Source: Phoronis australis
Taxonomy: Eukaryota > Animalia > Phoronida
Length of the DNA stretch: 64,000 nt
Reading direction: 5' to 3'
NCBI GenBank assembly: GCA_002633005.1
Contig: NMRA01000529.1
Location: 1 to 64,000 of the forward strand
Part shown: piece after piece, positions 1 to 64,000 of the stretch
How the letters are laid out: each line of letters begins with the position of its first letter
Numbering within the stretch: the first letter of the stretch is position 1
Translations under genes and position numbers: made by a program
The notes under the pieces: generated by a model
The model's input: the letters and a program-made list of their open reading frames with translations, nothing else
Told to the model about the DNA's origin: nothing
Database searches by the model: none

Positions 1-594
1 TATTTTCCAAAAACTTAAGTTTTTTCGCCAAAAACTTAAGTTTTCAGCGAAAAACTTAAGTTCATTTTTGTAAGGGATCGAATTGTTCTTTAGCCAAATC
101 TGTGTGATTTAAGAGATTGGAAAGACCTGACAGTTGATTAATACCTTTAACCGATAGCCAGACGGCTTTGTTGCAAGTTGGCTTAGCAAGTTGTCAAGGC
201 GTGACATTCTACTTAAGCTGTTGTCACCGCGTGACATTTTACTTCGCCGGCAATGGTCTCGAGCGATGACGAACTGTCGACAATCACTTTTCATCAAAGT
301 AAGGAAAAAGTTGAGAGCATTTTTTGTAGCAAATTTGTCTAAATCAAAAGTTTAGTTTCTTCGACGGAACGTGGGCTAATTGAGTAGGCCTAGCTTTACG
401 ACCCGGTTATGCGAATTTAATATAACTACGCAAAGCTAATAGGACAGGCGTGGCTTTATATGGCCTTATCGGATCGCAACATGTTTAACGTAACTAGCAA
501 ATTAATCATTTCAGTGAGACCCGGCACAAAACCTTAATTGTGTACATGTATGCCATTTTACTGTGCGAGATTTTCTTAACTGTTACTTCTTCAG

Positions 595-1147
595 TTCCAG
601 CTGGTTTTTTCCTGAGTTGAAGTCAGGCCAACATTCTATGATAAGCGACTCTGATGGAAAGAACTACCCATGGTATGGAAGTCGGACAGAGGTCGCCACT
701 GTCAAAGGTCCCTGCCCGACAGGAATTGTACGCATTAACATGAACGACAACTTCTACCCACATATAACGTGGGCCGTTCCCGTGGGCAACTCAAAAACGC
801 CACAACTCTCTCACATCCGGCGCGACCAGAGTTTCTACACGTGGCTCGTGGCGCACAACGTCACAACCGGAAGCTATTACATTCTTAAAACCATCTTCTG
901 GAGAGTAATTTTGGAGATCGTTGTCGACCCAACGAAACCACGGGGTCAAAGGTCAATGCTTGTCGGAAACGGTATCCAGGAGCAACCAAAAATACTACCT
1001 CACAACATTGATATACCAAGGAATGCGTTTAACCCACCGAACGCGAACAGTGCGCAGACGTTGGTCTGGTATCCAACAATCGGCCCTACAGTTGTAATTG
1101 TACCGCCAAAGATAATACCAGCCCAGAACATGGATTCAGAAGAGTAA
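595..1147 (+). CDS. FAM78: FAM78 family protein, terminal coding exon (5' exon(s) not found in window)
   Basis: Acceptor ttacttcttcag at 594. Translation SSWFFPEL..ISDSDGKNYPWYG..MNDNFYPHITWAVPV..RDQSFYTWLVA..PNANSAQTLVWYP..VIVPPK matches the remembered FAM78A/B second-exon sequence. Stop TAA 1145-1147; AATAAA near 1230 and 1333. Confidence 0.93.
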
Positions 1148-1956
1148 GGTTGATTTTAAATCATTTTGTAGGTCTTCACCTTTATGATGCTACAAGATCA
1201 CAAAAGATATTCAATTATAGATGGAAAATAATAAATAGGTCTATAGGCAAAGTGCGCTGCAACAGCACAATGCATGTCTGCATATGTGCTTTTTAAGAAG
1301 CTATTTATTTTTCAACCAGTTTAAGCATCAAAAATAAATCAATAGGTTTATAGTTCTGGGTCAGTTAGGTGTAAATGGAACGCGAATGTTACGCCCGGCG
1401 TTATATTTTCGTGTTACTAGAAACTCAGCCCATTTCACTGCACATACATATAGTATATTGATGGGTTCGTCAAGTGTGTGAATTAGAAACATATTTCCGT
1501 TAACAAACCCAGTAAAGCTCCGACTAGAACACGGGATTACAACCACATATCTTGAGCGGTTCGCACAAACAAAGAACTGAAAATGTTAATAAATAACTTG
1601 ATTTCGATATCAAGTACAAAGGTGTTCAATTTTGAGTTCAATTCAACCCTCGAGGTGTTACAGCAATACACGGTGTGCCTTCTGCAGACGCAAGGACCTC
1701 GCGGAAACGCAAGACTTCGCGACATATCTATATATACAAGCGAAGCACAGGGTCACATTAGCTTTCTTCGCGAGATTCCGCGGCTTGCAACTCAGTCCCG
1801 GTGACAGACATGAGCCGAGAACGGTGCTAATGAGTGCAGCTCAGATGCTAATGAGTACATGGGCTCGTTGTTAGGATAGCTTGGGATTCGAAGTTGAGCC
1901 CATAATCCGGAACTTTGGCGCGCGTGCCCATAAGCGAGCCATTCGAGTATTTTTAA

Positions 1957-3146
1957 AGAGTTCCCACCATGACCCTGTGTCTCAAAAAGGAATTTTATTA
2001 TTACATCTTAACAGATTTAATAGCCTTTAATACACCTGTTGCTACGAAACAATCTAAAAATTTTAAAAATATATTTTTCTGTTATCGAGTTTGTACGCAA
2101 TGGGTGGAATACCGCCTCAGCCGTTGTTGTTTTACCAGTGCGATATTGAGGAGTTGTGAGGAAAGTCCGCGTGGAAACGTATTTTTCAGACATGAAAAGG
2201 TGCGTTTGTGGAAACTGTGGTAACAACAACTTGACTGTGAACGTCTTAGTGTTCAAATTTCCTATATACGTGAAAGTTGCACAAAAATGGCATCGGTTTG
2301 TCATGGGCGGCGCACCATAGGGGCCTAGGGTAGGGCTATAGCCCCCCACTTTTTCAGGGCTAAGCCGCCCGTGGTCTATAGGCGGTGCAACACAGGAGGG
2401 CTGGGGGGTTAGCCCCCACTTTTTTCAGTGCTGCGCCACCCATGATTGTGCGCCGAACAAGAGTGTGGAGTGTCAGTGTGGAACATGAGATTCAGTTTGG
2501 CGTTAGCCACACTTTGATCGGCACATTTCAAAGAATCGTGTTTCGACCACACACATAAGCGCCCAGATCGAGTGCTACTACAAGTAGGCTTATGCATATT
2601 GTGTTTAGACTGTGCTCATTCCATCACGGCAATAGTGAATACGAGTAACCCAGGTTGGCTGTGGCCTTTGTCAGTAATTATTAAGAGTCTATTTTGTGAG
2701 TAGTGACCACCACTTGGTAGAGTTGGTTTTGGCTCACATATGTCATTTCTCGTGCAAGTGGGTCGAGTTCATACGGCATGAAACCCGACGAAAGTTCGCT
2801 AAATGGGAAATCGAATTCATTGTCTGATTCTTCAAGTACTTGAGTATAAGTGCCCGTATCCACTCTCCTGTCGGACTGCATAATAATTGTCCAATTCTCG
2901 CCTAATATTGTCATTGTCTTCTGACCTGCAGTGTTCCGACATTGCAAATGATTGTCAAGCGGCCAACCGTCTTCCACCCATTGCATCATTTGGCGGGAAA
3001 CTTAGAAATAAGTAATTTTTCTTCAAAATTAAAAAAGTTGCCAATATTTGGCATAAAAAGTGCCTATTTAGCAAGATTTTATGGTATTCGATTCATATTA
3101 GCTAACTGAAACCTGAAAAAGTAAGAAAATGCATGGTGGGAACTCT
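1957..3146. mobile_element. Non-autonomous Kolobok-like DNA transposon
   Basis: Perfect 15-bp TIR AGAGTTCCCACCATG / CATGGTGGGAACTCT with TTAA on both sides (1953-1956, 3147-3150). AG termini plus a TTAA TSD fit Kolobok rather than piggyBac. Confidence 0.75.
2302..2444. mobile_element. Small MITE nested in the Kolobok-like element
   Basis: TIR CATGGGCGGCGCA / TGCGCCACCCATG, internal G/C-run repeats (TAGCCCCCACTTTTTCAG twice), imperfect 5-bp flanks tttgt/attgt. Confidence 0.5.
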
Positions 3147-5963
3147 TTAAAAGTGGCACTCCGGACTTAGTAGGCGGATCCCATCCGCTAAATCTCGATC
3201 TTGAATTTGCAGTTAAGATTCTTGCCAATGGTATCTAGATTCTCACACTACGCCTTCGCGTATTGGTGTACATTGAACAACTAATGCCGGTACAGATGTA
3301 GAAACCATGGGCTCTCTATCAGCCACCCGAAGGTATCCAAGAGCGATGTATGGTCACACAACAGGCGGTTCTGGAACAACACAGATCTCGGCGGCCACGT
3401 GGGGGGTTCACACGAGACACTTCATCTGCGGTTTTTACCCACTATGACGCACAAACTAACCTACTGCTTACGGGGCTTAAGTTTCCAAAACACCTGTATT
3501 TTAGCCACAGTCTGTTTTAAGCGTTGGGGTAACAAAACCCCACATGTTAGCGTAGGATTTGTCTCATGCGAAAATGGTGAGGACCAAACTAGTCAACAGA
3601 AAGGCACCAGAAGCAAAAACCGTGGAATTTTCCCTCCTTTAATACAAAAGATTGATTGGAAGGCCCAAACAATTTTGGCTGGACGGATGAATCGCTAGAT
3701 TAGTCACAACCGGCCAAATTTAAAAGAAATGTTTCAACTGAACGTTGTAAACATGATGTGAACTTTCAATTGTAGGCCTACATTAGAAATCAATATACCA
3801 TACTGAATAAGGATACTTTAAATTTCGCCAAGTATTTGTTAGCAGCTGGTAGCAGACAGACGAGGTATGTACATGTGCGTACTGTAAGTTTTTGTAATGT
3901 ATTGTACATGTATACGAGCCTGACGCCTTTTGTATAATAATGACGAAATAAAAATCTTATTAATGATTCCAGGTCTTTGGTTTAACGTGAAGCATTTTAA
4001 GCTACTGGACTGAAGAAAGCATAAGTTATGCGAGATACACGGGGAACCAAGACGGCGACATTGTCCAAGGGTGGAAATTTAATTGGTGACGTGGTCTGCT
4101 GAAGAAAAGATGTGATATGTTATGCCACTGTTACCGAACTTCCGAGTTCAGTAAAATGTCTAAATACACGAGATAATGTACATGAAGAATGCCTAAGTTG
4201 GGGAAAAATGAATAGGCTGAACTTTTCAGAAACGTGTTTACTCAAAAATGAAATTATGTATGATATCTGTGATGCTGTTATAAATTGATCAACATTCACG
4301 GTCGTTAACAGTAAAGAAAAAATGGCAGTAACAATTTGACATTCTGACTAAGGCTCAGTAATGACACAGTCACGAACGTTAAAGATATTTTTTGTACTTT
4401 TCAGTTCAGAATTTAACACCAGGTGAATGTTATGAAAGGATAATAAAAGGTCAATAAGAAAACCCAGCAAAGTCTCGAGATATTCCATTTTAGGGTTGGA
4501 GGAGTACGTCATGTAACTAGTCGGCACAGTGGCTTAGAAGTTTGCAGATGGTTTTGAATCATTCTGGTTCACACACAATAATCCTTTTGGAATTGACATG
4601 CAAGGTCAGTTCAGTGACTGATTAANTCTCCTAGACTCCATTTGACAGTTTGGGGGTTCGAATATCTGGCGGGCATAATCCTGGCTAATACTCTGTCCTG
4701 CACCCTCTAACTCAAAATCCTGGATCCGCCCCTGCAGTTCACTGTGAGCCCTGTTCCTCACACAGCTGTCCAATTTGGCCTGTGTAACCAACACACTTTA
4801 CCAAAGGCTTTATGGTCCTGGCAGAGAAGATAATATTTTTGTAATGAGAATGAGAATGAGAAATATTTATTGTACCTAGACCTTGGGCTCATAATACAGT
4901 TTACTTTGCAACTTTACAGGGATAAAATTTCAGCTCTTGGCCCTGTTGCTCTTGAAATAATGTCAAGCTTAAAAGTTCACAAAGATCAAGGCTTTGGAAT
5001 ATCAAGTTTCACTAACCCCTAATGATTTTAAATAACGCAGAACGACATACCATGATACAGAGAACGAAACTCAAATTACAGTCATTTACAAAGTAAACTT
5101 AAACAAAACTCTGTTAGACTCTGCCAAACTAGTACAAGCTTCACGCCACAATTATTTTGCAGTTTATTTAAAATTTTGCAACAATAAAACAGTGTTCAGT
5201 GCCACATTAATGAGCCTAGCCAAGAACAGTTTATTAGAAAATTGACTTGCAATCTAAACTATTGCAACTTGGACAATGCACGTGACACAACACCCGTTGA
5301 GAATTTGCAGACTCGAAAAGGGTTAGTTGAGGTTATGGTTTTGTATGTTGGACCTTAGACAAATTTCGACGTCATCCAGTATATTTTGAAAAATCAAAAC
5401 ACACATGAGGGGCAATAAACATGAAGCCTTCACTGAGCAAAACTTAAAATTGGTATATTTCACAAACTGTCCAAAAGAACCGAACAGGTTTTAACTTTTA
5501 CTTCCGAAAAGGAATTCCGATAAAATATCACAATTGACAAACGTAATTGCCAAAATTGCTCTATTCTCATGTTCCAATGACTCAGTCTCAGATATTGTCT
5601 GCTGATGGCTATGGTACAGTAGTTGAACATTGAAGAGTGTTATGAAGGAAATCTATTACAAAAAATGACTTGTCCACCATATTATGTCCTAACTTGGTTA
5701 CTCTTTACTTCCTTCCCCAACTAAAAACAATGCAAAGCTCACTATTGAAACACACATACACATGTTCCCAGTAATAAAAATACATATTTGCTGAGACAAT
5801 TAACAAGTTGATTTCAGGCAGTCTGTGCTTTAGTGTTGAAGTTTGAACAGTCACCACTATTGCTAGGGTACACTGCAGATGTACACGAATACACTGGTCA
5901 TCCATTTCTGTCGACAACTCAAACATCACATGACATGCAGCAGCTGCCAACATTCTCATTAGT

Positions 5964-8900
5964 TTAAGATCTGTAGTTGGTGAATGAAGGGCTTTGTCTG
6001 AAATTAAAGATATACATGACAGACAAGGCATATTAAACAAAAAAAATATTCTCAAACAATGACAAACACTATTCCACAAAACAGAACACATTGAGGGCTG
6101 TTTCAGAAAAAAATGTATGGGAGGGGGGAAGGCACTTTCATTTTTTACCCACCGCCCACATTTTTATTTTATTTCTCCAACCCACGACCCATAATTTTTA
6201 ATTAGGTTGAAATATAAAATAGGGTTTTTGAGATAATCAACCTGTCTTGTCAAAAACTAAAATGGCCAACAGGAGGTGCTATGGTAGCCAAATCTGTCCA
6301 AAAATCGACTGGTGGCAAATTTCATCATGATCCGTTACGCGGTTTCAAGATAATTGACGGACAAGCAATGACTAGAGCAGTCAAAACTAACAGGGTGCCA
6401 CAAGAGTAGAATCCATTAAAAAATTGACTGGTGCCGGCACAAGCTTTCCATATACCTGTTTCGAATTTCATCGTGATCCATCAAGCAGTTTTGAGATAAT
6501 GGACAAACAAAGAATGGCTTGTCCAAAACTAAAGCAGCCAGCATGGGGTACCACGGTAGCCAAATACCTCCGAAAACCAACTGGTGCTAGCGCATTCCTG
6601 CCAAGAACCGGTACACCAAATTACATCATAATCTGCCAAGCGTTTCTTGAGATAATTGATAGACAAGAAATGATAATGACAGACGGACCGACCACAAAAT
6701 TTTTGTGTGTACAGAAAAATTCCATGTGAGATCACAACTCATGTCCGTTACCACAAACTTGCTTTTCAAAGACACCAGTGAGCAATACTTTAGGCAGCCA
6801 CCAGGTGTCTCTGTCCATCATGTGTCTGTAATTCCAATATTTTTTCAATTTCATGGATTTACGAATCGCAAACTGTCTCCATGAACGCTTATAAGCTGCT
6901 ACGCCAAGTGAATATTGGCTTTTGTCAGTCTCACTCCTCATACTTTTCATTTAAAAATCATTAAATATTCTCAGATGTGTTAACACCAGTTTAGTGTCTG
7001 TATTTTCATTCTAATGTGACTGCAGTACCAAACGTTTCCCATGACTAGACTAATGGCATAGTGTACTTATTGCACTCAGTACACTAGCAACCTGGGCTTG
7101 TTTTGATGTTTGTTGGATATTTTTTGGGTATCTGCGGAGTGAATTTTTGGTGAGTTTCAATTTCTTTAGAGAGGGTATTGAGCTCAGTGTCTAAATTTTC
7201 TTCAGAAGACAATCACCCATAAATTATTATTTCAACTGCCTTCCCCCCTCCCATAGGGATTTTAATGGAACAGTCCAGATTCTTTTCTTCAACAACTTTG
7301 TGATAATTTGGCCAATGTACGTATCTGACCTGTGCAGCAATTGAAGCCCACTCTGCTTCAACATCAATGTCTACTCTCTACAGGGAGACAAATGCGACAT
7401 CTTGCGGCAGTTTTGGACAAATACCAACAGAACAGGTTAACAGCCTAAATATCAAGTCAGCCTCTTGTTAAAGCAACAAAGAGGTCATTCTTACGGACAC
7501 GTTTTTCCAGAACTAAAATACTAAAGATGAAGCTTTGAACAGAAGCCAGCACATTTAACGAATAATTCCAGAGTCTGAGACACTCTAGACACGTACTTAT
7601 TTGAACCACAGCAATTTATAACAGTTCAGAGGTACAATGACTAATAAGGGAAAAACTTAAATAACACTCCCGTCAAACAGTGAAAAATTGCCTTTGCCTA
7701 GTGCCCATTCCAAAGTCATGAATTGAGATGTCCGCAACATACTGGAGACCTAAGGTTGAACAGGGACTCGCATATGTTCCCAAAATTTTCAGCACAATTG
7801 CATATAGCACTATGTTTAGTCACTAATTTAACTGTTATGTTTCTATCACTTTATCTTTATTGAGAGCACTTGCTCTACTAATGACAGATACATTCTGAAA
7901 ACTGTGCTTTTATCTGATAAAAATAAACAGAATTAGTCCTAAAAAGGACGGGTGCTACATGAAAATATCCTTATTAATTTTCAAAATAATATTAAAAATT
8001 CAACTGAATGTTTTCACCTGGTACATGTATATAAAAGGGCTGAAGTTGATGTGACAAGGAAGACAAAACAGTAGAAGAAATGCAAATGCACTGGAAATTT
8101 AGGGAATATAGTTGAGGCTATATTGGGACTGTATCATGCAAACTGGCCACTGGGTTAAAGGTCGTAAGTTCAGACAGTCGTAACTTTGATATTAATACCG
8201 GCAAAATTCAATAATGGGGCTTGTGAAGGCAATGTTCAGTCTCAATATTGATCAATTTCACATCAGTTGCAACTTTTTATCTATTCTGAAAAAAAGCAGT
8301 GTAAGTTCTGTAAACAACGTGCCTATAACCAAAATGGCGGCGGCGGTGATTATCACATTTAGTGCATTTGAATGACCACACCTTGGACTCCAACAATATA
8401 GACCATGATTAAAAACCTTAAAGTAAGCAACATTTTACCCAATTTGTCCAAAGTTCGAGCCACCTCCTCCAAGATTACCAAAAGAGGGTGTATCACCACC
8501 TTGAGCCATGCTACCGAACGTGGGCGATGCCTGGGCCAGTGCACCAAATGAGGGAGCTTGAGAACTGTTGCCAAAGCTGAAATGGAACATCACTTGACGT
8601 GTGATATCATGGAAATACACTAGACATGTTTTATTGGCAGGTACACATGCCATGGAAATATACTGGACTTTGTTTAACGGCAGGTACACATGCCATGGAA
8701 ATATACTGGACTTTGTTTAATGGCAGGTACACATGCCATGGAAATATACTGGACTTTGTTTAATGGCAGGTACACATGCCATGGAAATATACTGGACTTT
8801 GTTTAATGGCAGGTACACATGCCATGGAAATATACTGGACTTTGTTTAATGGCAGGTACACATGCCATGGAAATATACTGGACTTTGTTTAATGGCAGGT

Positions 8901-11900
8901 ACACATGCCATGGAAATATACTGGACTTTGTTTAATGGCAGGTACACATGCCATGGAAATATACTGGACTTTGTTTAATGGCAGGTACANATAAATGACC
9001 CAGAATTCACTGTCATGACGACTGGGTGGAAATCGAATTCATCGCCACGGTAGTCTTCCCTCTTTACTGAGAATGAATTGGTAATGTGGCCAAGTCATAA
9101 TATAGTCATTTTTTGATGTTAACAGAGTTAGTCGTCATGACAGAGAGAGTTATTTTATCTGATTACTTTTGAAATGTAGATCAAAGCTCAAAGTGTGTAC
9201 TTAAAAATCATTCAATTTCAAAGAATCGTTTTTTATTTCACAACAGACAAATATGATTGTATAATACTACTAGACAAACATGACTTATGGATTGCTCACT
9301 TAACTACATAGCACATTCTTTTTAGGGACACCATGTTTGGTACTTGAAAAAACTTACAGGACAGAGTTCCTTTTACAACGGTTACCACTCAATCTTTCTA
9401 TTGAATCAACGGAGAGAAAACTGCCAGTGTCCCTTAATCTTGATTAAAAACACATAAGAGATGCTCTAAGTATATATAAGCTCACTTCTTCAATAACAAA
9501 TCATCTAGAACATAAGTCTTGTTTACAAATTAAACACAATAACACTAAATAATAAAAAGACAAAGTGTAATGAAGCTTGTTAAAGGGGACTTGAAAGCTC
9601 GCAATAACTAGATAGCTGCAACACCACAGTCAAGGGTGACACACACTCAGATGAACCAGCACTATATCAACACAACATACCATCAATAATCAGACGAAAC
9701 AACCAGCAATTCCCGTCATGACGACTGAGAGAAAGATTAATTCTCGTCATGACAGGTGTCAGTGCTAGCATAATTCACCATCAGAGAAGATAGAATGGAA
9801 AGTCATGATTGGGAAATGATATGTTGTCGCCTTGCTTTTGACTGGCACTGAGTGCATGCACTGTGTGCAGGTATGACAAAACCATCATGAGTGCTTTTTA
9901 ACATGTACATGTAATTTGTCAAGTCATTCTCCTTATGACAAATGGGAAGGCCTAGAAATGAGAAAATGCATGGTGCACCCGCTACACAGAATTAAGTTTC
10001 TTTCAAATACATACATACCCTGAGGAATCACCATTTGAGCCAAACACAGCACTGCCCGATGGAAAACCACCTCCAAACGTTGGCGTTCCTCCAAATGGCG
10101 ATGTCGCTCCAAAGGTAGGCGCACCACCAAATGTGCCGCCTGGACTGCCAAACTGTGGACCACTGCCAAAGGATGGTGCTCCACCAAAGCCTGAAAAATT
10201 ATGAAAAATTAATAGGTTCCCATTACAGCACATAAAATCAAGTTAACTTGTAAGTTGTTGACTGGACAGCTAAGAGACCATGACGCAGAGCTGCTGTGCA
10301 TATACTTTTCATGGTTCTTAAAACAACAGAAAATTCCAATGTCAGAAAAAATTCCTTTACAATGAAACAAAACAATGCAGTCACCTGTTCCACTACTGGA
10401 TGTGCCAAATCCTCCGAAGCCTTGTGACATCACGGTAGCGCCACCTGCAGTAAATGCTGATGACCCCGAGGAGGGGCTTGAGAGCGACTGACCAAATGTT
10501 CCCTGGGTGGGACCAAATAAGTCTGGAAGTAGTGATGAATAGTTTAATACTTACGACTGCGTACTAATAATTAAGTTCAAGATGGGTGCATTTTAATAGA
10601 ATTGAAAATTAACAAAGACAGAAAAAGTTCCTGTCTCCTTGTCTGTCCTTGGCAAAGTTGACTGCATCAAATATGCTAAGTTTAATTCTAAGCTTCTCAT
10701 TGTTATTGCCACACAGTAATCCCCTAGCAAGGCATATTTCCACACAGTTAGCTCCAGGCATGACCTATTTATTGCTTTTCTAGTACTCCAAATATGTGCC
10801 CAGGCACACATTCGGAAACGTTAAATGTGCAAGCAACACGAAAGGGAATGAGGACCGACAAGTGAAGTTAAGAGAGTTGATGGTACTCGTGGTACAATAA
10901 GTGTAGTGAAGCGCCATCTATTGCATTCCAACATATTGATTAAGCTACCAAATCTGTATGTTTTTTGGCTGTAATGGAAGACTCTCCACTATTAAATTAG
11001 TTGTGTTAATATCTGAATAGCTGTTGTTACTATCATGGCATACTACTGTTAGCTAAGTTTATTTGGTGGAGTAGTTGTCCTTACTATGGCCTACTACAGT
11101 TAGTTTTGTTTTGAATTAACATTTAACGCTTAATGACACTGTTAATTTTGGGAGAACCTACAAACGATCCAATTTTTAATTGCGGCTCTGAGAGCAGACC
11201 CATTAGCACAGATTCGTAAATTTTACAAACAATGCAAAATGTGCCTTTATTTGGCACAAGGGGACCTGTTCACCTAAATTCCGACAAGTGGTGTACAGGC
11301 CGTCACTGTGAAGACAGAATACAATAGTCAGTGTATACAGTCTGTCACTGTGAAGACAGAATACAACAGTTAGTGTAATAGGCCATCACTGTGAAAACAG
11401 AATACAAGTCAGTGTATACAGGCGGTCACTGTGAAGACAGAATACAACAGTCAGTGTAATAGGCCGTCACTGTGAAGACAGAATACAACAGTCAGTGTAT
11501 ACAGGCGGTCACTGTGAAGACAGAATACAACAGTCAGTGTAATAGGCCATCACTGTGAAGACAGAATACAACAGTCAGTGTAATAGGCCATCACTGTGAA
11601 GACAGAATACAACAGTCAGTGTATACAGGCCATCACTGTGAAGACAGAATACAACAGTCAGTGAATACAACACAGCTTTGTACATGACTGATGTCTGGTC
11701 TTGAAACATGATTACGCCCAGTTTAATAAAAGTGCTATGCAGTTAGATGTCGAATCAACACACAAGTTTAACTTACATATTTATTTTGATACTCACATGT
11801 TTGGGAGTATTGCTAAAAATACTAAGTTAACTAAAAGATAGCATGGGAAATACTTAATGGTGTGAAAGGGGTATCAACCATTTGGTAATGAATTGGCTCA

Positions 11901-14900
11901 CATACCATGCTTTTGCTACACGCTTTGCTTTATTGACTAACTTTCCAGTAGCAATGGTGTGAATAGGGGTATCAACCATTTGGTAATGAATTGGCTCACA
12001 TACCATGCTTTTGCTACACGCTTTGCTTTATTGACTAACTTTCCAGTAGCAATGGTGTGACTATTTAGAACTAGACACCAGTGACGTCTAGAGGATGAGG
12101 AGGTGAATTAAAAATGCATCACTTCTAATCACATACACTGGAGAAGGAACTTTTACTACACCACCCACTGAAAAGAAGAAGTACCTCCTGGCACAGCTAG
12201 GTGGCGCTAAGAGTCACCAGTCTCGAGATCAGTCTGAATTTTCCCACTGGCAGGGAGCTGATGACAGGGACATAATACCCACATATAAGCATGTAACACC
12301 TGTGCACCTGAGCGTATGAATCCTATTGACTAAGGACTAGTGAAATGGCAATCTGGCGAGGTCAGCGGATGTTTCGAAAATAACAATTATCGTTGACATA
12401 CCCAGTATATACTAGGAACAGCTCATGATTGTAAAACTTGTACATTCCAACGAATGAAGTTTGAACAAGTCCTTCAGGCAACAACGTTATGAAAAATACT
12501 GAAATGACTTCTCAAAAAGCATTGAGTAAGTGCAATTATTATTTTTGTCCAAAACTGGTGAGATTTTACACCAGCATGATACTGGTGAAGACACCTATTT
12601 GCATTGTGCAGAATTAGTAAAAAAACACGTTCCATAGGTGAGAGTCACACAGTGCAAACTTACTGGATGTACTGTTTGGTGTAATAGGGGTATTGATGCC
12701 AAATGGATTCTGACTGGCCTTCTCCGCACTAGGCTTTCCCCCCAGCCCTCCAAACAAGCCACTGCCACCAGATGGAGTGGAGATCCCTGATGAACAAAAA
12801 TAATTAAGAATGACTTTCATTAGCGCATAGTCATTGTATTGGAATTGGGCTTTCAACAGCACAATAAATGTACTTGAGCACTGTTTAACACTATATTAAC
12901 TTGGGAGGTCCCATTTCACACAACAGCGAGTGTCGAGTATTTGTCAATTTGCAAACTCCGCAACAAATAGAGTCGCGAGCTAAGACAAGTAAACAATTCT
13001 TATTTTCTATAAATCAACTCATTCTCATTTTATCTTACTTTGAAACTGGCTATTTTTGATTCACGAGTGAAGCTCAATACATCTTTCAACAAAATAATGC
13101 AGCTCTAAAACAAAATGAAATTTGCATACATCAGGCTTTTTCATAGACCATAATTTGATTTTCCACAACAATGCAATGTAAAGCAAGATTTAATCAAGAA
13201 AAACCTTAGGCTGCTAATTTGCACTGCTTGGATTGTTGCCAACAATTCAGTCTATACTTAAAGACAGAGAATAGAGAGTATACAACTTATAGTTAACACT
13301 ATAATGCTAAGGAGGTCCACATACCTGATCCAAAAATGCCGGTGGTGGAGGACGCAGAACTACCAAAAGTGGGTTGAGACTGTCCAAACACTCCGGGGGT
13401 TGAAGTGCTTGTCTGTCCGAATATGGACCCTGAACCTGTAGACTGACCAAACAGTGGTGTCCCACTGGCGGCTGGTTGGCTAAAACCAAATATGGGAGGA
13501 GCAGAACTGGCTGGAGGCTGACCAAAAGGGGGCGCTGCGGATGTTGTCTGACCAAAAACAGGAGTCGAGCTAGAAGTTGTCTGGCCAAACATGCCACCAG
13601 TAGGTGTCGTTGCTTGCGCAAAGAGAGGAGTTGTCATCTGACCAAAGGTGTTAGCACTTGAAGATTGACCAAAGATACCAGAGCCTCCACTCCCGAACTT
13701 CCCAAATACAGACGTTGAGGACAATGAGGAGTCTGATGGATGGTCACTCACAGTTGAGGCTAGTCCTGTTGATTGTCTAAAGTCAAAACCTGTGCCTGTA
13801 GTTGTGGCTGCAGAGGAAGTTTGACCAATCGTGATAGAGCCCGACGAAACTGCTGCATTGCCCAATGTTGAAGTAGCCTGTTGACCAAACACAGATGTTG
13901 TCTCACTTTCGGACTTTCCAAACATAAAAGCTGAGCCAGAAGATGTTGTGGTTGCAGGCAACTTGACCTGACCAAAGAGTCCTGTGCCACCAGTGCTGAC
14001 TTTCCCAAAAGTAAAAGTTGGCTGACTGGACGTGACAACAGTCGCAGAGGTTGCTGATTTATCTGGAGCAAACAGAGAACTGTCTGCTACAGCAGCTGCT
14101 GTAGAGCTTGTGGTAGGGGATTGGTCCGAAGTCGACTCAGATTCGTCATCGGCAGACACCTGGCTCACCACTGTCCCACCATCCGATCTGCCACCACCAG
14201 ACTGAAAATTATCACTAGATGTCGATTGCCTGAATATTGAAATACTTGTTGTTGGTTTGCCAGCTTCTGCGTTGGTGGTTTTGACAGATTCAGATGTTGG
14301 CTGCTCGAACACAACAGAGGGCGTTGGTGTTGGTGTTGTAGTCACAACATCAGACAAGGTGGTATCAGTCCCAGCCTGTGGTGCAAACAGAGGTACCTTA
14401 ACTTTGGATGATGGCTTCTCCAGTGGTGCAACGTCGCTGGAGGCTGATTCAACAGTCACATCGCCAGTGGGCTGTCCACCAAATACAGACTTCTCAGCAG
14501 TGGGTTTACCAAATAGTGGCTTCTCTCCACTGGACGACTGGCCAAAAAGTGGCGTTGAACCTGCTGGTGGCTGCTTCTCAAATGACACTGCAGTCTCACT
14601 ATTACTGGGAACGTCTATGCTCTCACTAGATGGAGGTTCGTTTTTAACTTCGTCAACTGTCTGATTAGACTCAACGTCCACGTCTGACAGATCCTCCGAG
14701 TTCTCTTCAAGATCAAGAGCAGTCTCCGGCTTAGACACTTCAGCATTGCTGATGTCCGCAGATGTTGAGCGTGATTCGTCAGATGGCTTAGTCACTGTCG
14801 CTGAAGCTGGAGGCTGACCAAAAATACCTCCACTAGATGGCAGTGATGTTCCAAAGGATGGTGTGGTCTGGCCTAAGTTGAATGTTGCTTTCCCAGATGA

Positions 14901-17900
14901 CACTCCGCCAAATACAGATGCAGACATAGAGGATTTCTGTCCGAAGGAGAATACGCCACTGGACAATTTCCCTGATGAACCGACGCCATTGCTGTCATTG
15001 GAGACAGGAACAACTCCATTAACAACATGAGGAGATTCAGTGGGGACAAGAGAGGCATTACCCAACACAGCTGGGCTGCTAGTCACTGACTGCGATTTAT
15101 TAAGCAGGAATGGGGTAGAACCATTCGATGGCAGGCCAAAGGTGAAGGGCTTAGCAGCAGAGGGTTTCTCCGAATCTTTAGGTATTGAGGCAAGAGTGTC
15201 TGAAATGAAGACAAAAATGAGTTTTTACACCTTAAATAGAAAAAAGTACCGTAATCAGACAAAATACCATTTTCGTACGATGATGGCTAAATTGACTGGC
15301 AACACATTCTTAACGTGTATTTAAGACAAAAGACACCCCGGGATCCAAAGCCAGCTAATATGATCGTACCTTGAACAACTGAGGATTTTCCAGCATCATT
15401 GACAGTAGGTGGCGCAGTCGTCTTGCCAAACTGAAATCCTGAACTATTCACTGGTTTGGGAGAATTGAAGGAGAAACCTAGAAAATGCCAGACTCCAGTT
15501 AAATTCTGGTACTGTGCAAGAACTTATCAAAATAAAATGACACGTTGAAAAACAGCTCAAATGTACAAAATCGTAACTAAAGCTCGTTTCAATTCTGGCA
15601 AAATCACGAAAACGTTAACAGATGTTACTCCACGCACTTTGTCCATTAAATAATAACAAGCCTGTAATGACACCACAATAAAGTGGCTAAATTTTGACAA
15701 AAATTAATAATTTATTACAACAAAAATTTTACTAAGTTGCTAAATAATCTTGGCAAAAAGTTTGGCAGAGACTGAGAGTTCTTTCTAAGTCTGTGTACTA
15801 AATTTTGATAACTAAACTGTAGAGCAGAACAGCCTTGTGGGTTCCGCACAATATAAGTTGACGACGTTTTAACCTAAAACTTCTTCCATATGACTGAAAA
15901 ACTTTAAATTTAATTTAGACAACTTAATAATATGAAAATGGTCTAGACTAATTGCTCCTTACTCTTGACCACAGTACACTAATTGCTCCTTACTCTTGAC
16001 CACAGTACACTAATTGCTCCTTACTCTTGACCACAGTACACTGTTGCTTCAATTCAGTCGCAAGCCGATGTGTCATGGCTGACCACATCTTGAGCAACAA
16101 CAAATTGCCAGATATTTTTTCCAAACCCAGAAACGGCTTGCCACCTCAGCAAGGAACAAACTGAGGTCAATTGTTGACTGTAAAAGGTCTAAATCAAACA
16201 CTTGATTCTTTGATAAAAGAAGTAACAATATACATGTTGCACCTTTAAGGACATTTCAATCCAATGTTATTTCAACAAGAAACATTCCTTAATGTGCTTC
16301 ACTGTTTCACGTTCCAGTGCACCTTTCGGAAAAATTACACATTCACTGCCAAAATGCGCCAATTGAAGAGTTGGGTACTTGGCTGTTCCTGACCTACTTA
16401 AACTTGATTTCCATGAGAGATAACACCACCTTGTTTACGAGGCTGACTCCATATGATGGTTCAAATTTAAATCAAATTTTAACAGCTAAGGTGTCCCAAA
16501 AAGATCATCAGATAACTGTTACACTATATAAATTCCATGCTATAACAGAAAAACCCACCAGACTGAGTTGCTACACTGCTTTCAGAAGTCAACAGTTCAG
16601 CCAGAATGCTGCTCTCGCTAGAACTGGCGGTCCCAGTGGATGGCACTGATGCTACGATGGCTGGTGATGGACTGATGATCTGAGTGGTCGACAGAGGTGG
16701 AAAAATGGATGCAGGCTGAGCGACGGAGGCAGACGTATCTACTGGCAAACTAGATGAAGGTGTCTTGACAGAAAATGTAGTCTTGCCTGCAAAGAACCCT
16801 ATGAACAATCATCACAAAACATGAAATGAAGGAAAAAAACTTTTCGAAAATCCACACTGCTTTTCTACAAAACTTAACTCATCTACTTCTATTAGAAAAC
16901 TGACTTTTGGAGTGCTATGGGTCATGGCAAGGAGATGATGCTTATCTATTAACACGTTACAAAACATTAACATTTAACACAGCATGCCAGCTTACAGAAG
17001 ACTAAGTTTCTCCTTTCCAGTGCAACGTCCAAAATGACCAAAAGGGTGTGCCTACAGTACTCCGCTGTGTACGGCAATCAATTCATGCCAGCACATCTCA
17101 GCCATAGACCCTTGCATCACATTTCATCAAAATCTGTCACGCTGTTTTGTCAATTATCAACCAAATATTTTGTCAAAACCTTAACTGTCAAAACCATTGT
17201 GCTACGGCAGTGAAATCTGTACATAATTAAACTAGTGCTGACACAGGGCATCCTCGCATTATATCCCTATGTCAAGTAGCATCATAATTTGTCAAGCCGT
17301 TCTGACAATCAAGTTGTTGAAATTAAAACGGCCAACAAGGGGTGCCACAGTAGCTAAATCCCAGGAGCATCCACGTCATCAACTCTTGTGTCAAGTTTCA
17401 TCAAAAACTATCAATTTAATATCAAAATGTAATGACAATAGGTGAAAGACGAGGAAAATCTCACCAAAAATTAAAATGACCAAAAGCGGGTGCTAGGGAA
17501 GGAAACTCCATCCCAAAAGGATTTGATGCCACATTTCCAACTTTTATCTCAAGGTAAAATTCATCAAGTCATCTCAACAAAATTTGATGGATACAGAATT
17601 TCTTGTTGAAAACTAAAGTGGCCAATAGGGGGTGCCACCATTGTCATATCTGGTCGAAAACTGACAGGTGTTGGTGTATTCTGAACACCTACATAACTGT
17701 GAGTCAGGTTAACATAAATTCATGAAACTGATAAACCAAATACTGAAGGACAAGGAATTTCCTGTCAAAAACTAAAAACCTCAATTTTGGCTGCCACGGT
17801 GGTCAAATCTGTATGATAATTGACTAGAGTTGGTAATCTCCCACCACATATCTTTGGGTCAAGTTCCTGCATGGTATTGTGTCAAAAATTCCTGATGTTG

Positions 17901-20900
17901 AAAACTAAAACAACCAGCACTGGGTGCCACTGACGCCGCATCCATCCAAAAAATCCACCAAGGCTGTTACAATTCCACCAAGATAGTTCTCTATGTAAAG
18001 TTTCATCAACACATGTCAAGTGGATCTTGAAATAATCAGATGAGTACAAAGAAAGCCAACAAGGAGCCGATGGGATGCTGACTGATTACAAGGAGCCGAT
18101 GGGATGCTGACTGATTACAAGGAGCAGATGGGATGCTGACTGATTACAAGGAGCCGATGGGATGCTGACTGACTACAATTAACAACTTAAACATGCTAGT
18201 TTTCACGTTTGTCACACCCTTCAAAATATATCGGACAAAGCACAATGTTTCGAAATCAACAACGTTACTAACCAACAGTGGCGCCAGCAATGCTTGTTGC
18301 TATTGACGAAGTGGGAGGGGCCACGGCAAAGACAGGTTTCCCAGATGGTTGAATGACCAAAGCGTTGTCACCTGAAAGTCAGATCACATGGTTCGTGAAC
18401 ACAAGACCATTTCATCAGACCATTTTCTAACGAGTGAAGTTAAATGGCTACCACTGAAATGATTGGCCAGCAAGGCATAATAATGTTCAATTATGTACTC
18501 AACTGGCCAGATGGCAAAACAGACACTAGGACTTTTCGGTGCAAGTATCCCGCGACTGTTTTGCTTTTCAGAACACAGCCCAGAAGAAAATATAGAAGAA
18601 CAAAGTTCAAGGTTCAAAACTGAAGTTAAAATAAGAAGACAGATATAATTATGCAAAAACAACACAGCATTTAGACAACATCATCTAGGGAGTAAGTCAC
18701 TATGACAACAGTCATGTTATTCCCAAACTCCTCACCATCACCATGGCAATGGATGAAGAACTAACTACAAACTAGTGACCATCATATGACTCAACTTTAT
18801 GGTAAAACCTCACTAATTTCAAACAATCATTGCCAAAATGGACAATTTGTCATTTTCAAATTCTAATCTTAGAGTACATCTTCAGTAGTTCTGCATATTC
18901 TCAATACATTGTCGGAGGGCAGCTACATTGTAGCGCGCAGAAATTCACAATGACAAAGTCATAATTTGGTAAAAAAAGCAATAATCCTCCATATTAGGTA
19001 CTACACCTGTGAGGTTACACCACTACGCAAAATCATGAGCTAGTAACTGCTGTTTAAATCAGCGAGCAGCTTTACCTGACGCAAACTTGATTTCGACTTC
19101 TGTCTTCCGCTTGGCGTCTGAGTCTATCAAAGACAAAAGAATGGTAACATCAAGCTCACATTGAAGACTTCAACCAAATGCATTGGAAACTTGCAAAAGA
19201 GTAATCAGGTCTATAGTTATTAGTACTCTACTATTTTTTCAAATGCTAGACTAAGTCAAAAATAGCACGGTTTTTGTTATTGAAAATTGATCTAGTAGTC
19301 CAAATTTTCAAAAAAAGTCACCCAGTGCCACCTGATAAAGGCCAGGATCCTATTGTTTCCAGCAGCCCCTGACGCCAGCAGAGATGGGTCAGATACTTTC
19401 CTACATTTCTTCTTATTTAACTTGAAGCGCCACCTGATGCTAGCTTTGAGACCAAAGGTTCACTTAACCGAACAAGCAACACCAGGTCCTTACTGATTCG
19501 TCTACAGAAAACAAACAGGTCAAGTGATTTGTACCTGTGTCAATAGATGGAGCCAGCGACTGGGATGTTTCACCTTCACCATTTGCTGTGTAGAGGTCCT
19601 CATCAGAATCACTGATGTCTTCACATGCAGGTTGATACACCTGGCTGACGTCAAGGAGACGAGAAGAGGACAGCTCACCTGGGCAAAAACCACAATGATG
19701 GCAACAAGTGATGGCAACTGCTTTAAAGTAAACAGCTAGTGAAGCCCAGGGGCTTGTTTTACTTTTTAAAGGACTAACAACCATTTTCAGTCATAGGTCG
19801 TCAGTTAAATTTACACCAATGCAACTGCTCAGATACGGCTATCTTCTTTCTGAGATTAAAACGGGTTGAAATAAAATTTGAGTTCACAAATTAAAACTTC
19901 CCAACTCCTATTAAAAGAAACAGTGGGTGGATTAATTTAAGTGATGGAAATGTAATGTGAAGATATTTGGCTGCATGGAGACTTGTCAACAAGGTCACAC
20001 TTTTAACCGATATGCAAAGAAGTTGCGTACTCACCAGGTGGGGTTGCGTGCACAGGCACGACACCACGCTCGCTAAGGAACTGGCGTAGCTTTGCCTGCT
20101 TTGCAGGAGAGACGGAGGTCGCACGAGGCTTTGATGGCATTGGACTAGCTGGTTCAACAAGGCTATCAGCTAACGAGGAAAGGAACTCACGATCCCTGAA
20201 AGAACCAACAAAACTAAAACATTGTGTCACATGAGAATGCCACCATTGTCAGCAAACCAAGTACTCAACAAACATTGAATTGGCCAGAAAAAAAATTGAT
20301 CAACCCATTTCACAAAACGTGATACAGCCGACATGTCCTTTGGCCTAGAATCTCACGAGTCACAAAGCCCAGTGCAGAGGACCACAACCACCCACAGTCA
20401 ACAGGCACATTTTTGGTATGTTATGCAATACTCACCTCAGTTCACTCGTTTTCACTAGTGTTCTGTCACACAAACGCGTCATTTGCAAATAAGTTGCAAG
20501 TGCATAACACCCGGTACTAACCTCCCAACTTCACATAATGTAACACCCGGTACTAACCTCACAACTTCACATAAAACGCATTCCAAAATAATATGAGATT
20601 TTCACAAAGTCTCAAAAATTTTTTTCACTCAATTCAATTGAAAGTGGGTGCAACAGATAGCCTTTTTAGTTGTGATGTCATTTCAAAATTTACTTTGGCA
20701 AAATGAGCTTTTAATTAGCTGTAATTAACGTTTGAAAACTCACGTTCCATGTGACAAAGGGCATTTCTCACATGGAACATTGCATTCTCACATGTAACAT
20801 TTGAATGTTCCATGTGAGATTTTTTGAGTTGTGCCATGTTACAAATAGAAATGGTACATGGCACAAACACTATATTTGTGACATGGGCTTTTCATAGCAC

Positions 20901-23900
20901 AATGATATAATGAATTTTAGGAGAAATTTTTGCATTTAGTCAATAAAANTGAGAAAAGAACAATACTCAGCTCAGTTTACACACCATTCAACTCAATTCC
21001 CTAGAAGGTATCACAAGACATCACACAAAACTCAACTTAATGCACATGATCTCACAAACTAGGACACCTGTCAACTGTTTTGCCTCACAGAGGGCACCAC
21101 TCGATACTCACCCCAGTTCACAAGGTCGCACATATGAAGACACGTCGCTGTTCTGCCATACGGATGTGTCATTGTGTATCTTGAGTTGTTTCATCTCGCC
21201 CATCAGCTTGTTCAGTCGATACGTCTGGCTGGTGATTACATTGTGGTTGTTAGTCAGACTTCTATACAGCGTGTCACTGATGGGAGCACGGGTTTTTCTG
21301 AAATAGAGATTGATAGTTGTCATGGAAACTAGGACATGCGCCTGGCTGCAGCATTCATCAATGGTACTATGAACTTGTACTTTATTCAAATTGAAAGCGA
21401 GTTTTAGGGTAAACATGACTGGCAATTTGTTGAATCCGAAAGTCAGCATTCAGTAAGCCGAATTCAGAATTGACAATGAGTTCATAATTTTTGCTGTGAA
21501 GGTAATGCGGCCAATTCCACGACCGAACGATAGAGGAAATATATCACACTGACGCCTAATTTGAAACTAAAAAACATCAAGGAACAATAATGCTTGAATA
21601 ATCTTTAACTAAACGGAAAAATGAAGCTTCTTTTTTTTTTCTTAACATGATAGGTTATAGTAAAGAAGGATGCAATCCTTTCATGTGCGTTTTAACATGC
21701 ATCGCATTTTATGAAATTCAATACAGGCATAAAATATTGAGAAATGCCTCTTAATTCATTAATATATACCTTCCTCTCCCGCGGCTGTACTGGTCCCATT
21801 CACTATCCAGTTTGGCATTGACATCACGTAGACTTGTCTCTATATACTGGTTCAAGTGGCGGACTGACTGCAGAGTTTGGCTACTGGTAGGGTCTATAAC
21901 AGCGTAAAGTAATATGACTGACATATTAATAAACATTTGGTTTTTCAAAGTCATAGGCAGGCAATTAGGAAATACGCTTTGACAGAAAATGCTGTTTTCT
22001 CATAGACAGCCAAAATTAGAAGACAGATAAGACGTATCTTTTATTTAAGACAAAGTGCCGAACCATGACTTATTTTATACACTCAGGTACCTTTCATCAG
22101 GTTCAATTATAGTAATAATATTATTAAAGCTTCAAAACCCACATAACATTGACGATATGTTTTTACTCAACATGTTCCCCCCTAAAGACGAAAAGTGATT
22201 TCAGAGCTCGAAAAGAGCTGACATCATATTTAGTGTTCGAAACAATGCACACTGACAAAATATGAGTGAGCCACCATTACAAGCTGGCTGGCCTTACACA
22301 ATGAGGTAACAGTCAGACATTCCAACTCCAGCAATCACTTCCAATTTTACTAAACAAGTTGAAACCAATCTGTAAATGGTCTAAACCAAAAGATTGTTTT
22401 TTTTGCTAAAAAACAGACATATTGGTTCAAAATATGTCACGCCTATGAAGCATTTATGAACTTCTTACGAGCCACATTTTCAATAACATATCGTTTTTAA
22501 AACAGTACGCCTTTAATTACTAAAACCTTGTTCTCAGATGCAAGAACAACGTGCAGTATGTCAAGTGTGTTTTTCAACATTTTACCCAAGGGTCTTGATC
22601 TATGCAAATGGCGAAGACGTGGGTCAGACATGCGCTGCTTTTGAACGCGTGCATCCTCCTCCAAGGCAAACAAGTTGAGGGTCTGAGACTTGAGTTGGTG
22701 AATATCCCCATTGATATCCTACGAGAAAAACAACATGCAATATAGCAGGTTTAGGTTGTGAGACTTGAGTTCATAAAATGTAACTGTCAATGTCCTGCGA
22801 GATACAGACGATGGCAATACGATAAGTTGGGGGTCTAAGGTTTAAGTTGGTGAATGCACCTGAGGATGTGGCCTGTAGGTCTGGCTAGTTTAAGTTGGTG
22901 AATGCACCTGAGGATGTGGCCTGTAGGTCTGGCTAGTTTAAGTTGGTGAATGCACCTGAGGATGTGGCCTGTAGGTCTGGCTAGTTTAAGTTGGTAAAAA
23001 CATGAACTAATGGTGGAATGTCTTTGTCCATATTTAAGATGATACTTTGTAACAGGCTGAGGGTCTGAGGTTTGTCTGAGCATCTGACATTTGTCTACAG
23101 CCCTGTAGCTATCCCACAAAAAATGAAAGAGGGATTACACAATACACATGTTCAACTAAGTGTAAAGAACAGAGGGCCACAAATCCTTTCCCAAATGACA
23201 ACTCACAGTATCCAACAGTAAAAAGTCTCATCAACTTATAAGTCACCTAAACCAAATCACTCACCTCGGTGGTTTCTTTGACTTCTTTACAGAACTCTGC
23301 CAACCCTAGTATCCCACTAGTTAGCCTGCCTAGCTCTGCCTTGTCACCCACTTTGAATCTACAGCTACGTGTCCTCTGTTTGGCCTCTTCCAATTCTTTG
23401 TTGAAATGATCAATCTAAAAGATAAAAACGCATCACTTAGACAGCAGTCATAAAAGCAACTTTCAAATGATCTTTTCCCAACAATCCAAATTTCAATTTC
23501 ATGCAATAACACGGCAAGGTTTTAGAGGTAGGACAAGTTTTTTAGAGGTCGGCAGGAAATGCATTGAATAAAAAAAGAGAATTTGAGTCTTGTGTTGAGA
23601 TGAGTTGGGATAGAGCATGTCTTGATTTTACTGCGACAATGAGTTTATTAGCCAAGCACTTAGTGTTATAATTGATAGAATAACAGTTTATTAGCCAAGC
23701 ACTGAGTGTTATAATCAATGGAACAACAGTTTATTAGCCAAGCACTGAGTGTTATAATTGATAGAATAACGGCCTATTGACAACAATACTGTGGTGAATG
23801 ACTGATGTCACTCAGCCATGCCACTCCCTCCCCTCAACCATGCCACTCCCTCCCCTCAGCCATGCCACTCCCTCCCCACTGGACCAATGCTAGATATCCA

Positions 23901-26900
23901 CCACACAGGATAACCATACAATTACCAGATTATGTGAAAGGGAATTATCAGACAAAGAGACCTACAGTAAGAAAAGAGACAAATATAAACCATGCCACCT
24001 GGTGGCAACTCTAGAAATCTCACCTCTTCCAATATATTCTTTGTGAACTCGCTATCCACAGACAAGTTAGCTTCAGAGCTTGGCTGTTTCGGCCTGTTGG
24101 TGGTCGAATGTGACAGAACCGGCTTGACTTCTGGGACTTTCTTAGTAGAACCAGACATCCCTGTGTTGGTAAGTTGAGATAGAGCTGGACTCGGTTGAGC
24201 CACCACAGTCGAAGTTGGTTTAACCACGGGTGGTTTCGTAACCTGCTGCTGTACCACAGATGACGCTGGTGTAGCTGATGGAGATGGCACAGCATCAGAG
24301 TTGGAAACTGGAACCATAACTGGTTTGGTTTCAGGCGGCTTGATAAGCGGTTGCTGTGCCACAGCTGGAGTTGCATGACCAGACATGGCAGGAACAGTGC
24401 TGGGTGTTGAAACTGCGCCAAAGACTGGTTTACTCTCTGCCAGTTTGAAAACTGGCTGTTGCATTGTTGCAGGTGGCTTCTGGTTGGTGGGCAGTTGGGA
24501 AGCAAATGAGAGTCCCGGCTTCACTGCAGACGCTGATGAGTTGAAGCTAAACACAGCTGGTTTAGTAGTGGCTACAGTTACTGGTGGCCTGGTGAAGATG
24601 ACTGTAGATGACTGTGCAGGAACTACAGAATATGAAATAACGTTAACACAGCCTTCAAAGAAATCAAAGTACTCCGCATGACAGGAACATGCGCAAACTT
24701 TAAGTTTGGACAAAAATAATTGAAAAATTGTTACTTTTTTCATTGTTAGTTGTGAGTCTTCACAATTTTTTGAAACGTTTTCTGTTCTTAGCTATAATAT
24801 AGAACACTGATACGCCAAAGCGTAATTCTGTTGCTGTTTGTCGTTTATGAAAAAGTGAGAAAATAAATAAATATTTTTCCTGTTCGCCATGTTGTAATCT
24901 AAAGTTGTGACATTTTGACAGGTGAGACAAAGACAATTATCACCAAAACTGCAGAAATGTATGTTTGCAAGACTACTTTATAACTTATTAAATATTAAGC
25001 AGTACTTTTATTTATTATCTAGTAATTAATCTATCCAATTGTGATATTGAGTATGTAATCTCCCATGTCTAGTTATCAAGCAGTGAATAGAGTGCATTGT
25101 GGGAAGTTAGAATGCTGCTAACTTACATTGTTTCGGAATTTAACATAAATTCTTTCTTCAAACAGAATGGAAAATCAGAACAAATCAAGAGTGATCATCA
25201 TAATATGAATGTCATTAATAATCGCAGTAGCCGTGACCTCCGAATGGGCACATACAATCTGACTTTTACCAAAAGTTTCCAACGGGTCGACAAACAACTC
25301 ACCTCCAAAGTTAAACTGACCAGCACTGACGCTTGGTTGTTGAGGAACAGATAATGGAGTCTGAAAACATTTTACATAATAAGACAATAGCACACAGACT
25401 ATAGACAGATCCAGATGGTGTTTGACCACCTTGCTACATTATCACTCCACTGCAATGTAAGTATGCTGACAAACGGGCCAGTATATTACACGGCATGAAA
25501 ACATTTAGCTAACAAACCATATAACAAAGATTTACTATGGGCGAGTCTTTAATGTGGCACAGAAATATTTATAGGTAAAATATTGTCATTTTCATTCAAA
25601 CAAAAGTTTGCTAACAGTGCAGGTGGGTCAGAATTAGATGAAGTTTTGAAACAAAAAGCCGATACTAAATCTCTGTTTCTTTTTGATTGCAACCCATTCC
25701 AATTGTTGCTAAATTTCAACAACTTATCTCTTGTGTTTCTACGCACACTTCGTCAAGTCCTGAAAAGTTTTTCTGCACGTCCAAAATAAACTAATAGTAG
25801 CAGGATACACTTTTGCCACACTAAACTCCAAAACTGACAAAAAACGACACTTTTTGTACTAAAGTTTGACCAAAGTGTCAAATATTTCCTGCAAAAGCCA
25901 CTTTGGCAGCAAACTTTCAGAATGACTCAGCCACCTAATTTGCCAGTTGATTCTCCTCACTGTCTGACAGTGATGAGGTGATTCTCCTCACTGTCTGACA
26001 GTGATGAGGTGATTTTCCTCACTGTCTGACAGTCATGAGGTGATTCTCCTCACTGTCTGACAGTCATGAGGTGATTCTCCTCACTGTCTGACAGTCACGA
26101 GTTGACTCTCCTCACTGTCTGACAGTCATGAGGTGATTCTCCTCACTGTCTGACAGTCATGAGGTGATTCTCCTCACTGTCTGAAAGTCATGAGGTGATT
26201 CTCCTCACTGTCTGAAAGTCATGAGGTGATTCTCCTCACTGTCTGACAGTCATGAGGTGATTCTCCTCACTGTCTGACAGTCATGAGGGAAGACCATACA
26301 ATGATTCTGATGATGAATGTGGCTTCCATCCAGCCGACATGACTTGGAATTCCTGGTCATTGTGTCTGAATACTTATAAACATGCATTAAGTAGAAGACA
26401 TGTGCAATGCATATGCTGAGAGAAAAACTCACTTCCTTCTGAGGTGCAGTGCCGGAACTAGGGGCTGCTTGTTTGACATACTTTACTGATGGAGGTGGTG
26501 CAGCCGGTTGGCTTAAGGGAGCAGCACCTGAAAGGTTGAAGATAAAAATTGTGAACAAAATGTAGCCACCAAGACTCATTCTTGTGTTGATCTTTTCTAT
26601 TGTTTGAATGTAAAATGTTTATTGATAGTCAAATGAAACTGCAGCAATGACGCGACATAATATTTTCACATACCTACACAAAGTCATGCACACAAACACA
26701 CATTAATCCTGAAGTCTATTTCATCTGCAGTCTTTTGTCTATTTTCTAAACACCAGTCTGTGGACTCACTGATTCCCTAAATGCAGGGAGGTCTACGGAT
26801 AGCTTAGCCTGTTTCAAGAAATCAGGCTAAGGCTTAAAGTCAAAAAGTTTATCTACACTTTGATGCAAAAAGAAAGACAAAAGAATAAAAGTCAACTGTT

Positions 26901-29900
26901 GGCTATACTCTTTGTCAGAGAGTCCTTAGAGGAAATAATGAAGTTACAGAGTTGAGAAAATGATAGGCTTAGGTGATGTTGATAATTCTGAAGGAAAATG
27001 AACTTCTCAACAAAATCAAGTACATCGCTTCAGAAAACATAGTCTGCAATTCTTTACTTTGTTGATATGAAGTTTACCAAGACACAAAATGAGATTCACA
27101 ACTAAATATAAATAAATACTGAATTTACCAAATACTATATCAACACAATGTTTGTCTGAATCTTACTTGGACAAACAAGAGCAACGCGGAGCGTTGAAAT
27201 GCGCCCACAATTGCACCGCATACGGTATCCTTCTAGGGTTGTTTATTGGTACCATTAAGTGGCCAGTAGAGGGCATACTTTGCAAAATGGAAAGGCACAG
27301 ACATTGTCTCCTCAATGGGCTAGGGGCAAAATGTGAGTAATCTTCATAATACAAGCACATCCTATACCTCAGTTGCTTAAAACACCACAGAAACATAGAA
27401 TTAAAAACAAATTTACCAACATACGAGATTAGCACAGCATTAGAATGCCAGAAACAAATTTCTACTTGGAACTTTTCCTTCACAGTCACGAAGTAACACA
27501 AAGTATACACCTGAAGACCTATGAAAATACAGAGGTCAATGTAAAATACTAAAATTGCNNNNNNNNNNNNNNNNNNNNNNNNNNNNNNNNNNNNNNNNNN
27601 NNNNNNNNNNNNNNNNNNNNNNNNNNNNNNNNNNNNNNNNNNNNNNNNNNNNNNNNNNNNNNNNNNNNNNNNNNNNNNNNNNNNNNNNNNNNNNNNNNNN
27701 NNNNNNNNNNNNNNNNNNNNNNNNNNNNNNNNNNNNNNNNNNNNNNNNNNNNNNNNNNNNNNNNNNNNNNNNNNNNNNNNNNNNNNNNNNNNNNNNNNNN
27801 NNNNNNNNNNNNNNNNNNNNNNNNNNNNNNNNNNNNNNNNNNNNNNNNNNNNNNNNNNNNNNNNNNNNNNNNNNNNNNNNNNNNNNNNNNNNNNNNNNNN
27901 NNNNNNNNNNNNNNNNNNNNNNNNNNNNNNNNNNNNNNNNNNNNNNNNNNNNNNNNNNNNNNNNNNNNNNNNNNNNNNNNNNNNNNNNNNNNNNNNNNNN
28001 NNNNNNNNNNNNNNNNNNNNNNNNNNNNNNNNNNNNNNNNNNNNNNNNNNNNNNNNNNNNNNNNNNNNNNNNNNNNNNNNNNNNNNNNNNNNNNNNNNNN
28101 NNNNNNNNNNNNNNNNNNNNNNNNNNNNNNNNNNNNNNNNNNNNNNNNNNNNNNNNNNNNNNNNNNNNNNNNNNNNNNNNNNNNNNNNNNNNNNNNNNNN
28201 NNNNNNNNNNNNNNNNNNNNNNNNNNNNNNNNNNNNNNNNNNNNNNNNNNNNNNNNNNNNNNNNNNNNNNNNNNNNNNNNNNNNNNNNNNNNNNNNNNNN
28301 NNNNNNNNNNNNNNNNNNNNNNNNNNNNNNNNNNNNNNNNNNNNNNNNNNNNNNNNNNNNNNNNNNNNNNNNNNNTAGGTGCCTACATACCAAATTTCAT
28401 GAAAATTCGTTCAGGACTTTTGAAGATACAAAGGTAAGCGTAAAAAACTAAAATTGCCACTAGGGGGCACACCGGTAGTCGGATCCGTCCGAAAGTTCGC
28501 ACATGCCGTCCCATTCATGAATGGAACATATGTGTCAAATTTCAAGAACGTATGTCAAAGGGTTTTGGAGATAGAGCAGCGGACGCCGGACGGACGGACG
28601 GACAGAGATGACGGCATAATGCGTCCACATATAAATATGTGGGCGCATAAAAATGCTCTGAATGTTTCACAGGCTAATCACCTTCCTGTGTGTTAACAAC
28701 ATGGTGCATCAGTAGAACGCCCTCTGTGGACAACATATGACTAGACTGTTCAATGTCCATGACCGTTACCTTCTTGTGTTAACAACACTGTACATCTATC
28801 AGTAGAGCACCCTCTGTGGACAACAGTCACTAGACTGTTCAATGTCTATGACCCTTACCTTCTTGTGTTTTAACAACATGGTACATTCATTTTGGTAGAA
28901 CGCCCTCTGTGGACAACATGTAACTAGACTGCTTAATGTCTATGACCCTTACCTTCTTGTGTGTTAAAACATGGTACATCAGTAGAACGCCCTCTGTGGA
29001 CAACATATAGACTGTTCAATATTTATGACCCTTACCTTCTTGTGTGTTGACAACATGGTACATCAGTAGAACGCCCTCTGTGGACAACATGTACAGCATG
29101 GGCATGGACGGGACACTTAGAGCCTCATCTGAAACATTACCAACATTGAATGGAAGTGAATGAAGAGTTAGAAACGTTTCAGCAAATAACAGGTAGCTAG
29201 TCAGACTCCAGAGGTTGCTGTTGTTGGCATATTGACTTCAACTCTTAGTGAAGTTCTGTATGGCAACTGACACGTAATGGTAATTTCTGAACACAATCAG
29301 CCATCACTCATCACAGCGCTCTTACTTGTGTAATATCTGATCGATGATAGATTGTCATTGAATGTGTTGCAATGAACATTCAGCTTAGAACTTGTCATAG
29401 TAGTCTTCTAACTGCTTAGTTTACAAAACAGTGGATAAATTTTTCTTATGTTTGTCTGCGTTTTTGTAGTTTGAAAAAACCAAAAGGGAAATTGGATGAA
29501 AAATAACACCAAATCACTTGAAAATGATCCAAAAAAATTGCTCAAACATTTCGGCAACTTTCACCAAGGAAATGGAATTTAAAAAAATCAACTGAAAACT
29601 AGTAATTACGCGAACATGTCTATCTTTGATGACTAAGTTATCCATTCCTCATATCATGTATAATGTACATGTATTGCACACTTAACAAGAGATACAAGAG
29701 CAACGCAGAGCGTTGAAATGCGCCCTCAAATGCAACGCTAACATTGTGCTTCTAGAGTTGTTCATTTGTATAATAAAAATGACCACTAGATGGTGCAAAA
29801 CGTCCAATCCATCTTCAAATGGAACCTGCCATCCCTTCTTCAATAGAAAGTTATTTAATACTAAATTTCATAAAAATCTGACAAAAAAACTTCTAAGAAA

Positions 29901-32900
29901 CGGAAAAAATGAAACTGCCACTAGGGGGCACAGCGTCCACCTGAAAGTCGTCATCTATTGTTAGCTTCCTACAAATACACTTACTAAATTTAATAAAGAT
30001 CCGTCAGTGGGTTTAGGAGATATAGCGATGGGCGCAAAACAAAACAAAACCACCACTAGGAGGCGACACAGTAGTCGACGTCGTCATCCTCAACTGTCCT
30101 CTACACGATGAGAAGATATACGCCAATTTCCAAAATCATTGTTAGATTGGTTTGGTTGATAGAGGGGTGGATGCCAAAAAATAGACTCGAAAACCGTAAA
30201 AATGGCCACTAGGTGACTCAAAATTCTCTCAAATCCATCTGAAAATGGTAGGATAGCGTCACTTCTCTGATACCTATACTACAAATTTTATGAAACTCCA
30301 CTGAGGACCTTTGAATATACAGAGATAAACGTAAACAACTACAATTGCCATTAGGGGGGACACTGGTGAAAAAAAATCTGAGCCAAAGTCACCGTCGTCG
30401 TCTGTTGTCAGCATCATATAAATGTACTTGCTAAATTTAGTAAAGATCCTGCAAACGGTTTAGAAGATACAGCCATGTACGCAAAAAAAAATGAAACTGA
30501 CACTAGGAGGTGCCACAGTAGTTGAAGGCATCGAAAAATCATCAGCCATCCTCTTCATAGTAAGAACATACATGCTTATTTTAACAAGCATCCTTGGAGC
30601 AGTTTGGTTGATAGAGGAGTGGACGCCAAAAAGCAGACTCGAAAACAGTAAAAATGGTCACTAGGTGCGCAAAATACCTCGACTCCATCTGAAAACACGA
30701 GTATAGCATCATCTCACTAATAGACGCCTATATCCTAAATTTTACAAAAATGTGTTGAGGACCTTAAGTTTAAAGATACAGACTGAGGTAAACGTAAAAA
30801 CTAAAATTGCCACTAGGGGGCGCACCAGTAGTCCCATCCCTGCGAAAGTAGTCATCGTCATTCGTTGTCAGCATCATATAAATACACTTGCTTAATTTAA
30901 TAAAGATCCTGCATAAGGTTCAGGAGCTACAGCCATGGACGCAAAAAAATAAAATAAAATAGTCACAGTAGTCGTAGACGTCGGAAAATCATCGTTAGCC
31001 ATACTTTTCATAGTAAGAACATACATGCAAATTTTAACGATCATCGTTAGAGCGGTTTGGTTATTAGAGAGGTGGCTGTTAAAAAACTCGAAAACAGTAA
31101 AAATGGCCACTAGGTAGCGTAAACTATGTCAAATCCATCCGAAAGCGAGAGGATATTGTCACCTCACTAATAGATGCCTATATTCCAAATTTTGTGAATG
31201 TTGAGGACCTCTGAATATACAGAGGTGAGGGTAAAAAACTAAAATTGCCACTAGGGGGCACACCTGTAGACAGAGAGATCTGAAATTTGCCGTCATCCGT
31301 CGTCAGCTTGATAGAAACACACCTACCATATCTCATCCAGATCCTGAGGGGATTAGGAGATACAGCTGTGGATGCTGGACGCCCAGACAGAGATGACAGC
31401 AATATGCGGCCACATATAAATATGTGGGCGCATAAAAATTAACACGAGAGGGGCTGGCACTGGGTGACTGACATTTGTATGTGTATCATTTATAATTATC
31501 TACCTCAACACTAACGTTAACATTTTTTATTGTTAATTATAGTTGAATGTCATTGCCACAACAAAATTGTTAACTATTTGTAATGTTATGTTTGAAGAAC
31601 AAAGTAATAATAATGATTACACTAAACTCTTTGGACTACAAACAGCATTACACTATAACAATCAATGACTACACTGTACAGTGATTGCATTTGTGGTTGT
31701 TTAACCAGACACACGTACTGATAACTATATTCCTGTTGGCTGTGTAGTCTACACCTATCCCCACTGGTAAGGTGTTGTTGTAATCGACATCCAGGGGAAA
31801 CTCGGCCCTCCCAGAGTCTTCCTGGCTCCATCGCTCCCACTGTGCCTGCAATATGATTGGTGAACTCTTCACCTTGAAAAGACACTATCATGGTAAATCT
31901 TCACGTATTTAGCACACAATACGGCCCAAAAGGTAAAGTTTCCACTATTTGTAGCAAAATAATTGACCATGCAAAAATGGAAAAAACGGCAATTTTGGCA
32001 ATTAAATTCGTGCATAATGAAGGATGACCAGAAAGCTGGTTTTGACATAGTAGCAGTGAATTAATGACGACTTCCCCTTACAGCTTTCTAAGACAAAATA
32101 AATGCTTTGTAACCATATTTGACTCTCAAACATTTGGAGCAAATTTTGAACACTCATAGAGATTGCTAAACGGGTAAGTGTGACCCAGGCTTTAGGTGAG
32201 TTACTATAATGGTAACTGTGGGGAAAGACCACCCACCAAGAACCATAATACCCTGTCCGTGACGTGAATGGTGCATTAACACCGAAACAGAACAAGGATT
32301 GGTTAAATGCAGCAAAACAGGATTTAATGTCCTTTTACTGTTCTTGCAAATTGGACATCAGTCATTAGATTTTAGCAAACTTCCATTCAGCCCTAACCAA
32401 TTACAATAGGCAATTAGTTTAAGTCTTTTAAACATTATTTCTCTGACATCATCAGTCTCTCATATTCTCTACAATGTAATGACATGTTTCACTGTCACAA
32501 CTCTTCAGGTGAAAACCCAGGTATGTCAACTTAGTCATGAGTAATTCCCGAGTATTCAGTTGGTCTGGATACTTTATGAATGCTCAAATAAAAATCTGTG
32601 ATGTAATTCTAGGTAGGGACAGAGAACAGAGTATGAAGAAAAAATTAAGTCAAATAGTGGAATATGAACACTTGAATTAGCAACGTTGCATCCGTCTGTC
32701 AGAGACACCAGCTTGGCTAGTGGCAGTGGTGCTACTAGTGGATCTACACCAGCTTGGATAGTGGCAGTGGTGCTACTAGTGGATCTACACCAGCTAGGCT
32801 AGTGGCAGTGGAGCTACTAGTGGATCTACACCAGCTAGGCTAGTGGCAGTGGTGCTACTAGTGGATCTACACCAGCTTGGCTAGTGCCAGTGGTGCTACT

Positions 32901-35900
32901 AGTAGAGCTACTCCACCTTGGCTAGTGCCAGTAGTGCTACTAGTGGATCTACACCACCTAGGCTAGTGGTGCTTCTATTGTTTTGACCAATAGGTGTAAC
33001 AGTTGCTTTAACAAGACAACGAGACACCGAGGTCAGGACACTATCCCATATGTGTGACAGTTGGAAATTTAATCTACATTGTTAAACAAATTCCAGTATT
33101 TGACATACTTTTTTCTGTATTTTGGTATCTCACCAGATGTCTCAAAACTTTCAAGCTTTGATCGGGAAGGGAGTCTGTTGAATATGTTTGAATCACCTGA
33201 CTCTGAGACACAAATTTCAGAAAACTTTGGGGAGGGCTCTCAAGCTGAACCCTAATTTAAAATTCACAAGGAAATATGAGTCAATGAAACCAGGAATGAA
33301 TGTAATAAGCATCGCGGTTAGTGAAACACTAAAGTTTTATCTTGTTTCATTTATAAAATCTAAAGTTCAGTTCTCAGCAATTTTTGAGAAAATGGATTAA
33401 TTTAATGCCTTTCACGCCTGGTGGCCATCTCCATAGTATATTATTCTTCATTGCCTAGCCATGATCTCAAATACAACACTAAACATCTAAACAACTGACT
33501 ATGCCAGTTCTTCCTCAATGACCTGTTACTCGGCCATATGGACGATTTATTATACAAAGCAAATAGGCAAGATGCATTAATGATCACTACCTGCACTTGT
33601 GCGTTTCTGCCAAACACAGCAATTTCAAGAGCATTAGCAGAACTGGTTAAAACAATGTCCCTACAAAAGCAAAACGGCAAATCAAAATAAACTGGGTTCA
33701 ACAAGTTTACATTACACTTTGGAATGTCCCAACAAAACTTCTTGTCATTTTTTACTAATGAATACATTTCTCGAAGAAAGAGAATCAAAGGAAACAATAA
33801 TCACCACCAATATACATGTAGTACCACAAACAATTTAACTGGAGTGTTTTAACAATGGCCCAATTATATTGCGATGGGGACTAAGTTCACAAAATGTGCA
33901 CACCCATCAGACATACAACTTACGTTACTTTATTGATTATTTTTTCCACCCCCCCTCCTGTGACTGCCAGTCCTTTTCCACTTCTCTACGGGGATAACAG
34001 GCGCTTAATTTTCAACTGTGTGCCAATGAAGCACTAACACAACATGTGATAACAAATTTTATAAATGATTAATCAGAATACTAAGCTCAAAAACACCATG
34101 CTTACTCACAAGATGGGTATCTGATACAAGCAGTACTTAGTGACTGATAAACTTAACCTCACTTGGCTGCCAATTAAACATTAGGTACATACTAAGCCTT
34201 ACAAACAATGCTCTCACTCACCAAATGGGAATGTGCTGAAAGTAATACTTTGGAGGTCGGTCTGCCCCATTGCCATAACAGACATCTTCAAAGTTGACAA
34301 GCATTGGTGGCTGATCTTTCTACAATTAGAGTAACAAGGGAATGAACAACAGAAGCTAAGAATGGAGGTTCATAATTAAGGTTTTTTAACTGGGAACACA
34401 TGACGTTCAAGCACTCCAGCAATAACCAAGCGAACGTTCAACGTTCATTGTTTTCAAGCCCAGGAGCTACTTCTCTCTGAGAACAATTTCATAACCGGTA
34501 ATTGGTCAAAATCAAACATTCACTTCTTCGACAGAACAGTTTTACAAAAGTTTTCGAGTTCAAGTTTCTTGAAAACCATGCATCAACATGCTTTATGGAT
34601 CCCTCAGCCAAGATAAGCACTACTTGTACAAAATTTCAGCAAATTGTGTGGAAGAGAAATGAATGTTCAAAACTACCAATAAAGGCGTTGGAAATCACAA
34701 GACTAAAAATGGCCAATGGACATCTACCACACAGTTGAAATCGGCTGGGTCGCTTCAAGCAACTTGCATTATTTGGTATAAAAACAATATATCTAAAAAA
34801 ATGGTAAAACTGACAACGAAAAATCTAGATTTGACTAATAATTTAATGTGCAAATATCAATTTTTTGAAAAACATTTCCACAAATGTTGACAAATTACCT
34901 GCCAACTGTTTCAAGGTTAAGAGGTAAATTAAGACAGTCCCAATCATTAGATCGGCAACATAACACACTAGACACAGTGACCAAAACACACTGCCTACCT
35001 TGGTGTGTATAATATAGATCTCTGGCTGCTTCTCAGGATCGGTGGGTTCTGACTGGATGGCAGCGAAGAAAGTGCTGGTCGAGTGCCAGAACACATCCAA
35101 CACTAAAGCAGGAAGAAGGTAGCATTTTCCTTTTTACTTATTTTCCCTATCAGATAAGCAAGGACATGGGTATGGGACTCCCTTGTTTTACTTTACAGTC
35201 AGTTTGTACAGGACTTAACTAAAGTTTTGATAAACAATAATATGTAAAAAGAATAGTAGAAGACTTTGTATTATAGGGAGGGAGTGAAGGAGGGAGGGAN
35301 AACTGTTTCAAGGTTAAGAGGTAAATTAAGACAGTCCCAATCATTAGATCGGCAACATAACACACTAGACACAGTGACCAAAACACACTGCCTACCTTGG
35401 TGTGTATAATATAGATCTCTGGCTGCTTCTCAGGATCGGTGGGTTCTGACTGGATGGCAGCGAAGAAAGTGCTGGTCGAGTGCCAGAACACATCCAACAC
35501 TAAAGCAGGAAGAAGGTAGCATTTTCCTTTTTACTTATTTTCCCTATCAGATAAGCAAGGACATGGGTATGGGACTCCCTTGTTTTACTTTACAGTCAGT
35601 TTGTACAGGACTTAACTAAAGTTTTGATAAACAATAATATGTAAAAAGAATAGTAGAAGACTTTGTATTATAGGGAGGGAGGGAGGGAGGGAGGGAGGGA
35701 GGGTTATTTAATACTTCATTATTGATAACCTATTTGAAGTTTTTCAAAATAACGTATTTCTCAGAAAGTAACACAGACTCTAGTTCTTTTCTCAAATTAT
35801 AGGTAAATTTAGAAGTTTAAATACATTTCAGATGACGTCATACACAATTCAGTAGAGCTACCACAAACACCTCTTGCAGCACGCCTCTATTCTTCCCAAT

Positions 35901-38900
35901 GACTCATAACCACGTAAGAAACATTTTTACAGTGAGTGTTGGGGCACTGGTAGATAAATTCAAGGGCCTGTGTATTATACAATGAATATAACTCTCAATA
36001 CCCATCTTTCCTTTTTTCATTTAGTTATATTAGGTGAAACAGCATTTTCAGGTGTTCAGTTTTCAAAAAGATAAAGAAGCAGACACAGATACATGGGCTC
36101 AAATAATAAAAATGGTAGCACAGAATACATCAAACCTGACCAACAATGGAAAGATGATATCACCTTTAATGAGTTCCTAATAAGAACCAATCGGCCAAAT
36201 TTCAAGAAAATCCATCAATGAAGCTGTAGACATAAAAAATGACACTGGGGGTTGCCCGATTGAATGACCCCACCCGAAAATCAATGGGCGCATAATATGA
36301 ACTTAGTGTTAGTCTAATAAATCTGTACGCTTTGCTAGTTGTACCTTTGGACTCAGTCAGTGGAGTGACAGTGTGTTTGGCCAGCTTAACCTCCTGGTTG
36401 TACTGCCTCAGGCTTCCTGCACAGTCACCTGCCACCAGCTGTTTACCCTTGGGACTCCAACACACTGAAACAAACAGTAACCCATCAATTATAAACAAGA
36501 GATGTGTTGTGTAATGCTTTAACAGTGACACGAAAATATGAAGAAATATGTCAAGAATACACTTGAGTGTTATAAAATACTTTCAATTGATGACACACTG
36601 AAAAAACAATGGCATGACAGTCCTAGGAAACATGTCAAACAAAGCATTGTTATGATGGCCACATACTACTGGATGTTATGGAGTTCAACAGGTGAAACAA
36701 GAAGTAGCACAACCATCATTGGTAAAGCATCAAAGTTAACATAAAATGCACTGACGGACATATGTTAAGAATAAACGCAGCCACTTGAGTGTTATATAAG
36801 GTTTGATGATCACCAATGGAGTTTCAACAGTGAAACTATGAGTGAAATAAGAATCCCCAGAAAGGAGCAAAACATTGCTTTTGCAGTTCCACTATCATCT
36901 AAGGATACCAAACGAGTCTCATTTTCGTTTAAACATCACCATAAGAATTCCAACCAGCAAAGTCTCCAAGTATGAAGAGTTTTGACAACATTTCATTTTG
37001 ATAAGAACAATCAGTGTTTAGTCAGAGAGTTTCCATGGAAACTTCAATGAGCTTGGTCGAAAATTTGTTGACCTTTACGAAAGCTAAGGAGAAAAGCGAC
37101 ACCAGATTTAACGTCAACTAAATAACATCAGCATTGAATCAAGACTTACCACACGTGTGCTTTATGGTTTTCCCACCAGCAGAACCAACGATGTGTAGTC
37201 TAGACTCTTTTACATTTATAAATACAAGCTTTCCGTCCGACATACAGTACGCCATCAGTGTTGGCACGGCAGGGTTCCACGCAAGCCCGGTAAGAGTGTC
37301 ACCGGGATTACTCGAAAGAGGAAACTCCAAGAAGGGTTCAGCAGCAGCCTAGGACAAACAAACAGTAACTCCTATCCCATCATTTATGTCAAGCAAATTA
37401 ATTTTGATTCTATTATCATTGAAATCCAATGATAGCAACAGGCTTTTGCTAAGCCATATTCTTCAGACAGGCCTTTTGATCAAACGCAACACACAAGGCA
37501 CTAATCACGCACACGTACTAATGGGCTGAATGAAGTTATGTCAAGTCAACACAATCTTCATGTTACACCAACACGGCTTGGAATGACTAATTACAAAAAG
37601 AGGAAAATTCTCCATATGGTGTATAGTTCCACAAATAAATAGGCTTGTGTGATAGAAATATTGTTTGTGTTGTAAAATTTAACGGAAATAAACGTTTTTG
37701 CATGAATAAAGTCATAGCAATGATAAAAAGAGACGAAGAAAGAGACGAAAAAAGAGTAAACTGGAAATCAAATAAACAGGAAATCGGAACCAAAAGAGAG
37801 GAAAAATACTCTTTAAAAGAGGAAAATTCCAAGCCCCGAACCAATGAAATAAAACTTACAGACTGACCTAAAAACAACATTCCCAGCACTAATCTCGCCT
37901 TCAACTCAAATACAACACTACTGTAATTTCGCACAAAAACAATTGCCCCAAATGTCATTTCTCTGTTATTCAAAGCTGATTATAAACTCTACTAAATGTT
38001 GTTTCATGACATCAGCAAAATACAAACAAACCTAACAACACACTAAAATTTTTGTCAATACTGACAAAATAAAGTAATTCAGTGGTCCACCATTTTGTGT
38101 GCTAAACAGGCGAAGAGTTGCCACGATATTAAAGCTCTTTTAAACCACGCATTACAGCCAAGGCACAATTTAAGTTTCTCAAAACTGGCGAGGGTATTCC
38201 AACACCTGAAGTTGTGGTTTGAACAATGGAGAGTGGAAGTCATACATGAGTTGTTACAAAGGGCAACCTCTAGCAGCTGCTGCCACCTATGTAGAGATGA
38301 GGTAAACCACAATAAAGCAGAAACATTATATACCAGTGCGATTTTCTATGGCCTTACCTCATTAGCTAACGCCCCTAAATCATATAGAAGCAAAAAGGCA
38401 CATTGGTTGTGTACAGTAGCCACGGACACAATAGTCTGGTCACCATTGATGGAAACATGGGTCGGTGGTGAGCGGGTGGCGATCTTTGAATGTACCGGGT
38501 AGTTATCAAGGACTTCTTTCACATTCGTTGCGTCATGCTGATCGCTAGCAAACTGCTCAAGATCAGTCGTTTTAAGTACAGTAACGCCTGTAAAAATAGA
38601 AAAAGCTTAAAAGTATATTGTAATGAATTGCTCATTGGCACAAGGTGAATTCATTGATCAAACCAGTTTTCAACAAAAACAAAAATTCATATCCACTTGA
38701 TCTCTCCCGGCAGTAACCGTCAAACTAAACTAGACAATTGCCAAACTTTGACATAGTTCTGATGGACAAAGTTGCACATCTGATAAGAATTTGTTTTCCA
38801 TTTAAGTTCGACAAAATATCAGAAAGCTTTATTCCTGAATAGTTTCCTGGCTTACAAACTTACTGGTAAAAGTTTGGCAACAGTTATTATTTATTGCACA

Positions 38901-41523
38901 ACTAAAGTTCGAAATGATTGCTAGGTTATTTTGAGATAAAATTTGTCAAAATATGCTTGGTCTTGTCTCCAAACAACTGGTGTACAGACTGATACAGTAA
39001 GCACACTTCATTGGTGACTATACCTGTATCTGTTCCAACAAACACCAGTCCATACGTCGATGCTACAGACAACAGCTGTGTGTAGCTCCCGCTCTTGAGA
39101 TCTTCAGTGATCCGCAGTTGACAGAGCAATTTGAAATAGAAATCCTGCAGAGAATCGAGTAAAACTATGAAGAATCTGTATTGAATGATTGAAACTTTTG
39201 GTAGATTACTTAAATGAGACAGTGCATAACTCATTTGGCCATAGGGCAATAATTACTGTTTGCTCACTTGGTTAAGATGATCAATTCTTGAGCTGCAGAT
39301 TGGGGATTTCATTCTTGCCAAGGACTGCCATGTAATCAGGGCACTTGAATCTTCTGCAGAATTTTTTGGTCAAGTAGAAATCCCCCACCCCTAATGACGA
39401 CCAGTTCCACACGCGGTCACCAGCTCTCACCAGCAAAGTCTCAAGTAACCAAAGTATTGAAGTGATGTATGGAGTTGTTGAGGGTAATTTTGTGTAATCT
39501 CGAAATATTTTTCATAGAGGGATCGGGTCATTATTTCGCCCCAAAATTGAAGCACTGAGGGCCATGCTTATTTATGATTTTAAAACATTGCCTACCAACA
39601 ACTGTCCAGGAGATGGAAGGAGAGGGGCCGACCTGATGGTTAATGGAATTTACCTGGAATTATTCTAGGAAATGTGAAGTACTCCGATACAACAGCCAAG
39701 GTGAAATTTCTGCCACATAGATATATTTGTGACCTTAAATAATGGTCCACCAGGGTTTAAGAAATATATTTTAAATCCGAAATGTTATGCAGCAAATTGA
39801 TGAGAGACCGAGAACAATTAGGAAACTCCCTTTGGATTAAAAGCAGTTACATTTTATCTTCTACAGGTTTAGATTTAGTAAAAATAAGACCTAAGGTTAT
39901 TTGTATTGGCTGAAAAATGTAATTTCAAGGGTGTGACGGATGTACAAATTTGCCCTGCAACTGTAGCACAATTTCTGACTTAACAAATAATCCCGGGGAT
40001 CTAAAATTTTGGTCAATAGCATTGAGTAGCAAGTTACAAGAGAACCTGAAATTATTTTAAGTTTGATTAAAAACTTTTATTGCAACTAAACTTTTTACCT
40101 CTTTTTTGAGACGGACGAACAGCACTACTTGATGTCAAGGAGTTGGATTTTTACCTCAAGAGGTCGATAACATGTTGCATTTGCAATATTATTTTCATAT
40201 AAAATTTGGGATTCATGTTATTGCACAAATTTGATAATATTGTAAAACATTTTTTTAGGGTCATAGTGCCCTCCCCCCCCTCCAAAATGATTCCGCTTTA
40301 TTTCAATTGTAATGTAGGAAAACATGGGACCTGAAACTAGAGCCAACTAGAAATGTTAAAGTAGTCACAATTTTAATGTTTTGTGTCCAGGTTGACCATT
40401 TCACAGAAATGCCCCTATAATAATTTCCTGAAGTAATAAGAACCATAACCATAAAAGGAGTTTAAATTCAATGTCTGGATATACTTCATCGACTAAATAT
40501 AATTGATGAAACCTTATCTCTAACATGGCCTGAACAGAGCCCAATGACTCGGAACTGAGAGTGTCCAAAAATATACACCCGAATAGTGATTTTTGGCTAT
40601 AATTTTCTAAAAATTATCAGAACAAAACTTCTACCATGAAAGATTATTTTCTTTGGATTTGTCGGATTCAAATAGTGGAACCATTAGTGCCGTAGGTTCG
40701 ATTACTAGTCAGGAAACTTATAAATTTAATTATCACGCCTAATTCAATTTCATGACATTCCACGAACACTGTCTGTATACACAGTGAGTTTAAGTTGTAA
40801 CAAACAGGGCACTTGTCGGATATGCTGTAACAGTCCCTGATTTAGAGAACCAGTTTCATTCACTAGTAACGGGCCCGTTGTGCTGTATGTGAACTTGGAA
40901 TCCTGCTTAATCTCAAGATTAAGCGGAAGTGAGTGTTGCGTGAACTTGCAACTTGACAAGTTCACTCAAATAATCACGTTCATGTTCATAAAAATTTGCA
41001 CTGCACTAAATCAACTTACATTTGAAATAAATAATGTCAATTTTAACCAACTTTTTCAACTACTAGCGATCAGTTTCACCAAACAACAATTGATTTAGCC
41101 ATTCACATATTCCTTAGCCTTAGGACCTTAGGTTCCAGTGACACAAATTACGGTAAATGAGAAAATGGTTGATCGCGAGGTCAATAATTATACATTGAAA
41201 AAAATCTTTTCACCAAACAAAATTTCACCTTTTTGCCTGGTTCTCTAAATCATTGACGGCTATATCCGACCACCCCGTCCAGTGCCCAGCAACACTACCA
41301 GTAACACACACTGACACAGTCAGTGCCACAGACTGGCAGTGGCACTGATAGGCAATGACCATCGCCTCTGTTGGCCCGAAGCAGAGGCGATGGTCATTGC
41401 CTATGGCACTGACTGATTCTCGAGTTGTTGAGCAGGATCAGTTTCTGCCAAAGTCTACAGTCAATACAATACCTTGACCTCCCTCTCTTCCGGCGGATGT
41501 GCTGAAGGGTTGTTCATGGTCAT
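5964..41523 (-). CDS. NUP214: Nucleoporin NUP214 (beta-propeller, coiled coil, FG repeats), ~1940 aa, 29 exons
   Basis: Phase-consistent GT-AG exons: 41473-41523, 39024-39144, 38358-38587, 37150-37348, 36345-36464, 35396-35499 (duplicate at 34999-35102), 34222-34319, 33591-33660, 31719-31845, 29036-29128, 26433-26527, 25303-25360, 24024-24622, 23265-23414, 22586-22718, 21770-21893, 21112-21297, 20035-20195, 19535-19678, 19076-19123, 18273-18371, 16559-16786, 15370-15477, 13325-15199, 12664-12786, 10385-10522, 10019-10190, 8439-8576, 5964-5997. Diagnostic motifs: PEEREVKDFYF, VCWSPKGKQLVAG, VLDVFW, RAEFP, LSTEGVL, SPAKQAKLRQFL, GLFGGLGGKPS, C-terminal FG repeats. Small exons may have been missed, including in the gap. 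Confidence 0.95.
6094..7277. mobile_element. Degenerate TIR element (Harbinger-like ends) containing a ~150-bp-unit repeat relic
   Basis: GGGCTGTTTCA..TATGGGAGGGGGGAAGGCA at the left end is inverted at the right end (TGCCTTCCCCCTCCCATA..TGGAACAGTCC). No clean TSD. Confidence 0.45.
8636..8989. repeat. Minisatellite, 43-bp unit, ~8 copies
   Basis: GGCAGGTACACATGCCATGGAAATATACTGGACTTTGTTTAAT repeated with no spacers; ends at an N (8990). Confidence 0.95.
11295..11665. repeat. Minisatellite, ~41-43-bp unit, ~9 copies
   Basis: GCCATCACTGTGAAGACAGAATACAACAGTCAGTGTA(ATA/TACA)G in tandem. Confidence 0.93.
11857..12060. repeat. ~96-bp tandem duplication
   Basis: ATGGTGTGAA..AGGGGTATCAACCATTTGG..TTCCAGTAGCA occurs twice. 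Confidence 0.9.
13325..15199 (-). CDS. NUP214: NUP214 large Ser/Thr-rich FG-repeat exon (1875 nt)
   Basis: Covers the 595-aa ORF with many FGQ/FGK repeats. Acceptor at 15200-15201 and donor GTATGT at 13324; phase 1/1. Confidence 0.93.
15947..16042. repeat. 31-bp unit x3
   Basis: ACTAATTGCTCCTTACTCTTGACCACAGTAC repeated. Confidence 0.9.
18059..18178. repeat. 29-bp unit x4
   Basis: ACAAGGAGCCGATGGGATGCTGACTGATT repeated. Confidence 0.9.
22840..22996. repeat. 48-bp unit x3, related to the start of the adjacent NUP214 exon
   Basis: TTTAAGTTGGTGAATGCACCTGAGGATGTGGCCTGTAGGTCTGGCTAG; shares AGTTGGTGAAT (IHQLK on the - strand) with exon 22586-22718. Confidence 0.9.
25949..26288. repeat. Palindromic minisatellite, 31-bp unit, ~11 copies
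   Basis: GATTCTCCTCACTGTCTGACAGTCATGAGGT in tandem; each unit contains the inverted repeat CTCACTGTC-T-GACAGT(C/G)ATGAG. Confidence 0.95.
27173..28653 (-). mobile_element. Helentron-associated non-autonomous element (HINE/DINE-1-like), copy 1, spans N-gap
   Basis: Sub-terminal IRs ATGCGCCC/GGGCGCAT, hairpin GCGTCCACATATAAATATGTGGGCGC, (GGAC)n microsatellite, and stem-loop CAACGCGGAGCGTTG next to AAACAAGAG. Confidence 0.7.
28679..29092. repeat. ~88-bp tandem repeat x5 made of the 3' half of a NUP214 exon plus its donor
   Basis: TTACCTTCTTGTGT..AACATGGTACATCAGTAGAACGCCCTCTGTGGACAACAT at 28679, 28766, 28855, 28949 and 29032 (the real exon). Confidence 0.92.
29694..31438 (-). mobile_element. 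HINE/DINE-1-like element, copy 2, with an internal ~150-bp satellite array
   Basis: Same ends as copy 1 (ACAAGAGCAACGCAGAGCGTTGAAATGCGCCC ... CCACATATAAATATGTGGGCGCATAAAAA). The interior has ~11 diverged units, most containing CCACTAGRNGGC. Confidence 0.8.
32706..32968. repeat. 41-bp unit x6
   Basis: CACCAGCTTGGCTAGTGGCAGTGGTGCTACTAGTGGATCTA in tandem. Confidence 0.92.
34904..35700. repeat. 397-bp near-identical tandem duplication including a NUP214 exon (probable assembly artefact)
   Basis: 34904-35299 is repeated from 35301. The junction is a single N (35300) right after a (GGGA)n tract. Confidence 0.85.
41349..41403. mobile_element. 55-bp minimal MULE-like element with 9-bp TSD
   Basis: TAGGCAATGACCATCGCCTCTG-11 nt-CAGAGGCGATGGTCATTGCCTA flanked by TGGCACTGA at 41340-41348 and 41404-41412. 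The terminus is the same as that of the element at 60575. Confidence 0.85.
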
Positions 41524-41681
41524 TCCTGACAAAACAATGACACAAACAAGTAGAAGAGAAAGAGGTTTCGGTTTTCGAGAAATCACTTTCCGAGCGCTAT
41601 GAAACGTACTTCCGGGTTTTCTGTCAATAGGAGGCGCTAGTTGCTTCATAAACAATCGCATAGGGGCAAACTCCGGTGATC
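41524..41681. promoter_or_regulatory. Candidate bidirectional promoter between NUP214 and the BCL10-like gene
   Basis: Divergent ATGs 158 bp apart in a CpG-richer patch. ETS-type motif ACTTCCGG at 41608-41615 and a CTCF-like CAATAGGAGGCGC near 41625. Confidence 0.65.
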
Positions 41682-44066
41682 ATGTCCAAACTTTCGCCAG
41701 AAACGGAACAAAGAATAGACGATTCCAAAGTTCAGGTTTGTTTTAAACGTAACCCTGTTCACAGAATTGTAGATGACGGTTGGTCAGAAAGGACTCAGGA
41801 CGTTGCACGTCTCCAAATCCCAGTGACTGTCACCGGGTCACTCACCGCGACTGTTTTACGGTGTCGTCGACGTCACCTGTACCTGTAGGTATTAAAGACT
41901 GAAACCGAAACATGCAAGAATAGCACCGGTAGTGTGATTTATTTTGGGAAGACCGTAATGATCTAGTAACATCAAAAAATGTCCGATGATTGTAGAAATT
42001 TAACCTATGGTCATCCAGCGGCTGTCCCTTAACTTAAGACTGGTGCCGACTTTCACTTCAAACAATTCTGCTTTGCCAGCTCTGGTCATTTCGAGAACCA
42101 GGCAACAGCGAAGTATACTGCCTCAACGCTCAAGTAAATTCAGAATAACTTTGTCAATGTCTTTTTTTTGCAATAAGTTATGCATTCAAATCCATTATCA
42201 GTGCAAATTAATTGGCCAGTAGGTGATCAAAATCGTCTGTCAATGATATGTTTTCCTAGGACTAATATCAGCTCAATTAAGGCAACATTTTTGGTCAGGT
42301 GTCTTCAGGCTGTAATTTGCTTAAATAAAAACCAACAATCGCCAGAACTACATACATGTATTAATTAAGTGCCAGTTTTGGCAGGGTATCCATATTTAAT
42401 CTATTATTCTACAGGTAACATTTCGATATTATTGTTTAATATTGTAATTCTTATTTCTTCAACTGACCAATAGGTTGAGCTTTACCAGTAGGCCTATGTA
42501 AGGATCGTCACCTGAATGGCTTCATTGTGCTCAAAAGCGATGTTATGACCAAGTACATTCCAGCCATACAGCTGTATGGAAACAAGCTTACAAATATAGT
42601 TTTGCACCAACATTACAGCGTTTTCCCGTTGCTCCCAACTTGTTGATTCTATAGGCTAACAACAAGTTGGGAAGATGACCCTTGTAGCCAATATCTTACA
42701 TGACTGATTACCTCTATTCTAGCATTTATGGTTGGAGGGCCAGCTCTCTTTTGTTCGATAATTGCTCTAATCTCCAAAAAGATTGTTTCTAGGCTGACTG
42801 GGCTGTGCGATTAAAAATAGAAGTTAAGTTATAAGTACGATTAGGTTAATCGTTACGTATTTGAACATAAAGCAATAGCATTTCTGAAATCCCCGTCAAA
42901 TGGTGATCATGTTTACAGTTTTTGAATCGCCAAAATTGCCCAACTACAGCCGAAGCTATGACAATCTATTCTTTCCAAAGGTGGTCTTTAATAAGCCTGG
43001 TAGATAATTGGCCTGGCTGTTGTCATAACAGACAAAAGACTGTGCTTGCATGGCTGTTAACAAAGGAGCTAGATGTTATCACAAGCTCACAATCCTCTAC
43101 GTCTGGTAAAGTCACTGAAAGGGAAAACGCCGTCATGATGTTATGATTAGGACTTGGGTTGAGAGAAACTCGATCGGATTATGAGGTGCGAAATAAATAA
43201 ATCTGGCTTTTAAATTGCTGGTCTCTACTTGCCTAGAGCATTGTCTCTTAGCAATAATATGTGTGTCAGTTCTACCAAGCCCAAAATTGCTTCCTTAACT
43301 GAACATTGAATGACCGGTTGCAGCGGTGGACCTAGGATACCTTAAGGGGGGACCTGACACTTTGTTTCGGGCAATCGCATAAAGCATGACTGTATGCACG
43401 CAAGCAACCTGAAATGAAGGACGCTTGGACTCCTGAGAATGTGGACTTTTTGCTGTGATACATCCACATGGGGACATGCTTCCTACTTTCATTACCAGGG
43501 TTAATTAATAAACTCAATACTTCCTCACGCTCTTGCTGTCACTTCCTGTTTTATTATTTGGCGGTAGCCAAGGGGGAGGGGGACCCCTGGGCCCCCCCCC
43601 CCTAATTCCGCCTATGGGTTGAAACAATTGTATAACTTAGTGGGCCTAAGTGGTTCACCCGCAGATCTAGGATGTCACATGTTAGGGTGGGCCAATCACA
43701 GATCTTTGATATATGAATGTTCTGGTAAGCCTGCAAACACGTTTATCATATCTGTGGGGAGACCCCATGAATTGTGCTCCCTTCACTTAAGTTAGATTGA
43801 TAGTTATTTTTGACCAAGAGCAAGTAATTAGCAATTAGTAATCATTCCTCCATGACCTGATTCATTAGAGCAGCTGATGAACTGTTATGATCACTTGACA
43901 ACGTGAAGTATTTCTTATAGGTACTGGAAGAAAAAAGATACATTCTGTGCAAATACCTGAATGCACTAAGACACCTGATCTATCTGAGGACGGCCAACAT
44001 TCTTTCAAATGAGGATTGCGAGGAGATCAAATCTCAGCCAACTCAGGAAACTAAAAATAACAAACT
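41682..44066 (+). CDS. BCL10: BCL10-like CARD adaptor: exon 1 41682-41735, exon 2 43921-(gap at 44067)
   Basis: Spliced translation MSKLSPETEQRIDDSKVQ|VLEEKRYILCKYLNALRHLIYLRTANILSNEDCEEIKSQPTQETKNNKL aligns with the BCL10 CARD pattern (KKDALENLRVYLCEKIIAERHFDHLRAKKILSREDTEEISCR). Donor CAG|GTTTGT and acceptor tttcttatag, phase 0. The rest of the CARD lies in the N-gap. Confidence 0.8.
43321..43616. mobile_element. MITE in BCL10-like intron 1
   Basis: Degenerate ends CAGCGGTGGACCTAGG / CCTAATTCCGCCTATG with G/C runs; GGTTG on both sides. Confidence 0.45.
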
Positions 44067-45391
44067 NNNNNNNNNNNNNNNNNNNNNNNNNNNNNNNNNN
44101 NNNNNNNNNNNNNNNNNNNNNNNNNNNNNNNNNNNNNNNNNNNNNNNNNNNNNNNNNNNNNNNNNNNNNNNNNNNNNNNNNNNNNNNNNNNNNNNNNNNN
44201 NNNNNNNNNNNNNNNNNNNNNNNNNNNNNNNNNNNNNNNNTTGTGGTTAGTCTTCAGTATCAGATTCCTATTTATCTTATCAGCAGGTATGTCCTGCTTA
44301 ACAACAGCTCCGGAAAATACTTGCACAGAGACTCCGGACATGCTGCTCTCCACAGCTTCCTAAACTCTGTTTAACTTGACTGAATCGACACACCATGAAA
44401 ATCTGTGCCAAGAAAGCTTTGTATCTTGTACTGATACGGCATTTCGAGGAACATGGAAATATTGATGTTGTGTAATAATTCTACCTCTTTTTTGTAGCTG
44501 GACATCAATTTGTTGTTTAAGCTTCGGTCCTTCCAGAATTTACCAAATGGTATTAATTAAAGGGTAGCCACTTACTCTTAATCACAAGCCGATTGTGTTT
44601 TCTCACTAATGTTTTTTCTCATGACCATAAAAATCTGACACTTTCTCATGGCCACAATTCTTTCCTTACACACATATTTCTTTTCTGATGAACCACATCT
44701 AAAGGCACATGTATGTGCTTGATACGACGTATCAAAACTGCCTGTCAATTACCCAGTGTGTGACTGCTGCTTTATGAGAACAGAACTGTGTTCACAAAGA
44801 CGACATTTTGTAAGAGGATATTTCACGAGAGAAGAACACTGTTGATAATCAGCCATAAGACTATGAGTAGACCTACATTAAAGTATTTTGGTTAAACCCT
44901 CATAGGATTTTGGCCCGCGGGTCTAATTTTTCTGCCTCTAGTTGAACTAAGATTTATTTTAGCATTTTCTATAATTCTACTTTTTGTGCGAACTCGAGAT
45001 AAGTGTCTATTAAATTCTGGATTACTCTCTAATCTTTAATTTTTAATTGATCACCCCAGTTTAAAGGCTAAAAGTTTCAGTCTGAATTAAAAATTTCAAG
45101 CTTAGTTTTTATTTGAGTTTCTAACTCAAATTTCAGGGTTATCAAGTGCGAACTTGGACTAGACCATAATGCACTGGAGCACAGACTAATCACTGATCAC
45201 AAACATAGAAAATCTATTCTCAATAAAATGAGATTTCTCAAGTTTCAAATCAAGATCACATGACATGGTCATATGACATGGCCACAGGTGGCATGCTGAC
45301 CAGAGCAAGAAATTTTTGCAATACAAATGTCCACACTGGTTTAAGATTTATATGTTCAAGTGCAAGATACCCACTACTAAGTTGACCGGTG

Positions 45392-45465
45392 GTCCCGATG
45401 ACTCAGTGGACTACAGCGTCTGAACAGTTAGCAGAAGGTCCCTGGTTCGAGTACCAGTTGGGGCA
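45392..45465 (+). mobile_element. Degenerate tRNA-like sequence (SINE head or pseudo-tRNA)
   Basis: A box TGACTCAGTGG, B box GGTTCGAGTAC, and a pairable acceptor stem GTCCCGA/TTGGGGC; the anticodon arm is aberrant. A ~35-bp related segment lies on both sides (45281, 45506). Confidence 0.6.
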
Positions 45466-46257
45466 GAAATCTTTTCAGACTTTATTCCTTAAATCATGTC
45501 CTGTGGCCACCAGGTGGCATGCTAACCAGACATTGAAATGTTTCCAAGAGATTTTGTAATTGTGATTTTATTGCTTAGTGCTGTAATTATCATTGAAAAC
45601 CCCATGTTTTATGGGGCAAACGACATTTATCCAGGAGACATTTGAATGTCCCATGTCGGGTTTCTTCGATTGTGCCATAAAAATGGCACATGACATCAGT
45701 GTTGGGTATATTTGTGACATTGGCTTTTCATAATTGTATATTTCATGTGCAGCTCAAAATTGTTTTTTACTTGCAGTATGGCAAAAGTGATTTCTTAATT
45801 GATAAAATTTCTTTCATGCTCAGTCACATAAAACAGATACAGGGTTGATTTCGAAGATTACAATTTACATAGGAATGTGTCTGTTATATGCACAACATTA
45901 AATAAAACATTTGGCTTACTTACACATCATAATGGACAAAAGAAGGTTGAGTAGATACTACTGTTTTTTAAGGACAAACCACCTTTAGCATTTTGTGTTT
46001 GTACATAGCTACTATGCATTTTTCTATTACGTCAGGGTATATTTTAGTATTATGCAACTTTAAGGTATTTGTGAACGCTTTCACTTGTTTTTTACACTTA
46101 ACAACCATCCGATAAAGGTATTTATGTGAATCTATCTCAGTATGCATTGATCACTGTCAAATAAATTTTTTATAAACATTGGACACCTTTTCGTGATGAA
46201 AAATTAGTCATTTAATTTGTTGTGTCAAGTATGATATTCTCTTTCCACATGCTTCCA

Positions 46258-46508
46258 GCCTTCATTTCATTATACAGTGTACCTGGCCACCCTTCATTTC
46301 ATTATAAATGCTAACTTTGTTGTTACATTATACAGTGTACCTGGCCACCCTTCATTTCATTATGCTAAATTTGGTTTTACATTATACAGTGTACCTGGCC
46401 ACCCTTCATTTCATTATGCTAAATTTGGTTTTACATTATACAGTGTACCTGGCCACCCTTCATTTCATTATGCTAAATTTGTTTTTACATTATACAGTAT
46501 ACCTGGCC
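46258..46508. repeat. 54-bp unit x~4.5 containing a 3' splice-site-like sequence
   Basis: TACAGTGTACCTGGCCACCCTTCATTTCATTATGCTAAATTTGGTTTTACATTA in tandem. Confidence 0.92.
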
Positions 46509-46559
46509 CCGTCGGACACCATCCACAATGGTTCTCCATCACCAAGTGTGTTGGAGTGA
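46498..46559 (+). CDS. Candidate terminal exon of the BCL10-like gene (xYLAPSDTIHNGSPSPSVLE*)
   Basis: Branch-like TGCTAAAT, then a T-rich tract and TACAG acceptor at 46497. Short Ser/Pro-rich frame; AATAAA near 46677. Phase and linkage to exon 2 are unverified because of the gap. Confidence 0.4.
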
Positions 46560-47524
46560 ACCCTCACATCAATACCTAAAAAGACAACCTTGTCAATAAC
46601 CAGTTTAGTCTTTTGTCCATTTGAACAAGATACATCTGTTTATAAATAGAACTTGTATTTAGTACTCCAGTTTTCAAATAAAATGACCATTCACTTTAGT
46701 AATTGACAGAAGACAGATTCGAACATAATTAATATAAAATGAGAAATTTCCACCATTAGACTTAAAGAATACCCTGTAGATCTTTTGTCAAAGAAAATGT
46801 TCACCGTCCCCACAAGGGTGCAAATACCCTTGGGATGACATGCAAAGGGCTATAAAACAAACAGATTTTTGTCCTGCTTCCCCGACTGTGATGTCATTAC
46901 ACTGTGGAACCAATCACAGCAGGTGCTTCACATACATACAGAGTAACATATACATACAGGCAGCTATAAACATAATGTGAGACTATAAAACACGGTGGCA
47001 ACTTGTTCCACTTTTGGTGTTCAGATGGAAAATGGAGTACAAGCAGGTATAATTTTAGGAGTGCGCCCTGCATCACTGGTGCAAAAACAATTCCAGAGAC
47101 TTGTTGTGTCTGCTTAACTTGAACCAACAGGATTAATAAAAGTGAACGCCAATGAGGAAGTAAAACAAGATGGCCGAAAGGTTTTCCAAATTGCTCATAG
47201 ACTTGAGACCGTGTGTGTTAATTCAACTACGCCCATGTTTTTAGAAAATTATCCCTGTACAAGCTTTAATCTTTACACTCAATACATATACAAATCATTT
47301 CTTTGCAATCAAGACTTGATACAGTAATCTCCAGGACATTGTTCAAACCTTCATCAACACCACACACTAACAGTCGATAACAAATGATTCGTTCGAAACC
47401 AAAAAACCAACGGCCAGAAAGGCCTGCAAGCACATATGCGTCACCACTGTTCCTGACTAGCAGTAAAGTTCTATCTTGCCGCTCTACAAATAACGTCACA
47501 GAAATAACATGATAATGCTATAGG

Positions 47525-50500
47525 TTAGCTGAGAAGTTCCCTTTGCTTGGCTGCCATTAATGAGTCTGCCTCGTCTGAGTATTGTTGTGTAAGATAGTGG
47601 AGCTGAAATGAACAAACAGCAATATAGTGGCCACTTTACACATGTACACATGTATGAGTAAACAAGTACGTTAATAAACTTTATTGTTTTCATTGAAAAT
47701 AGGCAAAATTTTGAAGAAAAAATGTCAACTGGTTTTTCATTGATTTAAAATTAATCTAGTTTCATTTGTAAGTTTAAGGTTAAATAAACACTTGCGGAAC
47801 ACGTCCTACTTAATGTTATTAACTGATCTGGGAAATGTAAGGCTATAGTCGTGATAAACGGCCTAGAGGAACAACACTGCGGCGAGGATTCAACTATGAT
47901 CCCCAAATTTTCAGCCCATTTTTGTAGACTTGGCTTATTCACTGATGTGCTGCACGAATACATTGCAATTTACTTTCAACAACATCAAGAATTCAACGTA
48001 GTGTGCACTCATGGATATTTATGAGTGTACACTCTGTGCGCTCAAGGATATCTATCAATGCAATGAGGATAAAATAGCAGGAGGAAAAAAATGAATAATG
48101 AGTGTTTGCAGTAACTCAACAGACGTTCTCAAAATTGATTGAGAGCGTAAGTACAGTTTCATATTAAGCTCAAATCTGATACTTACATTGTCTTGGAGAG
48201 CGTGAAGTAGATCCTCAGAGTGCAGGCCTTTTTGTTTTTTAATATCTTTAGAAAACCTGTAAAAGCAAAATATGCACAGCACTATAAAATTTTTTTTACT
48301 TTAAACAACTTATTAAATTGACATAATTATGTAGTCAAGAATCCATTTTTAAGCTAATAAAAGCGGGGCCCTGCTACATTAATAGGGCTCACCTGAAGGC
48401 GACCAAAAGCGGGTTCCCTTAGAGGGGACCAGCTGAAGGTGACCAAAAAGCGGGTTCCCGTATATAAATATGGAAGGAACCAGCTGAAGGCGACCAAAAA
48501 GCTGAAACCCTTACAAATTAATGTAGAATTCTGAAAAACAAATAAAAACTAAAACTCAGAGAAACATTTCCAAGTGACATTATTGTCAGTGAGGTCTTAC
48601 CTATTATGTATATCCCTCAGTTTCACTTTCGTCTTGTCACACAGTGCCTTGGCAGACTTGGCCAACTCTTCTCTGTGATCCCGAGTAACTCTGTTGTAAT
48701 GTTAAAAATAATGCTTTACAATTCACACAGTATTAATGTAACAGCAAAATCCCCCCAATTTCGTAAAAAATAATTTGTAAGTCGCCCTTTTGTCATTTTT
48801 GAAGGGGTGTAAACAAAGTTGTGAATTGAATGGCCACAAATATTCCAAATATTCCAAACATTTTGTGGTGTTAGTTCTGGACAAGTTGTCAGCTCAATGG
48901 CATGCTTTGAGTTCCAGTCTTCTATTCGCGGTTTTCACCTGTACACAGAAATTTGGAATCTTGTAAAGGAAACTATGCGGGAAAGATTCAATTCCGTTGA
49001 CAAGTATGCTGTGCCTGTTCTCAAAGGACAGACCATAGTGTGGCACATTTCTCGTGAGATCAGCAGAACAGTTGCACTTTTTTTTGAAGCACGGCGGAAG
49101 TTTGAAGTTATGGCTATTTACCAACATAGCCGCAAAGCTGGTGTGGTGGCCAGGAAATTCTGTGCACAGTGATGATACATGAAGACATTTCTGTAGAATT
49201 TTAGGACATGTAGGTAAGTCAATTTTCGTCATGTACACGTTCATTGACTGGGCGCTTATTTCAGCAAAGTCTGAAAATGTGTGGGAGGTGCTTATAGGGG
49301 CATAGGTGCTTATAGGGGCATAGGTGCTTATTAGGGTAAATCCAAATTTGCTCTACGGAAATCCGTAACCAATAACTAACGACACATACAACTGTCAGTC
49401 GACGCTGTTTCACAAGAACACCTCTAGCCATTTCATCGCCTTGAATCAACAACTATCCATCAACTTACTTTGGTATGGGTACAAACAAAGACGTCCCATC
49501 TTGCTGCGGACTCACATTTAACCCAGAGGCTTCGATAGACTCCTTAATGGCTGTCATGTACTGTAAAAAGAACACTGTCAGTTACCTTGTAAAATCTTCA
49601 GCTAGTAGTGCGTTCATAAAATGCGGTCGATGTGCTGGTAACATTCATCAAGTGATGTGCCAACCAATACACATCAGTGACAAATCAAACAGTAGATCAT
49701 CTCTACGGTATGTAAAGTGATAAAGCAGGGTAAAACATGAAGACCATGATCAGTACACCATGACATCATCACTTTGTACAGTCACCTCACGTCATGTATG
49801 TATGCGCAAAGTATTTGCAAACTCCGAGTCCATAAACGCCAATCCGATAAATATAAAATTAATGCAAATTTCCACAACATTTATATGTTACTTAGCAACA
49901 ACCACACGACAGGATAATCACTGCATTGTACTATTTGCCAGAGGAAGTCATATTACACACGTGTGTCATTACGGTACACTAAAATGATCAAAGTGGCACC
50001 AGTAATGACTGTGACCATCCAAGGACGGAATCACACAAATTTAAAAGTTTGTCATTAAATTACTAGCTTGTTATTCAGTAAATGGGCGTGCTTGTTGTTC
50101 CAGGTAGTGAATGTATGGTATGGTTGAATGCAGTACAGAGTCATCAACCAAAGTTAAATGCTGCACTAAGTCTCTTGTGTCTTCAATATACAGCAGACAT
50201 GACTAGAGGACACAGAAATGTAAGGTTTGAGACACTGTCAACTGTTGTGCTGAATCTGCGTCTACATCTTGTATGTTCTATGTAACCTTAGTCAGTCAGT
50301 GTCTCTGTACAATATCAACCTCTATTATCAGATGTTTTGAGGCTGTGTCTATGTTTTGTATGTTCTACGTAACCTTAGCCAGTGAGTGTCCCTGTACAAT
50401 ATCAAACTCTATTACCTGTGTTGAGGTCATACTCAACAGCTGATGACCTTCCTAAGCCAGTGTCACTAAAAACTAAATAACCTGAGCCTCTGTAACCTGT

Positions 50501-53500
50501 TGTGTTGAGTCAATGATTAACAGATGCTTAACCTGAGCCTCTGTAACCTGTTGTGTTGAGTCTATGATTAACAGCTGCTTAACCTGAGCCAGTTGCTGTG
50601 TGACTAAAAACTACACTGTATCCAACACTTTACAGAGCCACCCACAAAAATGAAAGCGCTTCGAGGAGCGGAACTTGACGAAATTAAAAGAAAAGACGAC
50701 GATAGAGATGATGACGAAGATGATGGAAATGACGATGATGATGGCGATGATGAACAAAGCAAGTAATGATAACATTCACATGACAAATGAAGAGGTCAGA
50801 AATCAGTAAGACACTTGGCGAACTGAAAAGACGACGTTGGAGATGATGACGAAGATGACGAATAAGATGATGCCATGGTGGTGGCGATGATGAACAACAT
50901 CATAACATTCATGACAAATTTAGATGTCATAAATCAATAAGAAATAGGCTACAGTCTTGTTCAATAGAAGCTAAACCAACATCAATGTAGCAAGAGCGCT
51001 CAACAAAAAAGGAACAGCGCTACCAGAAAATCTCAAATAATTCGAAAAGTAGACAACCTAGCGAAAAATGGAAAACATCTTCTGAAAGCCCATTCAAAAC
51101 TATCTAGATTAATTGTATCGCAAAATTCCGTTAAGTTTTGGAAAAAAATGACATTTTGCATTTTTTTGAAATTCAAAGTCAAGTAACTCGAAAACGGTAA
51201 GTCTGAGAAAAAAATTGTTATAGTTCATTTGAAAGAGTATACCTAAGAGAATCCACATGCAAAAACTCACGTCATTTTCTCTTCCCGTTAAAAATGGCAC
51301 TCTAGCACGACTGAAAATGAGTCAACATGTGCCAGATCCGCCATCTTGGAATCAACTTCCGGTTTTTGGAAAATAGCCGGCGACAAAAAACTAGTACCTG
51401 AAAAATTTCAAAGCAATTGGAGATCCTTTAAAGTGCCCTCTACAGGACAAAACAATTTTTCCTGAAATCGAGGTGCGCATGCGCCATTGCCGATATTTCC
51501 GCCATTTTTGACCGGAAGAAAATGATTTCTAGAATATTCGGAGGAATTGGACTGTTTCATATTTGTGCCGAGTTTGAGCCCCATACGTCAAAAATTGCAG
51601 GTTGTATAAGCAGCTGAATCAGAAATCGGAAGCAAAATGGCCGCCATGTCCGCCATCTTGGATTCGATCATGACCAAAAACAATAGGCTTCCAGCAACAC
51701 GTTGTGTGTAAATTTCATGTGGAAAGGACGAAAATTGCAGCCTGTAGAGTGCGAACAAACAAACAAATTTGATGACAGAGCAACATACTTGGAGAAATTT
51801 ATTTCGCCAAGTAATGACCATATGAATACAAAATTCACTGGAATTCCCCTTCATGATGACTGAGTACAGGCAGAATTCCCTAGCATAAGAGTTGAGTGCA
51901 AGCCAAATTCATCATCAGAATGACCCTCATGAAGGGAAAACAGTCTTTTGTCCGATCACTTTCAACATGCTTTCTTTATGGTACCTTCATATCACTTAGT
52001 TAAACGGTATGAAGTTTTGACTGACTTTTGGCGTGTAGAGTTCCGCGTCATTTCTACGACTATAGACTAGGCACTGCACCTATAATATAGTTACCCAGTA
52101 TTACCTACGGTATAATTACCCAGTATTGCCTCCCTACTGTCCTCCACAAGTGTCCCAGTTTTATATGCTGATGACACTGCAATTATGTCCACAGCTGGAT
52201 CAGTAAAAGAACTCGAAACTTCTCTCAACAATGAGCTAGCCCTTATCCATGACTGGCTGACTCAAAATAAACTCACTCTTAACCTTAGGAAAACCAAGTC
52301 GATGCTGTTGGGAACCCACCAGAAATTAAAACAACAAAAACTGTACCTTTCTATCAACGGTTGAAAAGTTTAAGTACTTGGGCCATATTTTAGATCCCAA
52401 TCTTAAATTTAATATGAACATAGATCACATTACAAAGAAATTATCGGAGAAAATCGGTGTACTTGAACGTCTGTTCAAATTTCTTAATGTCAGTACTCTT
52501 AGCATTCTATTATTCAGCCTCGTATTGATTATTGTTTACTGGTTTGGGGGCACACTAGTGACACACTTGTCAGCAAAGTACAAGTAATCCAAAACAGAGC
52601 TGCCAGGGCTATCTTGGGTACTAGAATTAGGGACACCAAGGTCGATGACTTGTAATCCAACCTGGGATTTATGAAAGTAAAACAAAGAAATAAAAATTTC
52701 TGTGCCTGTTGTATGTACTGATGTATCAATGACTTTGCTCCAGCATATCTCGTCCAAAAATTCAATAGCAGTCAAGCTGTATATTCTACATGTTCTTCTG
52801 GAATAATTTCTCTTAAAAAATTAAAACCGAGATTGGCAAGAGATCTTTTATCTATGCCGCTGCTACAATATAGAATTCTATTAGTCCAGAGATTAAACGG
52901 TCCAATTCAATAAATACTTTAAACTTAATATCTTAATATTAAAAAGTGGCTGTAATTTACCTATTAACCTTTTTATACGCTACCTGTCTTAATCATGTCA
53001 TTTTTTTCACTGTCATACTCTCACTGTTTAGAGTAATTTCATCTCTCTTAAATTTTCTCCATTGTTTGTCATTTATTTATTGTCTTAATTCTCAACCTGA
53101 AATTAACTGTATCTTTTTCACGTATATTTAATTGTTGTTTTCATTACTTCATTGTATTGTTGTTGAGGGGCCTCTTGAAAAGCAGTGCTATCACTGAAGA
53201 GGTCACCCTCATTTTAAATATCACAATAAATAAATAAATAACCAGTATAACCAACTGCATGGTTTCCTAGCATTACCAATGGTGTAGTTACCCAGTATTA
53301 CCTAAAAGTATAGTTTCCCAGTATTGCCTACGGTATAGTTAACCAGTATTACCTATGGTTGAATTAGTACCCAGTATTACCTACAGTATAGTTACCCAGA
53401 ATGACCCATGCTACAGTTACCCAGTATTACCTATGGTATAGTTACCCAGTATTACCTATGGTATAGTTACCCAGTATTACCTACGGTATAGTTACCCAGT

Positions 53501-56500
53501 ATTACTTATGGTGTAGTTACCCAGTATTACCTATGGTGTAGTTACCCAGTATTACCTATGATGGTTACCCAATATTACCTACGGTATAGTTACCCAGTAT
53601 TACCTATGGTATAGTTACCCAGTATTACCTACGGTATAGTTACCCAGTACTACCTACCGTATAGTTACCCAGTATTACCTACGGTATAGTTACCCAGTAT
53701 TACTTATGGTGTAGTTACCCAGTATTACCTATGATGGTTACCCAATATTACCTACGGTATAGTTACCCAGTATCACCTATGGTATAGTTAACCAGTATTA
53801 CCAGTGGTATAGTTGCCCAGTATTACCTATGGTGTAGTGACCCAGTATTACCTGTGGTGTTGAGGCCATGTTGATTATCAACAACTGAGGAGTTTTCTGC
53901 GTGATCTGGGCCAGTTGTATCAATGGGAATTTACCGTCGTCTGTGTGAATGACAAGCTGCTCGAAGGACCCTAAAAGACAGTCATTTCTCCACTCTTAAA
54001 ACTTGCATTTAAGCTAAACTGAGAACATTAGATTATTAAAATTTCAGACATTAATTATCCAGTTAACTCTGAGATCAAACCGCACAAAACTTATTTTTGT
54101 ATTAAAGTTTGCGTAGCAACAACCAACTTAACTTTGTAGGACAGAAAAAAGTAACATACTGTAGATTTGATGTGATCTGCAAAATGGTGACAAGAAAAAA
54201 TTAAAAGATTCTGAAGTTTTCAAGGAAAGGCATTTTCATCAAAATTCATCGGCATCCGTCAAAGTTACCCCCAAAAACTTAGAACACATTGACATGGAAA
54301 ATAACATTAAATTGCTGAAAAATTATGGGGACATTCCTGCTCTGACATTTAAGTTATTTTTGACGAAAAGAAAGATCGGCAACTGGTTTTGAAAACTACT
54401 GCCACTAACTCCAAGCGATACACAAAGTTGAAGGGGTGACAATGTGGGAGTGGGTGACTCTGTGGTGCAGTATTGTCTCGCATTCCACAAAGTCAACCAC
54501 TGCATATTAACACTGACAGTAACTTTCTGGGCAATAGTCCGACATAACGTGGCTGCATTATGAGATCCAGTTTTGTCCACTGAATAACGGCCATCAAACT
54601 GGTTCTCAAAATGTAGCCATACTGTATCCAACTATGGCCACTTTCTGTTCTTCATGTGCCATAAATAGTAGTGCATACCACACTGCAACTACCTACGATG
54701 CTTCTGAGACTGACCCAAGACCCTATGGAAAAAATTTCGTCCAGGTGTAATCAAGGTAGATAAAATCTTACCCACGTTGGGGACAATTAACAAAGAAAAG
54801 GCCAGCTGGCTTTGAGGACATAAATGGTGCAGTAACAGTTATATGAATTGTAGAGAGATAAGTGGCCTCAGCCAAAACCACTTACTTATTGCCAGGCTGT
54901 ACGACTAGCATCAGTACTTTGTGCTTCATACAAGGGCCATTGTCAAAGTTTGACAAAGTCACAATTAAAATAAAATAAGTTAACACTTGTTTTCCATGAT
55001 TACACTATAATCCGAATGAAGTCCACTGGCCGTTTGCCTTAAAAACCAGTTAATTTTCATGCTAACATAACACTTAGAAGTTGTCCATTTTTGACCAAAT
55101 AGGGCAGCAGTACCTGTTGTTGTCCTAAGCGACAGTTGTGAGGCATAGTTTTGCTTCAGTTCCATAATACTTTGATTGAGTTGTTGGGTGAGTTTATCAT
55201 GATCAAACACACTGTTTAATTCTTCCGAGCTCAATTCCACTTTGGGTTTGCCCAGCTTTGATTTCTTCCCTCCTGAAATCAGTCAGAGAAACAATTTGTT
55301 TAAGGATATCCAGAACCCTAGAAAAATGTCCAAATGTAGCACACTTTGGAACATCACATCTGAGCAAGAACTGATGAGATTCATATGAAACTTTCACATT
55401 TTCTTCTCTAACACGCTGGTACGGGAAAGACTTTCAGTTTGGTACACAAAAAGGTATTCAGGTGAACTTACATGTTATTAAATTTCTGAACAAAATAAGT
55501 TCTGAAAATTTACATTGCTTAGACCTAATATTGCCAAACAACCTTTGGTAAGATACTGAGTATTTGCAATAATGTTGTAAGCCTCTGAATACTAGAAATA
55601 TGAAATTTTCAACATTAAATAAATTTACTTTTGTCGCAAACTGAAGAATTTTTAGTGTAGGAATTGTTTTCAGAATCTTCTACTTTGGCATGAGGGCATT
55701 TCAAAAATAAGACTTTTGTAATGTTGATGGAAAAACTCAAAAGTTGCATAAACCAAAAAAAGAAATGATAATTTATAAAACTGTTACAGCACTTTTGATA
55801 TTTCCTCTAGACCATTTATGTGAAATGAAATTTGGTTGAATGTTTTACCGTAAACGTTCGGGTTAACACCCTGGGCAGTTAACCAGACATGTATTTATTC
55901 ACAACATGCAACCTGGAATTTCCAATATACGGGCCACGGATTACATACATGTATGTGATAAAATGTCACAAAACAACGATGTTTCTATTCATTGTTAAAC
56001 GATCAACTTTACCAAATTTTGTGGTGGAAAAACATTTTTATTTTACATCCAAGATTTCCAGATTATCCTATTGTATAACCTACAATATAGTATTGCGACA
56101 CTGTTCGGTCCCGCTGTTTGCACACTATGTCCCCACAAACGATCGTGACTTGGAAATGTCGGCAAGTAATCGGCCTGTTCAATATGCATCTTTTATTTTA
56201 TGGCAGACAGCGGCAAACAGATTTTCAAGACTTTCTTTCCGGGGTTGAGCACGCGCACATGAGTCACCTGTCAATCACATGATTGTGCAGTCAAGGTAAC
56301 TTGCACTCCAGAGCGTGGGAACTCAGGTGCACGCACCACACCAAAGTCGCACATCAAAAGAAAACAGTGACAGCAGCTTGACTGTAGGTTTAAGCTGACC
56401 GGGTGTTTATTTGAGACTGAACTTGGGCCTCCTGCTCTTAAAAAAAACATACCCCAAAATTGCGACGCGAAGTCTCAGTTCTGATACTTCGCGGCTCGAT

Positions 56501-58784
56501 GTTCCCTAGGCCCCAGGGGTTCACCCCCTCCCACTGCTGCCAATTGACCTATCGCAAGCTCTGCCTCCTGGCGTAATGTTGACTAACAAACAAGTTTTAC
56601 CTGGCAACGTGTTGTTTTTCAGGTAAAACGGCGGCTTGGAAACGAAGGTGCGCCAATAATGCTGCATTCTAAATGGTCAGTTAAGGCGTCACTCAAAATC
56701 CTGGCGATAGGTCAATTTTCAGTCAGCCTACGTCGTAGATATTTCAGACTCGAATAGAAAGGATTTTGTTCCGACTGAAACTAGCCAATGAAGAAACAAA
56801 ATTATTCGAGAGGGCTAAAAAGGCAGGTAGAACCAATATTCACAAAGTTAAGGGAATTCTTAAAAGTTCAAGAGCTTCCCACCTAAAGCGAATTAGGAGT
56901 TTGACAAGACCAGTGTCACGTTTCTCTGGCTTTATTTTTTTGAATATATGTTTTATCCAGAGCACAGCAGACGGAAACTTAGCGCGGCAGACAGCACCGT
57001 TGAAATTGCAGGTATTGAAGCTGGCGGGGTACTTTGGTTTGCGGACTCGGGAAGAAAATAAAGTGACAAAGCGTTCAAGGTATTACATTTTGAAGCAAAT
57101 CCATGACCCGGGATGTTACTATTATAATTCACATTGCTAAACCACCGTCGTAGACGCTGTCATTGCACTCTTTTTTATCATCAATTTATCTAAAAATGGG
57201 TTATCGCGCCTTTCCTTATCACTGGGTGCGTAATCACCAATCTTCAAAAGTTGGGGATGGGCGCTTAACTGAGAGGTGGGCACTTAAGTGGAAACTTCAA
57301 AAATCGCAAAGGGGCGGTTAACCGAGTAGTGGGCGGTTAAATCGAAAATCCACCTTAAGTAGGGGATGGGCTGTTAAGTGAGCATGGGCGCTAACCTGAA
57401 CATTTACGGTAATGTTATTAAATGTTCGACTTTCCTTTCAATAATTTTACTAAAAAGATATGTCCATTTGACGCTAGTACTGGCAGATTGGTAAGAAGTC
57501 CAAAAAGTAAAATTTTACAAGACAGTTGTATTTTGGTATGAGCAGGTCAAGATATTTGCCTACTTGCATCCTGTGCTTGTCTTGAGTGCATTATGGTTTA
57601 AATTGATTACTGTGTAATCGATGACTCCAGCATTAAAGATAGAAGTTCCAAATCTGAACTCAAAATTTCGAGCTTTTACTCTAGCTTGTAGCTTGATTCT
57701 ACATGTCATCAAGGGCAATTTTGGACCATACAGTGCGCTGTGCTACCCATAATACACCCAAGCATAATAACGATAAATATCTATCTTAAAAGTTCGAGTT
57801 AGAGGTGATTATATAATGTCAATTAAATTTAGAGTTTCCAGCAAAAAGATTAGATTCCAGACCCTGATCTAGTAACTTTCAGTACAGTAGTTCTCAAAAA
57901 ATATTTGTTCTCGTCAAAAATCAGTGAAAATATGAAGCAGAGACTGCTGGGACAGTTATCACATAGTGCTCGATTTTCTTCTAGAATTCTAACATGACTT
58001 CGACAAAATCAGATGAGTATCGACGAAAGTCAGCACCTTTGTTGAGAACTAAATGAACTAACATGGTCTGTACTTGAGAAATTAAAAGTCTTAATAGAGG
58101 AATGAAAAGGACGATCTCAACTCTGTGTTAGCTTTGATTATTAGTAGCACTGTAAGTAATCAATTTTGTATATTTCAGAAAAAACTGTAAACCAAGGACA
58201 CTGCACGTTTAAGTTAATAGGGTGGTACCGGACAGAAATCTCTTTTGCCCTGATGGCAAGAAACCATGTTTTCACATTGGCCTCGTTATAGAAATGACAG
58301 GCTGATTATGATTCATGTTGGAAAATATTGCATCCATGGATATTTCTCAAGTTTGTCAGAATTTATGTCGTCGGTGATACAGCCCACGCTGGCTTTTGAA
58401 GGTCAAATATAGTTAAAGCACTAGAACAAAATGAAAAGAAGCAAGGAACCAGACAATAACATTAGGAAACCCAATGATAAGAAAACAAGACGAACTTTTT
58501 GATGAATACTGACATGTGATCTGGGACTGTCTCTCAAATCCAAGCCTACCGAACGACAACGGCATAGTACCTTTCTCCTTTTTTGCTTTCTTAGAATAGC
58601 ACCTGTAGTTGGCCAGCAGCAGGTTGGTGTATTGACGAGCAGGACTCAGTGTAAGATGAGAAGAATTACACACATAATGAATTTGTAACAGCACTGAGCG
58701 TACAGTATAGTGACAACTCAACCTGTAGCTCACACACCCTCGGGCAATGTTGTGGAGAAATCTTGTATTTCGCACCAACGACAT
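47525..58784 (-). CDS. MRRF: Mitochondrial ribosome recycling factor, 273 aa, 7 coding exons
   Basis: Exons 58571-58784, 55114-55272, 53852-53970, 49469-49560, 48601-48690, 48187-48256, 47525-47602 are all phase-compatible (822 nt). Arg-rich transit peptide, then LSLRTTTGSFEQL..DGKFPLIQLAQI..PQLLIINMAS..SGLNVSPQQDGTSLFVPIPKVTRDHREELAK..AKQRELLS*. Confidence 0.95.
48897..49345 (+). mobile_element. Degenerate HIRAN-like domain ORF in a DNA-transposon relic (MRRF intron 4)
   Basis: FEFQSSIRGFHLYTEIWN..RERFNSVDKYAVPVLKGQTIVWHISREISR fits the HIRAN pattern (RGxHxY..RE..N..DxxAV..VGH.PRE). It is followed by sub-terminal-like repeats GGTGCTTATAGGGGCATA. Confidence 0.65.
50990..51814 (-). mobile_element. 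HINE-like element of a second family
   Basis: Terminal hairpin TACTTGGAGAAATTTATTTCGCCAAGTA, adjacent (ACAA)n microsatellite, and repeated CCGCCATCTTGGA. The left boundary is approximate. Confidence 0.45.
52131..53240 (+). mobile_element. 5'-truncated, decayed L2/CR1-group LINE (reverse transcriptase C-terminal part plus 3' UTR)
   Basis: VLYADDTAI..LNNELALIHDWLTQNKLTLNLRKTKSMLLG, then FKYLGHILD, with frameshifts and stops. 3' stem-loop CCTCTT..AAGAGG and an (AATA)n tail at 53225-53240. Confidence 0.9.
53241..53856. repeat. 25-bp minisatellite, ~24 copies, built on the MRRF exon-3 donor
   Basis: CCCAGTATTACCTATGGTATAGTTA in tandem. The last unit is the true donor (CAG|GTAATACTGGG on the - strand). 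Two more units lie at 52080-52130. Confidence 0.95.
55848..57409. mobile_element. Non-autonomous TA-TSD DNA transposon (Tc1/mariner-pogo-like ends)
   Basis: TA|CCGTAAACGTTCGGGTTAACACCC ... GGGCGCTAACCTGAACATTTACGG|TA, with sub-terminal GGGCGCTTAA-type repeats at 57259-57395. No recognisable transposase. Confidence 0.75.
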
Positions 58785-60041
58785 CGTACAAAATCCGAGA
58801 GGTTGTTTTCTGAAAAGATAAATGCCAGTTGTATACATTAGATGCTGTGGGGGTGGGGGAAATGTACCAAAACCCCAAGAATCAAACAGTGAGTACACTG
58901 TCACATTCAAAATATGTTAAATTGCTCATTAGTAAGCAATCATTATAGTTCACAGGTTCCTGTTCTGGTCATAATTTGGTTGGTCTTGATACTCCTCAGA
59001 GAAGCTCTTTTAGATACTACCTTCCATTCCTGATGAGAGAGCAAGTACTCATGTGCCTTTTTCACACTATGTGCCCTAGTCCATCTTTTATTGCATGTAG
59101 GTAATACTTGCAACACTTTAAAAAAAGACGTCGACATAGCGATTCTTGGTCTATGTGAAAAGTGCCCTTATCCAAATACTTTAAGAGCTTTTCTATGAAT
59201 AAAAATTAGAAGAAATGTAAATTTGATTTGTTTTTATCTCGATTGAAATAAGTATTTATACTTACTTTGAAATAAGTATTTATACTTACAGCGTTTCGAA
59301 ACTGGAATCTGGACCTTCAGTATATTTATCACAAAACACCACTTCCCAGAAGCGCACAGTCCCAAATTGTACAATACTTCGCCATTATGAATGCATGCAA
59401 ATAACTCACAGGTACTTGCCTGTCTTTTGTTGGATTTGGTAAACATCATTTAACCAGGAAATATCAAATAGTGTTGAAAATGAGAATATCATAGATTTAG
59501 TTTCATTGATGTTTTCCTTTAATTGCAGTAAATTATTTAATTTCCTTGACACCAAGATCCAAAAGAAACTGGTCCCTGATTTAGAAAATTAAGCAATCAC
59601 TGAGTAACGGGTTCATTACTTAGTGGATGAAACTGGTTCTTTAAATTTGGGACCACTATGTCCGACCAGTGACGAGCCAAAATCGCGAGAGTACAAAAAA
59701 GATAAGTTCTCTTCCAGGCAAATTATCTGGCAATATACAATTTTGAAAATTTTAAATTGTCAATAAAATTTGGACCTTGGCTGTGCTTTCAGTATATTTC
59801 CAACTAAAATAAAATTTAACATAAAACAACTTCCTACTAGTGAAGAAACACAGGCACCAAATGTGCTGTTATTTATTTCAGCACACTCTTTTTCCAGACT
59901 TCAGACTAATTAAATCAAACTAAAATTTAAAATCGCCCAGCATACATGTCGGACGCAGTGCATCTAGTGCTCCCAAGTCACTACGCCTACACTTATGGCG
60001 GAATACCCGGTGCTATGTCTGCGCACAGCTATGTACATGTA

Positions 60042-61514
60042 TAGACAATGACCACCATATCTAGCTGGCTCAGTAGAGACGATGAAGTTTCTGTAGGCAC
60101 TTCATATGCCAGAAGCTTTTTGGGAAATTATCCCCAACACTTAGAAAAACATCAAAGTCACGTTGTTATAAATACCTTTTGCACATAATCATAGAACGAC
60201 ACCTAATTTTCCTTCGAGTAGTCGCAGCTCCTTCAGTTCCCAAAATCGGTAAATCTTCATTTTAACACTGCATGTGGCAGGTGGTATAATGTCATGTCCC
60301 CTGACGTGATCAGTGTAAACACGGCGAGTTACCAATTTTGGGAACTGAACGAAGGACTGCTTGAAGTTGAAGAAAATTTGATATAGTGATACAGTATTTG
60401 TTGGAGTTGAAAGGAATTAAAAACATCGACGGTAAGGTGTCCCTCAGCGTGCAAAAGGTATTTATAACATGATTTTGATGCTGTAGTCCAGGTGAGGCAT
60501 AACTCGACGAAAAGTTTCCGGCGCATGAAGCGCCTATGTAGGAGCTTCGTCGTCTCTACCGTCTAGTACCGAGCTAGGCAATGACCATCGCCTCTGTTGG
60601 CCCGAAGCAGAGGCTATAGGCGCTCTGTACGCCGGAAGCTTTTTGGCGAATTATGCCTCGCGCCGACTAAACCATCAAAGTCACGTTGTTATAAATACCT
60701 TTTGCGCATAGAGGAACACCTTAGGAGGTTGTCGATGTGTTTAATTCCTTCCATCTCGAACAAATACTCCCATTATCAAACTTTTTCTTCCAGCAGTCCC
60801 CATTTCAGTTCCCAAAATCGTGAACTCACCATTTTTATACTGCGCACGCTCCAATTTTTACCGCGCTCACTAGGTGATGTGAATTCATTACCTCAATCTT
60901 TAAATAGGCCAAAGGTGAGCCATTGCGGTCTTGTCAGTCAAATGTTCGTTTCCAAAATGCCACCACTTATACTTGTCTTTAATTGGCGTTACTTGAAACT
61001 GATTGTATTTCAATGAATCATTGTTTGTATTTGATAAAAATAAATGCTGTTGATATGACATTTAATAGTCTTTGTGCACATATTTGACATTTTAATGTTT
61101 AACAACACGGCAAATGCACGGCTGGTTCCCGGCAGCACGCACGCGAAGGGCGGGAACTTCAGCTTTCAAAGTTCGCCGGTAGGTCCGCAACTTCTGACCT
61201 TCGGCTTGGTTAAAAAATGAAAAAGTTGATTTTTCACGATTTTGGGAACTGAAATAGGGACTGCTCGAAGAAGAAGTTTCATAACGGGAGTATTTGTTCG
61301 AGTTGGAAGGAATTAAACACATTGACAACCTCCCGGGTGATGCGCAAAAGGTATTTATAACAACGTGACTTTGATGGTTTAGTCGGTGCAAGGCATAATT
61401 CGCCGAAAAGCTTCCGGCATACAGAGCACCTATAGCCTCTGCATCGCCTCTGCTTCGGGCCAACAGAGGCGAAGGTCATTGCCCAGTACCGAGCCAGCTA
61501 GGGACGGTGGTCGT
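60042..61514. mobile_element. Older, diverged long-TIR element interrupted by the younger MULE-like copy
   Basis: Left end TAGACAATGACCACC..CTAGCTGGCTCAGTAGAGACGATGAAG. The inverted arm at 60330-60574 continues after the insertion as CAGCTAGGGACGGTGGTCG. Confidence 0.6.
60575..61485. mobile_element. Non-autonomous MULE/Mutator-like element with ~250-bp TIRs and 9-bp TSD
   Basis: 60575-~60830 is inverted at ~61230-61485. TSD GTACCGAGC at 60566-60574 and 61486-61494. Confidence 0.88.
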
Positions 61515-62392
61515 ACGGCGACGGTGGTACAGGCAAATTTCTCGTTGGCCGACTGGTTAAGAAACCTGGCTTGGAAGTGGAAGGTGTTAGTTTCAAAACT
61601 TGAAGACTAAGTGACTTTTCACTGCAAAAGTTACAGCAGCTGAAAACGAGCGGGGTTTTAGTTACATTTTCACAAATTCACACTGCTCGCAAGGGCGCCG
61701 CCATTTTCTCAGTGCACCCATGTATTGTTCTGGGCTTATTATAAAAATGTTAAAACTTGATAAATCGATGAGTTCTAGAGCTAAAAAAAACCTAAAATTT
61801 CCGGAATTTCTTCTCACTAAAAGATTATAATGCATTTATGTCTTACATTCTTAAAACATAATTTGGCCAGAATTCGTGTGCTGAAAACCGGAAGTCAGAA
61901 ATACGTTCTCTGTGGTATGTGGACTGGACGGAGAACGGTCTCAGGAATAGCTCTCAGAACTGAGTTGAGACAAGGCTCTGCTTATTGCTGACGCACAATG
62001 CCAATATCCCAGGCAGATATTTTCTTTGTAAGTATTTAAAACCGTTATCTGTTCTGAAAAGAAATATGGCATCTCCTTCTTGTCTTGTAGTTCCCTGCCC
62101 TGCGATTGTTTGGCGCACAGGCGTCCTCAGCTTCTGATCGTCCCCAATACACTACATATAATACTACAAGGTATGACACTCCCGACTAGAAATTCCACGG
62201 GTGCTTCACTTCAGCTGTCCATAGCAAACATAAAACTCAATAAATGTACACAAAACCGGGGTTCAACAAACCATGAGGAATTGTTCTTTCTCCCAATACC
62301 ATTCACGGTGTCCTGTTACGGCGACTTCGTAAGAAATTCGCAGTCAAAGAACAAAAATTTTCACAAAAAGCCCCCACACACTTTCACCCTGG

Positions 62393-62843
62393 GCCCGTTA
62401 GCGAATAGCTAACAGAGGCTCATATGATTCACCGGAAGCACATCTACAACATCCCCCTCTTCCCTACGGAACGGGCATGCCACCAGGAAGGTGAACACCC
62501 GGAGTGGATGTCTCGCATACAGGTCATCAACGTCTCTTGGTACCTTTACCACCACAACACAGGTGAACACAAGGTAGTCTCTCAAACAGGTCCTTGACTC
62601 CTGGAACCTTCCATGTGCGCCTTCCCGAGGTCCACGGGTACTAGTTGGCAGTGCTTCATCAGTAGATCATCCGTTTGCCGACTAGGCCATTTGTAGTAAT
62701 AGCCGAGATTACCCGACCCGGGAATCGAACCAGCGACCCCCATAAAACTGGCAAGCGTGCTAACCATTCAGCAAATAGGCAATTGCCCATTAGCGAGTAG
62801 CTAACAGAGGCTCATGTGATTCACCGGAAGCACATCTACAACA
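62393..62843 (-). mobile_element. Miniature non-autonomous LTR retrotransposon (TRIM) with a tRNA-like sequence inside the LTR
   Basis: 5' LTR 62843-62692 (TGTTGTA...TACTACA). PBS TGGCCTAGTCGGCA at 62689-62676. 240-bp interior. PPT AGGGAAGAGGGGGA at 62465-62452. Truncated 3' LTR 62451-62393. A/B boxes lie at 62711-62780. Confidence 0.8.
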
Positions 62844-64000
62844 TTATGATGACTCGAGTCGCGACCGAGTTCAACATCAGCGAAAGGTAGGCAATTACGT
62901 TGTCCTGGATGCCACAGGAATACACGGGTGATAGTACATCCCCACCAAAAGTTACAAATTTCAAAGTACAGGAAATAAAATCAAATGAAACATGCATATA
63001 TATAATATATGCATATTATGCACATGGAGTTATAATTAACACATGGAGACGATTCAGTCAAGATAATTTGAACAAATCGATGAAAATCTGTTGCGGTTTG
63101 CTCGAGTTTCTCTTACTGGGTGCCATCTTGAAATCCTGCATGTTGATAAATAAGAAGTCCAAGGGACACAAATCTTACAAAATATATTTCACCTGATACA
63201 TCCCATGCTATTTTGCAAGTGTAGTGTGCTTCACACAGTCTCGCGCTAGCCTTTGCCTAACCTATGTGACTCATGCACTCGCCAGTTAAAATACTTTGCG
63301 GTCGTCGTGCGCGTGGTGAAAAAGTTAACGTTGACCAAAAAAGTGGAGTTGGAATTCTTCGCCAAAGATATGTATAGAAGTAGAAAGGACCACTGAGAAA
63401 GTAAGCGCTATTTTAAGTGATAGTTTTAAATGTGGAATGTATTTTTGACGAGGTGAAAACTCCTCATCAGTGACTGCTTTTGGCTTACTGCCCCTGTAAA
63501 ATACACGGGACAAAATTCCTACAGAAAGTGATGGGAAGTATTGTAGCCCCTAAATGGCCAACCGAGGGGCTACGTGTTGCCCTAAACGAAAGAAGTTCGA
63601 CTCTAAAACAGAAATGTGACGGTGTCAGCGTCCTTACCGAGCAATAGAGACGGTGATGCTCCCATAGGGCCTTCATATGCGGAAGCTTTTTCAATGAATT
63701 ATTACTGACACTGCAGTGGTGGACGCTTAAGCTGAACGTTAATTCGCATTGGCAGCCTAGCAAAAATCCCAGGTGGTCAAACGAAATCTGAGGTCACCAA
63801 AACAAAATCCCAGGATGCCAAATAGGTTATTATTTCAATCTGACTCCACTATTTTCTGAATCCTCTTGTGGTGAACCTTAACCCTTATAGTGCTTTACAC
63901 TGTAACCAGTGTCCAGACCAGCCAGGCTGGCTAGTTTTAGGTCAAGCTCAATATTAACACCATCAATTGTTTTAATCAAAAATTTAACAAACCAGTTTGA

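What the first reader, a model, noticed from the sequence alone, without database searches (positions are those of the whole stretch)
62393..62843. Miniature LTR retroelement whose LTR contains a tRNA-derived Pol III promoter (SINE-TRIM hybrid)
Seen on the - strand: a 152-bp LTR bounded by TGTTGTA...TACTACA; 2 nt later TGGCCTAGTCGGCA; a 240-bp interior with no credible ORF; the polypurine tract AGGGAAGAGGGGGA; then a second copy of the first 59 bp of the LTR with 3 differences. The LTR contains a tRNA-like segment with A box TTGCTGAATGG and B box GGTTCGATTCC. Known: the putative PBS matches the complement of the metazoan tRNA-Ser 3' end (TGGCGTAGTCGGCA) at 13/14 nt. Small-RNA-bearing TRIMs exist but are rare (Cassandra and Helenus carry 5S rRNA, Ajax carries tRNA). 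Inference: a Pol III-transcribed, tRNA-Ser-primed element mobilised in trans. It could be a known Ajax-type family or a new one.
Basis: partly seen in the sequence, partly recalled or inferred. Interest (0 to 1): 0.8.

Follow-up and report, generated by a model that had tools for sequence, protein, structure and literature searches.

The report
Helenus-type mini retrotransposon, new family
This is a clipped, decayed copy of a tiny gene-less jumping element whose end repeats carry tRNA-gene promoter motifs, so it is likely copied by RNA polymerase III and moved by a larger helper element; the kind was described in 2024 as Helenus, and this appears to be an unlisted family of it.

Summary
Public reads show a dispersed family. 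Contigs break into unrelated flanks exactly at the LTR ends, other copies join the PPT to a near-complete 3' LTR, and most carry the tRNA-Ser-matching PBS base that this copy lost. A second organism holds the family too. An ordinary SINE with a local duplication is thereby refuted. None of the listed families has these lengths or this PBS. Ty3/gypsy elements in other organisms use the same PBS. Not shown: target-site duplication, Pol III transcription, the helper in this host. The host is an animal whose FAM78 gene falls outside the pteriomorph bivalves; its lineage is otherwise unresolved. The scan has noted Helenus-type elements on other DNA before. Verdict: new member of a known kind.

The parts
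62692..62843 (-). 5' LTR, 152 bp, TG...CA
   Evidence: heterogeneous flanks begin exactly at both ends in other copies
62764..62774 (-). Pol III A box (LTR nt 70-80); this copy has a private change at the second position
   Evidence: about 99% of depth in other copies has the canonical purine at 62773
62744..62747 (-). only run of four T on the element's sense strand (LTR nt 97-100); candidate Pol III terminator in the 3' LTR (inferred)
   Evidence: no variant at 20% or more listed here among the 40 rows shown (3 rows not shown)
62721..62731 (-). Pol III B box (LTR nt 113-123)
   Evidence: the one common variant (62723) falls on the degenerate pyrimidine position
62676..62689 (-). primer-binding site complementary to the 3' end of a tRNA-Ser (13 of 14 here)
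   Evidence: 90-96% of DNA depth in other copies carries the tRNA-matching base at 62685
62452..62691 (-). internal region, 240 bp, non-coding
62452..62465 (-). polypurine tract, 14 purines, directly before the 3' LTR
   Evidence: PPT-LTR joint in other copies
62393..62451 (-). 3' LTR, cut after 59 bp, 56 of 59 identical to the 5' LTR
62116..62392 (.). unrelated high-copy repeat that abuts the cut end of the 3' LTR (not part of the element)
   Evidence: deeper than the TRIM interior, sharp end at 62116 with 192 (X1), 92 (X2), 210 (X4) loose contig ends

Best explanation
A 3'-clipped, decayed copy of a dispersed family of non-coding miniature LTR retrotransposons with tRNA-type A and B boxes in the LTR (Helenus type), likely transcribed by Pol III and likely moved by a Ty3/gypsy helper. 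Shown: LTR, boxes, PBS, PPT, no ORF, dispersed copies with paired LTRs, presence in a second organism. Inferred cycle: Pol III would start near LTR nt 58-63 of the 5' LTR, read through the four-T run at nt 97-100 once, cross the interior (which has no four-T run), and stop at the same run in the 3' LTR, leaving a repeat of about 40 nt at both RNA ends. A host tRNA-Ser would prime minus-strand synthesis at the PBS, the PPT would prime the plus strand, and gag, RT/RNase H and integrase would come in trans from a gypsy element, with a predicted 4-bp target duplication. A full copy would be about 544 bp. This copy lost its 3' LTR beyond nt 59 where another repeat now sits, and is probably dead.
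For: Anatomy. Loose contig ends with low agreement at 62692 (X2 21, X3 22 contigs; agreement 0.38-0.39) and at 62843 (14 and 13; 0.43-0.44) (similar). PPT-to-LTR-start joint 62845>62454 in X2 (1 contig), X3 (3 contigs, up to 119 nt on the short side) and X8 (17 reads, 15 starts). X2 record 3 holds a near-whole 3' LTR (62698-62845), interior and part of a 5' LTR; X3 record 9 holds LTR-interior-LTR. Raw-read depth in X8 is 190-295 across the whole LTR, 31-109 in the interior and 14 or less just outside, which fits paired plus solo LTRs. Organism B (X6, 7 contigs laid) has the PBS and PPT junctions. The PBS motif is the start of DNA templates for human tRNA-Ser. Of 100 metagenome loci with TACA + 1-4 nt + this PBS, 30 continue the tRNA match; of 9 loci scanned, 4 (L003, L013, L067, L068) have gag then RT-RNase H, and L067 shows protease-RT-RNase H-integrase, the gypsy order. 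Of 4 loci with both LTRs, 2 have an exact 4-bp TSD, 1 has 3 of 4, 1 is too decayed. Kojima 2024 defines Helenus by this anatomy, with 4-bp TSDs and gypsy-like PBSs in animals.
Against: No TSD could be read for this family. No Pol III transcript is shown: RNA reads (X7, X8) lie on both strands, 71-83% run on into unlike sequence, and no pile-up of starts or ends is listed; these libraries are of unspecified type. ARAGORN and Rfam do not call a tRNA. The four-T run lies between the A and B boxes and could stop Pol III in the 5' LTR, and there is no T run after the B box, which many listed Helenus LTRs have. Summed DNA contig depth peaks around the A box (6500-9200 against 2000-2500 at the LTR ends), so a related family or a SINE may share that part. 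No helper was found in this host (no genome held), and the interior has no similarity to the gypsy loci beyond the LTR end and PBS.
Confidence: 0.88

Rival explanations
1. A TRIM whose LTR once captured a tRNA-derived SINE head, but which is transcribed by Pol II (own U3 promoter or read-through); the boxes are passengers.
For: RNA reads look like read-through from many loci, both strands. A four-T run sits between the boxes. Kojima states that Pol III use by Helenus is not validated.
Against: The invariant box positions show no variant at 20% or more among the rows listed for two organisms (3 rows not shown). The interior has no four-T run (weak, since absence in 240 nt is common by chance). 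The length fits Pol III elements.
Confidence: 0.2
2. An ordinary tRNA-derived SINE with a local 59-bp duplication.
For: Only 59 bp of the second LTR are present here. DNA contig depth peaks near the A box.
Against: Copies end at TG...CA, 69 nt upstream of the A box and 29 nt after the B box, with no tail; PBS, PPT and near-whole 3' LTRs occur in other copies and in a second organism.
Confidence: 0.02
3. An internally deleted copy of an autonomous gypsy element whose own LTR carries the tRNA-like part.
For: Some contigs leave the interior for long unlike sequence (loose ends at 62544 and 62563 in X2, 255 nt, 1 contig each), and interior deletions and replacements are listed.
Against: The 240-bp interior is covered end to end in X2, X3, X6 and X8, and LTR-interior-LTR contigs exist. 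No protein similarity of the interior to gypsy loci. None of 100 loci with this PBS has a B box within 400 nt upstream.
Confidence: 0.06

Closest known systems
Helenus (TRIMp3), Kojima 2024, PMC10886601 (whole main text read; supplement parts 1, 5, 6, 7, 10, 11 of 11 read, the rest by word search only)
   Same: Non-coding TRIM; TG...CA LTRs with tRNA-type boxes (TRGCY, YGG, GGTTC); PBS to a tRNA 3' end; PPT; predicted length 544 bp within 311-1263; no functional tRNA; more LTRs than interiors.
   Different: No family in Table S1 has LTR 152 / interior 240. The PBS word has 0 hits in the supplement; the two Ser primers listed have other 3' ends. No T run after the B box. The host is not shown to be one of the listed lineages.
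Mytilid Helenus-2 families (Helenus-2_MyGa, _MoPh, _LimFor); Pinna Helenus-2/3_PiNo for the tRNA-like part
   Same: Ser primer, LTR 141-156, long interior 226-268. The 9-nt LTR start occurs once in the supplement, in Helenus-2_MyGa; two 7-nt interior words occur in these interiors (2 of 3 and 2 of 7 hits). The tRNA-like part resembles the Pinna LTRs by eye.
   Different: Another Ser acceptor end. The words were picked after reading the sequences and no alignment was computed, so this is a lead only; spacing of the words is only partly alike.
Ajax and Cassandra (5S-bearing TRIMp3)
   Same: TRIM with a small-RNA-derived Pol III promoter in the LTR; Cassandra starts in the 5' LTR and stops in the 3' LTR (as described in PMC10886601).
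   Different: They carry 5S box A/IE/box C; this LTR has tRNA boxes A and B and no 5S match. Ajax uses tRNA-Leu and 5-bp TSDs.
biv-TRIM (PMC6934838, passages read)
   Same: Animal TRIM with short direct repeats.
   Different: No canonical PBS found there; here the PBS is canonical.

Membership tests
Helenus (TRIMp3) | two LTRs, TG...CA, short element | tested here: met
   (paired LTRs in other copies; here the 3' LTR is cut at nt 59); about 544 bp predicted
Helenus (TRIMp3) | tRNA-derived sequence with boxes A and B inside the LTR | tested here: met
   at the motif level; ARAGORN only at a relaxed threshold, Rfam none
Helenus (TRIMp3) | PBS complementary to a tRNA 3' end right after the 5' LTR | tested here: met
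Helenus (TRIMp3) | PPT right before the 3' LTR | tested here: met
Helenus (TRIMp3) | no protein coding | tested here: met
   longest Met-started frame 29 aa
Helenus (TRIMp3) | 4-bp TSD in animals | tested here: inconclusive
   this copy lacks its 3' end; read tools give only pooled flanks; majority flank letters next to both LTR ends hint at a GWAC-like 4-nt target in some runs (agreement 0.35-0.44), but this copy's 5' flank does not fit it
Helenus (TRIMp3) | Pol III transcription (expected, not validated even for named families) | not testable with these tools
   RNA-seq reads show read-through on both strands, no discrete starts
Helenus (TRIMp3) | gypsy helper with the same PBS in the host | tested here: inconclusive
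   no host genome; gypsy elements with this PBS exist in other organisms
a named Helenus family of Kojima 2024 | sequence identity to a listed consensus | tested here: not met
   10 of 11 diagnostic words have 0 hits and 1 has an unrelated hit; no length match; line breaks in the file can hide words; Repbase and Dfam not searchable
Ajax | 5S rRNA-derived box A/IE/box C in the LTR | tested here: not met
   Ajax consensus seen
SINE2 | starts at the tRNA head, ends in a LINE-like or simple-repeat tail | tested here: not met

The most novel reading that the evidence does not exclude
The family extends Helenus to an animal lineage not listed in 2024 (FAM78 places the host nearest bryozoans), uses a tRNA-Ser acceptor not yet recorded for Helenus, and is the sister of the Ser-primed, long-interior mytilid Helenus-2 families. 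That would make one Pol III-driven TRIM lineage as old as the split of these lophotrochozoan phyla (or moved between them), with a single four-T run inside the tRNA-like part serving as a read-through site in the 5' LTR and as terminator in the 3' LTR.
Probability: 0.2. Interest if true: 0.5.

Novelty: new member of a known kind. Interest (0 to 1): 0.3.

Why it matters
It adds a family, a primer type and possibly a host lineage to a class named only in 2024, whose central claim (Pol III transcription of tRNA-bearing TRIMs) is still untested. The single four-T run gives a sharp prediction for transcript ends. It does not change the picture of the class, and this copy is truncated and decayed.

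Tried and rejected
No whole genome is held, so copy number, TSDs and a helper could not be read from an assembly. Summed contig depth is not a copy number and was not used as one. The junction pattern of this family found 0 matches in metagenome contigs. A broader PBS pattern gave 100 loci; none has a B box within 400 nt upstream, none matches the element beyond LTR end and PBS, and many are chance matches in bacterial genes (e.g. L008, L021). No RNA holder was listed by the run index. ARAGORN and Rfam found nothing. A Nup214 exon search for host placement found nothing. One sub-step crashed and was redone. A paper search on repeats of one guessed host lineage gave nothing usable (listing only). 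Searches of the scan's notes by sequence, near place and relatives were empty; three notes from this genome concern other elements. No alignment with the paper's consensus sequences was computed, which leaves the link to mytilid Helenus-2 open.

Full report
Observation. The rest of the second LTR is absent from the window. The PBS match is far beyond chance (p about 3e-7 at that place). The A/B pattern occurs once in the window and in none of 100 shuffles, though it was fitted after the fact. No tRNA or Rfam family is called; ARAGORN gives a poor cloverleaf only when relaxed.

The family. No genome is held, so I used sequencing runs: 9 were listed and 7 were laid (X1, X2, X4, X7; X2, X3, X6, X8; X1 and X4 are one sample, and any of the DNA runs may be the window's source). 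In one search, 360 and 301 contigs of X2 and X3 lie on the element, mostly 80-95% alike. Contigs run into unrelated sequence exactly at the LTR ends: 21 and 22 contigs at 62692, 14 and 13 at 62843, agreement 0.38-0.44 (only the best-supported rows are shown). With the second LTR left out of the stretch, a joint from the LTR start back to the PPT appears in X2 (1 contig), X3 (3 contigs, up to 119 nt on the short side) and X8 (17 reads). X2 record 3 holds a near-whole 3' LTR with both boxes, the interior and part of a 5' LTR; X3 record 9 holds LTR-interior-LTR. Raw-read depth in X8 is 190-295 over the whole LTR, 31-109 in the interior and falls to 14 or less outside. The window copy is decayed: at its one PBS mismatch 90-96% of DNA depth carries the tRNA-matching base, and at its odd A-box position about 99% carries the canonical purine. 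Organism B (X6, 7 contigs) has the LTR, interior and both junctions. Against a clean picture: summed DNA contig depth peaks near the A box (6500-9200 against 2000-2500 at the LTR ends), which may be an assembly effect or a related family sharing that part. The 3' LTR here ends where another high-copy repeat (62116-62392) begins; no TSD can be read.

Primer and helper. The PBS motif opens DNA templates for human tRNA-Ser in PMC3299991 and for an in-vitro tRNA in PMC7449687 (passages only; found). A scan for TACA + 1-4 nt + this PBS gave 100 metagenome loci; 30 continue the tRNA match. Of 9 loci whose ORFs were scanned, L003, L013, L067 and L068 carry gag then RT-RNase H, L067 with protease-RT-RNase H-integrase (gypsy order); L010 and L036 have gag-like parts; L008, L018 and L021 show no retroelement domain. 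Of four loci with both LTRs, L001 and L032 have exact 4-bp TSDs, L029 3 of 4, L052 none readable. These are other organisms' elements: they show that gypsy elements use this primer, not which element moves this family. None has a B box upstream or shares sequence with the TRIM beyond LTR end and PBS.

Mechanism. Shown: LTR-PBS-interior-PPT-LTR, no coding, dispersal, two organisms. Inferred: Pol III starts just upstream of the A box (LTR nt about 58-63), reads through the four-T run at nt 97-100, the only one on the sense strand, and stops at the same run in the 3' LTR, giving a terminal repeat of about 40 nt; tRNA-Ser primes, and a gypsy element supplies the proteins. Cassandra is described as starting and stopping inside its LTR small-RNA part in the same way. 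RNA reads give no support either way: both strands, 83% (X7) and 71% (X8) running on into unlike sequence, no pile-up of ends, library type unspecified. The four-T run between the boxes is also an argument against Pol III use.

Comparison. Helenus is defined by structure, and every structural feature that I could test is met; the TSD is open. No listed family has LTR 152 / interior 240 or this PBS. By eye and by post-hoc word hits, the mytilid Ser-primed Helenus-2 families are the closest in layout; no alignment was computed. Paper searches (listings) showed no later description of further families; PMC12859917 only mentions the class (passages), and biv-TRIM lacks a canonical PBS (PMC6934838, passages). 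Repbase and Dfam could not be searched, so the family may already be there.

Host. The window holds a FAM78 exon (518-1147) and a Nup214-like FG gene (my label from the translated exons; no Pfam hit for the two exons scanned). FAM78 is at most 60% identical to any of 28 homologues aligned (a bryozoan). A 29-row tree leaves it unplaced outside the starred mollusc and chordate clades. An 18-row tree (11 rows dropped: 6 unnamed, 2 long, 3 redundant) groups it with bryozoans at 80/75. A clade with pteriomorph bivalves is rejected (p-AU 0.00035; group named after seeing the first tree), a clade with fishes is not (0.33). One gene with paralogues: the lineage is unresolved.

Verdict. A real, well-supported, new family of a known kind. 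The scan's notes hold 36 findings with the same key words in at least 12 other genomes (unchecked, not used as support). Interest 0.3.

Noticed in passing
window:62116-62392: High-copy repeat with a sharp end at 62116 and possibly degenerate terminal inverted repeats (5 of 8 letters); it abuts the cut 3' LTR. Pooled flank letters before 62116 recur across runs, which may be a target preference.
   Followed up: partly
window:62890-63263: Another high-copy repeat (or two) just upstream of the 5' LTR, with common internal indels.
   Followed up: no
window:62393: The 3' LTR is cut at nt 59, close to the predicted Pol III start (U3/R border). Probably coincidence; unexplained.
   Followed up: no
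window:60072-61486: Cluster of nested inverted repeats (arms of about 100 nt, 93-94% complementary), foldback or MITE-like; a 42-nt part recurs at 41351-41392.
   Followed up: no
window:13299-39252: Exons of a Nup214-like FG nucleoporin on the - strand, with a 641-aa open frame at 13299-15224.
   Followed up: partly
window:518-1147: FAM78A/B-like last exon on the + strand, used for host placement.
   Followed up: yes
window:52116-52361: Weak reverse-transcriptase fragment (RVT_1 E 2e-5, below the curated cut-off), probably a decayed LINE.
   Followed up: partly
window:34904-35600: Exact 300-bp direct duplicate beside an N; probably an assembly artefact. Minisatellites of 25, 31, 41, 43, 48 and 54 nt also occur.
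   Followed up: no
L001, L029, L032: A 3.2-3.6-kb LTR element family with about 170-bp LTRs, the same tRNA-Ser PBS and 4-bp TSDs, in animal-like metagenome contigs.
   Followed up: partly
L036:1677-3956: A 760-aa gag-like (PNMA) frame behind the tRNA-Ser PBS that also hits the EABR domain (TSG101/ALIX-binding domain of CEP55, E 1e-12, above cut-off): possibly an ESCRT-binding domain captured by a retroelement gag.
   Followed up: no
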